Source: a virus (Duplodnaviria; Caudoviricetes). Taken from it: DNA of 64,000 bases. Where the stretch lies: the IMG/VR virus record IMGVR_UViG_3300033121_000786, positions 45,841-109,840 of that record. One strand, given 5' to 3'. The notes beneath the pieces were generated by a model that was not told where the DNA came from, did not search any database, and was given only the letters and a program-made list of their open reading frames with translations. A program made the translations under genes and the position numbers. Of the stretch, positions 1-64,000 are shown piece by piece (position 1 is the first letter of the stretch; every line of letters begins with the position of its first letter).

Positions 1-1314
1 TGGTCCTCTATCCCTTGCAATATTTGCAATTGCTTTATGTGATAATTTATCACCAAATTTAGTCAGTAATGTTCTATCTAATTCTGGCGACTTTTCACTA
101 ATCTCATCCAAAAGGGGTTCTGTCACTTTATCTTTATGATGTGATAATATCTTTTCATGTGTTGATGGGTTTATTTCCGCAATCCTGTGTAATATGCTTG
201 GGTTTGTATCATATTCTTTTGGATTATCTAATATTCTATGATGTAAATCAGGATTATTATATAACAAATCTTTAATTATATATAATGGTGTTTTAGGATT
301 ATTAATTATTGCTTTATCATGACTTTCATCATGATAACCATTTAATCTAGCTCTTCTAAAATCATCTGAAGATAATGCTCCATTCTTAATTTTATTTTCA
401 TATTTCTGCTTATGAATCTGTTTTTCTTCATCAGTTAATGGTGCAGAAATTCGCTTATCTTTTTCTGAATGATCATCTTGATATACGGATGGATCAAGTT
501 TATATTCTTCGCCTTTTTTTAAAGGAAAATTTTCTTCTGCCCATTTTGAAACAGAATTATGAAAAGTTCTATGCACATCATCTTCACCGTAATGCTTTGG
601 CGCAGGACGTAATACCCGATGACCAGAAGTTGTTGAAATAAAAGGTTGTAAAGCAATTCTTGCTGTTGCTGTTTTAGGATTATTTGGATCAGTTTCATCT
701 TTGTGTACATTATATGCTACAGCACCACCATTTTCTACATCAGCATCAAGATTTGATGCAGCATGATCACAAGCACCAAATTTAGCACAACTTCGCCAAG
801 GTTTTAGATGTGAACTTTTTCCTTGTATAGCATAAGGATGATTACTAACAATAATCTTTCTATCAGAATCCGGTTTTAATGGTTTTCCGACCCAACGAGT
901 TTGTTTGTCTGATGCATTTCTTCTATAAGTTTCTGGATCGTAATCATCAACAGAATCATTTGCTTGATTTTGTGCATCATTATAATCCTTTAATAATTTA
1001 GGATCACTTTTAATAACAGAAATTAAAGGTTTTTTAAATCCAGGTCTTGATATCCCATTTGGATCAGTATAATCTGGTGATTGTATTGTTTTATGATCAA
1101 CTTGTTTCCAATGACCATGTATAGATGGATTCTTCTTTAAATGATTATCAATTCTATCTTGTAAAATATTTTTAATTGGAATCTCTGACCAACCCGTTTC
1201 TTTTGGAATTACATGAGAATGAAAATCATTATCCGGTGTTAATCGTTTTTTATTAACAATTTTTTGTTCTGTTGGTGTTAAATATTCCCGAATAAATGAT
1301 TTAAAATTTAACAT
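1..1314 (-). CDS. His-rich late protein with capsid-targeting-like N-terminus (putative internal head/ejected protein); 3' end runs off the window
   Basis: Not in the ORF track because it is truncated. ATG at 1314-1312 reads MLNFKSFIREYLTPTEQK... with an open frame to base 1. N-terminus resembles the T4 internal-protein CTS (MKTYQEFIAE); late promoter just upstream. Confidence 0.75.
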   Translation of the reverse strand, partial: MLNFKSFIREYLTPTEQKIVNKKRLTPDNDFHSHVIPKETGWSEIPIKNILQDRIDNHLKKNPSIHGHWKQVDHKTIQSPDYTDPNGISRPGFKKPLISVIKSDPKLLKDYNDAQNQANDSVDDYDPETYRRNASDKQTRWVGKPLKPDSDRKIIVSNHPYAIQGKSSHLKPWRSCAKFGACDHAASNLDADVENGGAVAYNVHKDETDPNNPKTATARIALQPFISTTSGHRVLRPAPKHYGEDDVHRTFHNSVSKWAEENFPLKKGEEYKLDPSVYQDDHSEKDKRISAPLTDEEKQIHKQKYENKIKNGALSSDDFRRARLNGYHDESHDKAIINNPKTPLYIIKDLLYNNPDLHHRILDNPKEYDTNPSILHRIAEINPSTHEKILSHHKDKVTEPLLDEISEKSPELDRTLLTKFGDKLSHKAIANIARDRGP

Positions 1315-1345
1315 ATAATATCTCTAAAATAACGGTTACTTCTAA

Positions 1346-1353
1346 TATTTATA
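1346..1353 (-). promoter_or_regulatory. T4-type late promoter TATAAATA
   Basis: Exact TATAAATA on the minus strand ~30 nt upstream of the ATG at 1314; gp55 is encoded in the window. Confidence 0.7.
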
Positions 1354-1459
1354 ATTTATATAGTTTGCTTGATAATCAAAAAAAATAGATTTAATGGTAT
1401 ACTACATAACCAATAGTATATTCTATAGAATTTTGAGATTTTAATAATAAGTTTCGTTT

Positions 1460-1732
1460 TCAATGTGTATCCGGATAATTCCAATAAGGGATTCTTTTGT
1501 GATGATACATTTCATATTTATTATGGAAATGTCTATCATAAAATTGATAAGGATAATATGGTCTATTTATTGGTGGCGGAGGTAGATTATAACCATAATA
1601 CGGATTAAATGGTCTATATATCATAGGTGGTCCTATATATGGTCTATAAATTGGTGGTGGAGCATAATTATAATAATCATGAGCAAAAGAATTACTTATG
1701 ATCATAAAATATACTATTAATATTTTTAACAT
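1460..1732 (-). CDS. Small exported Pro/Tyr-rich protein
   Basis: Signal-peptide-like N-terminus ending SNSFA, followed by low-complexity YRPY/PPP segments. Confidence 0.6.
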   Translation of the reverse strand: MLKILIVYFMIISNSFAHDYYNYAPPPIYRPYIGPPMIYRPFNPYYGYNLPPPPINRPYYPYQFYDRHFHNKYEMYHHKRIPYWNYPDTH

Positions 1733-1736
1733 TTAA

Positions 1737-2594
1737 TTACCTTTTATTATTTTTTGATATCATTCCTTGAAATGCAACAACAAAACCAATATTATTATAT
1801 GATACATATTCATTATTTAATATTTCATATAATTTTTGTTGGAAGTCATTTGTTGAAAATTTAAATTTTTTTAATCCCCAATTAAATAACTTTATTGCAT
1901 CATTAAAATCTACTTGGATCAAAAAATCATCTACATAAATTTTATTACTGAATAATAATTCTTGAACACGTTTTGTCGTTGAAGGAACTTCTTTAGTTTC
2001 TTGAGTTTTCTTTACAAAACCAAATACTTTAATTATTTGTTTAGCAACGGCTAAAACGGTAACTATATCCATATAAAGATCATTATTTTTATAGTTATAA
2101 TAATTACTTAATGTATTTTGTACATTATATACATCTTCATATGCCTTAATACGTTCTGTTGGATCAACACCAAAAAACTTTGATAAACAATTTCTTCCTA
2201 TTTGTTTAAATTCGTTTTTATCATTTTTAAATATAAATGTATCAGTTCTATATCTATTTATTAAACAATGATCACAAAATGAATTTTTTGTATAATATAC
2301 ATCAGGAATAGTCATTTCTGGAGTTATTTTAATTAAATTTGTTGTTCCATGATGTATAGAACCACAAAATTGATAATTGTCAATTATAATAGTTTTATGT
2401 GATAAAGTTAATCTTATTGTTTCCAAATAAGCATCAAATTGATTATTAATATTATATTTTTTATAATAAGAATTTGATCTAGTTATTTTTACAATTGGAA
2501 AATTAAGATTTTTAATTTTAGTGTTTAATGATTCTAATTTAGATAAAGTATCATTAAGTTGTAATAATGGTAATTCAAATGATAATGTAGTCAT
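1737..2594 (-). CDS. Hypothetical phage protein with probable Zn-binding motif
   Basis: 285 aa; CDHC...R...QIGRNC motif; sigma70-like promoter upstream. Confidence 0.65.
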   Translation of the reverse strand: MTTLSFELPLLQLNDTLSKLESLNTKIKNLNFPIVKITRSNSYYKKYNINNQFDAYLETIRLTLSHKTIIIDNYQFCGSIHHGTTNLIKITPEMTIPDVYYTKNSFCDHCLINRYRTDTFIFKNDKNEFKQIGRNCLSKFFGVDPTERIKAYEDVYNVQNTLSNYYNYKNNDLYMDIVTVLAVAKQIIKVFGFVKKTQETKEVPSTTKRVQELLFSNKIYVDDFLIQVDFNDAIKLFNWGLKKFKFSTNDFQQKLYEILNNEYVSYNNIGFVVAFQGMISKNNKR

Positions 2595-2607
2595 AATATT
2601 ATGGTTA

Positions 2608-2653
2608 AATTTAACGAACGAAGTGAGTTAAATTGTTTTTGCGGAGCAAAAAC
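2608..2653 (+). repeat. Hairpin pair A+B (tandem-GA hairpin and GNA-triloop hairpin)
   Basis: AATTTAAC-GA-AC-GAA-GT-GA-GTTAAATT (2608-2634) directly followed by GTTTTTGC-GGA-GCAAAAAC (2635-2653). Confidence 0.8.
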
Positions 2654-2664
2654 TACTTTAATAC

Positions 2665-2693
2665 ATAATATCATCTTTAGTGTAAATTAGCAA
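2665..2693 (-). promoter_or_regulatory. sigma70-like promoter for the leftward genes
   Basis: TTGCTA-N17-TATTAT on the minus strand. Confidence 0.5.
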
Positions 2694-2776
2694 TTATTTT
2701 TTTTTATATTAAAATTAATAATTTTTTTAAAAATTTTTTGGCTTAGCCAGCTTAAGCTAGCTTAATTTTACTTTGA

Positions 2777-2823
2777 ATTTTTGCTTCGCAAAAATGCTTG
2801 AACTCGCTTTGCTCGTTCAAGCA
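2777..2823 (-). repeat. Hairpin pair A'+B' (mirror counterpart of 2608-2653)
   Basis: Minus strand reads TGCTTGAAC-GA-GC-AAA-GC-GA-GTTCAAGCA then ATTTTTGC-GAA-GCAAAAAT. Confidence 0.8.
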
Positions 2824-2829
2824 GTTTCG

Positions 2830-3255
2830 GTTTTTTTGATCAATTTTTGATTTTAGGAATTCTTAAAATACTTCAAGTGACAAATTTCAGACAAGCAATT
2901 GCCTTCGGTAAAGAAGGACAATTCTTGAAAGAAATAAATTTCAGACATTTTGTGCAGTAACCCATTAGGGTAAGATGGGAAGAGTTGATTCACCTTTTAC
3001 ACTGTAATTGCCTAGTCAATCGTAACACTTCATGACTACCTCTTCGGCATGTTCCTTTACCCACAAAATAGCAAAAGAACAACACTTGTTATCAGTTAGG
3101 ACAGAGCAAGTCTCTACTTTTAGAAGGTTTCTATATAAACCAACAAACAGATTAGTTTTCTTCTAACAAAACTAATAAACCTTATCCCCGCAGAGCAGTC
3201 ATAATAACCTGACTGATTACAGTTGATACACAACTATAGGATTATTTAAACTCAT
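2830..3255 (-). ncRNA. Putative large structured non-coding RNA (family not recognised)
   Basis: ORF-free and GC-richer than its flanks. Many stems need G-U pairs on the minus strand; long-range closing helix 3001-3008/3217-3224; own promoter at 3260-3290. Ends are approximate. Confidence 0.6.
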
Positions 3256-3259
3256 TGAT

Positions 3260-3290
3260 TATTTATACCAGATTAAATTTGATTTGTCAA
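3260..3290 (-). promoter_or_regulatory. Overlapping sigma70 and late promoter firing into the non-coding region
   Basis: TTGACA-N17-TATAAA on the minus strand; the -10 extends to the late consensus TATAAATA. Confidence 0.75.
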
Positions 3291-3337
3291 GTTTTTTTCA
3301 CATAAATATTAAAAAAATAAGTAATTCGGAAGATATT

Positions 3338-3721
3338 ATGAATGTAAAAATAGTTAGATTAAATTATGGTGATGACATTATTGGTGAAGTAGATTTTCAG
3401 TCTGATGTAATAGTTATTGATAATCCAATGTCAATAAGTATAGATGTTGATCGTAAAAATAACATACCTTTTCTTAAAATGAAACCTTGGTTGCCGGTTT
3501 ATTTAGTTAGTGATGAAAGTGTAACATTTAATTATTCAGATATATTATCAGTTTTTGAACCAAAATCTGAAATTGTTGAATTTTACTTACAATTTATCTC
3601 ACGATCAACTGAATCTTCAAAAGAAATTTGCAAAAGTTCAATGCCAAAAGAAGATGAAAATTTTGATTCAAATGTTCTCCTTGAATGTATTTTAGCAAAA
3701 GTAGAAAATAAAATTCATTAA
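3338..3721 (+). CDS. Conserved small T4-like protein (probable Sm-like beta-barrel), paralog of 18240-18548
   Basis: MNVKIVRLNYGDDIIGEV...NPM pattern, typical of the gene preceding gp55 in T4-like phages. ATG 3338 preferred over TTG 3284. Confidence 0.6.
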   Translation: MNVKIVRLNYGDDIIGEVDFQSDVIVIDNPMSISIDVDRKNNIPFLKMKPWLPVYLVSDESVTFNYSDILSVFEPKSEIVEFYLQFISRSTESSKEICKSSMPKEDENFDSNVLLECILAKVENKIH

Positions 3722-3725
3722 TCAC

Positions 3726-3754
3726 TTTACTTTTGTTATTGATTTTGTTATACT
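3726..3754 (+). promoter_or_regulatory. sigma70-like promoter for gp55
   Basis: TTTACT-N17-TATACT with TGn extended -10. Confidence 0.55.
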
Positions 3755-3783
3755 TCATTGTGAGATATTTAATGGAGAAAACA

Positions 3784-4785
3784 ATGGAAGAAAAATTACC
3801 CTATAATTATTATATTGACAACGAAAAATTTCTTGAGAGTCTAATTGATCATAAGAAAAATGTTGAACATGCCAAATTAAATAATTTACCAAAACCAAAG
3901 ATTCCAAATTATATTGGAGAATGTTTTATAAAAATTGCAACTAATTTAGCGAAACGACCCAACTTCTATCTTTATTGTGTTGATGACCAAACAGAAGCTT
4001 TGACGCAAAGAGGATGGTTAAAATATAATGAAATTAATTTAACAGATACCATTTTAAGTGTTGATCCAAACGATCAAGATTTTAATTTGAAATGGTCTAA
4101 CGTCTTGGATGTTTACAGAAATGAAACTTATTCTGGTAAATGTTATAATATAAAAGGAGAAATTGATGCATTAGTAACTCCAGGTCATAAGTGGTTGACT
4201 CTTAATAGAGGATTGGTTAAAGTTGAAGATTTGGAAGATAATGATGTGATAGTAGTAAATACTACCAAATCAAAATCTTCTGCTTTATCTTGTTTAGTTG
4301 GTGATTTAAATATTTCTGTTGTGGATTATTCGGGTGTTGTTTGGTGTCCTTCTACGGAATTTGGGACTTTTATGGCAAGAAGAAATGGTAAAATTTATAT
4401 TACCGGAAATTCATATAAAGATGAGATGATTGCTGATGCTATTGAAAATCTGTGTACTTATCTTGATAATTTTGATCCTGAATTAGCTTCTAAAAATCCA
4501 TTTGGATATTTTACAAAGATTAGTTGGTATGCGTTTGTTAGACGACTTGCTAAAGAAAAAAAACAACAATATATTAAATATAAAGCAACCGAAACGTTTG
4601 GAACATATAACGATGAAGAATTATTAGAATTAGAAGATGGATCAATTGCACAAATTCAAATCTATGATAACCTATATGAATTTATTGAAAAATATGAAGA
4701 TTCTTTACGCGAGAAGAAAGAATTAACATCAAAGAAAAAAGGAATTGAAAATTTTTTACTTGATGACTCAGAGGAACTAATATAA
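3784..4785 (+). CDS. 55: Late-transcription sigma factor gp55 containing a mini-intein
   Basis: YIDNEKF...YIGECFIKIATNLAKRPNF..Y|intein|SYKDEMIADAIEN...FDP...NPFGYFTKI...AFVRR matches gp55. Start may be 3772 or 3784. Confidence 0.93.
   Translation: MEEKLPYNYYIDNEKFLESLIDHKKNVEHAKLNNLPKPKIPNYIGECFIKIATNLAKRPNFYLYCVDDQTEALTQRGWLKYNEINLTDTILSVDPNDQDFNLKWSNVLDVYRNETYSGKCYNIKGEIDALVTPGHKWLTLNRGLVKVEDLEDNDVIVVNTTKSKSSALSCLVGDLNISVVDYSGVVWCPSTEFGTFMARRNGKIYITGNSYKDEMIADAIENLCTYLDNFDPELASKNPFGYFTKISWYAFVRRLAKEKKQQYIKYKATETFGTYNDEELLELEDGSIAQIQIYDNLYEFIEKYEDSLREKKELTSKKKGIENFLLDDSEELI
3976..4410 (+). mobile_element. Mini-intein (145 aa, no endonuclease) in gp55
   Basis: Block A CVDDQTEALTQRGW, block B VTPGHKW, blocks F/G VWCPSTEFGTFMARRNGKIYITGN followed by Ser+1. 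Confidence 0.92.
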
Positions 4786-4997
4786 TGAAACATTTCTTTA
4801 AATTTCTTTTTTTTATTTTACTTAATATAGTATTTTCTATGGGAATAGGATTAAATATAACTATATTAACAAAATCTAATGCTCTTGGACAAGTGATTGC
4901 AGCATTTTTAATTTTTATTGTTTCTTTATTCATTTGCAGAGATTATTATCCAAATGGGTTTAGTTCGGAAACAGAAAAAGACGATAAAGATGAATAA
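4785..4997 (+). CDS. Small two-TM membrane protein
   Basis: Two hydrophobic stretches; overlaps the gp55 stop and the gp47 start. Confidence 0.55.
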   Translation: MKHFFKFLFFILLNIVFSMGIGLNITILTKSNALGQVIAAFLIFIVSLFICRDYYPNGFSSETEKDDKDE

Positions 4998-6018
4998 AAT
5001 TGCAATTCTTGGTGATTGTCATTTTGGAATAAAACAAAATTCAAGATGTTTCAATACTTTTTTTGAGAAATTTTATTCAAATATTTTTTTTCCTTATCTT
5101 CAAGAACATAATATAAAAACAATAGTTCAATTAGGAGATTTATTTGATAATAGAAAATCTATGAATTATAATGATCTATATCATTGTAAAAAATATTTTT
5201 TTGATAAATTAGAAGAAAATGATATTCATATGATTACTTTAATAGGTAATCATGATTCATATTACAGGAATACAATACAAATTAATTCTCCAAGTGTAAT
5301 ATTAAATAATTATAAACATATTACTATCATTGATAAACCTCAAAAAGTTTTATTGAATGATAATAAAGTTTTAATGATTCCCTGGATTTGTAGTGAAAAT
5401 GAATCCGAATGTATGAATTTTATACAAAACAATGATACTAATTTTTGTTTTGGCCATTTTGAAATAAAAAATTTCTCAATGTATAAAGGAGTCGAGAATT
5501 ATGATGGATTAAATGTATCAATTTTCTCTAAATTTGAATTTGTATTCAGTGGACACTTTCATACAAGAAGTTATAGAGATAATATTTATTATCTAGGAAC
5601 TCCGGCTGAACACACATGGAATGATTATAATGATCAGAAGGGATTTCATGTATTTGATTTTGAATCTAGGAAATTAGATTTTATTGAAAATCCATTTTGC
5701 ATGTTTCATAAAATATATTTTAATGAAAATATACATGATTTATCTTTAGAACAGTATAAAGATACTGTAATAAAAATTCAGACAAAAAAATGTGATGAAT
5801 CATTTGAATTATTTTTAGATAAACTTACTTTAGTAAATCCATTTGAAATTATTGTTATTGAAGAACAAGAATCTTTTGATAATGATAGTAATATTGATGA
5901 AATGAAAGATACCTTAACTTATATGAATGAATATATAGATGGAATAACGATCCCTGATGTAGAACCAGAAATCTTAAAAAAATTAATGTTGAACATTTAT
6001 TCAAGTGCTTTAGAATGA
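4990..6018 (+). CDS. 47: Recombination nuclease gp47 (Mre11/SbcD-like)
   Basis: GDCHFG, GDLFD, GNHD, GHF and SGHFH metallophosphoesterase motifs; adjacent to gp46. Confidence 0.95.
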   Translation: MNKIAILGDCHFGIKQNSRCFNTFFEKFYSNIFFPYLQEHNIKTIVQLGDLFDNRKSMNYNDLYHCKKYFFDKLEENDIHMITLIGNHDSYYRNTIQINSPSVILNNYKHITIIDKPQKVLLNDNKVLMIPWICSENESECMNFIQNNDTNFCFGHFEIKNFSMYKGVENYDGLNVSIFSKFEFVFSGHFHTRSYRDNIYYLGTPAEHTWNDYNDQKGFHVFDFESRKLDFIENPFCMFHKIYFNENIHDLSLEQYKDTVIKIQTKKCDESFELFLDKLTLVNPFEIIVIEEQESFDNDSNIDEMKDTLTYMNEYIDGITIPDVEPEILKKLMLNIYSSALE

Positions 6019-7739
6019 AAATACTTTTTACTAAATTACGATATAAAAATTTTTTATCAATTGGCAAAAATTTTGTAGAAATTGATTTAAATACATCTAA
6101 AAGAACATTAATCTTTGGTAAAAATGGTAAAGGGAAAAGTACGATTTTAGATGCATTAGTTTTTTCTTTGTTTGGAAAACCATTCAGAAATATTAATAAA
6201 CCTACTGTTGTTAACTCAATAAACAAAAGTAATTGTGTTACTGAAATAGAATTTGTGATTGGAGAAAATTACTATAAAATAATAAGAGGACTTAAACCAA
6301 CAATATTTGAAATATACAAGAACGGGGAATTAATTAAACAAAATGCAACAGTAAAAGAGTATCAAATATTATTAGAAGAAACAATACTAAAAACAAATTA
6401 TAAGTCATTTATTCAAATTGTTATTTTAGGTAGTGCTAATTACATACCATTCATGCAATTGACAGCATCTGAACGACGATTCATCGTTGAAGATTTATTA
6501 GATATTCAAGTTTTTTCAACAATGAATATCATTGCAAAAGATAGATTATCAATCCTAAAGTCTGAAATAGATAAACTTAAATTTGATATAACAATAACAC
6601 AATCTACAATAGATAATAAAAAACAGTTTTTAACTACTATTAAAGATAATTCTAATACTCAATTAATATCATTAGAAAACGATATTAATGATTTCAATGA
6701 TAAGATAACATTCATAAAACAAGAAATTTCAAGTCTTGAATTGGAGATAATTAATCATACTCAATCAATTATTAATAAAATTGAGATTGAAAATCAAAAA
6801 CAAAGATTATTAACAATGGAGACAAAAGGTGAAGGATTTTTAAATAAAATAAATAAACACATTAATTTTTATGAAAATTATGATGAATGTCCTACCTGTA
6901 AGCAATCTATTGATTTAAAATTTAAGAATGAAAAAATAGATCATCACCTAAAACGAAAATCTATTATTGAGAATGGATTAAAAAAAGTAAAAAAAGATTT
7001 AAAAGACAATCTGTTAGTAATGGAAAATATTACTAACATTTCTAAGGAGATGTTAATTAAAGAAAAAAAGATAACTGAATTGCAAACTACGATAAATAGA
7101 TATACTGATTTTATTGAAAATTTAAATAATAAAGTTAATGAGATTAAAAATCTTGAAACGAATACTTTTGAACTAGAATCACAAGAATTATTATTATTAA
7201 CAAATAAATACAATGATCAACTTTTAACAAAAGAATCTTTATTACAACAAAAACGATATTTAGAAGTTGCATTATCTTTATTAAAAGACAATGGAATAAA
7301 GGTAAAATTAATTAAAAAATATTTACCTGTATTAAATCAGTTAATCAATAAGTATCTTTCTAGTTTAAATTTATCAATTAATTTTAATATTAATGAACAA
7401 TTTGGAGAAATAATTAAGAGTCGAGGAAGGGATGAATTTTCATATTACAATTTTAGTGAAGGACAAAAACTAAAAATTGATATAAGTTTATTATTAGCAT
7501 TTAGGGAAATTGCAAAGAAAAAAAATAGTATTAATTGTAATTTATTAATTATGGATGAAATTTTAGATAGTTCATTAGATTCAGATGGTATTCAAGATTT
7601 TTTTGAATTATTAAATACTATTGGTGATAAGACTAATGTGTTTATTATTTCACATAGAACAGAAGAAATACAAGAAAAATTTGATAGATTGATTAAATTT
7701 GATATGAATAAAAATTTTACAAAAATGAAGGTAATTTAA
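6015..7739 (+). CDS. 46: Recombination ATPase gp46 (Rad50/SbcC-like)
   Basis: Walker A GKNGKGKST, CPTC hook, FSEGQ signature, MDEILD Walker B. Confidence 0.96.
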   Translation: MKILFTKLRYKNFLSIGKNFVEIDLNTSKRTLIFGKNGKGKSTILDALVFSLFGKPFRNINKPTVVNSINKSNCVTEIEFVIGENYYKIIRGLKPTIFEIYKNGELIKQNATVKEYQILLEETILKTNYKSFIQIVILGSANYIPFMQLTASERRFIVEDLLDIQVFSTMNIIAKDRLSILKSEIDKLKFDITITQSTIDNKKQFLTTIKDNSNTQLISLENDINDFNDKITFIKQEISSLELEIINHTQSIINKIEIENQKQRLLTMETKGEGFLNKINKHINFYENYDECPTCKQSIDLKFKNEKIDHHLKRKSIIENGLKKVKKDLKDNLLVMENITNISKEMLIKEKKITELQTTINRYTDFIENLNNKVNEIKNLETNTFELESQELLLLTNKYNDQLLTKESLLQQKRYLEVALSLLKDNGIKVKLIKKYLPVLNQLINKYLSSLNLSINFNINEQFGEIIKSRGRDEFSYYNFSEGQKLKIDISLLLAFREIAKKKNSINCNLLIMDEILDSSLDSDGIQDFFELLNTIGDKTNVFIISHRTEEIQEKFDRLIKFDMNKNFTKMKVI

Positions 7740-8326
7740 TGGAAAATCTTATAATTGATACAAATAAATTTGGAACAGATATCAAAGAACATTATGAACC
7801 ATATGAATTAGTCTCTGAGACTAATCCAATCTTATATAAAGTTATGCCAATGTTTAATTTTAATTCTGATATTGATATTGTTCCTGTTATTAATCGAATG
7901 AAAGAAACGGCAATTTTACATAGAGCATTGGGGTTAGCTGCTCCGCAAGTTGGTTTAGAATATAATTTATTTATAATGGGAGCAGAAAAGGAATTTTTTC
8001 CTTGTATTAACCCTACTTATGAACTTATAAATTCTGACATTGTTCATATGACTGAATTTTGTCTTTCTTTTCCTTTCCTTGAGTTAAATATTTCTCGTCC
8101 AGAAAGTATCAAAGCAACCTATCAAGATGAAACTGGTAAAGAAATAACTAGAATTTTTTCTGGTATTTCTGCAAGAACTTTTCAACACGAAAGTCAACAT
8201 TTACTTGGAATAACATTTCAAAAAATGACAAAACCAATTGCATTAAAAAATGGATTAAAAAAACGAGAAAAACATATGAAACAACTTGCAAGACAATTAG
8301 TCGGAAATAAAATTAAAAGAGGATAA
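7739..8326 (+). CDS. def: Peptide deformylase-like protein
   Basis: GLAAPQVG, EFCLS and QHESQHLLG correspond to the three PDF motifs, with substitutions. Confidence 0.8.
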   Translation: MENLIIDTNKFGTDIKEHYEPYELVSETNPILYKVMPMFNFNSDIDIVPVINRMKETAILHRALGLAAPQVGLEYNLFIMGAEKEFFPCINPTYELINSDIVHMTEFCLSFPFLELNISRPESIKATYQDETGKEITRIFSGISARTFQHESQHLLGITFQKMTKPIALKNGLKKREKHMKQLARQLVGNKIKRG

Positions 8327-8328
8327 TT

Positions 8329-9552
8329 ATGCGAAATCCACCAGATGCCATTTGTGAATTAGAAAATCTTAACATTAAAGATAAAGCAATATTATTAAAA
8401 GAAGAAATACAAGAAAGTAATTTATATTTATTTACTGGATTTTATTGTGCTTTAAATCCACATATTACTTTTGGTGTTAAAAAAATACCAGAAAAAAAAG
8501 TAATTGAAAATTCCCATGAATTATTTTTCCCCGAGTTTTTTGAAAATTTAAAAAAATTAGCAACAAGAGAACTCTCTAATGATACTGCTAAAGAATTAAT
8601 TAATTCAATGATGGAAAGATCATCAACTCATATGTGGAATAATTTCTATAGACGAATTCTTACTAAAAATATGAAATGTGGTGTTACTATAGATTTAATA
8701 AATTCTTGTGCGAAAGAATTAGATACTCCAGGATACTTAATTCCAAAATTTTCTTATCAATCAACAATACCATATTCTAAAAAGATTAATTTATCTGGAG
8801 AAATAATTTTACAACCAAAAGTTAATGGTGAAAGAATATTTATTACAATATATCCAAATAAACTGGTTCAATTATTTAATAAACATGGAACTGAACTTAC
8901 TCAGTATAATGAAATTAAAAATGAATTAATAAGTCTTGCTGAAGATATTAATGTACCAATGATGTTTGACGGAATAATTACTTTTGATTCCCAGAAATTA
9001 GTTTTATTTGATACATTACCTCTTGGGGATTTTGAAAAAGGACAATGCCAAATATCTCAAAGAGTTAGATTAGTCAATTTACAATTATTACCATTAATGC
9101 GTAAATTTAATTATATTACCATTATTCCATATGTTTTACTTAATTATGATGAAGAAAGCGGAAAAACTGAATTTAATAGATTTTTAAACGAATGTATAGA
9201 TACTGGATATAATGGAATGATAATTAAAAATGCAAATTCAGAATATAATTGTTCAAAAAATTCTAATTGGATGTCAATAGATTTAAATAAAATCATAGAG
9301 TTATATGATATTGAATTTATTGAAGAAAATAATAAATTAATCTCATTAATTGGATATGCTTTAGATAATAATGGAAAATCAATAAAAATTGTTTTTGATT
9401 CAGAGTTGACAGAAGAAGAAAAAGATAATTTTATTAATAAAAAGAAGAATTTTGTTGACAAATTTTTAATCGTAAGATATTATATAAGATATAAAGAAAA
9501 TGATCATTATAGATTACTTTTTCCAAAATTCTATCCTGTTTCTAGTAGATAA
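8329..9552 (+). CDS. ATP-dependent DNA ligase-like protein (gp30 family), degenerate motifs
   Basis: gp30-like N-terminal domain (TFGVKKIP, RRIL.KNM.CG); motif I KVNGER, III MFDGI, IV YNGMIIK; C-terminal OB remnant LLFPKF. Confidence 0.75.
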   Translation: MRNPPDAICELENLNIKDKAILLKEEIQESNLYLFTGFYCALNPHITFGVKKIPEKKVIENSHELFFPEFFENLKKLATRELSNDTAKELINSMMERSSTHMWNNFYRRILTKNMKCGVTIDLINSCAKELDTPGYLIPKFSYQSTIPYSKKINLSGEIILQPKVNGERIFITIYPNKLVQLFNKHGTELTQYNEIKNELISLAEDINVPMMFDGIITFDSQKLVLFDTLPLGDFEKGQCQISQRVRLVNLQLLPLMRKFNYITIIPYVLLNYDEESGKTEFNRFLNECIDTGYNGMIIKNANSEYNCSKNSNWMSIDLNKIIELYDIEFIEENNKLISLIGYALDNNGKSIKIVFDSELTEEEKDNFINKKKNFVDKFLIVRYYIRYKENDHYRLLFPKFYPVSSR

Positions 9553-9560
9553 ATATCGTT

Positions 9561-9731
9561 ATGAATACCGATTTTGACTTGCTTGTTGAAAAATTATTAG
9601 AAGAAAAACAACTTTTATCAATTCTTGTATGGGGAACAAACGATACTTACCAAATAAAAAAAGAAAAATTACTTGATTTTTGTCAAGAATTAATTAAAGA
9701 AACAATAGTATTATGTGAAAAAAATGTGTGA
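9561..9731 (+). CDS. Hypothetical protein (56 aa)
   Basis: Read manually as MNTDFDLLVEKLLEEKQ...CEKNV*; fills the gap after the ligase-like gene. Confidence 0.5.
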   Translation: MNTDFDLLVEKLLEEKQLLSILVWGTNDTYQIKKEKLLDFCQELIKETIVLCEKNV

Positions 9732-9981
9732 TATAAAATATTGTAAAGATTGTAAATATTCTATTTTATCAGGAGGTATCGGTAAAGTATTACGTTGTGT
9801 ACATCCAAAAGTAATTAAAAACAATATTACCGCAGATAATATTTCATTAACGACAGAACTTAGTGGGGAGTTATGTTCTGAAACAAGAAAAGGATATTGG
9901 TTTGTAACCTGTGGAATAAAAGGGAAATTATGGGAATCAAAATATTCAACAGAAGAATTTATAAAAACATTTAAACGTTAA
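9724..9981 (+). CDS. Small Cys-rich hypothetical protein
   Basis: CKDC...C.HP...C...R...CG..GKLW pattern. Confidence 0.6.
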   Translation: MCDIKYCKDCKYSILSGGIGKVLRCVHPKVIKNNITADNISLTTELSGELCSETRKGYWFVTCGIKGKLWESKYSTEEFIKTFKR

Positions 9982-9982
9982 G

Positions 9983-10168
9983 GTGAATATCATGAAAGAA
10001 TTAATTGATGTCATAAAAGAAAGTCTTTATGAATCTGATATTACAAAGTCTCCATCAGAAAACAAATACAATCTTGATATAGTTCAGATAGAACGATATA
10101 CTAAAACCATAATTAAAAATTATCAAGAATATTTAAATTATGCCAACAAAATCTTTCCAAAAATTTAA
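9983..10168 (+). CDS. Hypothetical protein
   Basis: Packed co-directional ORF. Confidence 0.45.
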   Translation: MNIMKELIDVIKESLYESDITKSPSENKYNLDIVQIERYTKTIIKNYQEYLNYANKIFPKI

Positions 10169-10174
10169 TTTTTT

Positions 10175-12052
10175 ATGAACAAAGAAGAATTAAAAGTATT
10201 TTGTGAAAAGAATATTTTAAATAGGAAAGGCTTACCGGACCCAAATAAATTAAAAGAAAAATGGTTTATTAAAACTAATAATAAACACATATATGATATT
10301 TTAATTTCATTATATCCAAATGCTTCTAGTTTTTCAAGTATTATTTTTAATATAATAAATGATATATCTACTAATTCATTAAGTTGTCCAATTTGTAATA
10401 AAAATTTTGTAAAATTTATAAATTTTACAAAGGGGTATACAACTTGTTGTTCAATAAAATGTTCAAGTAACAATCCAAACAAAATTGCAGCGACAAAACA
10501 AACTTGTATTAATAAGTACGGTACTGATCATCCATTTAAATCTATAGAAATAAGAGAAAAGATAAAACAAACATGTATTGATAGGTATGGCGTTGATAAC
10601 GCTTTAAAATCTAAAGAACTACGAAAAAAGGTACAACAAACTTGTATTGATAGGTATGGCGTTGATCATCCATTAAAATCCGATCAAGTGAAAGAAAAAA
10701 TAAAACAAACTTGTATTGATAAGTATGGCGTTGATAATTCTTTAAAATCCGATCAAGTAAAAGAAAAAATAAAACAAACGTGTATTGATAAATATGGTGT
10801 TGATCACCCATTTAAATCTATAGAAATAAGAGAAAAAATAAAACAAACTTGTATTGATAGGTATGGGGTTGACCACCAATCTAAATCTGATCAAACAAAA
10901 GAAAAGATAAAACAAACATGTATTGATAGGTATGGCGTTGATTCATATTCAAAAACTGAAGAATTTAAAATTAAAAGTGAATATACTAATATACTAAAAT
11001 ATAATAGAAAATGGTCAAGTCAAAAATATTTTTCTCAGGATACGGTTGAAAAATTATCAAATAAAGATTGGTTAATTGAACAACATCATTTCAATAAACG
11101 AACTTTGAGTGAGATGTCTCAGGAATTGAATGTAGATTATACTACGGTTAAAAAGTATTTAGATAAACATGATATTGAATTTAAGATGTATTACAGTTGT
11201 TCATCTGAACAAAAAATTATATATAATTTTTTATCAAAATATATTAAAGAACTTAAATTCAATGTAAATAATATCATTCCACCAAAAGAATTAGATATAT
11301 TTATTCCTGAAAAAAATCTTGCAATAGAATATTGTGGGTTATATTGGCATTCATCAGATAAAAGAGCAAATGGTTATCATTATAATAAATATATTGAATG
11401 TAAAAATAAAGGAATAAGATTAATTACAATTTTTGAAGATGAATGGTTAAATAATACTTCTATTGTTGAAAAAAAATTATTACATATTTTAAATATTAAT
11501 GATGAGAAAAAAATTTTTGCGAGAAAATGTAATATTTTATATGTAAATGATAGTAAAAATTTTCTTGATAAGTTTCATATACAAGGATATGGAAGTGGAT
11601 CAATAAATATTGGATTAGAATTTGATTCAGAATTAGTTGCATGTATGAGTTTTAGAAAATTAAAAGATAATATTTATGAAATAAATAGATATGCAACATC
11701 ATGTAATGTTATTGGTGGGTTTTCTAAAATATTAACTTATTTCAAAAAAAAATATACTTGGACTGAAATAATTACTTTTGCTGATTTACGTTGGCATAAT
11801 GGTGATGTATATCTAAAAAATGGATTTTGTGTTGATAAATTTTTATATCCAGATTATCAATATATCTTAAATAAAACGAGAATCCATAAATTCAATTTTA
11901 GAAAAAAATATATTCAAAAAAAATTCCCAGATATATACGATGACACCTTGACAGAAATTGAAAATATGAATAAAATAGGAATTCCACGAATATATGATTG
12001 TGGAAAATTGAGATTTTTATTACAAAATAATGGAGTAAATAATGCAAATTAA
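10175..12052 (+). CDS. Free-standing homing endonuclease-like protein (Hef/PD-(D/E)xK type) with Zn motif and tandem repeats
   Basis: CPIC...CCSIKC; seven 23-aa repeats; nuclease core ELDIFIPEKNLAIEYCGLYWHS...GIRLITIFEDEW; C-terminal FAR.C...HIQG...RYA...FAD.R...IYDCG domain. Confidence 0.85.
   Translation: MNKEELKVFCEKNILNRKGLPDPNKLKEKWFIKTNNKHIYDILISLYPNASSFSSIIFNIINDISTNSLSCPICNKNFVKFINFTKGYTTCCSIKCSSNNPNKIAATKQTCINKYGTDHPFKSIEIREKIKQTCIDRYGVDNALKSKELRKKVQQTCIDRYGVDHPLKSDQVKEKIKQTCIDKYGVDNSLKSDQVKEKIKQTCIDKYGVDHPFKSIEIREKIKQTCIDRYGVDHQSKSDQTKEKIKQTCIDRYGVDSYSKTEEFKIKSEYTNILKYNRKWSSQKYFSQDTVEKLSNKDWLIEQHHFNKRTLSEMSQELNVDYTTVKKYLDKHDIEFKMYYSCSSEQKIIYNFLSKYIKELKFNVNNIIPPKELDIFIPEKNLAIEYCGLYWHSSDKRANGYHYNKYIECKNKGIRLITIFEDEWLNNTSIVEKKLLHILNINDEKKIFARKCNILYVNDSKNFLDKFHIQGYGSGSINIGLEFDSELVACMSFRKLKDNIYEINRYATSCNVIGGFSKILTYFKKKYTWTEIITFADLRWHNGDVYLKNGFCVDKFLYPDYQYILNKTRIHKFNFRKKYIQKKFPDIYDDTLTEIENMNKIGIPRIYDCGKLRFLLQNNGVNNAN
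10490..10975 (+). repeat. Seven ~69-bp coding tandem repeats (KIKQTCIDRYGVDxxxKSxxxxE)
   Basis: Visible in both DNA and translation; ends approximate. Confidence 0.9.
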
Positions 12053-13173
12053 AACAACAAGAGAAGAATTGGCAAAGAAAAAGTTATTCATTGGTATGCC
12101 CTGTTACGGAGGTATGATGTGTGGCATGACTGCCAAATCATTACTTGATTTACAAGCAGTTTTAGGACAATATGGTATAGACACTAAATTTAGTTTTTTA
12201 TTTAACGAATCACTAATTCAACGTGCGCGTAAAATATAATTGCGCCAATATAAAGTAATTTATATTGAAAAGATTGTTAATTGCTGGAAACTCCGAATGA
12301 ATCTTAATTACCACAACATAATTGGAAACGATAAGTGTGAAGGTTTAAAAAATATTAAGGAGCGGATGATCAGCAGCCGAGTACCTAAGTTATTAAATAT
12401 GGTAAGGGTTCACAGACCAGAGAATTGATCTCGTAGGAATTAAGCTAATGAATTCCGAAATACAATCATTCCTTAATGGAATATGATATGGTCGAATCTC
12501 TATAGAGATATAGAGCAGTTTAATAAACGGATAAGTTGTTGCGTAACTTATTGAATATAAAATGAATTATATAGCAGATGAATTTTTAAATCGATCTGAT
12601 TGTACACATTTAATGTTTATTGATTCGGATATTGCATTTAATCCACAAGATGTTATTGCAATGTTAGCATTAGACAAAGATATTGCAGGCGGTCCTTATC
12701 CGAAAAAGTCGATTGATTGGGGGCAATTACATAGAGCAATTAAGAAACATCCTGATTTGCCAGCAAGTGAATATGAAAAGTTAACTGGGTCAATTGTATT
12801 TAATCCGGTTGGAGGGACTAAGCATTTTAATGTAACAGAACCTTTAGAAGTTTCTGAAGTTGGGACTGGATTTATGTTGATTAAACGGGAAGTTTTTGAG
12901 AAATTTCAAGAATCTCATCCTGAATATATGTATAAACCTGATCATGTTGGACAAGCACATTTTGGTGGAGATAGAGAAATATGTTCGTTTTTTAATGTTT
13001 TTATTGATCCTGATAGTAAAAGGACTTTATCAGAAGATTATTGTTTCTGTCATCAAGTTAGAAAATTGGGGATGAAAATTTGGTTATGTCCTTGGTTTAC
13101 TCTTAGTCATATTGGATCAAATATTTTCCAAGGTTCGTTACCAGCAGTAGCACAATATCTTGGAGAAATGTAA
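12042..13173 (+). CDS. GT-A-fold glycosyltransferase-like protein; spliced join(12042..12230,12565..13173), 265 aa
   Basis: Splicing restores NESLIQRAR|NYIADEFL...THLMFIDSDI (DxD), GTGFMLIKREVF and LSEDY.FC. Confidence 0.88.
12231..12564 (+). mobile_element. Group I self-splicing intron (334 nt, no ORF, probably subgroup IA)
   Basis: 5' splice site after U12230 (U-G pair with G12242 in P1); terminal G12564; P10 ATATAATT/AATTATAT; P3 GATTGT/ACAATC; P7 GACCA/TGGTC; P, Q, R and S elements present; reading frame restored. Confidence 0.93.
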
Positions 13174-13175
13174 AT

Positions 13176-13201
13176 AAAAAAGACCTTAATTGGTCTTTTT
13201 T
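13176..13201 (+). terminator. Intrinsic (possibly bidirectional) terminator
   Basis: AAAAAAGACC-TTAATT-GGTCTTTTTT. Confidence 0.75.
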
Positions 13202-13209
13202 ACTAATTA

Positions 13210-13238
13210 TTGACTTTTTTGGAAAAGTCCTGTAAAAT
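13210..13238 (+). promoter_or_regulatory. sigma70-like promoter for the clamp/clamp-loader operon
   Basis: TTGACT-N17-TAAAAT directly after the terminator. Confidence 0.65.
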
Positions 13239-13260
13239 TTTCTTTTTGGATGAAATTATT

Positions 13261-13572
13261 ATGAACAAAGAAGATTTCCCTCATTATTATAAGAACGTTA
13301 AGAAACTTGAATATATTGATGTATATAGGATATTAGAATTATTTAATGTTACTGATCAAGCAATTGGACATGCTATTAAGAAGTTATTAGTTGCTGGTGG
13401 TCGTGGACATAAAGATTTCAAGAAGGATGTAAAGGAAGCAATTGTTTCTCTTGAGAGATGGTTAGATATGAAACAAGAAGATGAAATTGAAAATAAAATT
13501 GAAGATGAGATTGAGGATGAATATAACACGGTATCAGAATTTGTTGAAATTAATAAAAGGAGAACTAAATGA
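13261..13572 (+). CDS. DUF3310-like small phage protein (T7 gp1.7 nucleotide-kinase-like)
   Basis: PHY...IDVY...HAIKKLL..G.RGHKD...D.KEA...L pattern; ATG 13261 lies downstream of the promoter. Confidence 0.55.
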   Translation: MNKEDFPHYYKNVKKLEYIDVYRILELFNVTDQAIGHAIKKLLVAGGRGHKDFKKDVKEAIVSLERWLDMKQEDEIENKIEDEIEDEYNTVSEFVEINKRRTK

Positions 13573-14249
13573 AGTTAAGTAATGAAACATTAACTATATT
13601 AAAGAATTTTGCCACTATTAATCCGGGGATTTTATTTAAAAGTGGTAATACTATTTCAACGATGTCTCCACAAAAAAATATATTAGTTGATGCAAAAATT
13701 GCAGAAGAATTTCCCAGAACTTTTGCAATTTATGATTTAAACAATTTTTTATCAGTAATTTCTTTATTTAAAGATTCTGCTGATTTGGAATTTGATGACA
13801 AGCATGTTATAATTAAAGGAATGGGAGGAAGATCAAAAATTAAATATCGATTTACAGCAGAAAATATGGTGGTTGCCCCTCCTGAGAAAAGACCAGTATT
13901 ACCTTCAGTTGATGTTACGTTTAAATTAACTACAGAAGATTTTAATTGGTTATTAAAATGTGCAAATGTTTTAGGTTGTCCGCATATTGCTATTACAAGC
14001 GAAGGGAATAAAACAGTATTAATGGCATTTGATGCAAATGATAATTCATCGAATGTTCAGAGTTTAGAACTGGATAATGAAAATTTAGAAAATAAAGTAT
14101 TTAATTTAATTTTTAAGACAGAGAACTTAAAGATTATTCCGGGAGATTATGATGTGGAAATTTCATCTGCTGGTATTGCAAAATTTATTGATTTAAATAA
14201 AAATTTAGTATATTTTATTACGATTGAAACTTCTTCAACTTTTAATTAA
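13569..14249 (+). CDS. 45: Sliding clamp gp45
   Basis: MKLSNETLTILKNFATIN, FAIYDLNNFL, NLKIIPGDYDV. Confidence 0.96.
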   Translation: MKLSNETLTILKNFATINPGILFKSGNTISTMSPQKNILVDAKIAEEFPRTFAIYDLNNFLSVISLFKDSADLEFDDKHVIIKGMGGRSKIKYRFTAENMVVAPPEKRPVLPSVDVTFKLTTEDFNWLLKCANVLGCPHIAITSEGNKTVLMAFDANDNSSNVQSLELDNENLENKVFNLIFKTENLKIIPGDYDVEISSAGIAKFIDLNKNLVYFITIETSSTFN

Positions 14250-14260
14250 GGAGATTTATT

Positions 14261-14542
14261 ATGACTAAAACCGTTGTTTCTACATTTGGTACATTTACCG
14301 ATCAAGAGTTAGAAACTTTAAAGAAAGGTGTAAATGAATTAGTTGATGTTATGGAAATGCAAGCATCACAAAGAGCAGTTGCAAAGGATATTTTAGATAA
14401 TCTTCATGAAGAATTAAAAATTCCAAAGAAATTAATTAGAATGATGGCAAAAACTCAATTTAAGAGAAATTATGGCGAAGTGATTGCTGAACAGGAAGAA
14501 TTTTCATTATTATTTGAAGGTATGGTTGGAAACGGAGAATAA
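14261..14542 (+). CDS. DsbA-like small dsDNA-binding protein
   Basis: 93-aa helical protein with KDI....EEL.IPKK....MAK...K pattern as in T4 DsbA-like proteins. Confidence 0.6.
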   Translation: MTKTVVSTFGTFTDQELETLKKGVNELVDVMEMQASQRAVAKDILDNLHEELKIPKKLIRMMAKTQFKRNYGEVIAEQEEFSLLFEGMVGNGE

Positions 14543-14544
14543 TA

Positions 14545-14742
14545 ATGGATAAAAGAACTTTTATTGTTAGACAAAGACCGTTGATTGTAAAAGCAACTGA
14601 ACTTGATATAGGTGATTATTTAATTGAAGATAAGTTTGGACAACAACATATTTGTTCAAAAAGTGATTTTGAAAAAAAGTTTGATGTTTTGACTTCAGAA
14701 GAAATAAGAATGTATAATTGCATTAATGAAGTATACAAATAA
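14545..14742 (+). CDS. Hypothetical protein (PGDYG-like motif)
   Basis: IGDYLIED..G....C....FEK.F. Confidence 0.5.
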   Translation: MDKRTFIVRQRPLIVKATELDIGDYLIEDKFGQQHICSKSDFEKKFDVLTSEEIRMYNCINEVYK

Positions 14743-14750
14743 TATAATCT

Positions 14751-15689
14751 ATGAATAATGAAGAATTTTTGTGGGTTGAAAAATATAGACCACAGACTGT
14801 AACTGATTGTATTCTTCCAACCTCAATAAAAGATGTATTTAAAATATATGTAGAGAAAAAAGAAATTCCAAATTTATTATTAATTGGAGGTCCGGGAACT
14901 GGTAAAACATCAATTGCTAAAGCAGTGTGTAATGATGTTGGGTGTGATTATTTATTTATTAATGCCTCCGAAGAAAATGGTATTGATGTTTTAAGGAATA
15001 AAATTGCTAACTATGCTTCTTCTGTTTCTTTATCAGGAGGAAGAAAAGTAATTATTTTGGATGAATTTGAAGCAACCACAAGCAATTTTCAAACGGCATT
15101 TCGTGCTTCTTTAGAAGCATATTCAAAAAATGCAACTTTTATTTTAACGGCAAATTTTGAAAATAAAATAATTCAACCTATACATTCAAGATGCGCAGTA
15201 ATTAAATTTAACGTATCTAAATCAGAGAAAAAGCAATTACTTCTTCAGTTTTTTAAACGAGTTTGTTATATTCTTGAATCAGAAAAAATTGAATATAACA
15301 AAGAAGTAGTTGCAAATTTTATTATGAGATGGTATCCTGACAATAGAAGGATTTTAAATGAATTGCAAAGATATTCTTCTAGTGGTAGCATTGATATTGG
15401 ATTATTAACCCAGATTGGTGATATTCAATTAAAAGATTTATTAAGTTATTTAAAAGAGAAAAATTTTGGAAAAGTTAGAGAATGGGTTGTGGAGAATCAT
15501 ACAAATGATCCTAATACAATTTATAGAAAATTATATGATGGAATGTATGAATTTTTAACTCCAAATTCAATTCCTCAATTAGTGTTAATTATTGCTAAAT
15601 ATCAATATCAATCAGGATTTTCTTGTGATCAAGAAATAAATTTATTAGCATTTATGATTGAAGTTATGACAGATTGTCAGTTTAAATAA
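14751..15689 (+). CDS. 44: Clamp loader ATPase gp44
   Basis: LWVEKYRP, GGPGTGKT, ILDEF, HSRC. Confidence 0.96.
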   Translation: MNNEEFLWVEKYRPQTVTDCILPTSIKDVFKIYVEKKEIPNLLLIGGPGTGKTSIAKAVCNDVGCDYLFINASEENGIDVLRNKIANYASSVSLSGGRKVIILDEFEATTSNFQTAFRASLEAYSKNATFILTANFENKIIQPIHSRCAVIKFNVSKSEKKQLLLQFFKRVCYILESEKIEYNKEVVANFIMRWYPDNRRILNELQRYSSSGSIDIGLLTQIGDIQLKDLLSYLKEKNFGKVREWVVENHTNDPNTIYRKLYDGMYEFLTPNSIPQLVLIIAKYQYQSGFSCDQEINLLAFMIEVMTDCQFK

Positions 15690-16081
15690 TGGAAAAGGAT
15701 TTATTTAAAGAAATAATACCTTCATTATTACAAAATAATGATTATCAATTAATTTCTGAAGACGATGAAAAAAATTATAATCCGTTTGTTGTAAATAAAG
15801 TTTTATCGGGATATATTGATACAGTTTATTTGTCTAATATGATGAATCTATCAAGTCATCTTGATAAAAAAATGCAATATGATTTTTTCTTTCATTCTAT
15901 TAGAAAATATAAAAGAAAATATTCAAAATGGTTAAAATCTAAAGAAGTTGAAAATATTAATATCATTAAAGAATATTATAACATATCTTTGAATAAAGCA
16001 AAGGAGGTTTTATTAATATTATCTGAAGAACAAATTACTGAATTAAAATCCAGATTAGATAAAGGTGGAAAATCTAAATAA
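15689..16081 (+). CDS. 62: Clamp loader small subunit gp62
   Basis: YNPFVVNK.LS, N.MN, MQYDF, IKEYY; follows gp44. Confidence 0.93.
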   Translation: MEKDLFKEIIPSLLQNNDYQLISEDDEKNYNPFVVNKVLSGYIDTVYLSNMMNLSSHLDKKMQYDFFFHSIRKYKRKYSKWLKSKEVENINIIKEYYNISLNKAKEVLLILSEEQITELKSRLDKGGKSK

Positions 16082-16115
16082 TATAAATATTTATATTATT
16101 GTCTGGAGAATGAAT

Positions 16116-16559
16116 ATGGATGACATTTTTAATGGATATGGTATTTCGGTAGAACTTTTAGATGAAGATAGTTTTTTAAAGATTAAGGAAACATTATCTA
16201 GGATTGGAGTTGCATCAGTTAAATTTAATGAAAATACTTTGGAACCAACTCAAAAGATATTATTTCCATCGGTATATTTATTACATAAAAGAGGATTTTA
16301 TCGGATTTTACATTTTAAAGAATTATTTGCATTAGATAAGAAACCTACTAATATATCTGAAAATGATATTGCAAGAAGGAATACCATTGCGTTATTACTT
16401 CAGGATTGGGATTTATTAAAGATTACTGATGATAGTTCTATAAAGAATAATGTAGTAGATTTGAATCAGATCAAAATTTTAACATATAAAGAAAAACCAG
16501 ATTGGGAAATTTCGCATAAATATAATGTTGGAAAAAAGAAAGGAAATTTTAATAAATAA
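16116..16559 (+). CDS. regA: Translational repressor RegA
   Basis: FLKIKETLSRIGVAS, LHKRG.Y.I.HFKELF.LD, RRNTIA.LL.DW.L, KYNVG. Confidence 0.96.
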   Translation: MDDIFNGYGISVELLDEDSFLKIKETLSRIGVASVKFNENTLEPTQKILFPSVYLLHKRGFYRILHFKELFALDKKPTNISENDIARRNTIALLLQDWDLLKITDDSSIKNNVVDLNQIKILTYKEKPDWEISHKYNVGKKKGNFNK

Positions 16560-16593
16560 TCTGCTGGAAATCAGATTAAACTTTCCAAATTAA

Positions 16594-16654
16594 ATCTTTG
16601 CCTTCGGGAAAGATGTCTTTTTAATTTCTTGCTTTAATTAGGAGAATAACTATG
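16594..16654 (+). promoter_or_regulatory. Structured hsp20 leader: CUUCGG hairpin plus ROSE-like SD-sequestering hairpin
   Basis: ATCTTTGC-CTTCGG-GAAAGAT, then TCTTGCT-TTAATT-AGGAGA just upstream of the ATG. Confidence 0.6.
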
Positions 16655-17155
16655 ACTAGAACTGCATTACAAAAATCACTTTCACCAAATTATTCTGTTG
16701 GTTCTGTAACTGGAATTGGCGATAAAAATATGCTAACAGAATATACAAATCAATTGGTGCCAAACATCTATGAACCTTTTTTTGTTGGATTTGATCGTAT
16801 TTTTGATGAATTATCAAAGGTTCCTATGATGAAAAATATAAATTATCCGCCTTATAATATCAGAAAAGTTGATGATCTAAATTATGTTATCGAAATCGCC
16901 GTTGCGGGATTTGATAAAAATGAAATTGATATTAATTTAGAAGATTCTCTTCTTGTTGTTACAGGAACTAAATCGTCTGAAGATACTATGGAATATTTAC
17001 ATAAAGGTATCTCTAATAGAGATTTTAAACGAGAATATAAACTTGCTGATACAGTTGAAGTTCAGGAAGCAAATATGAAAGATGGTATTTTAACAATAAT
17101 GTTAAAAAATCATATTCCTGAACATAAACTTCCAAAGAAAATCAATATTTCTTAA
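16652..17155 (+). CDS. hsp20: Small heat-shock protein (Hsp20/IbpA family)
   Basis: FVGFDR, NYPPYNI, IEIAVAGF, YLHKGISNRDF, DGILTI, IPEHKLPKKI. Confidence 0.95.
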   Translation: MTRTALQKSLSPNYSVGSVTGIGDKNMLTEYTNQLVPNIYEPFFVGFDRIFDELSKVPMMKNINYPPYNIRKVDDLNYVIEIAVAGFDKNEIDINLEDSLLVVTGTKSSEDTMEYLHKGISNRDFKREYKLADTVEVQEANMKDGILTIMLKNHIPEHKLPKKINIS

Positions 17156-17164
17156 TAAATTTAA

Positions 17165-17197
17165 CTAAGGGGAGAAATTAATCTCCCCTTAGATTTT
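17165..17197 (+). terminator. Intrinsic terminator after hsp20
   Basis: CTAAGGGGAGA-AATTAA-TCTCCCCTTAG followed by ATTTTT. Confidence 0.85.
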
Positions 17198-17225
17198 TCA
17201 ATAATATTAATATAAGAGAGTTTTT

Positions 17226-17429
17226 ATGTCTAAAAAAACTTATAAACTTCATAGTCCTTTAATCAAAGTCAGAAGTAAAATTAACACAGAAGATATTTAT
17301 TATACTTCTAAGGATTTTCCCGAAAAAATTATTGAGGGGAAAAAATTTATGGGTGTCAAAAGAATTCCATCTGATAAAAATATTAGATATATGCTAAAAG
17401 AGAATATGACATTTATATCAAATGAATGA
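17226..17429 (+). CDS. Hypothetical protein
   Basis: 67-aa ORF with SD, packed in the operon. Confidence 0.6.
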   Translation: MSKKTYKLHSPLIKVRSKINTEDIYYTSKDFPEKIIEGKKFMGVKRIPSDKNIRYMLKENMTFISNE

Positions 17430-17853
17430 AAGATTTATTAAATATTATATGGATATTGCTAGAAGAACCGCTCAAATGTCTTATGCAAAAAGACTAAAGG
17501 TTGGAGCAATATTAGTAAAGAATGATATGATAATATCGCATTCATGGAATGGAACTCCACGAGGGTGGGATAATAATTGTGAAGATATAATATATGAAAA
17601 TAGGATTGAAATTTTAAAAACAAAATCCTGTGTAACTCATGCAGAAGAAGCAATGCTGATGAAAGTTGCTTCTTCTGACATTAGTTCGTATAATGGAGTT
17701 GTATTTTGTACTCATGCATGTTGTATGAATTGTGCAAAATTATTATATGGAGCAAAGATAACTTCTTTTTATTATGAAAATGAATATAAGTCTAATGAAG
17801 GAATTAAATTCTTAAACGATTGTGGAATTAATGTTTACAAAATTGGAGAATAA
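17422..17853 (+). CDS. cd: dCMP deaminase
   Basis: S.AKRLKVGA, NGTP.GW.N.C, HAE, CCMNC. Confidence 0.9.
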   Translation: MNERFIKYYMDIARRTAQMSYAKRLKVGAILVKNDMIISHSWNGTPRGWDNNCEDIIYENRIEILKTKSCVTHAEEAMLMKVASSDISSYNGVVFCTHACCMNCAKLLYGAKITSFYYENEYKSNEGIKFLNDCGINVYKIGE

Positions 17854-17854
17854 A

Positions 17855-18247
17855 ATGACAACAGAAAATGAAATTGGTTTTTCTCGATTAAATTTAAAAC
17901 CGGGGGATGATCTTATTATTAAAGTAAATACATCTGGATTATCAGAAGAAGATTCGGTAAAAAAATTAAAAGAAATCTCAGATGATGATTTTTTGAAATA
18001 TGTCACTGAAAGAGGACATAGAGTGTTTATAACTTATACTGGAGTTGATCTTGAAATATTAAGAGTTGAACCAGAAGATAAAGTTTTAGTTTATGTTAAA
18101 GAAGAAGGAATGTCTGATTCACAAAAAGAAGAATATCATAATTTGATTAAAGAAAAATTAGATGTTTTTGGTGATCAATTACTTTTAATTCCTGTTAGTA
18201 AACATTTACATGATATCAGAGTACAAAAAGGAAAAAAAGATGAATAA
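17855..18247 (+). CDS. Hypothetical protein (two similar internal halves)
   Basis: LKPGDDLIIKV..GLS and VEPEDKVLVYV..GMS repeats. Confidence 0.6.
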   Translation: MTTENEIGFSRLNLKPGDDLIIKVNTSGLSEEDSVKKLKEISDDDFLKYVTERGHRVFITYTGVDLEILRVEPEDKVLVYVKEEGMSDSQKEEYHNLIKEKLDVFGDQLLLIPVSKHLHDIRVQKGKKDE

Positions 18248-18548
18248 TATTAGATGTATTAAATTAATTACCGGAGAAGAAGTTATTGCTGATATTTCAT
18301 TTAATGAAACTGATAAAACATATTCAGTAAGAAATCCTCTTCAGATTATCATTGTTCCGGGTAGATCATCAAATGATACTCAATTTGGAGTTATTCCTTT
18401 TCCTTTAATGATTAAAGATAAGAATGAACCTCTTAAAATTTCATTAGATCATATTATTTATGAATATGAACCAGCAGATGATTTTGTATCTCATTATTAT
18501 ACCTCAACTAGCGGAATCGTAACACCAAAAACTTCTTTGTTAATGTAA
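18240..18548 (+). CDS. Conserved small T4-like protein (probable Sm-like barrel)
   Basis: IKLITGEEVIA...NPL...Y...SGIVTP; usual neighbour of gp43. Confidence 0.65.
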   Translation: MNNIRCIKLITGEEVIADISFNETDKTYSVRNPLQIIIVPGRSSNDTQFGVIPFPLMIKDKNEPLKISLDHIIYEYEPADDFVSHYYTSTSGIVTPKTSLLM

Positions 18549-18554
18549 TAAATT

Positions 18555-21098
18555 ATGTATACAAATGTGAAACAATATGGTAATAATATATTATTTCGAG
18601 GAATTCATAATGGAGTTCCCATACAAAAGAAAATAAAATACAAACCTTCTTTATTTGTTCCAACAAACGAAGATTCAAAGTATAAAACATTATATGGAGA
18701 ATCTTTAAAAAAACTAAATTTTAATGATATCAATTCTGCAAAAGAATTTTTAAGAAAACATGAAAAAATTGAAAATTTTAAGATTTATGGTAATACTAAG
18801 TTTGAATATTGTTTAATATCTGATTTATATAAAGAAGTTAAGTGGGATTTAAATAATATTAGAATCGCAATTTTTGATATTGAAGTTAATTCAAATCCCG
18901 AAACAGGAGGATTTGCTTCTACAGATAATCCCTTTCAACCGATAATTTCTATTGCATTAAAATTTATAAACGAGGATAAATTTTATTTATTTGGATATGA
19001 TGATTTTGATGCACCTGAAGACACAATTTATATTAAATGTAAAGATGAATGGACTTTATTAAAAAAGTTTATTCAAATATGGTCTATTAAATATCCTGAT
19101 ATTGTATCTGGATGGTTAACTGATAATTTTGATATTATTTATTTGATTAATAGATGTAATAAAATCATTGGAGAATCAGAAACGAAAAAACTTTCTCCTT
19201 GGGGAATTATACAAGATAAGAAAACTAAAAGATTTAATCCAAAATTTAAAAGATATGAAGAAGATATTTCATATTCTATTTTAGGGATTGCATCTTTGGA
19301 TTATATTGATCTATATAAAAAATATCAACCAGGAGGAAACTCTAAAGAATCTTATAGATTAGATTTTATTGCTGAAACAGAAATTGGTGAAAATAAAACC
19401 GAATACGAAGGAAGTCTTCATAATCTTTATGTTACGGATAAACAAAAATTTTATGAATATAATTTACAAGATGTTCGTCTTGTTGAAAATTTAGATAAAC
19501 ATTGTAAATTATTTGAATTAGCACTTACTTTAGCATATTATACAAAAACTAATTATGAAGATATTTATCATCAAACTCGGTTAGGTGATGCATTATGTTT
19601 TAATTCTTTGCGCGAACAAAATATTCAAATTCCATGTATTAATAAAAATGAATTTGTTGATTATAAAGGAGCATATGTTAAACCGCCAATAACAGGATTA
19701 TATAAGTGGATTGCTACTATTGACGCTGCAAGTTTGTATCCATCAGCAATGCGAACATGGAATATTTCGCCTGAAACTTTAATAGAACCAATAGATTATA
19801 CAGAAAATATGCAAACAATTTTAAAAAATGACGTATCTGTAGAATCTATTTTGGCAGAATCTATTGATTTATCCTCATTAAAAGAGGATAACGTTTGTCT
19901 CACTCCTAATGGACAATTCTTTAGAACGGATAAAAAAGGATTTATTCCAACAATCGTAGCAAAATTATTTGATGAAAGAAAGTTATACAAGAAAAAAATG
20001 CTTTCTTATCAATCACAATATGAAAAAGAACTCGATGTAACAAAAAAAGAAGAGTTAAATAAATTAGTAGTAAAATATAATGCTTTTCAAGTTGCACTTA
20101 AACTTGTTGCTAATTCTCTTTACGGCTCAATTGGGAACCAATACTTTAGATGGTATGATGTTAGATTAGCAGAAGCAATTACATTATCTGGACAATTAAC
20201 AAATAGATGGATTATAAAATATATTAATGAATATTTAAATGTTTTATTAAATTTAGATAAAGATTATGTTTTAGCAGCTGATACTGATTCTTTGATCATA
20301 ACATTACAAGATATTATTGAAAAATTTATTCCAAAAGATATTCCTAATGAAAAAATTATTAAATTAGTAAATAAAATCGTTGATAAAAAGATTCAACCTG
20401 AAGTAGATAATGTTTGTAATAAATTATTAACATACTGTAATGTTGCTGATCATTCAATTTCTTATAAATTAGAAAAAATTTGTTCTTCTGGTGTATTTGT
20501 TGCAAAAAAACGGTACGCATTAAATGTATATTCTAATGAAGGAGTTGTTTATGCAGAACCAAAAATTAAAGTAACTGGATTAGAAATTGTTAAATCTTCA
20601 ACTCCAGCAAAAGTTAAAACTGCATTAAAAACTTGTGTTAGTATTATTTTGAATAAAACTCAAGATGAATTGCAAGAATTTGTTAGAAATTTTAAAAAAG
20701 AATTTTTAACATTTCAACCAGAAGAAATTGCTTTTCCAAGAGGTGTTAATGGATTAAATAAATATTTTGACGATACCACATTGTATTCTAAAGGAACACC
20801 AGTGCATGTAAGAGCATCTTTATTATTTAATAAATTATTACAAGATAAATCATTAGATACTGTTTATGAATCTATTAAAGAAGGGGATAAAATTAAATAT
20901 TGTTATCTTAAAGTTCCGAATCCACTAAAAGAGAATGTAATTTCTTTTTCTAATAAATTACCAAAAGAATTTGCATTACATCCATTTATAGATTATAATA
21001 CAATGTTAGAAAAATCATTTCTTGAACCATTACAAGCAATCACAACTAAAATTGGGTGGGAACTTGAGAAACGAAATACAATAGATAGTTTTTTTTGA
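18555..21098 (+). CDS. 43: Family B DNA polymerase gp43
   Basis: ExoI FDIEV, ExoIII YNLQDV, motif A DAASLYPS, B KLVANSLYG, C DTDS, KKRYAL. Confidence 0.98.
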   Translation: MYTNVKQYGNNILFRGIHNGVPIQKKIKYKPSLFVPTNEDSKYKTLYGESLKKLNFNDINSAKEFLRKHEKIENFKIYGNTKFEYCLISDLYKEVKWDLNNIRIAIFDIEVNSNPETGGFASTDNPFQPIISIALKFINEDKFYLFGYDDFDAPEDTIYIKCKDEWTLLKKFIQIWSIKYPDIVSGWLTDNFDIIYLINRCNKIIGESETKKLSPWGIIQDKKTKRFNPKFKRYEEDISYSILGIASLDYIDLYKKYQPGGNSKESYRLDFIAETEIGENKTEYEGSLHNLYVTDKQKFYEYNLQDVRLVENLDKHCKLFELALTLAYYTKTNYEDIYHQTRLGDALCFNSLREQNIQIPCINKNEFVDYKGAYVKPPITGLYKWIATIDAASLYPSAMRTWNISPETLIEPIDYTENMQTILKNDVSVESILAESIDLSSLKEDNVCLTPNGQFFRTDKKGFIPTIVAKLFDERKLYKKKMLSYQSQYEKELDVTKKEELNKLVVKYNAFQVALKLVANSLYGSIGNQYFRWYDVRLAEAITLSGQLTNRWIIKYINEYLNVLLNLDKDYVLAADTDSLIITLQDIIEKFIPKDIPNEKIIKLVNKIVDKKIQPEVDNVCNKLLTYCNVADHSISYKLEKICSSGVFVAKKRYALNVYSNEGVVYAEPKIKVTGLEIVKSSTPAKVKTALKTCVSIILNKTQDELQEFVRNFKKEFLTFQPEEIAFPRGVNGLNKYFDDTTLYSKGTPVHVRASLLFNKLLQDKSLDTVYESIKEGDKIKYCYLKVPNPLKENVISFSNKLPKEFALHPFIDYNTMLEKSFLEPLQAITTKIGWELEKRNTIDSFF

Positions 21099-21123
21099 AA
21101 CCTATATTTGAGGTAATAATATA

Positions 21124-22200
21124 ATGAGTTTATTAGATAAGATTAAAAAAAATTGTACGATTAAGGATTCTGCTTTATTAGAAAAATCTAAAGTATTTAA
21201 TAATCGAGATATAATTCCAACATCAATTCCGGTATTAAACATTGCCTTCTCTGGTCGTATTGATGGAGGATTTTCGTCTGGAATTACTACATGGGCTGGA
21301 GTAAGTAAAATGTTTAAAACTGGATTTTCCTTATTAATGGCAAAATCCTATATGGATAAATATCCAGATTCATATTTAATATTTTATGATTCAGAATTTG
21401 GTTCTCCAATTAATTATTTTAATAATTTTAGTTTAGACCTAAATAGAATTTTTCATATTCCATTAACTGATATTGAACAATTAAAATTTGATTTAATGCA
21501 ACAACTTGATGGATTTGAACGAGATGATAAAGTAATAATTATTATTGATTCTATTGGGAATTTAGCATCTCGAAAAGAAATTGATGATGCAATGGATGGG
21601 AAATCCGTTGCTGATATGTCAAGAGCAAAACAAATAAAAAGTTTATTTAGAATGATAACTCCACATTTAGTTATTAAAGATATTCCATTGATTGTAATAA
21701 ATCATGTTTATAAAGAAATTGGATTATATCCAAAGGATATAATTGGTGGAGGAACTGGTAGTGTTTATTCTTCAGATAATATATATATTCTTGGTAGGCA
21801 ACAAGAAAAAGACGAAAAAGAATTAAGTGGTTATAATTTTATCATTAATGTAGAAAAATCAAGGTTTGTAAAAGAAAAGTCCAAGATTCCTATTTCAATT
21901 AGTTTTGAACATGGTGCATTAAAATATTCAGGATTATTAGATATTGCTTTAGAATTAGGATGGGTTATTAAACCGGTTCAGGGTTGGTATTCTAAAGTTA
22001 ATAAAACTACTGGTGAGATTGAAGATAAAAAATATAGAGCAAAGGATACTAATACTAAAGAGTTTTGGGATTCTATTTTAAATTCAGAGGAATTTAAAAA
22101 TGATATATATAACAGATATTCTATTTCTTCTCATGCTATTATTAGTGACGAAGAAATTGAAAAAGAATTTTCAACGGAAAGTGAGAACGCAAATGATTAA
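21124..22200 (+). CDS. uvsX: RecA-like recombinase UvsX
   Basis: GVSKMFKT, YDSEFG, IDSIGNLAS, DMSRAK..KSLFR. Confidence 0.97.
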   Translation: MSLLDKIKKNCTIKDSALLEKSKVFNNRDIIPTSIPVLNIAFSGRIDGGFSSGITTWAGVSKMFKTGFSLLMAKSYMDKYPDSYLIFYDSEFGSPINYFNNFSLDLNRIFHIPLTDIEQLKFDLMQQLDGFERDDKVIIIIDSIGNLASRKEIDDAMDGKSVADMSRAKQIKSLFRMITPHLVIKDIPLIVINHVYKEIGLYPKDIIGGGTGSVYSSDNIYILGRQQEKDEKELSGYNFIINVEKSRFVKEKSKIPISISFEHGALKYSGLLDIALELGWVIKPVQGWYSKVNKTTGEIEDKKYRAKDTNTKEFWDSILNSEEFKNDIYNRYSISSHAIISDEEIEKEFSTESENAND

Positions 22201-22534
22201 ATTACAAGAAAATATAGATTATAGAGTAATTGTTCCTGTTGAAACAGGAACTTTAGCAAACATTGAAATTTTAAATGATCAATTTAAAGATGTTATTTTT
22301 AGATATGGTAAAATTTCAGCAAATGAAGAAGAAGATGGAACAGCAACATTATCATTTGAATATGATATTATTGATGCTGCTGGAATGAAAAATCTTGAGG
22401 AAAATGAAGACTTTAAGAATTTTTTAGGAGATTTGATTTCAAGTATTTTACTAGATCAGATAGAAAAATCTGAACAATTTACTTCTAAACAAATTTTGGA
22501 TGATGTTGATGAAAGTGACATTATAGAGGAATAA
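22193..22534 (+). CDS. 40: gp40-like head vertex assembly chaperone
   Basis: Lies between uvsX and gp41; YGKI...LSFEYD...GD.I..IL pattern. Confidence 0.7.
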   Translation: MIKLQENIDYRVIVPVETGTLANIEILNDQFKDVIFRYGKISANEEEDGTATLSFEYDIIDAAGMKNLEENEDFKNFLGDLISSILLDQIEKSEQFTSKQILDDVDESDIIEE

Positions 22535-22542
22535 AATATTCT

Positions 22543-23916
22543 ATGAGAATAGAAACTTCAATATTAAAATCATTAATTTATGATGAACAGTATACAAGAA
22601 AAGTATTACCATTCTTAAAAGATGAATATTTTACAGATTTAAATGAAAAAATTCTTTTTAAAACAATTAAAGAATTCATTTCAAAGTATAATACAAACCC
22701 AACATACGAAACTTTATGTATAACATTAAATGCAAGTAATCTTCATGAAAACGAATATAAAACTGTATTTGAGATATTAAATCAAATTCATGAAACTAAA
22801 GATGATTTATGTAGATTAGAGTGGTTAATTGATGAATCAGAAAAGTTTTGTAAAAATAAAGCAATTTATAATGGTCTTGTAGAAGCAATTTCTATTGCTG
22901 ATGGCAAAGATAAAAATAAAGATACTGGAGCGATTCCTAAAATTTTGTCTGATGCATTAGCTGTAGGATTTAATTTGAATTGTGGACATGATTTTATTAA
23001 TGATTTTGAAGACCGATATAATTTTTATCATAGAAAAGAAGAACGAATACCTTGTGATTTAGAATACTTAAATAAAGTTACAAATGGAGGATTTCCAAAA
23101 AAGACTCTTAATGTCTTTTTATCGCCTCCACACGGAGGTAAATCTTTAATCATGTGTCATTTATCTTCTTCATATTTAAGTCAAGGAAAGAATGTTTTAT
23201 ATATAACATTAGAAATGTCAGAAGAAGAAATTGCAAAACGTATAGATGCAAATATCTTAAATTTGTCAATAGATGATTTATTAAAAATTGGATTTTCTAC
23301 TTATGAATCAAAAATAAGAAATTTAAAGGAAAGGGTTAATTTAGGTAAATTAATTATAAAAGAATATCCAACAGGAGTAGGATCAACAAATCATTTTAGA
23401 TCATTATTAAATGAATTAAATTTAAAGTTAAATTTTATTCCTGATATTATTATTATTGATTATCTTAATATTTGTGCATCAAGTAGAATTAAATCTAGTG
23501 GGTCTGTTAATAGTTATACTTTAATTAAAAGTATCTCAGAAGAGATTAGAGGAATTGCACAAGAATATAATTTACCAATACTTACAGCAACACAAACTGT
23601 TAGATCAGGGACAAATTCTAGTGATTTAGATATGACTTCAGTAAGCGAAAGTTTTGCATTAAATGCTACTTGTGATAGTATGTTTGGAGTGATAAATACA
23701 GAAGAACTAAGAAATTTAAATCAAATATTGATAAAACAAATTAAAAATAGGTATAGAGATTTAAATAAAGATAATAAATTTATTATTGGTGTAAATACAG
23801 CAAAAATGCAATTATATGATGTTGAATACTCTGCACAAGAGGATATTGTAAATTCAGGACAAGAACCAACAAAAGACGTTCCTACAAAAAGAAATTTTGG
23901 AGATTTTAAAATTTAA
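22543..23916 (+). CDS. 41: Replicative helicase gp41
   Basis: Walker A PHGGKS, YITLEM, IKEYPT, IDYLNI, TATQT.R, SESF, K.R..D. Confidence 0.96.
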   Translation: MRIETSILKSLIYDEQYTRKVLPFLKDEYFTDLNEKILFKTIKEFISKYNTNPTYETLCITLNASNLHENEYKTVFEILNQIHETKDDLCRLEWLIDESEKFCKNKAIYNGLVEAISIADGKDKNKDTGAIPKILSDALAVGFNLNCGHDFINDFEDRYNFYHRKEERIPCDLEYLNKVTNGGFPKKTLNVFLSPPHGGKSLIMCHLSSSYLSQGKNVLYITLEMSEEEIAKRIDANILNLSIDDLLKIGFSTYESKIRNLKERVNLGKLIIKEYPTGVGSTNHFRSLLNELNLKLNFIPDIIIIDYLNICASSRIKSSGSVNSYTLIKSISEEIRGIAQEYNLPILTATQTVRSGTNSSDLDMTSVSESFALNATCDSMFGVINTEELRNLNQILIKQIKNRYRDLNKDNKFIIGVNTAKMQLYDVEYSAQEDIVNSGQEPTKDVPTKRNFGDFKI

Positions 23917-23917
23917 A

Positions 23918-23946
23918 TTGACATAACTAGAAATTTAGTGTATGAT
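23918..23946 (+). promoter_or_regulatory. sigma70-like promoter
   Basis: TTGACA-N17-TATGAT. Confidence 0.75.
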
Positions 23947-23952
23947 TATATC

Positions 23953-24384
23953 ATGAAGCCTAAAGAGTCAATTTTTGAAACCTTGCGAATGATTGCACGA
24001 GATACAAGTGCAAAACAACGAATTTCTGTATCCGCTGCAATTGTAAAAAATAATAAAATTATTTCTATTGGTATAAATGACTTTAATAAAACTGATGCAT
24101 TTCAAAACAAATTTAGTAGAAATCCTGAAATTGTGTTTCCCCATGCAGAAGTATCAGCAATAAAAAATGCTTTCAAGTGTATTGATTTGTACACAATGCG
24201 AAAATGTGTTATTTATGTATGTAGAATGAAATTTGATTCTACACATAAAATAAAATTGATACAAGGTGTTGCTAAACCATGTGATGCTTGTATGAAAGCA
24301 ATTAAAACCTTTGAATTGAAAGGGGTTATATATACTCTTGACGAATCTGATAATAGAAAATATGAAGTTATATCATTTGTATGA
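23953..24384 (+). CDS. Second Zn-dependent deaminase (CDA/TadA-like fold)
   Basis: AAIV....IISIG.N, HAE, KPCDAC. Confidence 0.8.
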   Translation: MKPKESIFETLRMIARDTSAKQRISVSAAIVKNNKIISIGINDFNKTDAFQNKFSRNPEIVFPHAEVSAIKNAFKCIDLYTMRKCVIYVCRMKFDSTHKIKLIQGVAKPCDACMKAIKTFELKGVIYTLDESDNRKYEVISFV

Positions 24385-24577
24385 TTATATAAATAATAGA
24401 GTATATCATTAAATGAAAAGATAAAATGCATGAATCAGAAATTCTTTTAGTTGGTTAACAACAAATATTGATGGATCAGTAAATGAAATTATTTTAGCCT
24501 ATACTCCATTAACAAATTCACAAAGTACAGTGGGAACAATGCAAGTTTTAACGTATTAAAAAGAGTAAATTTATATT

Positions 24578-24979
24578 ATGACTAACATTGAAATTAAAGG
24601 TAATATTAAAAAATTTGAACTTAAAGTTGATAATGCAAATACAACAACAATAAAATTAACTGGTGATTTTAATAAAATTTATGATGGGTATCATACGACG
24701 GATGAGATTTATGCTCATAGAATTTTATTATTTATTACATTAATGAAAACTTATCCGGGTATTTCTTGGAAATCCCGGAATCATGAGGATGGAACATCAT
24801 ATGATGGTTGGTTCATTGCTGGAATGAATCTTTCTTCTGGTGATATTTCTTATCATATTCCAGAACAATATTGGAATATGCTTGATAAAATTCCCACTTT
24901 AGAAAAAGCAAAACCTTGGGATGGTTATACATCTGAAGATGTAATTAAACGGTTACATAATTGGTGTTTTGTACTATGA
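24578..24979 (+). CDS. Conserved phage protein (DGYH/WDG[YH] motif family)
   Basis: DGYHT..E.Y.HR, WKS..H.DG, ISYH, WDGYT. Confidence 0.7.
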   Translation: MTNIEIKGNIKKFELKVDNANTTTIKLTGDFNKIYDGYHTTDEIYAHRILLFITLMKTYPGISWKSRNHEDGTSYDGWFIAGMNLSSGDISYHIPEQYWNMLDKIPTLEKAKPWDGYTSEDVIKRLHNWCFVL

Positions 24980-25704
24980 ATAAGAGTGTAGGAATTATAA
25001 TACCAACTACAGGATCAAGTGTTGTAAAAGATGCAATTGATTCTGTACTAAATCAAACTTATGAAAATATTTTAATATATTTAGTAGTTGATGGTCATGA
25101 ATATAAATCTCGTACTAATGCCATTATTAATCAATATCTAGATCAATATATATTAGAAAATCCAAAACTTCGTGTGTATTACCTTCATGATAATACTGGA
25201 AAGGATGGACGAAATGGGCATAATATATATTCTGCATTCTCTTTTCTTGCCGCAACTGATTATATTGCATATTTAGATCAGGATAATTTTATTGATGAAA
25301 CACATATTGAATGTTGTGTGAATACAATTGAAAAAAACAATCTTGATTGGACTTATTCATTAAGAAAAATTGTATCTGAAAATAAAGAATATATATGTAA
25401 TGATGACTGTGAAAGTTTAGGAATATATCGTCCTGTTATGGATTATAATTTAGTAGATACCAGTTGTTATTGTTTAAAAAGAGATATTGCTATATTATGT
25501 TCTCCTTATTTTATTGGTGGATTTGGACATGATAGAAGATATCTTCAAGTATTATTAAATAATTTTAAAAATACTGATTGTACTGGTAAATATACGGTTA
25601 ATTATAGATTAGGTGGAGATAATACATTAACTGGAGATTTTTTTAAACATTGGAATAAAAAAGTAGAAGAACAATTTAATGGGAATTTTCCGTGGAGAAA
25701 ATAA
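24976..25704 (+). CDS. GT2-family glycosyltransferase
   Basis: IIIPT, SVLNQTY, VVDG, YLDQDN. Confidence 0.9.
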   Translation: MNKSVGIIIPTTGSSVVKDAIDSVLNQTYENILIYLVVDGHEYKSRTNAIINQYLDQYILENPKLRVYYLHDNTGKDGRNGHNIYSAFSFLAATDYIAYLDQDNFIDETHIECCVNTIEKNNLDWTYSLRKIVSENKEYICNDDCESLGIYRPVMDYNLVDTSCYCLKRDIAILCSPYFIGGFGHDRRYLQVLLNNFKNTDCTGKYTVNYRLGGDNTLTGDFFKHWNKKVEEQFNGNFPWRK

Positions 25705-26462
25705 TGAAAATACAATGTTTTATATTTAATTGGAAAGGACAATACGAAAATACTTTAAAATTAGAAAAGGAATTAAAAAATTATGTTGATGTTGTTGTTG
25801 TTAATTCGGATGATGAGCATAAATTTGAACATTGGAAAAATATAGGTAATGAATATTATTTTTCTGCTCAATTTAGAATTGCTTTAAATTTATTTGATCC
25901 AGAAAAATATGATTGTTTTTGGCATATTCAATCTGATGCATCAAGTGATCAATTTAAACAAATTATAGATTCCGCAAAGAAATCTTTTGAAAAATATCAA
26001 TGGGGGGTTTATGCTCCAAATGTGGATGATACTTTTTATATTCCATCAAGAACTGATATTATTGACATAGAAAATGGACTAAAACTTGTTGCTACAACAG
26101 ATAATACTTGTTGGTTTATTCATAAAGATTTTATTCAAGAAATGATTGAAAATCTTAATTTGATGAGTACCAATGAATTAGGTTGGGGATGGGATTTATT
26201 AATTTGTGCATTTTCTCATATTAAACAAAGAAAAGTTATTAGAGATTATAATTTTACAATACATCATCCTCCTTCAACTGGATATAAAAAAGATCAAGCT
26301 GAAGAAGAAATGCAAGAAATGTATAGTAAATGTCCAGATAATTTAAAACAAATAATTTATTGTATAAAAGTTAAACCTATTGAATTAGCAAAATTGTATG
26401 GATTTACATCATCTATTGTAAATAATGATGAAATTATAATCTACGATACTACTGCACGATAA
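25704..26462 (+). CDS. Putative GT-A-fold glycosyltransferase
   Basis: GVYAP, GWGWD and HHP motifs; located in the glycan island. Confidence 0.55.
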   Translation: MKIQCFIFNWKGQYENTLKLEKELKNYVDVVVVNSDDEHKFEHWKNIGNEYYFSAQFRIALNLFDPEKYDCFWHIQSDASSDQFKQIIDSAKKSFEKYQWGVYAPNVDDTFYIPSRTDIIDIENGLKLVATTDNTCWFIHKDFIQEMIENLNLMSTNELGWGWDLLICAFSHIKQRKVIRDYNFTIHHPPSTGYKKDQAEEEMQEMYSKCPDNLKQIIYCIKVKPIELAKLYGFTSSIVNNDEIIIYDTTAR

Positions 26463-26467
26463 TTGTA

Positions 26468-27325
26468 ATGCGTGAAGTTAATATTTGTTATTTAGATTTT
26501 TGGCCAGGATTTGATGTAAATTGTAATTGGTTTAATTTAGTATTTAAAGACTGTTTTCCAAAATATAATTTTATTTTTGATTCTTCACCAGAAGATGCTG
26601 ATATTATCATGTCGTCTTCATTTGGACAAAAACGTTTAGAATATAAAGATAGTAAAGCAATTAAGATATTTTATACCGGTGAAAATGAACCACCAGAATT
26701 TTTATTTGCGGATTATACCCTATCATTTGATTTTAATTCTCATAATGGAAAAAATTTTAGGCTTCCTCATTGGATGTTATATATAAATTGGTGGAATGAA
26801 CCTAATTTTCCTCATGCTAGAATTTTACCGGAACAATTGACTAAACAATGGGATGTTAAAGAAGTTTGGAACAGACCTGAATTTTGTGCAATTATAATAG
26901 GTAATCCAGTTTTTAATAGATTAGATATAGCACAAAAACTTAATTATATAGGTTCAGTTCATGGATATGGTAAAGTTTTTGGAAAGTATTATGATGGAGA
27001 TAAATTAAAATTATTAGAAAATTATCGTTGGAACATTTGTTTCGAAAATTCTATTACTGATGGATATATTACAGAAAAATTATTAGAAGCAAAAATCGCT
27101 GGTTGTGTTCCTATATATTATGGGTCTGCATCAGTAAAACAAGATTTTAACGAGAAATGTTGTATAAATTATAATAATTTTAAAAATACTGAAGATTTAG
27201 TTGAAATAATAAAGAAATGTGAAAATAAACTTGATTTCATTGAAATAGCAAAAGAACCATTATTTAATGTAATTCCAACATTAGATAATTTATATAATTT
27301 TTTAAGAGAAAGAATTAAATTATGA
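26468..27325 (+). CDS. GT10 alpha-1,3/4-fucosyltransferase-like
   Basis: GT10 signature YRWNICFENS...GYITEKL......GCVPIYYG; FYTGEN. Confidence 0.9.
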   Translation: MREVNICYLDFWPGFDVNCNWFNLVFKDCFPKYNFIFDSSPEDADIIMSSSFGQKRLEYKDSKAIKIFYTGENEPPEFLFADYTLSFDFNSHNGKNFRLPHWMLYINWWNEPNFPHARILPEQLTKQWDVKEVWNRPEFCAIIIGNPVFNRLDIAQKLNYIGSVHGYGKVFGKYYDGDKLKLLENYRWNICFENSITDGYITEKLLEAKIAGCVPIYYGSASVKQDFNEKCCINYNNFKNTEDLVEIIKKCENKLDFIEIAKEPLFNVIPTLDNLYNFLRERIKL

Positions 27326-28230
27326 TTAAAACATTCGGTGAAGTTAATAGATTATTAACAGATAAAATTTCTACAAACGAATCATTTTGTTTAATGCGAA
27401 TTGATAATACTGCTGGATATGTTATGGATTGTGTGTATAATGGAACGGTTCCAGTTAATGAATTTTATAATGAATATACTTTGGTTGAAGGAGGAGTTTA
27501 TCCACATGATTTAAATTATGGATTAACTGTAGTTCAACCAAAAACAATGGAAATTATGTTTGATGCTGATATATTAGGATTTGTTGATATATCAGATGTA
27601 TTAAGAACTAATTCTGTTTTTGCCAAACAATATTTCAATAGACCGGTATTTTTTAAAAATACCTGTGAAGTATTAGACCCAGTTGCATTATTAAAACATT
27701 ATAGAATTAGTGGAGAATTACCTTGGACTTCAGTATTAAAAGATAAAAAAGTTTTAGTAATATCATCGCATTCAGAAACCATTAAATATCAATGGGATAA
27801 GATAGATAAGATATGGGGAGAAGATAAAGATTTAATCGTTCCTTTTGAATTAGTAGATGCGATAAGAACTCCATATAGTCCAGTTTGGGATGATAGACAA
27901 TATGATGATTGTAAAAATTGGGAAGAATTGATTGAAATAACTAAACAAATAATTGATCAATATGATTATGATGTATTATTATCTGGTGTTACAACACAAT
28001 CTCCATTTTATGTGTCTCATGCAAAACATCAAAGTAAGATAGGAATTCAAACTGGTGGAACCATTCAATTATTTTTCGGTATAAAAGGATCAAGATGGTT
28101 ATATAATTCTTATTATGATGAATGGATTAATAGGGCAAAAAATCCATATTGGATTTTTCCATTAGATGTAGATAAACCAAAATTTCAAAAAGAGTATAGT
28201 CATTTAGAATCTTCATTTGCATATTGGTAA
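27322..28230 (+). CDS. Conserved glycan-cluster protein (possibly GT-D-like)
   Basis: PWT..L..KKVLVIS and GG..QL.FGI.G.RW motifs seen in polysaccharide loci. Confidence 0.55.
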   Translation: MIKTFGEVNRLLTDKISTNESFCLMRIDNTAGYVMDCVYNGTVPVNEFYNEYTLVEGGVYPHDLNYGLTVVQPKTMEIMFDADILGFVDISDVLRTNSVFAKQYFNRPVFFKNTCEVLDPVALLKHYRISGELPWTSVLKDKKVLVISSHSETIKYQWDKIDKIWGEDKDLIVPFELVDAIRTPYSPVWDDRQYDDCKNWEELIEITKQIIDQYDYDVLLSGVTTQSPFYVSHAKHQSKIGIQTGGTIQLFFGIKGSRWLYNSYYDEWINRAKNPYWIFPLDVDKPKFQKEYSHLESSFAYW

Positions 28231-28234
28231 TATT

Positions 28235-29392
28235 ATGAAAAAAATCAGTGAATTTGCTTATAAAATTGATGGACAACCTATGTTCAAAGTTTTAGATAAA
28301 GCAAAAAGTTTAGAATTATCTGGAAACCCTATGATTCATTTAGAAATAGGTGATCCTGATTTTAATACTCCAAAAATGATTGTTGATGAAACTATAGAAG
28401 CACTTAATAGTGGAATGACACATTATTGTTCTAGTTATGGATTACTAGAATTTAGAAAACGTATTCAAGAAATAACAGAAATTAGTAGACATTTTAAACC
28501 AGATTTAGATCAAGTTCTTGTAACTCCCGGTGCGAATATTGGTATATATTATGCAGTTTCATGTTTAGTTGATAATGGTTGTGAAGTTATTGTTCCTGAT
28601 CCGGGATTTCCAACTTATTATACAATTATAAAAATGTGTGGAGCAGTTCCTATTAGGGTTCCATTAAAGGAAGAAAACGAATTTAGGATGAATCCAAAAG
28701 ATATAGAAAATTTAATAACAGATAAAACCAGATTAATCATAATTAATAGTCCAAGTAATCCTACTGGATCAGTAATGACTCCAGAAGAGATTAAAGAAGT
28801 GTATGAAATTGCAGAAAAATATGATGTTTATTTATATTCAGATGAAATTTATTCAAGAATGAATTATGGAGAAACCTTTTTTAGTAGTCCATCAATGTTT
28901 GATAAATGTAAATCTCATGTTATACTGAGCAATGGATTTTCTAAAGCATTTGCAATGACTGGATGGAGATTAGGTTCTCTGATTGGTCCATCAGAAGTTA
29001 TTGAAAAAATGCAATTATTATTACAGTCAACTTCTAGTTGTGTTAGTCCATTCATACAAATGGCTGGTATAGCAGCATTAAGAAATACATATTATTCAGA
29101 AAATATGAAAAATCTATATAAAACTAGAAGGGATTTTCTTGTTGATGGATTAAATAAAATTAATAATATTTCATGTTTATTGCCCGGTGGTGCTTTTTAT
29201 GTATTTCCTAATATTACTAAAACTGGAATGACAAGTTATGAAGTAGTAGAATTATTAATGAATAATGGAGTAGTCACCTTACCCGGAACTTGTTTTGGTG
29301 AATATGGCGAAGGATATATAAGATTATGTTATGCAAATAGTCTTGAAAATATTGAAAAAGCGGTAAATATCATAAAAGGAGTATTATCATGA
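28235..29392 (+). CDS. PLP-dependent aminotransferase class I/II
   Basis: GDPDF, NSPSNPTG, SDEIY, SKAFAMTGWRLG. Confidence 0.92.
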   Translation: MKKISEFAYKIDGQPMFKVLDKAKSLELSGNPMIHLEIGDPDFNTPKMIVDETIEALNSGMTHYCSSYGLLEFRKRIQEITEISRHFKPDLDQVLVTPGANIGIYYAVSCLVDNGCEVIVPDPGFPTYYTIIKMCGAVPIRVPLKEENEFRMNPKDIENLITDKTRLIIINSPSNPTGSVMTPEEIKEVYEIAEKYDVYLYSDEIYSRMNYGETFFSSPSMFDKCKSHVILSNGFSKAFAMTGWRLGSLIGPSEVIEKMQLLLQSTSSCVSPFIQMAGIAALRNTYYSENMKNLYKTRRDFLVDGLNKINNISCLLPGGAFYVFPNITKTGMTSYEVVELLMNNGVVTLPGTCFGEYGEGYIRLCYANSLENIEKAVNIIKGVLS

Positions 29393-30408
29393 GAGTATGT
29401 GATTGGATTGCAGATCATTTATATAATAAAGGTGTTTATTATGTGTATGGTTTAATGGGTGGTGGTGCCAGTGGATTAAATGATGGGTTTATAAAACATG
29501 GTAAAATAAAATATATTTGTTTTCATCATGAACAAGGTGCTGGTCATGCTGCTATTGGAGAAGCAAAATATTCAGGAAATTTTTCAGTAGTTAATCCAAC
29601 TACAGGGTGTGGAGGTACAAATTGTGCAACTTCTGTATTAGATGCATGGCAAGATTCTGTTCCAGTGTTATTTTTATCAGGTAATGTTAGATCAGATACT
29701 TGTTCAAGTGTTATTAATACACAAAAAAATATTAATATTCGTAAATATGGTATTCAAGAACATAATATTATTGAAAATTATAAATCAATAACTAAATATG
29801 TAAAGTTTATAGAAAATGTAGAAGAAGTTGCTTATGAATTAAAAAAAGCAATTCATATAGCAACTTCGGGAAGAAAAGGTCCAGTTTGGTTGGATATTCC
29901 AAGTAATATTCAAACTGCTGAAATGAGTTTTGATAATTGGAAAACATTTTATCCTGAAGATGATATTCCTATTTTTACTAAAGAAGATGTTATTACAATA
30001 AAACATGAATTAAACAAATCTTCTCGTCCATTAATTTTATCTGGTAATGGAGTTATTCAAAGCCAATCAAAACGACAATTTGCAACCTTTATTGAAAAGT
30101 ATCAAATCCCATTTGTCACAACTTATGGAGCGAGAGATTTGATGCCAAGTGATCATCCTTTAAATATTGGTGCAATTGGAATTAAAGGATCAAGAGCAGG
30201 AAATTTTGCATTAACAAATTGTGATCTATTATTAATTCTGGGTTGTAGTTTAAATAGTAGTCATATTGGATATGATCCAAAACAATTCAGTCCAAAAAGT
30301 AAAAAAATTTATTTAGACTGTGATAAAAATGAATTAAAAAAGAATATAATTAATATTGATTTATCTATTAATGGTACATTACAAGAATTTTTTGGTGGTA
30401 TACTATGA
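29389..30408 (+). CDS. ThDP-dependent enzyme, N-terminal PYR+middle domains (acetolactate synthase/YerE-like)
   Basis: HHEQGAGHAA, PTTGCGGTN, AWQDSVP, GRKGPVWLDIP, R.GNF. Confidence 0.88.
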   Translation: MRVCDWIADHLYNKGVYYVYGLMGGGASGLNDGFIKHGKIKYICFHHEQGAGHAAIGEAKYSGNFSVVNPTTGCGGTNCATSVLDAWQDSVPVLFLSGNVRSDTCSSVINTQKNINIRKYGIQEHNIIENYKSITKYVKFIENVEEVAYELKKAIHIATSGRKGPVWLDIPSNIQTAEMSFDNWKTFYPEDDIPIFTKEDVITIKHELNKSSRPLILSGNGVIQSQSKRQFATFIEKYQIPFVTTYGARDLMPSDHPLNIGAIGIKGSRAGNFALTNCDLLLILGCSLNSSHIGYDPKQFSPKSKKIYLDCDKNELKKNIINIDLSINGTLQEFFGGIL

Positions 30409-31145
30409 ATAAAACCGAATGGATAGAAAAATGCCAACATTGGAAAAATAAATGGCCTGTTTATAATGAAGAATATAATGATTCAAAAAAGGATTTAAAT
30501 TTATATTCTGTTGTTGAAGAAGTAAATAAATGCTCAAAATATAATGATGTTTTTATGTGTGATGCTGGATCAATGAGTTATATATGTCCAGTCACATTAA
30601 AAATAAAAGATAATCAACAATTAATTTCCAGTCCTGCTCAAGCTGATATGGGATGGGTTTTACCAGCATCTATTGGTGTTGCTCTTTATGGGTTTAATCG
30701 AGTTATCGTGTTTGTTGGTGATGGTTCTTTTATGAGTAATATTCAAGAACTTGCTACTGTTAGATATCATAATTTAAATATTAAATTTATAGTATTGAAT
30801 AATGGTGGATATTTAAGTATAAGAAATACACAATCAAAATTCTTTGAACATCGGGTTTTTGGTACTGGATATAATAATGGTTTGTGGTTTCCAAAATTAT
30901 CGGATGTTGCAAATACCTTTGAAATAAAATATAATGCAATTAATAATTATAATGAATTAAATAATATGTCCAATTTATTGAATGAGGATGTTGTTGGTCC
31001 TCATATTATTGAATGTGTATGTGATTCTGAGCAAGAAATTGTTCCTGCTCAAGCATTAAAAAATGGAAAACAGTGTGGATTACATGATATGTATCCATTC
31101 TTATCAGAAGAAGAATTAAACGAAGAAATGATTATATCAGTATGA
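30405..31145 (+). CDS. ThDP-dependent enzyme, C-terminal PP domain (split partner)
   Basis: DAGS, MGWVLPASIG, GDGSFMSNIQEL...NNGGY ThDP-binding motif. Confidence 0.88.
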   Translation: MNKTEWIEKCQHWKNKWPVYNEEYNDSKKDLNLYSVVEEVNKCSKYNDVFMCDAGSMSYICPVTLKIKDNQQLISSPAQADMGWVLPASIGVALYGFNRVIVFVGDGSFMSNIQELATVRYHNLNIKFIVLNNGGYLSIRNTQSKFFEHRVFGTGYNNGLWFPKLSDVANTFEIKYNAINNYNELNNMSNLLNEDVVGPHIIECVCDSEQEIVPAQALKNGKQCGLHDMYPFLSEEELNEEMIISV

Positions 31146-31963
31146 AAGAAATTGCAATTTTAGGATCAGATGGGTTTATAGGAAAATATTTATCTTCTGC
31201 TTTACAGGATAAGTATAAAGTATATCCTGTTAATAGAACAGTTGTTGATTTAACAAATTTAAAAGATGTTTATAGGTTTTTTAAAACCCACAATTTTAAT
31301 ACGGTTATTAATTGTGCTGGAAAATTAAATTCTAGTATAGATCAGTTTGATTATACCGTATATAATACAAATATAAGTATTTTTGAAAATTTAGTTGCAA
31401 CAAAACATTTATTTGGAAAATTAATTACGTTCGGGTCTGGAGCAGAATTTAATAGAAAATTTAATATTGATAATAAACAAGAAATACAAATAGAAGATTC
31501 GTTTCCAAAAGATCATTATGGAAAAAGTAAGAATTTAATAGCACGAATGAGTAACAATATAGAAAATTTTTATTTGTTACGATTATTTGGGGTGTTTTCT
31601 TCTTCAGAACCAGATTATAGATTATTTAAAAGAATTTTATCGTTAGATACTATAAGAATACAAAATAGATATTTTGATTATTTTTGGTTAGAAGATATAT
31701 TACCTGTTGTTGAATATTATATTGATAATTATACTTATATTGATAATTATAATATAATTTCATGTGAAAAGGATGTTAATTTAGTATATAAACAAAAATT
31801 AACATTAGGTGAAATTGTTAATAAATTTATAGAAATTCATCATTTGAAGAAAAACATTATTCTTGAACCAGATGGTTTAAATTATACAGGTGATGGATAT
31901 AGATTATCTCTTTTAAATTTACCATTAAAGGGATTAGAATATGGATTGGAGAAATATTTATGA
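31142..31963 (+). CDS. NAD-dependent epimerase/reductase (extended SDR; YerF-like position)
   Basis: GSDGFIG, FGSGAEF, YGKSK. Confidence 0.85.
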   Translation: MKEIAILGSDGFIGKYLSSALQDKYKVYPVNRTVVDLTNLKDVYRFFKTHNFNTVINCAGKLNSSIDQFDYTVYNTNISIFENLVATKHLFGKLITFGSGAEFNRKFNIDNKQEIQIEDSFPKDHYGKSKNLIARMSNNIENFYLLRLFGVFSSSEPDYRLFKRILSLDTIRIQNRYFDYFWLEDILPVVEYYIDNYTYIDNYNIISCEKDVNLVYKQKLTLGEIVNKFIEIHHLKKNIILEPDGLNYTGDGYRLSLLNLPLKGLEYGLEKYL

Positions 31964-32910
31964 AGAAAGTGGTGTATATTACTGGATGTTTAGGATTTAT
32001 TGGACATCATTTAACCAGAAAATGTTTAGAATTAGGTTGGTATGTTATTGGTGTTGATAATGAAACTTATGCTGCAAATATTAATATATTAGAAGAATTT
32101 TTATCATATTCAAACTTTAAATATATTAAATCAGATATAAATGATTTGACTTCGTTATATGATTGTGATTATATTATAAACACTGCGGCTGAAAGTCATG
32201 TAGATAATTCCATTGTTAATGCTAAAGAATTTTTGCGAAGTAATATTGATGGTGTTTATAATTTATTAGAATTGATAAGACAAAAACGTAAGTTTAAGAT
32301 GCCAGTTTTTTTACATTTATCAACCGATGAAACATATGGTGATATTATTACAGGATTACATAAAGAAACTGATTTATTAAAACCATCGAACCCATATTCT
32401 TCTACCAAAGCTGCGGCAGATATGTTAATTTCTGCATGGGCAAGAACCTTTTCTATACCATATATTATTGTAAGACCGACAAATAATTATGGTATTGGAC
32501 AATATACAGAAAAGTTAATTCCAAAAACTTGTAAATGGTTACAATTAGGACGAAAAATTCCTTTACATAATCAAGGAACTCCTAAACGAACATGGTTACA
32601 TGTTTCAGATACAGTATCAGCAATTATAAAATTAATTGATACTGAATCTTTAAATTCAATTTATAATATTTCTGGTAATTATGAAGATACTAATCTTAGT
32701 GTAGTTAAAAAAATAATTTCAATGTATTATAATTCTACAACTCTTGACTTTGATGCGTTTATAGATTATTCTTATAATAGAAGTGGACAAGATGTGCGGT
32801 ATGCAATTGATGATTCAAAATTAAAATCTTTGGGTTGGCAACCAATGGCAAATTTTGATGAAGAATTAAAAAAAATTATTGAATATAATAAAAATATTTT
32901 TATATGGTGA
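31960..32910 (+). CDS. rmlB: NDP-glucose 4,6-dehydratase (RmlB-like)
   Basis: TGCLGFIG, AAESHVD, STDE, YSSTK, NNYG..Q..EKLIP, R.GQD.RY. Confidence 0.9.
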   Translation: MKKVVYITGCLGFIGHHLTRKCLELGWYVIGVDNETYAANINILEEFLSYSNFKYIKSDINDLTSLYDCDYIINTAAESHVDNSIVNAKEFLRSNIDGVYNLLELIRQKRKFKMPVFLHLSTDETYGDIITGLHKETDLLKPSNPYSSTKAAADMLISAWARTFSIPYIIVRPTNNYGIGQYTEKLIPKTCKWLQLGRKIPLHNQGTPKRTWLHVSDTVSAIIKLIDTESLNSIYNISGNYEDTNLSVVKKIISMYYNSTTLDFDAFIDYSYNRSGQDVRYAIDDSKLKSLGWQPMANFDEELKKIIEYNKNIFIW

Positions 32911-32913
32911 TAT

Positions 32914-33936
32914 ATGAAAAAAGCATTAATTTTTGGAGTAACAGGACAAACTGGTTCGTATTTATCTGAACTCCTTTTAGAAAAAGGTTATGAAGTTTAT
33001 GGCGTAAAAAGAAGAAGTTCTTCTTATAATACATCAAGAATTGATCATATTTATGGACATAGAAACTTTAATTTGGTGTATGGTGATGTTACAGATTCAT
33101 TAAATGTAACGAATCTAATAAGTTCAATATTACCAGATGAAATTTATAATCTTGCGGCTCAAAGCCACGTTAAAGTTTCTTTTGATATTCCTGAATATAC
33201 TGCTAATGTAGATGCATTAGGAACATTAAGAATCCTTGAATCTATTAGATTATTAGGATTAGAAACACATACTAGATTTTATCAAGCCTCTACAAGTGAG
33301 CTTTATGGATTAGTTCAAGAAATTCCTCAAACAGAAACAACACCTTTTTATCCCAGAAGTCCATATGCATGTGCAAAAATCTTTGGTTATTGGATAGTTA
33401 AAAATTATAGAGAAGCATATCATATGTTTGCTTGTAACGGAATTTTATTCAACCACGAATCGAGCCGAAGAGGCGAAACTTTTGTAACTAGAAAGATTAC
33501 GATTGGATTAAATGCAATAAAAAATAAACAACAAAATTGTTTATATTTAGGTAATCTTAATGCTTTACGAGATTGGAGTCATGCAAAAGATATGGTAAAT
33601 GGTATGTGGATGATGTTACAACATAAAATACCTGATGATTTTGTTCTTGCTAGTGGTAAACAATATTCAGTAAAACAATTTGTTGAACGATGTGCTCCTT
33701 ATTTTGGTATGGATATTGTATGGGAAGGTGAAGGAATGTGCGAAGTTGGGGTAGATAGAAATACTAATCTTATTGTGATTAGAGTTGATCCTAAATATTT
33801 TAGACCAACTGAAGTAGAAACATTATTAGGTAATCCTGCAAAAGCAAAACGTGAATTGGGATGGGAACCAATAATAACATTTGATGATCTTGTGCAAGAA
33901 ATGTGCCAATATGAATTAGGGGTGAAAAATGTTTGA
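32914..33936 (+). CDS. gmd: GDP-mannose 4,6-dehydratase
   Basis: [50 protein letters not shown]. Confidence 0.96.
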
Positions 33937-35263
33937 ATTACAAACTATTTTAAATTTAGTTGATTCTTATATAAAAGAAAAGCAATCTAAGGAAACATGG
34001 ACTCCTGGAAAAGATTATGTAAAATATGCTGGTCCTTATTTTGATTCAGAAGAATATGTAACAGCTGTTAACACTTTATTAAAAGGATGGTTGGTTCTTG
34101 GTGATGATGCAGTAAAATTTGAAAGAAAATTCCCAAAATATTTTGGCAAGGATCATGGAGTATTAGTTAATAGTGGATCAAGTGCTAATTTATTAATGAT
34201 GGAAGCAATGCGATCTAAAAATGGATTTAATTTTCCAAAAGGAACTAAAGTTTTAGTTCCAATTGCAGGATTTCCAACTACAGTAAATCCAATTTTACAA
34301 GTGGGATTTCAACCCGTTTTTGTTGATATTGAATTAGACACATTAAATCTTGATCTTGATAAAGTTGAAGAAATTTTAAAATATAATTATACTGAAGATA
34401 TAAAGATTATTACATTTGCACATGTATTAGGTAATCCTCCTGATATGGAACGATTAATGCATCTTGTTAAAAAATATAATTTAGTTTTATTGGAAGATTG
34501 TTGTGATGCATTAGGTTCAACTTATGATGGGAAATATTTAGGTAGTTTTGGTGAAATGGCATCTTGTAGTATGTATCCAGCTCATCATTTGACTACTTTG
34601 GGCGAGGGAGGGTTTGTTTCTACTAAAACTAAAGAATTGGAAATGGTTGTAAGAAGTTTTCGTGAATGGGGCCGGTCATGTTATTGCGTTGGACCAAAAG
34701 CAAATACATTAAAGTGTGGTACATGTAAGAATAGATTTTCAAATTGGATTCCATCATTTCCGGATGAAATTTTTGATCATAAGTATGTTTATAGTGAAAT
34801 TGGGTATAATATGAAACCCATTGAAATACAAGCATCAGTTGGATTAACACAATTAAAAAAATTAGATGAAATATTCTTATTAAGAAGATGTAATTATCAT
34901 TTATTATATAAAATATATGAAAAATACGAAGACTTTTTTATTCTACCTAAACCAACGGAAAAGAGTAATCCATCATGGTTTGCTTTTCCATTGACTATAA
35001 AGGAAAATTCTCCTTTTACAAGAACTCAATTTGTTGATTACTTAGAGGAAAATAAAATACAAACAAGACCATATTTTGCCGGAAATATTATGTTACAACC
35101 AGCATATTCTCATATAGTATATAAAGAAATTGCTAAATCTGATTACAAAAATGCAACATATTCAATGTTAAATACTTTCTTTCATGGAGTAAGTCCGGTT
35201 TTGACAAAAGAGCAGATAGATTATATTGGAGAGATTGTTGATAAATTTATGGAGAAATTTTAA
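33929..35263 (+). CDS. rfbH: NDP-4-keto-6-deoxyglucose 3-dehydrase (DdhC/RfbH, E1)
   Basis: [20 protein letters not shown] (His replaces the Schiff-base Lys), WGR.CYC...C..C, DHKYVY..IGYN. Confidence 0.9.
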
Positions 35264-35955
35264 TGATTATTTTAACATCTATGCATGTGCCAATTGAAAC
35301 AAAAGACGTTGAATACATTCAGAAAGTTTCTGATGTTTCTTGGTTTCAAAATAAAGTAAATTATGCAAATAAACATAATTATCTTGCAATTTCAAGAAAT
35401 AGAATATATAACATTCCGGTTGGTTTTGAAAAAATAATTTTTATTTATGAATTATTAAATAATATTCCGCAATGTTCATGGATATGGTGGACAGGTGGTG
35501 ATACATTAATTACTAATCATACAATTAGGGTTGAAGATAAAATTTTACAAGTTCCTAATGATAAACATATAATCATGAGCGGAGATTTTAATTTTATAAT
35601 TAATTGTGATTCAATGCTGATCAGAAATTCTTTAGAAGCAAGAAATTGGTTAAAATCTATTATTGATTCTTTGCCGACATATGGTTCAAATAAATTTCTT
35701 GAACAACAATATATGATTGATACTTATGAAGAAAATAAATCTATCATTCAACTTCAACCACAAAGATTTATGAATAGTTATGATGGTAAACATTATGGTA
35801 CTGATAAAAATGGTAATTCTGTCGCAGCAAGAGATGTTAATGGTAATGAAGGAATTTGGCAACCGGGGGATTGGTTAATTCATTTTCCTGGATTATCATG
35901 GCAATTACGTTGGGATTTAATTCAAGAATATAATGATAAGGTGATATATGAGTAA
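35263..35955 (+). CDS. GT34-like (GMA12/MNN10) glycosyltransferase
   Basis: NK..YA.KH.Y, WIWW...D.LITN, EQ, FMNSY, WQPGDWLIHFPG. Confidence 0.75.
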   Translation: MIILTSMHVPIETKDVEYIQKVSDVSWFQNKVNYANKHNYLAISRNRIYNIPVGFEKIIFIYELLNNIPQCSWIWWTGGDTLITNHTIRVEDKILQVPNDKHIIMSGDFNFIINCDSMLIRNSLEARNWLKSIIDSLPTYGSNKFLEQQYMIDTYEENKSIIQLQPQRFMNSYDGKHYGTDKNGNSVAARDVNGNEGIWQPGDWLIHFPGLSWQLRWDLIQEYNDKVIYE

Positions 35956-36721
35956 TATATTTTTAGATGATGGAGGACCAAGAGGATTTTTATCTAGTTA
36001 TATATGTATATTATCTGGATATAGAAGATTTGTTGGAAGGGAACATATTCATCCTGATAAAATAAAAATTTCTCCATTGATGTTACAACAATATGGTGAT
36101 GCTAATTATTGGTTTAAAATAAAAAATATGGGGGAGATGGAAAGAGATGATATACGATGGAGAACAGATTTATTAAGTGAGATTTCTGAATATCCTTCTC
36201 TTGAAGAATTAAATCTTGGTGGATATATCAAATTCATTCCTTATTCTGATAGATTAACTGAATATTTAAAGACAAGTTCAAGAGAAATTAAAAATTGTTT
36301 TGGGATTCATTATAGAGGATCAGATCATGGTGATGCAAAGATTAAAATTGAAACGTTATTAAAAACTATTAACGAAGAATTTGTAAAAAAAGATTTTGAA
36401 CAGGTGTTTATTTGCACAGATGAAATTGGCGTAGCAGAATGGATTAAAGATTATTTTAAAAAACAATTTAATTTTGATAATGTAATCTATAACGATACGA
36501 TTAAAACGAATTCTGAACCCGTTCCTTTATTTTTAATTAATTATGGAGAAGAATTAAATAAGAAAAAGGGTGATGAAGTAATGTTAGATTCGCATATGTT
36601 ATCAGAATGTGATTTTGTTGTATGTAAAGCATCTAATATTATCAATTATGCTAGAGTTTTAAATATGGCATTAGAAGGTGTGTATTTAGATAATCAAACC
36701 CCACGATATTTTTTTGAATAA
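35948..36721 (+). CDS. GT-B fucosyltransferase-like (NodZ/GT23/O-FucT clan)
   Basis: GIHYRGSD, FICTD, D...LS.CD......SN. Confidence 0.78.
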   Translation: MSNIFLDDGGPRGFLSSYICILSGYRRFVGREHIHPDKIKISPLMLQQYGDANYWFKIKNMGEMERDDIRWRTDLLSEISEYPSLEELNLGGYIKFIPYSDRLTEYLKTSSREIKNCFGIHYRGSDHGDAKIKIETLLKTINEEFVKKDFEQVFICTDEIGVAEWIKDYFKKQFNFDNVIYNDTIKTNSEPVPLFLINYGEELNKKKGDEVMLDSHMLSECDFVVCKASNIINYARVLNMALEGVYLDNQTPRYFFE

Positions 36722-36729
36722 GGTGAATT

Positions 36730-38724
36730 ATGAAAAAAACGGATAAAATTTTTGTAGCTGGACATAATGGATTAGTCGGTTCTGCAATAGTTAGACAATT
36801 AGAAGATCAAGGTTATATTAATATTATTACAAAATCTCGTAAAGAACTTGATCTAAGAAATCAATTTGCTGTTGATAGATTTTTTGATATATTCAGACCT
36901 GATTATGTATTTCTTGCTGCGGCAAAAGCAGGAGGTATATATTATAATAAAACCTATCCAGCAGATTTTATTACAGAAAATTTACAAATACAAACTAATG
37001 TAATTACCAGCGCATATCAATATAAAGTAAAAAAATTATTATACCTTGGCTCAGCCTGCATATATCCCAAAATTACTCCACAACCTATTAGAGAAGAATA
37101 TTTATTAACAGGGGAATTAGAACCAACAAATGATGCATATGCAATTGCAAAAATTGCAGGATTAGTTATGTGTCAAAAATATCATCAACAATATGGATTT
37201 AATTGTATTAGTTTAATGCCAACTAATTTATATGGTACATGTTTTTCTGAAGATACAGAAGTTATTACAGTAGAAGGTATAAAAAATATTAAAGATTTAA
37301 AAATTAGTGATAAAATTTATACATTAAATCCAAAAACACACGAAATTGAAATTGAAAATATAATAGATGTTTATAAAGAAAAAACTAATGAATTTATAAA
37401 TTTTAAATCAAAAGGGTGTGATTTAAAAGTTACTCCTGAACATAAGATTTATTATACAACGGGAAAAAATTTTTATAAAAAACCAGCATCATATTTTAAA
37501 AAATATATAGGCAAAAAATATGGACAATTTTCGTTTGCATCAAATTTACCTTATAAAAAAGGATTATCTGATTATAATTTTAGTTTATTAGAATATAAAG
37601 ATGATGCACATATCATTAATGATGATATGATGAAAGATGGAAAACATAGTAGGTATAAATTCTATCCTATAAATTATAAATTAGAAGATATATGTTCATT
37701 CATAGGTTGGTATGTTTCAGAAGGATCAATTGTTGATAATATGAAAACCCTACATGACGATTTAGATTGTGGTCAAATTAGGATTTCGCAGAATAAGAAA
37801 AATAATATTAAAAATTATAATGAAATTGATGATTTATTAAAAAGGATGAATCTTTCATATGGAAAAGATGATTATGCATTTTATTTTACATCAAGAGCAA
37901 TAAAAACATTTATAAGAAATGAAATTGGGGTTGGTTGTAAAAACAAAAAACTTCCAAAATTTATTTTTGATCTATCATATGATTACAGATTAAAAGTTTT
38001 TGATTCTATGATGAAAGGAGATGGAAATAAAAATGGAAGTAAATATTCTACAACTTCTGAACAGTTAAAAAATGATTTTATGCATTTGGCATTTACTTTA
38101 GGATTTAAAACTTCATACAAATTTGAAAAAAAAATTTGGAGAATTTTTTTTAGAAAAGTTAGAAAAAATGTAACAATAAAAACTCATCATATAACAAATA
38201 ATTTTGTAGATAATGAAGATGTTTATTGTATTACAACGGAAAAAAATCATATTATTTATGCCGGAAGGAATGGAAAATTTAATTGGGTTGGACAATGTGA
38301 TAAATTTGATATTGAAAGAAGTCATGTTATTCCAGCATTAATTAATAAATTTTATGATGCTAAGATAAACAATAAAGATCATATTGTATGTTGGGGAGAT
38401 GGAAGTCCAACAAGAGAATTTTTGTTTTCTGATGATCTTGCTGATATGTGTTTATTTTTAATGGATAACTACGATTCTCCTGAAATTATTAATGTTGGAA
38501 TTGATAATGAAATTACTATAAAAGAATTAACAGAAAAAATTAAAACTTTAATTGGGTTTGAAGGTAATATTATTTGGGATGAATCTAAACCAAATGGAAC
38601 TCCATTGAGAAAGTTAAGTTATGATAAATTATCAAATTTAGGTTGGAAACCAAAATATGATCTTGATACAGGATTAAAAATTACTATTGATTGGTATTTA
38701 AAGAATAAAGATATATGCAAATGA
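36730..38724 (+). CDS. fcl: GDP-L-fucose/colitose synthase (Fcl/WcaG/ColC) containing an intein
   Basis: [35 protein letters not shown]|intein|.D.F...[17 protein letters not shown]; 312-aa extein. Confidence 0.93.
37240..38295 (+). mobile_element. LAGLIDADG-containing intein (352 aa) ending in Gln
   Basis: [13 protein letters not shown] start; VTPEH; IGWYVSEGS and MMKGDG endonuclease helices; VYCIT...[12 protein letters not shown]|C. Confidence 0.92.
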
Positions 38725-39545
38725 AAAATCCCAGAGAAATAGCAAAACAATATAAAGTAGTATTTGTTGGTCCTGTAAGGGATTGTGCTAATCATTTATT
38801 ATCTGTTTTTAATAATATTAAAACAATAGGAGAGTTATTTAGAGATTATTCTTGTGTGTTTGTGGAAAATGATTCTATTGATAATAGTATGGAAATTTTA
38901 TCTAAATCAAATGAAATATTACGAAATGTAAATATAATTTCATTGGGTAAACTTTCAGAGAGAATTCATTCTAGGACAATGCGAATTGCTACTGCTAGAA
39001 ATGCTGGAGTTATATTTTGTGAAGAAAATGGATTATTTGATACTCATGAATATTATATTTCTATTAATATGGATAATGCAAATTCAGACCCAATTAATGA
39101 AGAAGATTTTCTAAGTTGTTTTAAGTACGATGTTGATTCTTGGGGAATGATGACTGCAAATCAAACTAATTATTATGATATTTGGTGTTTACGTTGTAAA
39201 GATTGGGTTGAAGATGATTGTTGGTACAAGATTCATAATAAACCATCGTTCATGTCTTATGAAGAAGCACATAAAATACATGTTAGATCAAAATTTTTAC
39301 AAATTCCTAAAGATTATGGTTTAATTGAAGTAGATGCTGCTTATGGAGGATTATCGTTATGTAAATCTCTTTTAGTAAAAGGTAGTAGACATAGAGGGGT
39401 AAATGAAAATCAAACTGCGGAAGAATGTGATTTAGTTAATTTTTGTACAGATATCAAAAAGAAAGGTGGTAAAATATTCATTAATTCTGAATTAATGAAT
39501 ATGAATAATATAGTCAATGAACACGATGTTCCGTTTATGGGGTAA
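38715..39545 (+). CDS. Putative GT-A glycosyltransferase (paralog 1)
   Basis: GPVRD, FVENDS.D, R..RIATARN, YYDIW.LR, EV.AAYGG. Confidence 0.75.
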
Positions 39546-39547
39546 AC

Positions 39548-40738
39548 ATGAATAAACCTTGGAAATTGATGGAAAATGCTATCACATATCAGGATAAAAT
39601 TAAATTAATTGAATTTATACTTTGTTCAGATAAATTTACTAATGGAGAAAAAGTTAAACAATTAGAAAATGAATGGAACAAATGGTTGGGTTCAGAGTAT
39701 TCTTTATTTGTTTCATCTGGATCAACTGCAAATTTTTTATTAATTGCATCCATAAAAGAATTATATAACCTTAAATCTGGTGATAAAGTCCTTGTTCCTG
39801 CTTGTACATGGACGACTAATGTTTCACCGATAATTCAATTGGGGTTAACCCCAATTTTTTGTGATATTCAATTTAGTGATTTTAGTTTTGATCATTCTAA
39901 TTTAGAATATATTTCTAAACAACATCCCGATATAAAATTAATTTTTGTTACACATTTATTAGGATTTACTTCAAAAGCAAGATCATCTGGTATTTTACAA
40001 GAGTTGTTTCCTAATGCATTAATTATAGATGATGTTTGTGAATCTCATGGATGTACATATGATAGTGGTAATAAAATTGGTTATAATAGTTTAGGTGCAA
40101 CTTTTAGTACATATTTCGGACATCATATGAATTCTATTGAAGGCGGGTTTATTTCAACTAATAATGTTGAGTTATATGATTTAATGAAAATGAAACGTAG
40201 TCATGGAATGGCTAGAGAATCTTCAAAATTTGAACTTTGGTCTGAATTATATCCTAATATAGATAAACAATTTTTATTTATTACTGATGGATATAATTTT
40301 AGAAATACTGAATTAAATGCTGTATTAGGATTATCCCAATTAAAACAATTAGATAAAAGTATAAAAATTAGAAATGATAATTATAAAGAATATTATAATG
40401 TTATAAAAAATTATACTTGTTGGTTTTATGATATTGCGTCGTATATAGAAAAAACAAAAAGTAATTTTGCATTCCCATTAATTTCATATAGAAAGGAAGT
40501 TATTGATGAAGTAAAAAAATTATTATCCGAACATAATATTGAATATAGACCAATTGTGTCTGGTAATTTACTTAAACATCCATTCTTAAATGATTATTCA
40601 GTTTGTTCAAATAAAAAAGTATTAAATGTTGATATTATACATGATAATGGTATATATCTTGGAAATAATCAATTTGTAAATAAACAACATTTTGATTTAT
40701 TGTCAAAAATTTTACAGGAATTAATATGGAAAATTTAA
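39548..40738 (+). CDS. colD: GDP-4-keto-6-deoxymannose 3-dehydratase (ColD-like)
   Basis: SSGSTAN, D.CESHG, FSTYFGHHM.SIEGG (His instead of Lys), RSHG, GYNFR, RPIVSGN. Confidence 0.85.
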   Translation: MNKPWKLMENAITYQDKIKLIEFILCSDKFTNGEKVKQLENEWNKWLGSEYSLFVSSGSTANFLLIASIKELYNLKSGDKVLVPACTWTTNVSPIIQLGLTPIFCDIQFSDFSFDHSNLEYISKQHPDIKLIFVTHLLGFTSKARSSGILQELFPNALIIDDVCESHGCTYDSGNKIGYNSLGATFSTYFGHHMNSIEGGFISTNNVELYDLMKMKRSHGMARESSKFELWSELYPNIDKQFLFITDGYNFRNTELNAVLGLSQLKQLDKSIKIRNDNYKEYYNVIKNYTCWFYDIASYIEKTKSNFAFPLISYRKEVIDEVKKLLSEHNIEYRPIVSGNLLKHPFLNDYSVCSNKKVLNVDIIHDNGIYLGNNQFVNKQHFDLLSKILQELIWKI

Positions 40739-41520
40739 CGCAAATAACCAAACAATATAATATTGTTTTTGTTGGTCCAGTAAGAAATTGTGCTCCATTT
40801 TTAGATAAGATATTTAATAATATAGAACGGATTGGTTCTTTATTTAAATCTTATTCTTGTGTATTTGTAGAAAGTGATTCCACAGATAATAGTTTACAAG
40901 TTTTAGAATCATATGCAAACAATAAAAATAATATTCATGTTATATCATTAGGAAAATTAGAATTTAATATTCCATCAAGAACAAAACGAATTGCAACTGC
41001 AAGAAATGTTGGAATTGAATATTGTGAAAAATCAGGAATTTTAGATTCACATGAATTTTATGTTCAAATGTGTGTTGATGATGTAAATTCTCAAGAGATT
41101 GATTTGAATGGAGTTCTTTCTTGTTTTAAATATGATTTAGAACAATGGGATGGAATGACTGCAAATCAAAATAGATATTATGATTTATGGACTTTACGAT
41201 GTAAAAAATGGTTAGAATATGATTGTTATTATGAATTAAATAATAGGCCAGAATATATGTCGTATGATGATGCTGTCAATATATTTATTGGTTCAAGATT
41301 TATATATCTTCCAAAAGAGTATGGTTTAATTGAAGTTGATTCCGCTCATGGTGGATTATCTATATATAAATCTTCTATAGCAAAAGGTTGTAGATATAGT
41401 GGATTTAATCAAGAAACTAATTCCGAAGAATCTGATATATTACAATTCTGTCGTGATGTTAAACACAAAGGAGGAAAAATTTTTATTAACACCGAATTAA
41501 TAAACATTAATAACAATTAA
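40726..41520 (+). CDS. Putative GT-A glycosyltransferase (paralog 2)
   Basis: Colinear with 38715-39545 along its whole length. Confidence 0.75.
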   Translation: MENLTQITKQYNIVFVGPVRNCAPFLDKIFNNIERIGSLFKSYSCVFVESDSTDNSLQVLESYANNKNNIHVISLGKLEFNIPSRTKRIATARNVGIEYCEKSGILDSHEFYVQMCVDDVNSQEIDLNGVLSCFKYDLEQWDGMTANQNRYYDLWTLRCKKWLEYDCYYELNNRPEYMSYDDAVNIFIGSRFIYLPKEYGLIEVDSAHGGLSIYKSSIAKGCRYSGFNQETNSEESDILQFCRDVKHKGGKIFINTELININNN

Positions 41521-41521
41521 A

Positions 41522-41529
41522 TATAAATA
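41522..41529 (+). promoter_or_regulatory. Late promoter TATAAATA
   Basis: Exact consensus ~35 nt before the TTG start at 41564, with a GGAG SD between. Confidence 0.75.
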
Positions 41530-41563
41530 CTAGATAAATAAACAAATTTATGGAGTATTATAA

Positions 41564-42451
41564 TTGTTATCGTTTAAATCTTTTCTAAATGAAGAAAAAC
41601 TTCGTCAAGGATTAGATCATTTTAATAACCTATCTTATGAAAAAATAGGTAAATTATTATCTTCTGATACTTTACAAGGAACTATTACACCAAAAACAGA
41701 TGGTGCAGCTGGTGCAGTTGGTTGGGATGAAAATGGATTTTTTACCCAATCTGGTCGTTCTGATAAAGTACGAAATGCTGGCGATTATAGTGCATACACA
41801 AGAAAAAAACGCGGGGAAGATGCAGATTTAACTATATCATCAAGTTATGATGCAATGCATCATCATCTTCAAAATAATAAGAAGTTAACTCAATATTTAC
41901 GATCCCGGCATGAATCAGGACAACCTTCTACATTAAAAGGTGAGTTTTTTTTGAGACATCTTGCTAAACCAACTGAAAAAGGATTAACGTTTGTTGCTAC
42001 TTCTTATAATCCAAATTCTATGGGTTCAACCGGAATGTTTATTTTACATCATAAACTTCCAGAAAATTCTACACATAATCCAGATGATATTCATCATTTA
42101 AGTGATAAACATGTAACCTTTGATCATGACAAATCAGAAAATAATAAATTTTCTGTTGATACTCAACATGAAAAGAATTTGTATTCATCAATAAATCCTA
42201 GTATTTTAAAATCAAGAAAATTAAGTGATTCTGCAAAAAAAGAAGATGAGACGGAAAAATTAGCAACAATTAAAAGTTTTTTGGAAACAAAATTAAAACA
42301 TCATACAAGTAATCTTTCTCCTAGACCTTGGGAAGTAAAAGATGAATCTGAAGGTCATGTTTTTCATTTAGACAATGGAGAACGATTCAAAATACAAAGT
42401 GATTCATTTAAAAATTTCAAAGATCAAGAAAAATTAAGGAAAAATAAATGA
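41564..42451 (+). CDS. RNA-ligase-like covalent nucleotidyltransferase with capsid-targeting-like N-terminus
   Basis: MLSFKSFLNE; motif I PKTDG, III KGEF, IV EGHVF, V RFKI. Confidence 0.65.
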   Translation: MLSFKSFLNEEKLRQGLDHFNNLSYEKIGKLLSSDTLQGTITPKTDGAAGAVGWDENGFFTQSGRSDKVRNAGDYSAYTRKKRGEDADLTISSSYDAMHHHLQNNKKLTQYLRSRHESGQPSTLKGEFFLRHLAKPTEKGLTFVATSYNPNSMGSTGMFILHHKLPENSTHNPDDIHHLSDKHVTFDHDKSENNKFSVDTQHEKNLYSSINPSILKSRKLSDSAKKEDETEKLATIKSFLETKLKHHTSNLSPRPWEVKDESEGHVFHLDNGERFKIQSDSFKNFKDQEKLRKNK

Positions 42452-44331
42452 TAAGACTTTTATATGAAGGTGGAAATTGGATGCATCCTGTTGATCCTAA
42501 TGTACCTGATGGACCAAAAAAAGTTGCTGATCCAATTGAAGTTAAACATAGAGATATACAAAAACCACATTTTGTTGAAATGTTTAATTCTATTGATAAT
42601 GGTTTTAAAAAACAACATGGACATAATCTTTTTGGAAATGCATTAAGAAATAATAATTTTTCATCTGGTTCATCTGAAGTATATAATGACCCATCCGTTT
42701 CAACAAAAAGAATGTCAAAGGCAAAACCTACAATGGGTGATTATGATGTTCAAATACCAGAAGAACATCATCAAAAATTAAGAAAATATTTGCAAGTTGG
42801 ACAAAAACATGGAAAGTTTACAATTAGACATATAAAAAAAGATGGAACACAAACACATATTATTATGCGACATGAAGATACTGGTAAAGAACATCAAATA
42901 GATTTTGAACCAGTAGAATATGATCAAAAAACTCAAGAACCAACGCCACATGAAAAATTAGCTCATAATAGTCATATTACCGATCTTGAAAGAGGATTAA
43001 AAGGTGTTCATCATAAACTTTTGATGCAAAGTGTATTTTCTGCACATGCAGTTCCGGGATATCTTCAGAAAGAAACTGGAAGAGGTAAAGCAAGAACAAC
43101 TGTTGTGTCTGATGAAGAAGGTAATTTTCCAACTTCTACTTATTCTGTAGATAAAGGGGTTAGAGAAAAATGGCAAAATGTAGGTTCAAAAAATGGAAAA
43201 CCGATATTTAGAGAAAAAAAACCATCTGAATCTGAATATTCAAAAGATTTACCTACAATCTATAGATCAATGTTCAAACGTGAACCGACAGAAAATGATA
43301 TATCTGATATTCATTCATTTAATGGTATTATTGGTCATATTAAAAAACATATTCCATCAGAACATCATAGTAAAATTTTCAAAACTTTTGTTGAAAAATT
43401 ATGGCATAAATCTGCACAAGCAACAAGTTTAAATAAAGATACTGATAAAAAAATAAAAGAAAATGCTTATAATGAATTAGCAAAACAATTTCCAAATGAA
43501 CATGAAAAACATAAGGATTATGTTGAGAATTTAAAATCTGAATATTATGGACCAAATAATGCTAATAAATTTAAATTAGATAATATGTCTGAAGAATTTA
43601 TATTAGAAAGCGCTAATATACATGTTGCATTTGCTGCGGGAAGATTTACAGGACCAACAGTTGAACATCATAAGTTATTATCAAGACTTTTTAATATTCC
43701 TGCCCATCATCACAGAGTATATGTTATGGGTCCATTTACACAAGAAGAAACTACTGACAAAGACCCATTAACTGTTAATGAAAAAATCGAACAATTAAAA
43801 AAATTATATCCAGATCATGCAGAATCTTTTATTGCAGGAACGGAACGTCATACTAAAAATCCACAAAAGGCATTAATACATACATGGCATACATTAAATA
43901 AACCTAATAAAGAAATGCATTTATCAGTTGTTGCGGGTTCTGGTAATGAAGGAATAAAAAATAAATCATCTGCTGGTGGTTCATTAGAAAGTTATAAATC
44001 TATATTAGATAAATATAATAAAACCAAATTTCCAGAAAGTATTAATCCAGATGGATCAAAACGTGGTGGTGATTTACGGATGAATTATGCATCTGTAAAT
44101 TACATAGATAATCCTCGTGGAAAATCATCAGGATCATTAATGAGAAAAACTGCAAGGGAATTAGATTATAATGATTTAAATCATGTTAAAAAATTTAAAT
44201 CATTATTACATCCTGATATGTCTATAGAAGATACCCAATCTTTAATGAAAAAAATTAAAGATAGACATTTAATGAAAAAAGAATCAATTTTAACGAGAAT
44301 TAAAAACATAATATTTGAAAAAGATGAATAA
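42448..44331 (+). CDS. Two-domain protein: pol-beta-type nucleotidyltransferase plus HIGH-family nucleotidyltransferase
   Basis: N-domain SGSS...GDYDV...QIDF; C-domain GRFTGPTVEHHKLL...DPL..EK...VAGS...SGSLMR. Confidence 0.7.
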   Translation: MIRLLYEGGNWMHPVDPNVPDGPKKVADPIEVKHRDIQKPHFVEMFNSIDNGFKKQHGHNLFGNALRNNNFSSGSSEVYNDPSVSTKRMSKAKPTMGDYDVQIPEEHHQKLRKYLQVGQKHGKFTIRHIKKDGTQTHIIMRHEDTGKEHQIDFEPVEYDQKTQEPTPHEKLAHNSHITDLERGLKGVHHKLLMQSVFSAHAVPGYLQKETGRGKARTTVVSDEEGNFPTSTYSVDKGVREKWQNVGSKNGKPIFREKKPSESEYSKDLPTIYRSMFKREPTENDISDIHSFNGIIGHIKKHIPSEHHSKIFKTFVEKLWHKSAQATSLNKDTDKKIKENAYNELAKQFPNEHEKHKDYVENLKSEYYGPNNANKFKLDNMSEEFILESANIHVAFAAGRFTGPTVEHHKLLSRLFNIPAHHHRVYVMGPFTQEETTDKDPLTVNEKIEQLKKLYPDHAESFIAGTERHTKNPQKALIHTWHTLNKPNKEMHLSVVAGSGNEGIKNKSSAGGSLESYKSILDKYNKTKFPESINPDGSKRGGDLRMNYASVNYIDNPRGKSSGSLMRKTARELDYNDLNHVKKFKSLLHPDMSIEDTQSLMKKIKDRHLMKKESILTRIKNIIFEKDE

Positions 44332-45154
44332 AGTCATATTTTTAGTTGGTCCACCAAGATCAGGAAAGGATATCATTGTAAAAGAAGTTTTTAATAACTA
44401 TTCTTTAAATGAATTTACTCTTGAACAGACTAAATTAGCATTAACTACTAAGATTAATGAAAATGATAAAAAATATTCTATTCTAAGAAAAGAATCGTTT
44501 ATCATTTCAACAAATGCATATAATTTTGATGATATTAAATCGGTTAAATTAGTATTGGAAGAACTTGGATTTATTACATCTATGATTTTTGTTAATGTTT
44601 CTGAAGAAGAATGTTTTAAAAGATTTGCAACTCGACATAATATTACTGAATCAGAATTACGATCTAAATTTAAATTATCAAAACAAAATTTAAATAGATT
44701 TAAAACTCTCTTTGATAATTTTATTGAGTATGATAACAGTGTAGTATTAGAAGATAATATGTTGTTAAATCCAATAAAAGAATTTGTGGATTTCTTTTTA
44801 TATAAAAATATATATCAATTATTTGAGAATAAAAAGTCTAAATCTAAATCCCGATCATTACAAAAAAAATTATTAGATAAGATTGGAGACAAATTAGGTA
44901 TATCAAATAAAATTTCGTCTGATAATATTTCTACACAAGATTATAAAATACGAAATTCAGGAATGGGATTTCCTTCTACGGTTGGTCCTATGTATAATGA
45001 ATCTGTATTTTCAAGTGATTTTTCTGATTTACCAGCATTTGCTGCTCCTGAACGAAGTATTCCTCCAGAAGAAACTTCTAAAGGAAATCCATCAGTAATT
45101 GCGAAAATAAAAACAATTGCTAATAATAAATTTAAAAAGAAAAAATATGACTAA
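44324..45154 (+). CDS. P-loop kinase (PNK/zeta-toxin/AAA_33-like)
   Basis: IFLVGPPRSGKD; MIFVNVS.E....RF..R lid motif. Confidence 0.72.
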   Translation: MNKVIFLVGPPRSGKDIIVKEVFNNYSLNEFTLEQTKLALTTKINENDKKYSILRKESFIISTNAYNFDDIKSVKLVLEELGFITSMIFVNVSEEECFKRFATRHNITESELRSKFKLSKQNLNRFKTLFDNFIEYDNSVVLEDNMLLNPIKEFVDFFLYKNIYQLFENKKSKSKSRSLQKKLLDKIGDKLGISNKISSDNISTQDYKIRNSGMGFPSTVGPMYNESVFSSDFSDLPAFAAPERSIPPEETSKGNPSVIAKIKTIANNKFKKKKYD

Positions 45155-45686
45155 ATTTCAGCACAAATTAATTATGTTATATGAGTTTAAACAACTTGGT
45201 AAAAAAATGACTCCATTAAGAAAGTTTCTTTGGTCAATTGGATTAGATTATCGTGATATGACATCAAAACAAGTTGATCAATGGGCAGAAAAAAAACGGT
45301 ATAAACTTTATAAACAAAGGAATAAAATTAAATCTATTATAAAACACAGTCAAGTTCAAGAAGAAAAAAGTTCAATACCCATGAGTCCTACTTGGCCATC
45401 AAGAAGTGCAATAAGACGTAAGAGAGCGTTAAAAAGAATTAAAGATTTTAAACTTGATGTTTTAAATCATGGTGGAATTGAAAAAAGTGGGGAAGGAGAA
45501 ATGTTATATAAGATTCCTCATCAATCAACGAGTCAAACCCATTCACATCGTCTTCGTTCATTTAAAGCAATTGGATCAAATAAAATTGCAGTTTTAAAAC
45601 GAAGAATGTCATTTGATCCAAAAGGAGGACATCGTTCAATTTATACTCATAAGACACTTGATTCACCAAAAGGAAGATTTAGATGA
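45147..45686 (+). CDS. Basic hypothetical late protein
   Basis: Lys/Arg-rich; overlaps neighbouring genes. Confidence 0.55.
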   Translation: MTKFQHKLIMLYEFKQLGKKMTPLRKFLWSIGLDYRDMTSKQVDQWAEKKRYKLYKQRNKIKSIIKHSQVQEEKSSIPMSPTWPSRSAIRRKRALKRIKDFKLDVLNHGGIEKSGEGEMLYKIPHQSTSQTHSHRLRSFKAIGSNKIAVLKRRMSFDPKGGHRSIYTHKTLDSPKGRFR

Positions 45687-45838
45687 ATAAAGTAGATAAA
45701 TTAGTTAAAAAAAATAGACAAATCAACCAAAGATTAAATTTGAAAAAAACTTTAACTGGGCAATCTCCTGATTGTGTTGAATTGTCGTCTAACAAAACGA
45801 CAAATAAATATATGGATAAACATCCAGGGACATTATAA
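45683..45838 (+). CDS. Hypothetical protein (51 aa)
   Basis: ATGA overlap with the upstream stop; MNKVDKLV...TLTGQSPD... Confidence 0.45.
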   Translation: MNKVDKLVKKNRQINQRLNLKKTLTGQSPDCVELSSNKTTNKYMDKHPGTL

Positions 45839-45849
45839 ATTTATATTAT

Positions 45850-45857
45850 TATAAATA
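45850..45857 (+). promoter_or_regulatory. Late promoter TATAAATA
   Basis: Exact consensus upstream of 45894. Confidence 0.75.
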
Positions 45858-45893
45858 TAATAAACATTATTAATTTTTTAAAGGAATACGAAT

Positions 45894-46418
45894 ATGTCAC
45901 AATGGGGAAATAGAGATTTAGCAAATAATAAACCAAAATATTTAAATACTAATACTCCTGGAAATTCTAAAGTATTTTTAGTTAATACCGGAAGATTAGC
46001 AAATGCTTCATTTGGTAATACTAAAGGAGTTTCCCATCAAGGATGGGTAAATATTAATCAAGGAACTGGATGGGTAGAATCATTAGCAGTTTCAAATATT
46101 AATACTGCATTAAGATATGCAAATACCTATTTGTCATTTACGCAAACGGGTGATTCTGTAACAAATGCAAATGGATATTTATTAGTTACTGGTACAGGAG
46201 CAAATAATGTTTCTGTTGTACTTAACAGTAAAGGAGCTGGATATAATACGGCCCCTGTTGTAACTGCAAATGTTAATCATCCAAATAATGCAACATTAAT
46301 TTTCACTGTTACTCCTGGCGGAAGAATGGGAAGAGTTTCTGCTGAAACTTTGGTTGTAATATCTACACCAATTACTTCTAATGCTAATTCAGGATTACCA
46401 TACTTTACTGGAGTCTAA
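45894..46418 (+). CDS. Virion structural protein (T4-like MSxWG family)
   Basis: MSQWGNRD, H.GWV, GAGY..AP.VT, GR..RV..ETLV; Asn/Gly/Thr-rich; late promoter. Confidence 0.7.
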   Translation: MSQWGNRDLANNKPKYLNTNTPGNSKVFLVNTGRLANASFGNTKGVSHQGWVNINQGTGWVESLAVSNINTALRYANTYLSFTQTGDSVTNANGYLLVTGTGANNVSVVLNSKGAGYNTAPVVTANVNHPNNATLIFTVTPGGRMGRVSAETLVVISTPITSNANSGLPYFTGV

Positions 46419-46421
46419 CTT

Positions 46422-46817
46422 TTGAAATCATTTAAAGAATTTGTTATGGAACTGCATGATGTTCCTGTTGTTTCTATTGAAAAAACTCAAGTAGAATTGG
46501 ATGAACCAGAAACAGTAAATGAGATTAACAAAAATCTTCAAATTGTACTATCAAAAGATTTTGCAAATATTGGTGAAGGATTAAATGCTTGTAAAAAAAT
46601 TTTAACTATGTATGGAATTGAATTACCACAAATTAATTTTAAAGATCAAAATAAAGGTAAAATTTTAGTTAATATTGGACAATTTAAAAGTTCTGGTGAA
46701 AATCATCATAATATAACCGGACCATTTCAAGAAAGAAATGAACACCATACTTTTACATTTACTTATGAATTAATTAATGGCAGTTATGATGTTCATGCCG
46801 AGGTAAAACAAAAATAG
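46422..46817 (+). CDS. Late protein with capsid-targeting-like N-terminus
   Basis: TTG start, MKSFKEFVME. Confidence 0.65.
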   Translation: MKSFKEFVMELHDVPVVSIEKTQVELDEPETVNEINKNLQIVLSKDFANIGEGLNACKKILTMYGIELPQINFKDQNKGKILVNIGQFKSSGENHHNITGPFQERNEHHTFTFTYELINGSYDVHAEVKQK

Positions 46818-46824
46818 ATATTTA

Positions 46825-47211
46825 ATGTTTGTAAATTTAACTCATGAAAATTTTTTGTTATTTGCGGCGAAATCTTATACTTCGCCGCATTATGTTGAAC
46901 AAGAGTTTTTTTCTGATTTAAAACGTATTAAATATATAAAACGATTATTACAAAAATATAGAATTTCAGGAGATTTGAAAGAACGATTAATATTAAATCA
47001 TATAATTTTAATTTATAATGTATTTGAAGCGGAATCTTGTACTAAAATGTTATTTTTAAAAATTAATTCACATGATTATTCTGCATTAAAAACCTTTTTA
47101 ATATTTTTAAATTATATGCCAAATATTATAGAATCAATAAATGGGAATATTATTTATTCTTCTGATATAAATATAGATTTTAAAGTAGCGAATGCATTAA
47201 GACAATTATGA
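46825..47211 (+). CDS. Conserved T4-like hypothetical protein
   Basis: ENF..FA.K.Y, EF..DLKR.KYIKRL, LKERLILNHII..YNVF. Confidence 0.75.
   Translation: MFVNLTHENFLLFAAKSYTSPHYVEQEFFSDLKRIKYIKRLLQKYRISGDLKERLILNHIILIYNVFEAESCTKMLFLKINSHDYSALKTFLIFLNYMPNIIESINGNIIYSSDINIDFKVANALRQL
47166..47173 (+). promoter_or_regulatory. Late promoter TATAAATA (intragenic)
   Basis: Exact consensus ~35 nt upstream of 47208. Confidence 0.55.
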
Positions 47212-47405
47212 ACGATAAATTAATAGAATCAATTAAAAAAATTCAAACTCTTATTAGAGAAGATGGAGGATGTTCGTGTCCAACAAATAGTGTTGGTGGT
47301 GGTAATATTGCAGGAGTGGGGGTTGGACCACAAGGAGAACCCGGTGGAAAAAAGGTAGTGATGGGTAAAATAAATAGAAGAAAAAGACTTCCAAAGGGGA
47401 AATAA
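47208..47405 (+). CDS. Small Gly-rich late protein (PTN..GGG.IAG motif)
   Basis: IRE|DGG..PTNSVGGGNIAG..P..EPG pattern common in T4-like late regions. Confidence 0.6.
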   Translation: MNDKLIESIKKIQTLIREDGGCSCPTNSVGGGNIAGVGVGPQGEPGGKKVVMGKINRRKRLPKGK

Positions 47406-47406
47406 C

Positions 47407-47847
47407 ATGGGTATTACATTTAAAGAAATTAAATCTGAACTTGAACATCTTGAAGAAGCAGATTTATCACAACAAGGACAAGTTGATCCAAAAATATATA
47501 TGAGTCAATTTTTATCAAGACTTTTTGCTGCAAGAAATGCAGCACATTTTGCACATTGGATGACTACAAGTTATGCTCAACATATTGCATTACAAACATT
47601 TTATGAAACTATACTTTCTTTAGCAGATACACTTGCAGAAAGTTTTATTGGAAGATATGGAAAACTTGAAGGATTTCCCAATGTTAAAGAATCAGCAACT
47701 GATCCATTAATTATTGTCGGAAATTTAACAAAATGGATAGATGCAAATAGAGCATCATTAACAGAGAATTCAGAAATTCAAAATCAAATTGATGAAATTG
47801 TAACATTATGTAATCAAACTGCGTATAGATTACGAGAATTAAGATAA
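47407..47847 (+). CDS. Dps/ferritin-like four-helix protein (DUF5856-like)
   Basis: H..HW.T.SYAQH.AL..FYE......D..AE...G.YG; QNQIDEI.......Y.L. Confidence 0.75.
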   Translation: MGITFKEIKSELEHLEEADLSQQGQVDPKIYMSQFLSRLFAARNAAHFAHWMTTSYAQHIALQTFYETILSLADTLAESFIGRYGKLEGFPNVKESATDPLIIVGNLTKWIDANRASLTENSEIQNQIDEIVTLCNQTAYRLRELR

Positions 47848-47848
47848 T

Positions 47849-48577
47849 ATGTCAATTATTAAAAGCATAACTTCTTCATTCAAATCTTCAGTTTCTGAAA
47901 TAGAAGAACCCCTTCAATTAGAAATACCAAAACGTAATCCATTTACTTTTGAATTTACGTTTGAAAAATTTAAAAAATTAATACCTCTTTCTGATAGTTT
48001 AGCAGAAGAATGGTATGATGTACTATATGAAAATTTACCAAAATATAATATTAATACTATTAATAGAGTTGCTGGATTTATAGCACAAACTTCTCATGAA
48101 AGTTTTGATTTTAAAGTCTTAGAAGAAAATTTATATTATTCAGCAGCAGGATTGAGAAAAACTTTTCCAAAATATTTTAAAACTCTTGCAATTGCAAAAC
48201 AATATGCAAAGAAACCTAAATTAATTGCTAATAGAGTTTATGGAAACCGATTAGGAAATTCTCCAAAAACGGATGATGGATGGAATTTTCGTGGAGGTGG
48301 ATTAATACAATGTACAGGAAAAGGTAATTATGAACAATGTTCTTTATTTTTATTTAAAGACAATAGATTAGTTATTAATCCAGATTTATTAAGAACAAAT
48401 AAAGAAATTGCAACTTTATCAGCATGTTGGTATTGGACAACTCGTGATATTAATAAGTATTGTGATAAAAAGGATATCGTAGGAATGACTCGTGCAATAA
48501 ATGGTGGTACAAATGGATTATCTTCAAGAAAAGTAAGATTTCAAAGAGCAATATTAGTATTATCATTAAATGCGTAA
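47849..48577 (+). CDS. GH19 endolysin
   Basis: FIAQ..HES, ENL.YS, IANRVYG.R.GN, FRG.GLIQ.TG..NY, INGGTNG. Confidence 0.92.
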   Translation: MSIIKSITSSFKSSVSEIEEPLQLEIPKRNPFTFEFTFEKFKKLIPLSDSLAEEWYDVLYENLPKYNINTINRVAGFIAQTSHESFDFKVLEENLYYSAAGLRKTFPKYFKTLAIAKQYAKKPKLIANRVYGNRLGNSPKTDDGWNFRGGGLIQCTGKGNYEQCSLFLFKDNRLVINPDLLRTNKEIATLSACWYWTTRDINKYCDKKDIVGMTRAINGGTNGLSSRKVRFQRAILVLSLNA

Positions 48578-48613
48578 AAATGTAAATGTGGTAATATAAA
48601 AAGATGAAATTCA

Positions 48614-49009
48614 ATGGAAGAAGAACATATCACATTACAATCTCAATTAATGACTCGATTACTGGTACTTGAAACGAAATTAATAAGTAATGAAAAAGTT
48701 TATGATAAACTTTTTCAAAACGTTAGTGATATAAATGAAAAAATAGATAATCTAAGATATGAAGTTCAATCTCTTAGACATTTGCCGGAAGTTGCTAAAA
48801 AAGTCACAGATTTAGAAACTCAAATATCTAGTGTAAAATTAGAATTGGCAGAATCTTCTTGGATAAAAAAAATTGTAAGTGGGGTTGTTGGATTAATATT
48901 AGTTGCAGTTGTTACTACAGCAATTAATATTACTCTAACTCATAATACTAATAATAATAAAATAGATGTTCTATTAGAAAAATTAAGCAATGAATACACA
49001 AAACATTAA
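48614..49009 (+). CDS. Coiled-coil single-TM protein (holin candidate)
   Basis: Heptad-rich N-region, TM VSGVVGLILVAVVTTAI; directly follows the endolysin. Confidence 0.5.
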   Translation: MEEEHITLQSQLMTRLLVLETKLISNEKVYDKLFQNVSDINEKIDNLRYEVQSLRHLPEVAKKVTDLETQISSVKLELAESSWIKKIVSGVVGLILVAVVTTAINITLTHNTNNNKIDVLLEKLSNEYTKH

Positions 49010-49475
49010 AAATATAATTTTTAATTTAGTATTGTCAGGAATGGTAGTGACAGTATTATTATTAATTTCATATATTTATATATATAAACCATTACAAATA
49101 ACATATAATTATTCTTTATTACAACATCAACCATTAATTAATTCTACAAAAGATACATTTAAAGGATTTGTTACAGGAAATTGGTTATCTCCTGCTGGAG
49201 TAAATCTGGAAATATCATTAAAAATTAGTCCAAATAATATTGTGATTAATGATAATAATTATGATGTTATAATTGATGATATTGATATTATTTTAGGAAT
49301 AATTAAATTACATGATATTAAAAATAATTATAAATTTCAAATTAATAAACTTTTTGAAGTTCCTGGATATGTTATATCAGTAACTTTTGATCCGAGAGTA
49401 TTATCATGTGATACAATTAAAAATTACACGGAAACTTGTACGAGAATTTTTTATTGGCAACCTAAAAACACTTGA
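48990..49475 (+). CDS. N-terminally anchored membrane protein
   Basis: TM at about residues 9-31; two C-terminal Cys. Confidence 0.5.
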   Translation: MNTQNIKNIIFNLVLSGMVVTVLLLISYIYIYKPLQITYNYSLLQHQPLINSTKDTFKGFVTGNWLSPAGVNLEISLKISPNNIVINDNNYDVIIDDIDIILGIIKLHDIKNNYKFQINKLFEVPGYVISVTFDPRVLSCDTIKNYTETCTRIFYWQPKNT

Positions 49476-49500
49476 TTTTTTACACATTCTTGTGTAAAAT
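49472..49500 (+). promoter_or_regulatory. sigma70-like promoter for primase
   Basis: TTGATT-N17-TAAAAT. Confidence 0.6.
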
Positions 49501-49530
49501 TATAATGAGAAGTGAAATTAAAGAGATATT

Positions 49531-50538
49531 ATGTTTTATATTGACGTGAAGTTTTTAAAAATGTTATCGTGTCGTCTTGATGGATTTGTTCAAAAAACAT
49601 CGGATTTATTTAATTTTAGATGTCCATATTGTCATGATTCTCAAAAAACAAAAGGAAAAAAAAGAGGATATTTATATCGTAAGAAACAAAACCTCTTTTT
49701 TTATTGTCATAATTGCGGACAATCTACGACATTTAGTAAGTTTTTAAAATATCTTGATCCAAGTATATATAAAGAATATAAATTAGAAACTTTTGCTGAA
49801 AAATATAATAAAGTATCTTCTAAATCAGATTTTATTTTTGAACAACCGGTTTTTAATATAAAAAATGATATTAATTTACCAAAACTTAATAAATTATCAA
49901 ATGATAATATTGCAAAATCTTATGTAATATCGAGAAAAATACCAGAAAAGTTTTATTCTGATCTTTATTATGCAGAAGATTTTAAAGAATTTGTTTTTAG
50001 TATTTTCCCTCAATATAATAGTAATGATTTAATTGATAATGATCCAAGATTAATCATTCCATTTCGTAATGAACAAGGAAAATTAACTATGTTTCAAGGA
50101 AGAACATTAGTAAATTCTAAACTTAGATACATTACAATAAAACCAAATAAAAATGATATTAAACTTTTTGGATTGGATCGAGTAGTTAAAAATAAATTAA
50201 TATATATTGTAGAAGGACCGATTGATTCATTATTATTACCAAATGCAGTAGCAACAGCAGATTCTTGTTTAGAATATGGATTAAATTATTTAAAAGATTG
50301 TAATGTAATTTTAATACCAGATAATCAACCAAGAAATCGTGAACTTGTTAAGATTATTGGAAATTACATTAAAAAGGATTATAACGTTTGTCTTTTACCA
50401 GAATTTTTGCCTGGAAAAGATATTAATGAAATTATTATGAATGGATATTCTATTGATGAATTACAAACGATTATCAAAAATAATACATTTTCTGGATTAA
50501 TGGCAAAGTTAGAATTTGATAAATGGAGAAAAATTTAA
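49531..50538 (+). CDS. 61: DNA primase gp61
   Basis: NFRCPYC.DS...CHNC, RLIIPF, FQGR, VEGPIDS, DNQPRN, KDIN. Confidence 0.96.
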   Translation: MFYIDVKFLKMLSCRLDGFVQKTSDLFNFRCPYCHDSQKTKGKKRGYLYRKKQNLFFYCHNCGQSTTFSKFLKYLDPSIYKEYKLETFAEKYNKVSSKSDFIFEQPVFNIKNDINLPKLNKLSNDNIAKSYVISRKIPEKFYSDLYYAEDFKEFVFSIFPQYNSNDLIDNDPRLIIPFRNEQGKLTMFQGRTLVNSKLRYITIKPNKNDIKLFGLDRVVKNKLIYIVEGPIDSLLLPNAVATADSCLEYGLNYLKDCNVILIPDNQPRNRELVKIIGNYIKKDYNVCLLPEFLPGKDINEIIMNGYSIDELQTIIKNNTFSGLMAKLEFDKWRKI

Positions 50539-50721
50539 ATGATTTATGACTTTTTAGAATTTTTATTATTAATAGTTATAGGTATTAGTGTATTTTTTAT
50601 GGTAATTTTATTCATGATATTATTAAGTATAATAGTGTTTACATTATTTTTTGTTATATTAATAATTTATTTAATTGATTCGGTTTCAGATTATTTTAAA
50701 AGCGCAACTATTGAGGATTAA
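50539..50721 (+). CDS. Small hydrophobic membrane protein
   Basis: ~40 consecutive mostly hydrophobic residues. Confidence 0.45.
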   Translation: MIYDFLEFLLLIVIGISVFFMVILFMILLSIIVFTLFFVILIIYLIDSVSDYFKSATIED

Positions 50722-50905
50722 AAATGACCTATATTAAACCCCCATTAAAAAAAATTAAAATAACAGAACAAGAAATTGAAGATGAATATCTTGATTTATT
50801 AAAAAATGCCGTTTCGTTTGAAGAATTACAATCTATAATTCAATCATTAGGTGGTGAATTAGAAAGAGTAGAAAATATTACCTATCATTAAGTGGAGTTT
50901 TTATT

Positions 50906-51307
50906 ATGACTAAACATACAGTTGATCTTACCCGTTATATGGAATTTGTTGCTTCAATCACAAGTAATGAATCCAATGATTTTGAATTTTTTGTGAATAG
51001 ATTACATGAACTTCAAAATTCTAATGTAAATTTACCTTTATTACTTACTGCTGGAATTGGATTATCCAGCGAAGCAGGAGAATTTCTTGAATATTTGAAA
51101 AAGATTGTTTTTCAAAAGAAACCTTTAACAGAAGAAAATAAAGAAAAAATGATATCAGAATTAGGTGATATCTTTTGGTATTTAGTTAACGGTTGTCGTG
51201 CATTAGGAGTTGATCCTAATGATGTCGTTAAAGAAAATATCAATAAACTTATTCAACGTTACCCTGCTGGACAATTTGATGAATATTATAGCGAGAATAG
51301 AAATTAA
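50906..51307 (+). CDS. mazG: MazG-family NTP pyrophosphohydrolase
   Basis: GL.SEAGEF.E..KK..FQ, ELGDIFWY, N..KL..RYP. Confidence 0.92.
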   Translation: MTKHTVDLTRYMEFVASITSNESNDFEFFVNRLHELQNSNVNLPLLLTAGIGLSSEAGEFLEYLKKIVFQKKPLTEENKEKMISELGDIFWYLVNGCRALGVDPNDVVKENINKLIQRYPAGQFDEYYSENRN

Positions 51308-51475
51308 TAAAAATGGACAATAAATATATTTTACCACCAATTAACTTATGGAATTTTTGGATGTATAATAAACTCATCAGAGAATATGATGACAAAACCA
51401 TTTATAAAGAATGGATTGATGCAAAAATAAAGGAAATTATGGATAATTGAATTTCTTTTAACCTGGAATGTAAAT

Positions 51476-51667
51476 ATGAAAAATAAAGAACAAATTATTA
51501 TGGATATGTGTTATACATACCGACATGATTATGGATTAGAAAAAATTGACGGTATCATATCTTCAGGAACTTCACAGGAAGAAAGAAAATATATTTATGG
51601 TATAATGAAACAAATGTTTGAAAATTGTATTGAACCATATATGGAATTTAAAATTAACAATCAATAA
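51476..51667 (+). CDS. Hypothetical protein
   Basis: MC.TYRHDYGL motif; 63 aa. Confidence 0.6.
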   Translation: MKNKEQIIMDMCYTYRHDYGLEKIDGIISSGTSQEERKYIYGIMKQMFENCIEPYMEFKINNQ

Positions 51668-51685
51668 TTTAACCGAGGATAAGAT

Positions 51686-54600
51686 ATGCAAAACAAAGGG
51701 AAAAAATTTCTTAGTGATCTAAAATTACACTCTGATTATCTTAAATGGCAAGATGATAAAGACAGATATGAAACTTGGGAAGAAGCGTGTGAGTCAATAA
51801 TTGATGGTCATAAACAACAATATGCAGATAAATTAACAGAATTACAATCATATTTAGATTCTGCATTAGAAAGTATGAAGAATAAATCTGTTTTAGCATC
51901 ACAAAGAAATTTACAATTTAGATATCCTCAAGTTAAAAAATCTAATAGTCGATTATATAATTGTTCTAGTACACATTGCGTTAGAAATAGAGTTTTTCAA
52001 GAAGTTTTCTTTCTTGGGTTAAATGGTTGTGGCGTTGGGATAAGTTTACTACTTCCTTATGTGAATAATTTAAGTAAAATTCAAAAAAGAACATTAGGAA
52101 CAAAAACTTATATTATTCCAGATTCTATTGAAGGTTGGTCTGATTCTTTAGGGGTATTAATGTCTTCATATTTTGTTGATAATCAACCTTTCCCTGAATA
52201 TGCGGGTTATGAGGTTAAATTTGATTATTCTCAAATTAGATCACAAGGAACAAAAATTTCGGGTGGATTCAAAGCTCCGGGTCCAAACGGATTAAAGTTT
52301 TCGTTAGAAAAAATTGAAAATCTATTAGAAACTTGGATTGAGAAAGAAGGTAATACTATAAGACCGATTTTAGCGTTTGATATATTTTGTCATTCTGCGG
52401 ATTCAGTTCTTTCAGGATCAGTTAGACGATCAGCTTTAAATATGTTAGTTGATCCTAATGATGAGGAAATGATTCATGCTAAAACTGGAAATTGGAGAGC
52501 AGAAAATCCTCAACGTGCACGATCAAACAATTCTGTTTTATTTAAAAGAAATCATGTGACCAAAGAAGAATTTGAAAGGATTGTTCATCTTAATGATGGA
52601 GATAGTGATATAGGATTTGCCTTTGTAAATAGTTGGTTTGAAAACCTAAACCCCTGTTTTGAAATTACTAAATTACCAATTTTAACAGAAGAAGATTTAC
52701 GAACTATTGAATATGAGAAAATTCCAGAATTTATTAAAGAAAACGAAAATAACTTTGGTGTAGCATTTTGCAATTTAACAGAAATTAATGCAGAAAAATG
52801 TTTAACAAAAGAAAAATTTCTTAGATATTGTATTGATGCTTCTGTAATAGGAACATTACAAGCGGGATATACAATTTTCCCATATTTAGGGGAAACGACC
52901 GAAAAAATTGTTAAACGGGAAGCATTATTAGGAGTTTCTATTACTGGTTGGATGAACAATCCAAAGTTGTTTAATCCAGAACTTTTAAAAGAAGGTGCTA
53001 ACTTAGTTAAAGAAACTAATAAAAAAGTCGCTTCTATTATTAATATTAATTCTGCGGCAAGAACTACTACTGTTAAACCATCAGGAACAGCGTCTATAAT
53101 TTTAGGAACTGCTTCTGGAATTCATCCAGAACATTCAGAACGATATTTTCGTATAATGCAATTAAACAAACAAACAGATACCGCAAAATGGTTGAAAGAA
53201 AATATGGAGTTTCTTTTAGAAGAATCTGTTTGGTCTGCAACAAATAACGATTATGTAGTATTTGTCCCTGTTGAGAACCCTAAAGAGGGATTATATAAGA
53301 AAGATGTAAAAGGAATAAAGCATCTTGAATTAATTAAATTAGTTCAAGAGAATTGGGTAAGGGAAGGAACAAATAATGACGCGGGAATATACGAAGACAT
53401 TACGCATAATGTATCTTGTTTTACAAAAGATACTAAATTTTATACTAAAACTGGAATTAAATCATTTAATGATTTTAAAAATGGAGATTATGTAGAAGTT
53501 ATTAATAAACAAGGAGAATTCTCAAAATCTAAAATTATATATGGTGGAAAGCAAGAAATATATAAATTAACACTTACTAAAAAGAATCAATTAAAAGAAA
53601 TTTATACAACAAAAAATCACAAATGGTATGTTAATTATAAATGGGATAGAAATTTTAAAAGTAAAGAATTATTATTAAATACAAGTGAATTACAACCAGG
53701 AATGAAAATTCCATTGGTAATACCTGATGAATTTCCAGAATTCAATTTAGAAGCATTTTTACATGGATGTACTTTTGGAGATGGAACATTACATAAAAAC
53801 AATAATAAATGTCAAATTTATTTGTTTGGTGATAAAATGAATTTATTGCCATATTTTGAAGAATTTGGATGTTCGGGTATTGATAGAGGAAATCATATAA
53901 GGATTTATGGATTACCTAGTCATTGGAAACAATTACCAAGTTCTATTGATCCAAGTTATATTAGAAGTTTTATATCAGGATGGTTTAATACGGATGGATA
54001 TATAAGTTCACGAGGACAAACTGTATCAATATCTAATATTAATTATAACAATGTGTGTTGGATTAAAAATAATGCTTGTGTTGGTAAGATATTTCCTAAT
54101 TTTATTTCAACAATAAATCTTAAAGAAGATAATACTTATTCAAAACAAGATAAATTTTATTATATTAGTTTCTTTAAAGAATCTCTTGATCGTACTTTTT
54201 TTAAACATCCTAAAAAGTTACAAAGATGGGAAGAATATATTAAAAACAGAAAACAAAAAAGTAAAAAATGGAAAATTACTTCTGTTGAGAAAACTTCATG
54301 TATGGAAGATGTCTATTGTATTGAAGAACCAAATACTAATTCGTTTTTATTAGATGATAATATATTAACACATAATTGTACAGTTTTGATAGAAAATAAA
54401 GATGAAATGGTAAATTATATTTTTGATAATAAAGATATTTTTACCGCAGTTTCGTTTCTTTCTGATTATGGTGATAAAGATTTTAATCAAGCACCATTTA
54501 CTTCAGTATTAACATTAGAAGAATTAATTGCTAATTATGGTACTGCAACAGTTTTTGCTTCAGGATTAATTGTTGATGGTTTACATTATTTTGATAATAA

Positions 54601-54916
54601 TTTATGGTTAGCCTGTGATCTTTTACTTGATATCGAAGAAAAAAATCCTATTATTGGTACTAGAGAACAAGTAATGTTACGGAAATATTGGTTAAAACGT
54701 GCCAAGAAATTTGCAAAGAATTATTTTAAAGGTGATCTTCATAAAATGGTGTATTGTTTAAAAGACGTTCATTTATTTCATAAATGGGACATCATAAATA
54801 GACAGTTTAGAGAAGTAGATTTTTCTAAAATTTTGTCTAAACCAGTATTTAAAGAAATTGGTGAATTCGGTGCAGTTGCTTGTTCTGGTGGACAATGTGA
54901 AATTGTAAGTTTTTAA
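51686..54916 (+). CDS. nrdJ: Class II (B12-dependent) ribonucleotide reductase with intein
   Basis: YNC, G.VRRSA, R..SNNS, NPCFEI, CNLTEIN, TVKPSGT, C-terminal ACSGGQCE; 756-aa extein; no adjacent nrdB. Confidence 0.9.
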   Translation: MQNKGKKFLSDLKLHSDYLKWQDDKDRYETWEEACESIIDGHKQQYADKLTELQSYLDSALESMKNKSVLASQRNLQFRYPQVKKSNSRLYNCSSTHCVRNRVFQEVFFLGLNGCGVGISLLLPYVNNLSKIQKRTLGTKTYIIPDSIEGWSDSLGVLMSSYFVDNQPFPEYAGYEVKFDYSQIRSQGTKISGGFKAPGPNGLKFSLEKIENLLETWIEKEGNTIRPILAFDIFCHSADSVLSGSVRRSALNMLVDPNDEEMIHAKTGNWRAENPQRARSNNSVLFKRNHVTKEEFERIVHLNDGDSDIGFAFVNSWFENLNPCFEITKLPILTEEDLRTIEYEKIPEFIKENENNFGVAFCNLTEINAEKCLTKEKFLRYCIDASVIGTLQAGYTIFPYLGETTEKIVKREALLGVSITGWMNNPKLFNPELLKEGANLVKETNKKVASIININSAARTTTVKPSGTASIILGTASGIHPEHSERYFRIMQLNKQTDTAKWLKENMEFLLEESVWSATNNDYVVFVPVENPKEGLYKKDVKGIKHLELIKLVQENWVREGTNNDAGIYEDITHNVSCFTKDTKFYTKTGIKSFNDFKNGDYVEVINKQGEFSKSKIIYGGKQEIYKLTLTKKNQLKEIYTTKNHKWYVNYKWDRNFKSKELLLNTSELQPGMKIPLVIPDEFPEFNLEAFLHGCTFGDGTLHKNNNKCQIYLFGDKMNLLPYFEEFGCSGIDRGNHIRIYGLPSHWKQLPSSIDPSYIRSFISGWFNTDGYISSRGQTVSISNINYNNVCWIKNNACVGKIFPNFISTINLKEDNTYSKQDKFYYISFFKESLDRTFFKHPKKLQRWEEYIKNRKQKSKKWKITSVEKTSCMEDVYCIEEPNTNSFLLDDNILTHNCTVLIENKDEMVNYIFDNKDIFTAVSFLSDYGDKDFNQAPFTSVLTLEELIANYGTATVFASGLIVDGLHYFDNNLWLACDLLLDIEEKNPIIGTREQVMLRKYWLKRAKKFAKNYFKGDLHKMVYCLKDVHLFHKWDIINRQFREVDFSKILSKPVFKEIGEFGAVACSGGQCEIVSF
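53417..54376 (+). mobile_element. LAGLIDADG-containing intein (320 aa) in NrdJ
   Basis: HNVS|CFTKDTKF...TKNHKW...LHGCTFGDG...ISGWFNTDG...VYCIEEP...ILTHN|CTV. Confidence 0.94.
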
Positions 54917-54927
54917 GAGAATTATAT

Positions 54928-55749
54928 ATGATAAAAAAAGTAATTATATTAAGTGGTGGATTTGATCCTTTACATTCTGGACATATTGAAATGTTTAAAG
55001 AAGCAAAGAATCATGGTAATTATATTGTTGTGTGTCTTAATTCTGATGAATGGTTAATTAAAAAGAAGGGTACTAATTTTTTAAACGTAGAAGAAAGACG
55101 ATCAATTTTAGAAAGTAATAAATATGTTGATAAAGTTATTACATTTCAAGAAGATGAATATGGATCAGCTATTCCGGGTATAGAAAAAGCAGTTTATTAT
55201 TTTAAAAATAATGTTTTTGATATAGATTATGGAAATGGAAGTCTTTATCAATTTGAATTTTATTTTGCGAATGGTGGTGATCGTAATAAAAATACTACAC
55301 CACCATTAGAACAACAATATTGCGAAAAAAATAATATTAAATTATTATGGGGAATTGGAGGAAAGAAATCTAATTCCTCATCTTGGATACTTAATCGGTA
55401 TATTGATTGGCATTTTGAAATGACAGATAGACCGTGGGGTAAATATAAAGTATTATATCAAGATAGTAATAAAAAAATAAAATTAATAGAAGTAGATGGT
55501 AATAAAAGTCTTAGTTTACAAAGTCATAAACAAAGAAGTGAACATTGGGTGGTTGTTTTAGGTCAAGCGAAAGTTAAATTAGAAACTGAAACAATTATTC
55601 AAGAAATTATTATTAATAGAAATGAGTCAATTTATGTTCCTTGTGGAGCAAAACATAAATTGATAAATAATACAAATGAAATTCTACAAGTAGTAGAAGT
55701 TCAGGTTGGAGATTATTTAGGTGAAGATGATATCATAAGATATGATTAA
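54928..55749 (+). CDS. Fusion: HIGH-type cytidylyltransferase-like domain plus type II phosphomannose isomerase cupin
   Basis: SGGFDPLHSGH...FANGGDR...SSS; then RPWG.Y, LSLQ.H..RSEHWVVV, EVQ.GDYLGEDDIIR. Confidence 0.88.
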   Translation: MIKKVIILSGGFDPLHSGHIEMFKEAKNHGNYIVVCLNSDEWLIKKKGTNFLNVEERRSILESNKYVDKVITFQEDEYGSAIPGIEKAVYYFKNNVFDIDYGNGSLYQFEFYFANGGDRNKNTTPPLEQQYCEKNNIKLLWGIGGKKSNSSSWILNRYIDWHFEMTDRPWGKYKVLYQDSNKKIKLIEVDGNKSLSLQSHKQRSEHWVVVLGQAKVKLETETIIQEIIINRNESIYVPCGAKHKLINNTNEILQVVEVQVGDYLGEDDIIRYD

Positions 55750-55760
55750 ATGGAGAGAAT

Positions 55761-55967
55761 ATGTCAAAAAAAATAGAAACTGTTTGTGATAATTGTTCAT
55801 CACAATTTGAATTGAAATTTAATGAAGATTTAGTAAAGGAACATGAAGAAATTTATTGTCCTTTTTGTGGAACTTTAATTGAAGAAAGTGTAGAAGAAGA
55901 TATAGAAGAATATAAAGATGATGAACAGTCATTTATAGAATATATTCAAGAAGATATGTGGGATTAA
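55761..55967 (+). CDS. Small Zn-ribbon protein with acidic tail
   Basis: CDNC...CPFCG. Confidence 0.75.
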   Translation: MSKKIETVCDNCSSQFELKFNEDLVKEHEEIYCPFCGTLIEESVEEDIEEYKDDEQSFIEYIQEDMWD

Positions 55968-55973
55968 ATAAAT

Positions 55974-56381
55974 TTGTCATGGGTTTATCAAGATAAACCT
56001 TTTACAAATCCTGAAAAATATTTTGGGTTTGTTTATATTATAATAAATAAATTAACGAACAAAAAATATATAGGGAAGAAACAATTTGCCTTTAAAAAAA
56101 TAAAATCTGTAAAACGTAAAAAAGTGTCCTATTTCGTAGAATCTGATTGGCAAGAATATCATGGATCATCTGATAAATTACATGAAGATTTTATAAATTT
56201 TGGTGAAGAAAATTTTGAAAAAATAATTTTAAAATTATGTAAAAATAAAAGTGAATGTAGTTATTATGAATTAAAATTTCAAATGGAATATGATGTATTA
56301 TTAAAACCAGATGAATATTATAATGAATGGGTTTCAGTAAAAATTTCTAGGAAAAATTTGGGAGTTGACAAGCACACATGA
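55974..56381 (+). CDS. GIY-YIG nuclease (endonuclease II-like, catalytic domain only)
   Basis: GFVY.I.N....KKYIGKK, ESDW..Y.GS, YYE...Q, YYN. Confidence 0.85.
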   Translation: MSWVYQDKPFTNPEKYFGFVYIIINKLTNKKYIGKKQFAFKKIKSVKRKKVSYFVESDWQEYHGSSDKLHEDFINFGEENFEKIILKLCKNKSECSYYELKFQMEYDVLLKPDEYYNEWVSVKISRKNLGVDKHT

Positions 56382-56393
56382 GTATGATATAAT
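56365..56393 (+). promoter_or_regulatory. Consensus sigma70 promoter
   Basis: TTGACA-N17-TATAAT with TGn extension. Confidence 0.8.
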
Positions 56394-56395
56394 AT

Positions 56396-56749
56396 ATGCA
56401 GTTAAATGAAGAATTAAAAATAATGTTCAATGATGGAGTAGATGGAGTTCATTTTATTCCTATAAAAAATAATGGAATAGATATAAAAGGATTTTTATAC
56501 GATAAGAAATCGAAATATGATAAACAAGAATTAGGTCATGTTTATCATATTGTAATATATCAATGTACCCAAAATGGAAAAATTTATAGTCTTGATAATT
56601 TTGATGCGATTTTAATTGATCCGAGTGTATATATAACAAATCTTATTAATTGTGATTTTTTTGGTGTAGTAAGCAAAAAAACTAAACAATCTCATAAATT
56701 TATTAAAACTCTTTTAAAACAACTTAAACCATTTTATGAAAAAACTTGA
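56396..56749 (+). CDS. Hypothetical protein
   Basis: 117-aa ORF; the true start may be the downstream ATG given the promoter position. Confidence 0.55.
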   Translation: MQLNEELKIMFNDGVDGVHFIPIKNNGIDIKGFLYDKKSKYDKQELGHVYHIVIYQCTQNGKIYSLDNFDAILIDPSVYITNLINCDFFGVVSKKTKQSHKFIKTLLKQLKPFYEKT

Positions 56750-57797
56750 TCTCGATGCAGTCATTTTTGGACCAGAACCAGAAGCAAATTCACATACAAT
56801 ACATAGAGCATTATATTGGTATGGGAATAAAAAAACTTCAGAAGATTCAAAGTCTTATACAATTGAATTTGCAAAACAAAATCAATTTCCATCAGAAACA
56901 ATAAAGAAATTATCTTATGTACCAGAATCCTTATTTAAAAATCTTGGATTTGTATGCAGATTAATTTCAAGAGGATTTTCTTTAAATAAAGAAGAATGGA
57001 TTTCTTCAAGAATTTCTGAACTTATAACTGCAACAAAAATTGAAGAATCTTCTCCCGAGGAAACCTCAAAACCTGATATTCAAGAAAGAATATTTAATCA
57101 AGGAACTTATTATATCAATGAAATAGAAGAAAAAATTGATGATGTTATAAAAAATAGAAACTTTACATTTAATTGTTATGACTGGTTGGTTGCGAATTCA
57201 ATTAAACCAATTTATGTTAATCAAATTATAAAACATTATGTTCCGTTATTGTTAGAATTAACTCAAGCATATAAAAAACAAGATGATCAATTAGTAGAAG
57301 CATATTTGCATTGGTCCCAAAATGATTTAAAAAATTATCTTTTGTTTGTTACTAATTTAATTTCAGATTGTGATAAATTTGGAAAAAATACAAAAACAGT
57401 ACGGAAAACAAGGAAGAAAAAAGTTGTTCCAGCAGATAAGAAAGTAGCAAAACTAAATTTTAAAAAAGAAGATACTGAATATAAAATTGTATCTATTAAT
57501 CCAGTTGATATTATTGCAGCACAACAATTGTGGGTATTTAATACCAAAACTAGAAAATTAGGTGTATTTTATTCAAATGACGAATCTGGATTTAATGTAA
57601 AAGGTTCTACATTAGAAAATTTTAATGAAATAACTTCAATTACAAAAACCTTACGAAAACCATTGGATATTATTCCAACAGTAATTAAAAGTAAGAAAAC
57701 CGATCTCAAAAAGATTATGGTAAATATTAAAGCGAAGGATTCTCCTCTATTGGGAAGAATTAATTCTGATACGGTTTTACTTAAAGTGATTAAATGA
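56736..57797 (+). CDS. Conserved T4-like hypothetical protein
   Basis: GPEP, L.EAY, SINP..I......WVFNTKTRKL..., VKG.TL..F, KTLRKP, GRIN. Confidence 0.75.
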   Translation: MKKLDLDAVIFGPEPEANSHTIHRALYWYGNKKTSEDSKSYTIEFAKQNQFPSETIKKLSYVPESLFKNLGFVCRLISRGFSLNKEEWISSRISELITATKIEESSPEETSKPDIQERIFNQGTYYINEIEEKIDDVIKNRNFTFNCYDWLVANSIKPIYVNQIIKHYVPLLLELTQAYKKQDDQLVEAYLHWSQNDLKNYLLFVTNLISDCDKFGKNTKTVRKTRKKKVVPADKKVAKLNFKKEDTEYKIVSINPVDIIAAQQLWVFNTKTRKLGVFYSNDESGFNVKGSTLENFNEITSITKTLRKPLDIIPTVIKSKKTDLKKIMVNIKAKDSPLLGRINSDTVLLKVIK

Positions 57798-58498
57798 CCC
57801 CTATTTACATTTTTGATGTTGATGGTACAATAACACCATGTCGTAGTCAAATGGAATCGGATGTTTATCCAAAATTCCTAGAATTTTGTTCAATTAATAA
57901 AGTTGCTCTGGTGACAGGATCAACTAAACCAATGTTAGAAGAACAAATTCCAAACGACATTTTAAATCTTTGTGATGTATATACTTGTCTTGGAGTAGAT
58001 GGATTAAAAACTTTTGACGTTGATTATGAAATTAACGATGATAAATTAATTGAAACTCTAAATTCTATAATAGAACATTCTCGGTATAATTTTAAAACAG
58101 GAAATCATATAGAAATAAGAAAAGGAATGATTAATTTTAGTATTATTGGTAGAAATGCAAATAAAAAACAACGACAAGAATATAGTTTATTTGACAAAGA
58201 AAATAAACAACGCGAATATTTAATTTCTTTATTAAAACAAACTCATCCAAATTATGATTATTTTAGAGGGGGTGCAATATCAATTGATATAGCAAAAAAA
58301 GGTATAAATAAATCATTGGTTGGAAAAGATTTAAAAACTCTTTATCCTGATTCTTATTTTATATTTTATGCAGATGGAATTTTAAATGGTAATGATTATC
58401 CATTAGCAGAATATATTCGGGAATTGAATACAGGTTATTCAATTCAAATTGATTATAAATATATGAAGAATAAAATTTTATGCAACTTATTGACTTAA
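57794..58498 (+). CDS. Eukaryote-type (HAD IIB) phosphomannomutase
   Basis: FDVDGTITP.R, VTGS, IE.R.GMINFSIIGR, GG.ISIDI, GNDY. Confidence 0.85.
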   Translation: MTPIYIFDVDGTITPCRSQMESDVYPKFLEFCSINKVALVTGSTKPMLEEQIPNDILNLCDVYTCLGVDGLKTFDVDYEINDDKLIETLNSIIEHSRYNFKTGNHIEIRKGMINFSIIGRNANKKQRQEYSLFDKENKQREYLISLLKQTHPNYDYFRGGAISIDIAKKGINKSLVGKDLKTLYPDSYFIFYADGILNGNDYPLAEYIRELNTGYSIQIDYKYMKNKILCNLLT

Positions 58499-59328
58499 AT
58501 CAAATGATGTTAACCGGATTAATTAGTAATATTAATCCAAAAGATCAATTAGATGAACTTTTAATGCGACATATCATTCTTAATACATTAAGAAGTTATG
58601 TTAAACGATTTAGAAATGATTTTGGAGAAGCAATTCTTTGTTGTGATTCAAGAGGTTATTGGAGAAAAGAGGTTTTTCCATTTTATAAATGTCAAAGAAA
58701 AGATGAAAGAGAAAAATCTTCTTTCAATTGGAATGCAATTTTTAAAGTAACGAATGCACTTAAAGAAGATTTAAAAACAAATTTTCCCTACAAAGTAATA
58801 GAAGTTTATGGTGCTGAAGCCGATGATATTATTGCAGTTCTATGTAAAAAATATCATATTCATGAATCAATTTTAATCTTATCTTCAGATAAAGATTTCC
58901 TACAATTACAAAAATATAATAATATTCAACAAGTTAATTTAAAAACAAAAGAATTTATGGTTTCAGATCACCCAAAAGAAGATTTAATTAAAAAAATCTT
59001 TACGGGTGATCCCAGAGATGGTATTCCAAATATATTATCTTCTGATTCAGTGTTTAATGATAAACAACGACAAAAACCATTAACTAAAAAACAATTATAT
59101 TCATGGTTGTCTTCTTCAAATGATTTAGATCAAATCTTAACAGAAGAACAATATGCTAATTTTAAAAGAAACGATCTTCTTATTAATTTTGATAATATTC
59201 CTGAAGAATTAACAAATAAAATTATTGCAAAATTTGATACTGTAAAACCAAATCCAAAACAAAAAATGTATGAATATTTTGTTGAAAATGAAATGATTAA
59301 TTTTATAAATTGTATAGAGGATTTTTAA
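58480..59328 (+). CDS. rnh: T4-type RNase H / 5'-3' exonuclease (FEN family)
   Basis: LIDLNQ, CD...YWRK..FP.YK..RK, AEADDIIA, SSDKDFLQL, GDP.DGIPN. Confidence 0.95.
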   Translation: MQLIDLNQMMLTGLISNINPKDQLDELLMRHIILNTLRSYVKRFRNDFGEAILCCDSRGYWRKEVFPFYKCQRKDEREKSSFNWNAIFKVTNALKEDLKTNFPYKVIEVYGAEADDIIAVLCKKYHIHESILILSSDKDFLQLQKYNNIQQVNLKTKEFMVSDHPKEDLIKKIFTGDPRDGIPNILSSDSVFNDKQRQKPLTKKQLYSWLSSSNDLDQILTEEQYANFKRNDLLINFDNIPEELTNKIIAKFDTVKPNPKQKMYEYFVENEMINFINCIEDF

Positions 59329-59330
59329 TA

Positions 59331-59567
59331 ATGAATAAGATTTCTTTGTCTTTTGATGCTTTTGAACTTTTATGTAACACATTTTATGATGCAAGAGATT
59401 TGGTTACTCTTGATTATAAAAAAAATATTGAACTAACTCAAGAAAATTGTAGTGGTATTGGTTCTAGTTTGAAATTAAGGATTCCAATATGTTTAAAATC
59501 TGATGTAAAAGAAATAAAAGAAAATACCATACTAGAAATAGATTTAACAAATGTACAGGACTGGTAA
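59331..59567 (+). CDS. Hypothetical protein
   Basis: SGIG...D.T....W pattern. Confidence 0.55.
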   Translation: MNKISLSFDAFELLCNTFYDARDLVTLDYKKNIELTQENCSGIGSSLKLRIPICLKSDVKEIKENTILEIDLTNVQDW

Positions 59568-59570
59568 AAT

Positions 59571-59993
59571 ATGCAAAAAAATATATATGAAATATTAAAT
59601 GAATTTTCTCAAGCAAGATATAAAGATGAACGACAAAATATTCTTAGGAAATATGCTACACCGCATTTTCTAAAAGTTCTTAAATATACTTTTGATCCAA
59701 CAATTGAATTTTATGTAAAAGAATTTCCTGAAGATTATCAAAAACCAGATACTTTTCCGGGATTACGTTATGCAGGAATTGAATCCGAAATTCGTCGTGC
59801 ATATCTTTTTATTAAAGGTGATCCAACTGCTGATAAATTGACTCCACAAAAACGACATAAGATTCTTCTTGAACTTTTAGAATCCTTTGAATATGATGAA
59901 GCAAAGGTTTTTATTAATATGATGCAAAAGGATTTAAAAACTGCACATTTAACAAAAAACTTAGTAAAAGAAACTTTTCCAGACTTATTTTAA
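59571..59993 (+). CDS. Conserved T4-like hypothetical protein
   Basis: EIL...L...FDP...LLE.....EA......KDL....LT..LVKE.FP. Confidence 0.7.
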   Translation: MQKNIYEILNEFSQARYKDERQNILRKYATPHFLKVLKYTFDPTIEFYVKEFPEDYQKPDTFPGLRYAGIESEIRRAYLFIKGDPTADKLTPQKRHKILLELLESFEYDEAKVFINMMQKDLKTAHLTKNLVKETFPDLF

Positions 59994-60013
59994 TAGAGGT
60001 AATAGTAACAACC

Positions 60014-60180
60014 ATGAGTAACAAGCAACCAAAATCAAAGAAACTTCAAGATTTTGACCTAAAGAAGCCAAAGAAAATTAAAAGAGCATTGATGGATTAT
60101 TCACAAAATAAATTTGATCCTTCAAGAAAAAACAAAAAATTTTATTTACAACAAGATAATGGACAAGAATATGATCAATA
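60014..60180 (+). CDS. Small basic hypothetical protein
   Basis: Read manually as MSNKQPKSKK...QEYDQ*; GAGG SD upstream. Confidence 0.45.
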
Positions 60181-60362
60181 AAAAAATTTATGAAACTCTT
60201 AAAAATTCACCTTTTTCTTATGGAGAAGCTCTTGGAATAATTCTTGAAAATAATGGTAAACCAATTTCTTCACTTCCAGAAGAAGATTTTGTTTTTCCTG
60301 ATAATTCGGTAATACGACTTACTCATTCAGGAATTCAATTATTAGAGTTTTTACAAGAATAA
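60171..60362 (+). CDS. Hypothetical protein
   Basis: Likely start ATG 60171, overlapping the upstream stop. Confidence 0.5.
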   Translation: MINKKIYETLKNSPFSYGEALGIILENNGKPISSLPEEDFVFPDNSVIRLTHSGIQLLEFLQE

Positions 60363-60367
60363 TATTT

Positions 60368-60375
60368 TATAAATA
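60368..60375 (+). promoter_or_regulatory. Late promoter TATAAATA
   Basis: Exact consensus ~35 nt before 60409. Confidence 0.75.
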
Positions 60376-60408
60376 TATATTATTATAACAATAAAAAGGA
60401 ATGTTTTT

Positions 60409-61593
60409 ATGTCAAAACAATTTACTAAATTCAGAGAAGAATTAAATAATATAATTGAAGAAATTTATTTTGAAGACTTGGAAAATGATGTATTAGAATA
60501 TATTATCATTGATGAAGAATTTGATTTAGAAGATAAAGTTAATGCTTTATTAACTCTATATGAAAGAGATGAAGTAGAATTAAGTGAAGAAGAAGTTAAT
60601 GAATTAACTGAATCTGGAACTGCGTTGGCAATAAAAAATAATTCATTACCAAATGTTTCTTCTCCCGGAACATCAATACAACCAAAATCAGCATCAACAG
60701 TAGGACAAGTATTAAAACGTTCTGCTGAAAAGGTTGTTGGTTCTGGATCAGGAATACAAACTTCTGCAAAAAGTCTTCCTTCTCCGACTTCAACAGGATC
60801 ATCATTAGGCGCAACTGTTAAAAGTGGAGTAAAAGCGTTAGGTCCAGTTGCCGCTGCAACTATTGGTTATCAATCAGGAAAAAATAATGAAAAAGGTGGA
60901 TTTAGTAAAAGCATTGGTCGTGGTGCTTTAGCAGGAATGGGAAATCCTGCTGCAATGATTGCGGGAGGATTAGGTAATTTGGCTGGAAAAGTTACTGGTC
61001 ATAAAATGAATTCTGATTCAAGAATAAAAGGATGGGATGGGAAATCTGTGACTGATCCTACTTCAGTAACTAAACAAACTCCAGTTTCAAAACCAATTGC
61101 AACAAGAGGTTGGAGTGGAAAGAAACCAGAAACAACACAAATTGCAAAACCATCTGTTACCGATAATACTCGAAATATGACATTAACTGGTAAACCTTTT
61201 GATCCTATTTCAACTGCATTAAGAGGACCAGAATCAACTCCACAGACAAATCAATCTGCTAAACCTACATCAACTCCAGTAAAAACTCCAGTAACAAGAC
61301 CAGCAGCAACATCTAAACCTACAGTTAAACCAATCGTTCCTGTTCAACGAAAAGCATTGCCTCAAACAAAAGCAGTAGCAAAACCGGAAACCGATCCAAA
61401 CGCAGGTGGATTTAAAGCAGCAAGAACTACTGCAACTGCAAGTATGACTAAATCAGGAATTGGTAATTATAGAAATATTATTAAAGGTTCTAAAACCGAT
61501 GCTTCATTATCACCAACTCCAAAGGGATTAGCGCCACAAGGTTCAGCAAAACGTGACTCACAACTTGCTGCACAAGGATATAAGAAATTTTAA
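60409..61593 (+). CDS. Late low-complexity protein (acidic pro-region, Gly-zipper, Ser/Thr/Pro/Lys-rich); putative internal head protein
   Basis: MSKQFTKFREE; Glu-rich first ~68 aa ending ELTE; then a basic, likely disordered region. Confidence 0.65.
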   Translation: MSKQFTKFREELNNIIEEIYFEDLENDVLEYIIIDEEFDLEDKVNALLTLYERDEVELSEEEVNELTESGTALAIKNNSLPNVSSPGTSIQPKSASTVGQVLKRSAEKVVGSGSGIQTSAKSLPSPTSTGSSLGATVKSGVKALGPVAAATIGYQSGKNNEKGGFSKSIGRGALAGMGNPAAMIAGGLGNLAGKVTGHKMNSDSRIKGWDGKSVTDPTSVTKQTPVSKPIATRGWSGKKPETTQIAKPSVTDNTRNMTLTGKPFDPISTALRGPESTPQTNQSAKPTSTPVKTPVTRPAATSKPTVKPIVPVQRKALPQTKAVAKPETDPNAGGFKAARTTATASMTKSGIGNYRNIIKGSKTDASLSPTPKGLAPQGSAKRDSQLAAQGYKKF

Positions 61594-61606
61594 TAAGGAT
61601 ATATAA

Positions 61607-62425
61607 ATGTATATTAATAAATTAACTTCAGAACAATTGTTTTATATCTTAAATGAGGAAGTAACTACTAAAGATCAAAAACAAAACGCTTTTATTGAAT
61701 TAGTTAATAGAAATGAAATTGATATTTCTGATCCTGTTATAATGGAAAATTGGCATGATTATTATAGTCATTTAACTGGAACAGATAAACCTGGAAATTG
61801 GGCCGATAGAATGGGGAAGAGACTTGCAAATGTTTATTTGAAAGTTACTGGTAAAGATAAAGTAAATAAAGCAAAGACTCCAGATGATCCAACAAAATAT
61901 ATGGGTCAAAAACAGAAAGATCGTTGGGAAAAAGCAAATCCAATTGCAGCAGATCAAGTAAAGAAAAAACTTCCTGCAACTGATGACGAAGATTCTCCAA
62001 GTTATCAACAACAAATTAGAAAACAAAATTCTAATACAAATAAAACTGATGAACCTTCTGATCAAGAATCTGATGGACCAATAGATTATAAAAAAATGAA
62101 AAAAGACCTTGGGGACTTAGTAGATAAAACTTTTCCAAAATTTCCTGAATATAAATCTCCAGAAAATCCTACATCAAAACCAATTACTCAACCTAAAACA
62201 ATAGAAACACCAAAACCAATTACTCAACCTAAAACAATAGAAACACCAAAACCAATTACTCAACCTAAAACACCAGAACCAATTAAATCGCCAATTGCAC
62301 AAACTTTTAAAAAAACAACAGATACCTTTAAAAATGCAGAAGGAAAGTTAGATAATGCTACAAAAGGATTTGAAAATGCTAGTGCAAAATTAGATAGATT
62401 ATTTGCTGGAAGCAGAATTAAATAA
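61607..62425 (+). CDS. Late disordered protein with Pro/Thr/Lys repeats
   Basis: ILNE and IME sites near the N-terminus; KPITQPKTIETP repeats. Confidence 0.6.
   Translation: MYINKLTSEQLFYILNEEVTTKDQKQNAFIELVNRNEIDISDPVIMENWHDYYSHLTGTDKPGNWADRMGKRLANVYLKVTGKDKVNKAKTPDDPTKYMGQKQKDRWEKANPIAADQVKKKLPATDDEDSPSYQQQIRKQNSNTNKTDEPSDQESDGPIDYKKMKKDLGDLVDKTFPKFPEYKSPENPTSKPITQPKTIETPKPITQPKTIETPKPITQPKTPEPIKSPIAQTFKKTTDTFKNAEGKLDNATKGFENASAKLDRLFAGSRIK
62175..62272 (+). repeat. 36-bp perfect coding tandem repeat, ~2.7 copies
   Basis: CAAAACCAATTACTCAACCTAAAACAATAGAAACAC units start at 62175, 62211 and 62247. Confidence 0.9.
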
Positions 62426-62654
62426 CAGAGAATTAATATGGAAACATTTTTAGAAATTTATAAACAAATCATACTATTAGGATCGGGAATACTACTTTTA
62501 TCTATTCCTTTAATCAATATTAATAATAAATATAAAACAAAAGAAGTTAAAGAAAATCATCTTAAATAATGTTTAATAAAATATGTTTAGCACTTTTAGT
62601 ATTATTATCATTCGCTAATTTCTTATTACAATTAATACATATAAAAGGATTTTT

Positions 62655-63122
62655 ATGATATCAGAACAAACATATAAAGATTTATCAATTAGATTAAATG
62701 CCATAAGAAACGATCCATCAAAACAAAAAGAAGTTGCTGAAATAAAAAAACAACAAAATGATATGTTTGATGATCTTTTAGACCCAGAAGATAAAGAATC
62801 TAATACAGAAACACCAAAAAAATCTACATTATCAAAAATAAAATCTATTATTAAAGATAAAAAAAAAATAACAGAAGAAAAAATGAATAAACATCATATT
62901 ATGTCAATGTGGAATTCTGGTTCTTCAGATGAAGAAATTATAAAAAAATATGGTCAAAAGGAATTTGATAAATTAAAAGCAAAATATGGGGAAAAATCAA
63001 TCCCTCCAAGTGATTTATATGGATTTAAACCAAAATTGGATGATGTACAAAAACAACATCATGGTATTATTGGTCCTGGTGCAAAATTAAAACAAATCAT
63101 TAAAAAAGAAAATTCTAAATAA
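62655..63122 (+). CDS. Lys-rich hypothetical protein
   Basis: 155-aa ORF with SD; ISE and ITE sites. Confidence 0.55.
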   Translation: MISEQTYKDLSIRLNAIRNDPSKQKEVAEIKKQQNDMFDDLLDPEDKESNTETPKKSTLSKIKSIIKDKKKITEEKMNKHHIMSMWNSGSSDEEIIKKYGQKEFDKLKAKYGEKSIPPSDLYGFKPKLDDVQKQHHGIIGPGAKLKQIIKKENSK

Positions 63123-63131
63123 AATTATTTA

Positions 63132-63797
63132 ATGAATATTAAAATATTGTTATTGTCCTGTGAAGAACTTATTAAACAATTTGATAAGTTTCCGTATATT
63201 ATAGTTCATAATAATAAAATTGTTAAAAAATCAGAATTAATACTTCCAGAATTTGAAGATATTATATTCAAAGATATTGATAATGTATTTAATATAAACA
63301 ATAAAGTATATAATATTAGTAAGTTTTTTTGTGAACCAAACTGTGATTTTTATATTTTTATTGATATTACGAACATTAATGATATATTAAATGGAAAAAT
63401 ACATGAAGTGGAAAATGTAAAAATGGCTCATATTGGAATAGATATTATTGATGAACAACATAATAATATGTGTGAAATAATATCTAATATTGAATATTAT
63501 TATAAAATTGGTAATACTAATTTAGAATTAATTATTACCGAGTTGCTAAAATTAATGAAATTGACTAAAGAACATTTTTTCACTGAAGAAAGATTGATGG
63601 ATGATATAAAAGGGAATGATACATATATAACAGAACATAAACTAGAACATACTAAATTACTTAATCAATTAACATTAATGGTAGGACAATTAGACATGTT
63701 TAATATAATAAAAATAATAAAATATTTAAAATCATGGATGTTAACTCATACAAACGACTATGACAGGAGGTTAGTTGGTTTAATAAACTGCGATTAA
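63132..63797 (+). CDS. Hemerythrin-domain protein
   Basis: IG...IDEQH, HF..EE.LM, HK.EH, W...H....D di-iron ligand set in the C-terminal half. Confidence 0.88.
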   Translation: MNIKILLLSCEELIKQFDKFPYIIVHNNKIVKKSELILPEFEDIIFKDIDNVFNINNKVYNISKFFCEPNCDFYIFIDITNINDILNGKIHEVENVKMAHIGIDIIDEQHNNMCEIISNIEYYYKIGNTNLELIITELLKLMKLTKEHFFTEERLMDDIKGNDTYITEHKLEHTKLLNQLTLMVGQLDMFNIIKIIKYLKSWMLTHTNDYDRRLVGLINCD

Positions 63798-63877
63798 GCA
63801 TAGAATAAGCATATTATACCCTTGGTTACCCCCTTACCAGCATTAAAAACACAAAATCCCCAAAAAAACAATAGAAA

Positions 63878-63957
63878 GATCAATAAGTTACAAAGCAAAA
63901 AAGTCAAAAAAGGCATTATTTTCCTTCTCTTGACAAGATGAGAAAAGATGGTATAAT
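63878..63957 (+). promoter_or_regulatory. sigma70-type early promoter with upstream IHF-like site
   Basis: ATCAA-TAAG-TTA at 63879-63890 among A-tracts; TTGACA-N16-TATAAT at 63930-63957. Confidence 0.6.
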
Positions 63958-64000
63958 AACACCATAGAAAGAGAAATGTGTTAAAAAATCATGAATAAAT

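Follow-up and report, generated by a model that had tools for sequence, protein, structure and literature searches.

A probable new structured RNA in the longest ORF-free gap of a T4-like phage contig

What does a tightly packed phage genome carry in its longest gap between genes? We analysed a 64-kb stretch of DNA (the window; positions 45841-109840 of a 109,840-bp IMG/VR virus contig, GC 27.8%), in which the gap at 2595-3337 is the longest stretch without an ORF of at least 75 aa in the whole 110-kb contig. The contig comes from metagenomes and belongs to a T4-like myovirus. The best GenBank phage relatives of its gp47 were T4-like cyanophages and one Pelagibacter myophage, at about 40% identity. 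An earlier interpretation, made from the letters alone (the sequence-only reading), had described the DNA here as free of ORFs, and indeed no ORF in 2595-3337 exceeded 46 aa, the longest being 46, 44, 37, and 37 codons. To the right lie the gene of a DUF6561/phrog_527 protein (3338-3721), the gp55 late sigma factor gene, whose PHROG match is limited to residues 227-343 of the protein, and further on gp47/SbcD, gp46/SbcC, a peptide deformylase, and a ligase-like protein. To the left, a 285-aa phrog_2319 protein is encoded on the minus strand (2594-1737), with more unknown genes beyond. The gap sits at a strand-switch point. Its GC content reached 33.6% in 2830-3255, compared to 18-26% in the adjacent spacers and 27.8% genome-wide. 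If the gap holds an independent non-coding RNA (ncRNA) gene, the gene would be expected to keep its own promoter in relatives, to contain no conserved reading frame, and to preserve its pairing by compensatory change.

Only three other ORF-free gaps of at least 300 nt were found in the contig, at window positions 12053-12561, 50539-50905, and 51308-51685. The first had no Rfam match at gathering score, and the other two were very AT-rich (GC 21-24%). A local GC peak of about 60% at contig positions 606-1364, outside the window, coincides with a 252-aa glycine-rich protein (Pfam Gly_rich_2 match just under threshold), and is therefore a codon effect rather than foreign DNA. At about 40-42 kb the contig is GC-rich once more, beside a UvsW-type helicase.

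A minus-strand promoter of the form TTGACA-N17-TATAAA(TA) had been proposed to point into the gap, and we confirmed it by sequence match at 3290-3285 (-35 box, TTGACA) and 3267-3262 (-10 box, TATAAA), with a 17-nt spacer between the boxes. The -10 box is extended to the T4-type late motif TATAAATA at 3267-3260. Sites within one mismatch of TTGACA-N17-TATAAT numbered 9 in the window against 3.2 expected, and TATAAATA was under-represented (15 versus 25.6 expected). Several copies of the late motif lie 30-40 nt upstream of start codons, as use by gp55 predicts, and for this reason are probably real late promoters. The predicted transcript, whose 5' end was placed by the -10 box and whose 3' end by a terminator, spans about 465 nt (2790-3255, minus). 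The terminator-like hairpin (2823-2795) consists of a 9-bp stem, a tandem G-A, a 2-bp GC tip, and an AAA loop, and is followed by UUUUU at 2794-2790. Its pair probability in the full-transcript fold was 1.0. A simple terminator scan skipped it because the loop exceeds the limit of the scan. The RNA of about 400 nt formerly drawn at 2830-3290 needs correction in its extent, as the predicted unit runs on to the terminator at 2823-2790.

We then compared the region with known RNA families. No Rfam 15 family matched at gathering score anywhere in the 64-kb window, and specifically none of the covariance models for GOLLD, ROOL, HEARO, RNase P, tmRNA, group I/II introns, or 6S reached it. When the cutoff was relaxed to E <=10 over 2300-3500, only chance-level snoRNA and sRNA matches appeared, the best scoring 25 bits against a gathering score of 45. 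ARAGORN reported no tRNA or tmRNA gene in the window. The earlier statement that the element is not a tRNA or a group I intron, and is not recognisable as tmRNA or RNase P, agrees with these results, and its novelty survived the Rfam check that had been proposed for it. Single-sequence folding was less informative. The minus strand folded at -104 kcal/mol compared to -88.0 +/- 6.6 for shuffled sequences (z -2.44), so that folding did exceed shuffled controls as predicted, but the excess was modest and the plus strand gave a z of -2.26. Sliding 150-nt windows reached z -2 to -2.7 in places only. The single-sequence folding signal alone is thus weak and not strand-specific. When the phage genome was searched for antisense targets, 87 complementary 11-mers turned up versus 92 expected.

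Relatives of the locus were gathered through both flanking proteins, which yielded 16 metagenome contigs that were 97-98% identical to the window. Across window 1-6727 these contigs varied at 137 sites, with many in the gp55 insert and none in 2830-3255, where about 5 were expected. The absence of polymorphism is compatible with purifying selection without deciding the matter, as quiet stretches occur elsewhere too; and since the RNA is invariant among the 16 contigs, they carry no information on covariation. A polymorphism hotspot at window 3900-4500 (61 of the 137 sites) lay in gp55 ahead of its PHROG-matching part, a cluster that fits a fast-evolving inserted element. One variant contig, L018, matched the DUF6561 gene, the promoter, and the first ~68 nt of the transcript, and continued into unrelated DNA beyond window 3186. 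The DNA joined there (L018:1-491) carries two small plus-strand ORFs (61 aa and 67 aa), for which neither Pfam nor phages gave a match. An assignment of the left part of L018 to the N-terminus of ribonucleotide reductase was confirmed by neither Pfam nor tblastn. L018 is an assembly chimera or else a natural variant without most of the RNA; if it is real, the RNA is dispensable.

More distant relatives were rare. A blastn search in distant mode with the gap found no match among 50,697 phage records; the two flanking proteins retrieved near-identical relatives only from a set of 5.8 billion proteins; IMG/VR, searched by protein and by DNA motif, held no RNA homologue; a motif scan of JGI metagenomes gave 58 matches, none of them related by blastn or nhmmer; and two motif scans of GTDB genomes returned no matches. 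The more distant DUF6561 genes (P0129 and P0132) have another gene directly upstream and no gap. Contigs with a gp47 at 49-69% identity stop at or inside the gp55-gp47 region, so the DNA upstream lies beyond their ends. An exhaustive HMMER search with the DUF6561 protein returned one homologue at 52-54% identity, P0125. Its contig, L027 (3,232 nt), has 868 nt without a called gene upstream of the P0125 gene, and alignment to the window revealed a clear homologue of the RNA in this stretch. The RNA is thus known from two lineages of one small clade. Against Rfam at E <=10, the L027 homologue likewise gave chance-level matches only.

Comparison of the window with L027 divided the RNA into two conserved domains and a variable segment. 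The 5' domain (3247-3037, minus; alignment A6 columns 20-232) contains helices 1-10 and was 87.8% identical in L027. The 3' domain (3014-2943, minus), in which GUGUA/UGCAC encloses AAGGUG/CAUCUU and ACCC/GGGU, was 84.5% identical. Between them, the variable segment (3015-3036, minus) forms an extra small hairpin in the lineage of the window, with 22% identity and a 12-nt deletion in L027. By comparison, nucleotide identity was 62% in the DUF6561 coding sequence, 65% at the gp55 5' end, and 70% at the gp47 5' end. The gp55 protein measures 521 aa in L027 and 331-337 aa in the lineage of the window. Similarity set in at the -35 box and ended with the terminator hairpin, beyond which the two lineages have different genes. 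Because these bounds are the -35 box and the terminal hairpin, the conserved block coincides with the predicted transcription unit. The promoter itself was kept in relatives: TTGACA and the 17-nt spacing were identical in the window, L027, and L093, although the surrounding spacer, from the RNA promoter to the DUF6561 start, was just 48% identical between the window and L027. The -10 box reads TATCTT in both L027 and L093, and TATAAATA is confined to the lineage of the window. Only the sigma-70-type -10 is therefore conserved, the late motif is not, and the dual early and late promoter that had been proposed did not carry over to the relatives.

We further investigated if the pairing of the RNA was conserved. 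RNAalifold on the window and L027 gave a consensus of 98 pairs, 4 of them changed on both sides and none broken, with the structure derived from the same two sequences on which it was scored. After two long-range helices were removed, the 15 local helices (84 pairs) were 100% paired in both sequences, with 4 two-sided (compensatory) changes and 9 one-sided changes between G-U and Watson-Crick pairs. When the partners were slid by 1-3 columns as a control, 39-51% remained paired and no compensatory change was seen. Compensatory changes fell in three separate hairpins of the core. A G-C pair of the window became A-U in the 9-bp hairpin at 3176-3168/3159-3151; a C-G pair became U-A in the 12-bp hairpin at 3081-3070/3061-3050, which also showed four G-U/Watson-Crick switches; and C-G became U-A at pair 2968/2963 of ACCC/GGGU (2971-2968/2963-2960). 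In the 3' domain, pair 2993/2975 changed from G-U to A-U. Pairing was thus kept by compensatory change, in two lineages only, and the covariation rests on few events because no more than two independent lineages are known. The covariation that had been proposed as a check was seen in one diverged homologue. Together, these results showed that the core of about 300 nt consists of two domains with at least 13 local helices, kept in sequence and pairing by one diverged lineage.

An independent test of the structure was made by predicting a fold from the window alone and comparing the 92 substitutions of L027 with random placement. On the minus strand, 17 pairs were broken compared to 33.3 +/- 3.7 at random (P ~0.0002), and 9 double changes were found versus 3.9 expected. 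On the plus strand, 28 pairs were broken versus 27.6 expected. When the core was folded by itself, pair breaks were significantly depleted on both strands (9 versus 16.7 and 5 versus 14.5), as expected of hairpins able to form on either strand, and every break in the minus-strand core fell in predicted long-range helices, ACUGUAAU/AUUACAGU among them. Column shuffling of the consensus fold gave z-scores of -6.0 for the core and -7.3 for the whole on the minus strand, compared to -3.3 and -3.8 on the plus strand; for the 3' domain the values were -3.0 (minus) and -0.7 (plus). G-U pairs occupied 16 of the 168 local-helix cells on the minus strand, each an A-C mismatch on the other strand, in agreement with the earlier argument that G-U pairs favour a minus-strand RNA. 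The strand was assigned from the conserved promoter, the G-U cells, the G-U/Watson-Crick switching of all 9 one-sided changes, and the fold z-scores.

The helices named in the sequence-only reading fared unevenly. Four belong to the consensus structure and were kept in L027, namely CAGUCA/UGACUG, AUUAGUUUU/AAAACUAAU, GGUUU/AAACC, and GUUCUUUUGCU/GGUAAAGGAAC. CUCUGC/GUAGAG persisted without its closing pair, UGCC/GGUA was lost through a change of GGUA to UUUA, and CCCAU/AUGGG gave way to the covarying register ACCC/GGGU. The long-range helix ACUGUAAU/AUUACAGU was absent from the minimum-energy fold of the full transcript, where a competing local hairpin had a pair probability of 0.97, and in the core-only fold it gained two mismatches in L027. 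The multi-branch domain of about 220 nt that this helix was thought to close is therefore left without support, its closing helix being contradicted.

The coding potential of the block was examined in the same alignment. Indels of 1, 1, 12, 1, and 15 nt break the reading frames between the window and L027. In L027 only 5 codons are left of the 30-codon ATG ORF that the window has, a 12-codon ORF at the 5' end of the RNA has no ATG there, and no ORF with a shared start survives between the two. No conserved reading frame was thus found in a block that was 85-88% identical, compared to 62-70% for the neighbouring genes, and the proposal of a new structured phage ncRNA with its own promoter was strengthened accordingly.

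The 3' part of the transcript and the DNA beyond it were less conserved. In the region at 2882-2947 (minus), a stable hairpin (2935-2884) lies between two exact copies of UGUCUGAAAUUU, at 2947-2936 and 2893-2882. Both copies read UGUCUAAAA in L027, with the same G-to-A change in each, and the hairpin between them is 15 nt shorter. The shared change hints that both copies may meet one common partner. The terminal hairpin of L027 kept 8 of its 9 stem pairs but has no U-tract, so the RNA there may run on into the next gene, and similarity to the window fades out after this hairpin. In place of the 285-aa gene of the window, L027 has an uncalled ORF of 95 aa (L027:28-315, minus) immediately beyond the RNA homologue. 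The N-terminus of this ORF resembles a signal peptide and its body is rich in Tyr, Pro, and His; it gave no Pfam match and is not on record. In the window, a 43-nt inverted repeat (2610-2652 and 2778-2820, 79% complementary) surrounds a 125-nt AT-rich core, each arm being a hairpin followed by a T5-GC-NNN-GC-A5 palindrome. The core contains a second promoter-like site of sigma-70 type, TTGCTA-17-TATTAT plus a TG extension (2693-2665, minus), which would serve the 285-aa gene. In L027, neither the array nor the AT-rich core follows the RNA. In appearance the array is closer to a PeSL-like terminator/promoter cassette than to an origin, and such a cassette would explain why synteny between the window and L027 breaks at that point.

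Several other explanations of the block were weighed against an RNA gene. Hairpins acting in single-stranded DNA, for instance as a priming or assembly site, would account for the conservation of core pairs on both strands. However, the G-U occupancy and switching described above, a conserved promoter pointing into the block, and consensus-fold z-scores far stronger on the minus strand make this the least probable of the explanations considered. A small protein has hardly better odds. The 37-codon ORF (3233-3120, TTG start) occurs in both lineages with the same stop, and the 21 residues before that stop hardly differ, IRFI(S/N)FV(R/K)RKLICLLVY(I/V)ETF, so that this ORF or another short one might be the functional product. 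A small-protein gene should nevertheless show a conserved start and frame and a synonymous bias, and the shared frame was confined to these C-terminal 21 codons: two 1-nt indels shift the frame of the N-terminal 16 codons despite nucleotide identity of ~90%, the starts differ (TTG versus GTG) and both are without a ribosome-binding site, the shared part has four substitutions of which two make up the compensatory change in the 9-bp hairpin, and sequence conservation reaches about 200 nt past the ORF. The block could also be alike in the two lineages through recent recombination between them rather than through selection. Hyperplastic regions of T4-like phages shuffle at promoter/stem-loop cassettes (PMC2839356, PMC4122927), the conserved block is bounded by promoter and stem-loop elements, and the L018 breakpoint falls inside it. 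Neutral drift, however, would be expected to break pairs at the random rate, and about half that number were broken here, with compensatory changes in three core hairpins and the promoter boxes kept inside a diverged spacer. We therefore regard exchange of a neutral segment as improbable.

The two remaining explanations concern what lies downstream. An RNA that primes replication or forms an R-loop by invading the adjacent AT-rich, hairpin-flanked DNA, in the manner of ColE1 RNA II or T4 oriF/oriG, had been put forward for this locus. Transcription does head toward the AT-rich core between the 43-nt inverted repeats, the RNA gene lies where the coding strand switches, and ColE1 RNA II is likewise a folded primer RNA, of ~550 nt. 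Such a primer would be expected to have a conserved unwinding element or origin immediately downstream, and according to L027 there is none: the RNA occurs there without array or core, and a different ORF follows. Moreover, the terminator ends the RNA before the array, the AT-rich core carries the promoter of the next gene, the -35 box is TTGACA rather than the MotA box that T4 origin promoters carry, GC skew tracks gene orientation only, and the L018 variant is without most of the RNA. A primer role thus appears slightly less credible even than exchange, and the earlier proposal was not sustained. A cis-acting leader or attenuator, in which core segments pair with the 5' arm of the hairpin and so decide read-through into the downstream cargo gene, is unlikely but deserves more weight than any of the other four. 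RNAalifold paired 3149-3142 and 3014-3009 with the hairpin 5' arm (2823-2810), and five L027 substitutions were all compatible with this pairing; the L027 hairpin is without a U-tract, and the 95-aa ORF follows about 45 nt on with no obvious promoter of its own. On the other hand, transition-compatible pairs arise easily by chance with two sequences. The window hairpin has a pair probability of 1.0 and a U-tract, the downstream gene of the window has its own promoter, and the downstream genes are unrelated between lineages, unlike those of leaders, which are tied to one gene function.

The best explanation of the locus, to which we give a probability of roughly 0.6, is an independent structured ncRNA gene, a cassette of promoter, gene, and terminator set into a variable part of a T4-like phage genome. 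The structured phage RNA is probably real, and new, as far as comparative sequence evidence from two lineages can tell. Host RNA polymerase would transcribe it early, and in the lineage of the window the gp55 late sigma factor would probably transcribe it again from TATAAATA. The RNA may then be released at the terminator and act in trans. Its many invariant unpaired stretches suggest binding to a specific protein or nucleic-acid partner during infection, through which the RNA could serve as a decoy, a scaffold, or a regulator; alternatively, it could self-assemble as ROOL and GOLLD do. The fuller proposition has about an even chance of being right: that AT-rich aquatic T4-like phages possess a class of large structured RNA not described before, which a strong early promoter would drive and which would either target a host or phage macromolecule in trans, perhaps as a decoy against host defence or an RNA-binding regulator, or self-assemble in the ROOL/GOLLD manner. 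Few large structured RNAs of lytic phages are known, and hardly any of them has an established function, so a further class may bring new RNA biochemistry, architecture, or a new route of host takeover. Given the compact core of ~300 nt, the clear ends, and the simple cassette, direct synthesis and probing of this RNA should be feasible with no need to culture a host. The analysis also takes weight off a speculative origin assignment for this genome.

Among known systems, ColE1 RNA II and the T4 oriF/oriG transcripts resemble this RNA as promoter-driven non-coding transcripts directed toward AT-rich DNA, and RNA II shares with it a folded structure and a comparable length; here, in contrast, the target DNA is unconserved, a terminator intervenes, and no MotA-type box is present. 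Phage morons are independent promoter-gene-terminator units. The likeness lies in a self-contained transcription unit between unrelated neighbours, but classical morons encode proteins and this unit encodes RNA. The PeSL of T4-like phages is a terminator stem-loop beside an early-type promoter, found where the gene content of related phages differs (PMC2839356, PMC4122927). A comparable arrangement may exist in the window, where TTGCTA-17-TATTAT at 2693-2665 lies beyond the hairpin at 2823-2795 and where synteny with L027 ends at that hairpin. PeSLs, however, are short regulatory motifs flanking small ORFs, whereas the cargo here is a conserved RNA of 300 nt. ROOL and GOLLD are phage-encoded, ORF-free, highly structured RNAs of several hundred nt and of unknown function, and were recognised from conservation and covariation (bioRxiv 10.1101/2024.12.08.627333; PMC5737381). 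This RNA gave no match to their covariance models even at E <=10, is not beside tRNA genes, of which the window has none, and unlike them is known from two lineages only. ROOL and GOLLD exceed 500-800 nt, compared to a core of ~300 nt here. Although this RNA belongs to neither family, the ROOL and GOLLD RNAs of phages and prophages are the nearest known things to it in kind.

Follow-up and report, generated by a model that had tools for sequence, protein, structure and literature searches.

Almost all that is known of the use of a short leader to bring proteins into a phage head comes, to our knowledge, from T4 and its small inhibitor proteins. The capsid-targeting sequence (CTS) that serves as the leader, and cleavage after a glutamate, are both documented (PMC9958956, PMC5694885, PMC3012670). 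The operon described here has in common with T4 IPI, IPII, IPIII and Alt a short leader at the N-terminus, alike in pattern and with an (L/I)xE end, predicted late expression, and a gene for a protease of the gp21 family. Its cargo, like that of T4, is non-structural and presumably injected, and Alt is likewise an enzyme. The nature of the cargo is different: predicted ligase, Pol X-like and HIGH folds take the place of small basic inhibitors or an ADP-ribosyltransferase, and one of the cargo proteins is a two-enzyme fusion with a candidate internal cut site.

A second parallel is provided by the polyvalent proteins of phages and conjugative elements, which are thought to be delivered with DNA and freed by proteolysis; the survey of these proteins describes minimal Pol-beta nucleotidyltransferases in Firmicute elements and reports no covalent-nucleotidyltransferase ligases among them (Iyer et al. 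2017, PMC5512222). Release in the present case would depend on the head protease and not on an embedded peptidase.

The enzymes themselves invite comparison with sets that mend nucleic acids. T4 Pnkp and Rnl1, and the fungal and plant Trl1 enzymes, lack Pol X-like and HIGH partners, and differ from the present operon in that no 3′-end-healing phosphatase or cyclic phosphodiesterase is found in it; T4 Pnkp and Rnl1 are moreover early, cytoplasmic and leaderless, unlike the late, leader-bearing ORF1 and ORF2. African swine fever virus (ASFV), with its Pol X and ligase, and eukaryotic NHEJ, with Pol mu/lambda, Lig4 and PNKP, offer a further comparison. The features in common are the joint presence of a minimal Pol X-like enzyme, apparently lacking an 8-kDa domain, of an ATP-type ligase fold and of a kinase from the polynucleotide-kinase clan. 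The repair enzymes of ASFV travel in the virion.

Layout of the operon

In the window, the 64,000-nucleotide stretch of DNA that was analysed, a T4-type late promoter, TATAAATA, occupies 41522..41529 (+), 42 nt upstream of the TTG start of ORF1 (41564-42451, +; 295 residues). The ATG of ORF2 (42448-44331, +), a two-domain fusion of 627 residues with the N-terminus MIRLLYEGGN, overlaps the stop codon of ORF1 as ATGA. The stop of ORF2 is in turn overlapped by the ATG of ORF3 (44324-45154, +), which has 276 residues counted from that codon and whose homologues begin at the same Met. An earlier note had described one late promoter ahead of three overlapping genes, and its coordinates and sequences are confirmed.

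Overall, TATAAATA is not enriched (15 found, 25.6 expected). Its weight as a promoter derives instead from its constant distance of 41-44 nt from a start codon at four sites on the + strand (41522, 45850, 47166 and 60368). Scans for sigma-70 promoters and terminators gave no signal above chance, and neither a nucleotide search nor tblastn with ORF1 found a match among 50,697 phage records. The best overall explanation, which we think somewhat better than an even bet, is that an uncultured T4-like phage here transcribes a cargo operon late in infection.

Leaders, candidate cleavage sites and packaging

The first ten residues of ORF1, MLSFKSFLNE (41564..41593, +), form a candidate CTS with an LxE end. 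When compared directly with the N-termini of IPI, IPII, IPIII and Alt taken from NC_000866, they match MKTYQEFIAE of IPII/IPIII and MKTFKEF of IPI. F4 and E10 do not vary among 18 homologues, and residues 1-11 have pLDDT <50 in the AlphaFold model. Among 839 candidate starts in the contig, the tight pattern M..FK.F[ILV].E is observed 3 times against an expectation of 0.0035. A strict leader is carried by 24 of 87 family proteins as compared with 22 of 770 other ORFs (odds ratio 13, p 9e-14), and most of these 22 are operon neighbours.

Two further leader-bearing proteins are encoded in the window, neither of them with a family match. One, of 131 residues (46422..46817, +; MKSFKEFVME), lies in an operon behind the late promoter at 45850, is syntenic in the relatives L002, L004 and L012, and is a candidate for a further internal protein within this cargo. 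The other is a 603-residue protein beginning MLNFKSFIRE, part of which falls within the window (1..1314, -) and which has its own TATAAATA at 1346-1353 (-).

The leader of ORF2, MIRLLYE (42448..42468, +), is three residues shorter than most. Its LxE end abuts an invariant GGN, and in relatives the corresponding sequence reads ML+FK+F[LI]xE/GGN, where the slash marks the candidate cut. Short leaders of the ORF2 type recur among relatives (MIQHLLE, MVKLFE, MDYLFE). Residues 1-8 of ORF2 are disordered in the AlphaFold model, and orthologues in phages that are not of T4 type have no leader, starting exactly at the predicted mature end, MGGN.

Candidate cleavage sites are LNE/E in ORF1, LYE/G in the ORF2 leader and ILE/S in the ORF2 linker. 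The linker (aa 377-388; 43576..43611, +) is predicted to be disordered, with pLDDT <50, and includes EEFILE/S at residues 382-388, the cut falling at E387/S388. This agrees with the earlier note, which had placed the site at the junction of the two nucleotidyltransferase domains. The further suggestion that the fusion is cut there draws support from a gene in the genome for a gp21-type protease (Peptidase_S77, 95 bits, G000:C1:25880-26323), and from the linkers of relatives, 21 of 22 of which have [ILV]xE followed by S/A/G/N/E/D despite variable length and sequence. [LIV]xE is also present in the linkers of fused relatives, stand-alone N-domain proteins terminate at the position of the ORF2 linker, and the phage capsid protein contains QILTE/GD.

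Evidence from virions is available for a homologue of the Pol X-like domain. The product of gene 1-56 of Campylobacter phage IBB_35, with the leader MKLSELMFILE/GGN, was found by mass spectrometry of purified virions with 17% coverage (PMC3322345 Table S2), data that place it in the virion and not specifically in the head. Because the ORF1 and ORF2 proteins carry a T4-like tag and cutting sites, they are probably injected with the phage DNA; for this phage, we infer packaging, cleavage at the candidate sites and injection. The earlier proposal that the enzymes of the operon are packaged is well supported for ORF1 by the leader match and pattern counts, and moderately for ORF2, but it does not extend to ORF3: with no leader on that protein, here or in any close relative, nothing in these data speaks for its packaging.

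It is conceivable, though we consider it unlikely, that the enzymes are never packaged and instead act late in the cytoplasm, for example on phage DNA that awaits packaging or on RNA damaged by the host, and that the N-terminal motif is a shared translational or folding feature. Orthologues without leaders in Xanthomonas phage BUDD, Vibrio phages and L013 would then be readily explained, as would the bare N-terminus of ORF3 and the truncated leader of ORF2. Against this reading, the leader agrees with the T4 CTS, as defined by experiment, in its length, its spacing and its final Glu. It is also carried by unrelated proteins encoded on the contig and, in relatives, by neighbours in the operon; and it is disordered and is lost precisely at the domain boundary in leaderless orthologues. 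The presence of the leader-bearing homologue in IBB_35 virions also argues for packaging.

Predicted enzymes

ORF1 is predicted to be an RNA-ligase-fold lysine nucleotidyltransferase. The catalytic residues K44/D46/G47, E127, E263/G264 and K276 are invariant in 34 diverse relatives, down to 18% identity, and K44, D46 and G47 of motif I (KxDG) are also invariant among 18 close relatives. Motifs III, IIIa, IV and V of the covalent nucleotidyltransferases follow in order, with E127, V144/Y148, E263 G264 and K276 invariant. The AlphaFold model and PDB comparison reveal the fold of an adenylyltransferase domain and, together with the residue invariance, bear out the earlier assignment of a KxDG/GE/EG/K covalent nucleotidyltransferase; conservation of catalytic residues among homologues, on which that assignment had been staked, thus holds at identities as low as 18%.

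The protein consists of the adenylyltransferase domain alone, with a helical insert. It stops 19 residues past motif V, where the model has only a terminal helix, and the OB-fold domain of DNA ligases and capping enzymes is absent. Motifs IV-V align with T4 Rnl1, and the structural ranking places ORF1 nearer RNA ligases than DNA ligases; the structural alignment is limited to Rnl1 residues 13-252, and ORF1 does not have the C-terminal helical tRNA-binding domain of that enzyme. In Pfam, neither ORF1 nor the Pol X-like domain has a match, even with 41 members scanned individually. The RNA_lig_T4_1 profile found no match in the genome, a weak test since its control also matched nowhere. A role as replicative ligase can be rejected, because the phage has a separate canonical DNA ligase at 8329-9552.

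The N-domain of ORF2 (aa 8-376; 42469..43575, +) is predicted to have a Pol-beta fold with a helical C-terminal extension. The Pol X/Pol-beta signature is present, with hG[GS] as G74 S75, DxD as D98 x D100, and D152 (E154) as the third carboxylate; 41 relatives all retain G74 S75, G97 D98 x D100 and Q150 x D152 without change. The spacing of 22 residues between GS and DxD is longer than usual. No extra N-terminal domain that could correspond to the 8-kDa domain appears in the model, in which the N-domain begins at residue 8. The match to Pol X is one of fold, with moderate Z and undetectable sequence similarity, and in this respect, as in the affinity of ORF1 for RNA ligases and its missing OB domain, the locus differs from the ASFV and NHEJ sets. 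The earlier label of pol-beta nucleotidyltransferase thus stands as to fold and can be narrowed to Pol X-like. With this identity, gap filling and sealing, of DNA or RNA, become a likelier logic than RNA tailing.

The C-domain (aa 389-627; 43612..44331, +) is predicted to be a HIGH-family nucleotidylyltransferase, NMNAT/PPAT-like, in agreement with the earlier note: the AlphaFold model and PDB comparison indicate the Rossmann-like fold of this family. GRFxGPTxEH and SGSxxR are nearly invariant, and in ORF2 the residues GRFTGPTVEH (T404...H407) and S561 G562 S563...R566 are at least 90% conserved. The best structural matches are NadM, archaeal NMNAT and the adenylyltransferase domains of NadR. 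Scores for PPAT and NMNAT are equally good, so the substrate cannot be read from the fold. The domain departs from NadM, NadR and PPAT in its first motif, TxEH and not HxGH, and in its attachment to a Pol X-like enzyme, a fusion that we do not know of in those families. Searches of PDB sequences with each protein and with family profiles returned nothing apart from the kinase P-loop. The T4 proteins NrdC.11 ("nucleotidyltransferase") and 57B were considered as relatives and are unrelated to these families.

In profile searches, the HIGH protein of the window has no Pfam match and in PHROG matches "cytidyltransferase" only, and the BUDD homologue is above the CTP_transf_like threshold at 28.7 bits. 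The PHROG label bears on another reading, that the domain is a sugar- or polyol-phosphate cytidylyltransferase belonging to the 16.5-kb glycan island that adjoins the operon, and that the operon is the tail of this island. The last glycosyltransferase of the island (40726-41520) does lie directly before the operon, but we regard this reading as highly improbable.

ORF3 is predicted, from its sequence, to be a P-loop kinase of Zeta-toxin/AAA_33 type. Walker A (GxxxSGKD) and the lid R103...R107 (RxxxR) are invariant among relatives, and the closest neighbours of ORF3 in the Atlas are viral Zeta_toxin/AAA_33 clusters (score 0.92); both refine the P-loop kinase that the earlier note had recognised at 44324. 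The Pfam match of ORF3 itself is weak (AAA_33 18.5 bits, cut-off 27), and a fused relative in L026 scores 40.3 bits for Zeta_toxin and 35.8 bits for AAA_33. The protein also has a conserved C-terminal region. Alignment to T4 Pnk and to adenylate kinase is limited to the P-loop; just 24 residues align in the T4 Pnk profile comparison, so polynucleotide kinase cannot be called by this route.

The kinase gene immediately follows the HIGH domain, and this proximity, together with the NadM, NMNAT and NadR matches, might suggest a module devoted mainly to cofactor salvage, in which an NMNAT-like HIGH enzyme and a NadR-like kinase convert nicotinamide riboside to NMN and NAD after NAD-depleting defences, the other enzymes being unrelated cargo. 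That reading seems distinctly unlikely. HIGH domains occur, fused to ligase and Pol X-like domains, in proteins that have no kinase; the kinase is of Zeta/AAA_33 type, and its fused forms join ligase and Pol X-like domains without a HIGH domain of the window type; and the equal PPAT scores leave the substrate unfixed.

A conserved trio and its possible role

In 63 of 80 related viral loci an ORF1-like domain lies next to a Pol X-like domain or is fused to it, and both orders occur. Gene neighbourhoods were taken from IMG/VR loci. The ligase family comprises 629 clusters, many of them polyproteins of 1,000-2,078 residues, in which the usual order is leader, Pol X-like domain, ligase and HIGH transferase. 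The C-terminal remainder of the fusions is identified as a HIGH transferase by GSFxGHxGH and SFTxLR motifs and FAD_syn matches. The ligase, Pol X-like and HIGH transferase folds are one conserved functional unit. The co-occurrence of four domains envisaged in the earlier note therefore applies to these three, which are linked or fused; the kinase, counted there as a member of the set, lies outside the conserved core. In phage BUDD the trio is present as neighbouring genes without leaders, and it is also leaderless in Vibrio phages and L013; packaging is therefore no inherent part of what the trio does. A possible connection with 7-deazaguanine DNA modification was considered, because QueE/TGT-like genes occur close to the BUDD and CP220 loci; a search that covered 61% of the genome of the present phage detected no TGT.

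In the mechanism that we favour, with some confidence, the leaders would steer the ORF1 and ORF2 proteins into the prohead core, where the gp21-type protease of the phage would cut both after [L/I]xE and would also split ORF2 into its two halves. On ejection, the enzymes would enter the cell along with the DNA and mend broken polynucleotides. Repair of breaks, in DNA or RNA, at the very start of infection is our best guess at the job of the module. Filling or extension of a 3′ end would fall to the Pol X-like enzyme and sealing to the ligase, and 5′-OH ends might be phosphorylated by the ORF3 kinase. That the HIGH enzyme provides or recycles an adenylylated cofactor or intermediate is an ad hoc assignment, and RNA end healing and NAD regeneration, as functions, are guesses.

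A more specific proposal, offered tentatively as rather doubtful, is that the trio and the kinase are an injected break-repair kit, the phage counterpart of the ASFV Pol X/ligase set. It would mend nicks, gaps and abasic-site breaks in the incoming DNA, or RNA cut by the host, before phage genes are expressed, with the NMNAT-like enzyme making or recycling the adenylyl donor. If so, large aquatic phages would have a widespread, undescribed function of counter-defence or self-repair in the first minute of infection.

The wider interest of the operon is that a leader of the kind that loads T4 heads is present in aquatic T4-like phages far from T4, and that a conserved trio of nucleotide-transferring enzymes bears it. 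The families of these enzymes lie outside Pfam and comprise about 630 sequence clusters, along with numerous giant polyproteins. If injection does occur, it is routine for phages to deliver, alongside their DNA, a ligase and a small polymerase, which would give a new view of the first seconds of infection, whether the incoming genome is then being repaired or nucleases are being countered, and would offer new compact ligase and polymerase scaffolds. The idea is testable now, because cultured phages hold parts of the module: the trio without leaders is available in BUDD, and a tagged Pol X-like protein, one already detected in virions, in the Campylobacter Firehammerviruses. Like ejected and polyvalent proteins, the relatives are multi-domain, at 1,000-2,200 residues, and combine enzymes, and some of the polyproteins bear lysozyme with LysM, ParB_N or kinase domains.

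The late operon and its phage

The window covers the 3'-terminal 64 kb of a viral contig of 110 kb (27.8% G+C; CheckV completeness 61%), and its source is an uncultured T4-like myovirus whose primase is only about 42–43% identical to the primases of cyanomyoviruses and of the Methylophilales phage Melnitz. The arrangement described in the earlier note, one late promoter before three overlapping genes, is borne out. The T4-type late promoter TATAAATA (41522–41529, +) lies 42 nt ahead of ORF1 (41564–42451, +; TTG start, 295 aa), the stop of which is shared with the start of ORF2 (42448–44331, +; 627 aa) as ATGA. ORF3 (44324–45154, +) begins at an ATG within the final codons of ORF2, and its homologues use the Met at 44324, not an upstream TTG. 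TATAAATA shows no enrichment across the A+T-rich window (15 observed versus 25.6 expected); the plus-strand copies at 41522, 45850, 47166 and 60368 are each followed by a start codon at a distance of 41–44 nt, as would be expected of a real late promoter.

The promoter is found 2 bases past the stop of the last glycosyltransferase in a long sugar island, and the operon might be taken to belong to this neighboring glycan island. Such membership is very improbable: the operon has its own promoter, its adjacency to the island is not conserved, and its enzyme domains occur as fusions. The phage has a separate replicative-type ligase besides ORF1, a canonical ATP-dependent DNA ligase encoded at 8329–9552 (+) (DNA_ligase_A_M, 29 bits), and ORF1 therefore has another job. 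Past the late operon, on its downstream side, lie genes for a T4 rI.-1 homologue (DUF5856, “starvation-inducible regulator”) and, after it, a GH19-type endolysin (47407–48577, +).

Enzyme folds and family architecture

ORF1 and the N-terminal half of ORF2 match neither Pfam families nor PDB sequences, so that the fold assignments are based on alignments and predicted structures. Taken with profile and Atlas cluster matches for ORF3, these indicate that the four folds named in the earlier note are right, and the catalytic motif residues are conserved among relatives. For ORF1, with 33 metagenomic homologues, the AlphaFold model (mean pLDDT 90.3) has T4 Rnl1 (E 1.3e-4) and other ligases as its top Foldseek matches. 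Motifs I, III, IV and V (K44-x-D46-G47, E127, E263-G264 and K276) are invariant in 34 relatives with identity down to 18%, and the EGYV...FKIKSD stretch of T4 Rnl1 aligns with motifs IV–V. Neither an OB domain nor an Rnl1-type C-terminal domain is present in ORF1.

The model of ORF2 comprises two domains (pLDDT 86.6). The N-terminal domain, previously termed a pol-beta nucleotidyltransferase, retains the nucleotidyltransferase assignment but is better described as Pol X-like: Foldseek matches it to DNA polymerase lambda (probability 0.99), and a Foldseek-independent search reaches the same call. Its nearest Atlas clusters are viral nucleotidyltransferases, and all of 41 relatives keep G74 S75, D98-x-D100 and D152 unchanged. 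ORF1 ranks closer to RNA ligases, and the ORF2 N-domain closer to DNA polymerases. In ORF3 the Walker A and RxxxR motifs are both invariant. Its own Pfam matches fall below threshold; a relative inside a 2,202-aa fusion matches Zeta_toxin (40.3 bits) and AAA_33 (35.8 bits), and the nearest Atlas clusters of ORF3 are viral Zeta_toxin/AAA_33 kinases (score 0.92). Histidine is unusually frequent in ORF1 (18 of 295 residues) and in ORF2 (40 of 627), at about 6%; ORF3 has one.

In IMG/VR, a Pol X-like relative was detected at 191 loci, and 80 of these were retained for profile mapping. An ORF1-like ligase is adjacent to or fused with the Pol X-like domain, in either order, in 63 of the 80, and the proteins containing these domains reach 2,202 aa. 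In fusions running from Pol X-like domain to ligase, the remaining ~400 residues belong to a diverged form of the HIGH transferase, which shows GSFxGHxGH...SFTxLR motifs as well as FAD_syn matches. The ligase profile recovers 629 clusters among 1.84 billion representatives (261 at E of 1e-30 or better), and many of these are polyproteins of 1,000–2,078 aa with the consensus order leader, Pol X-like, ligase, HIGH transferase. Extra domains vary, and include Zeta/AAA_33 kinase, lysozyme with LysM, HD, ParB_N, amidoligase and several DUFs. A 1,602-aa polyprotein (L031:5968–10773) joins a Pol X-like domain to LysM and phage lysozyme; another, of 2,202 aa (L026:5050–11655), combines ligase, Pol X-like domain, Zeta-type kinase, DUF5872 and DUF6321. 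The ORF3-type kinase lies inside a polyprotein in one relative, and Xanthomonas phage BUDD has the trio of ligase, Pol X-like and HIGH folds as neighboring genes without leaders.

The linkage, fusions and domain order across the family thus define a conserved unit of three nucleotidyltransferase folds, with the kinase as an accessory. Of the four domains grouped in the earlier note, the kinase falls outside this core. The window layout (ligase, then Pol X-like plus HIGH, then kinase) is a split and permuted form of the common polyprotein.

Leaders, candidate cleavage sites and virions

ORF1 and two further window proteins begin with leaders comparable to the N-termini of T4 internal proteins and Alt. 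In T4 (read from NC_000866; slashes mark actual or candidate cuts) IPII and IPIII start MKTYQEFIAE/A, IPI MKTFKEF... and Alt MELITELFDE/D; ORF1 starts MLSFKSFLNE/E. A 131-aa late protein (46422–46817, +) starts MKSFKEFVME, nearly the IPI start; it matches no family, is syntenic in three relatives, and is a candidate small internal protein. The third leader-bearing protein of the contig, of 603 aa, spans the window start (1–1314, −, on to G000:C1:45343 in whole-contig coordinates) and begins MLNFKSFIRE; it belongs to neither a Pfam nor a PHROG family, and TATAAATA (1346–1353, −) lies 39 nt upstream of its gene. Of 839 candidate starts in the contig, 3 fit the pattern M..FK.F[ILV].E, against 0.0035 expected.

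Most relatives of ORF2 start with ML+FK+F[LI]xE, after which comes an invariant GGN. The window ORF2 has a shortened leader, MIRLLYE/GGN, and comparable short forms (MIQHLLE, MVKLFE and MDYLFE) are seen elsewhere. Since orthologues in other phage types (Vibrio phage SRILMA, BUDD and locus L013) start exactly at MGGN, the leader is an add-on outside the fold. Where ORF1 is fused ahead of ORF2 (proteins P0077–P0082), [LI]xE/GGN is usually kept at the junction. In the models, residues 1–11 of ORF1 and 1–8 and 377–388 of ORF2 are disordered; these leaders and the ORF2 linker account for all long disordered stretches of the two proteins, one loop excepted.

Among 87 distinct family proteins, 24 carry the strict ten-residue leader; among 770 other ORFs, 22 do (odds ratio 13, p 9e-14). 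These 22 are mostly same-strand neighbors of the module, which therefore sits within clusters of tagged genes; a HAD-type phosphatase is one of these neighbors. ORF3 has no leader in the window phage or in any close relative, and thus nothing in this analysis indicates that it is packaged. The earlier inference that these enzymes are packaged is accordingly well supported for ORF1, moderately for ORF2 with its shortened leader, and not supported for ORF3.

The T4 capsid-targeting sequence (CTS) is a propeptide of 10–20 residues that suffices to load foreign proteins; gp21 trims short N-terminal peptides off IPs and Alt, and T4-type proteases cleave after Glu (PMC3012670, PMC5694885, PMC9958956). 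A gp21-family prohead protease is encoded in the genome (Peptidase_S77, 95 bits). In the major capsid protein (G000:C1:28973–30271, outside the window), QILTE/GD lies some 24 residues ahead of a conserved VRRALPNLIAYD block and is likely to be where maturation cleavage occurs; it shares the [LI]xE form of the cargo sites. The cut proposed earlier at the ORF2 domain junction gains support: the linker varies in length and sequence, yet in 21 of 22 relatives FILE/S (E387/S388) is retained as [ILV]xE, with the next residue small or acidic, and stand-alone N-domain proteins terminate at this site. In the polyprotein fusions, linkers carry [LIV]xE[A/D/G/S] immediately ahead of the next domain.

Campylobacter Firehammerviruses encode Pol X-like homologues (26% identity over residues 2–355; profile E 1.5e-54). 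The homologue in phage vB_CcoM-IBB_35, gene 1-56 (39251–40417 of contig 1), starts MKLSELMFILE/GGN. ESI-MS/MS of purified IBB_35 particles identified gene 1-56 among 38 virion proteins with 17.0% coverage, compared with 2.5% for the portal and 48.9% for the capsid protein (PMC3322345, Table S2). A tagged family member is thus located in IBB_35 virions, with no indication of the virion part. Action in the cytoplasm with no packaging would be the alternative for the window enzymes, and is considered unlikely.

Proposed delivery and possible chemistry

Packaging is the preferred reading, and the observations at hand are the folds and their conserved catalytic residues, the linkage and fusions, the leaders, the sites, the protease gene, the late-promoter placement and the homologue in virions. 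The leaders would bring ORF1 and ORF2 into the prohead core, where ORF1 may be trimmed after LNE and ORF2 after LYE. A cut at ILE/S would separate the Pol X-like enzyme of ORF2 from its adenylyltransferase, and the trimmed products could then be ejected with the DNA. CTS cargo and polyvalent or ejected multi-enzyme proteins are already known as concepts. A survey of polyvalent proteins includes neither covalent-nucleotidyltransferase ligases nor Pol X-like enzymes (PMC5512222), and no literature linking “RNA ligase” with capsid targeting was found except a T4 omics study.

The chemistry is independent of packaging, because leaderless trios exist; packaging looks like a delivery mode adopted in T4-like lineages. 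The regular pairing of a Pol X-like enzyme with a ligase, together with a Pnk-clan kinase, has a single known logic, in which the 3' end is filled or extended and the 5' end phosphorylated before the two are sealed, as in Pol X/ligase repair sets and RNA heal-and-seal systems. By analogy, the window enzymes may carry out these steps on DNA or RNA. The role of the HIGH enzyme is the weakest link of this scheme: possible activities are adenylylation of a 5' phosphate and synthesis of NAD or a different adenylylated dinucleotide. We regard it as quite improbable that the module serves mainly for NadR-like NAD salvage, since the HIGH domain accompanies the ligase and Pol X-like domain and not the kinase.

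In two cultured phages, Xanthomonas phage BUDD (locus L085; ON758385.1 4934–16335) and Campylobacter phage CP220 (L083; 83807–85975), genes of the 7-deazaguanine pathway (QueE-like/radical SAM, TGT) are found close to the Pol X-like gene. No TGT was found within the ~61% of the window phage genome available, and a link between Pol X-like genes and hypermodified DNA is offered as an open thought. A very basic 189-aa protein without a leader (46 K/R versus 14 D/E; 45117–45686, +) overlaps the end of ORF3; its position is kept in four related loci (L002, L003, L004 and L012), and a role as DNA-binding partner for the operon is possible.
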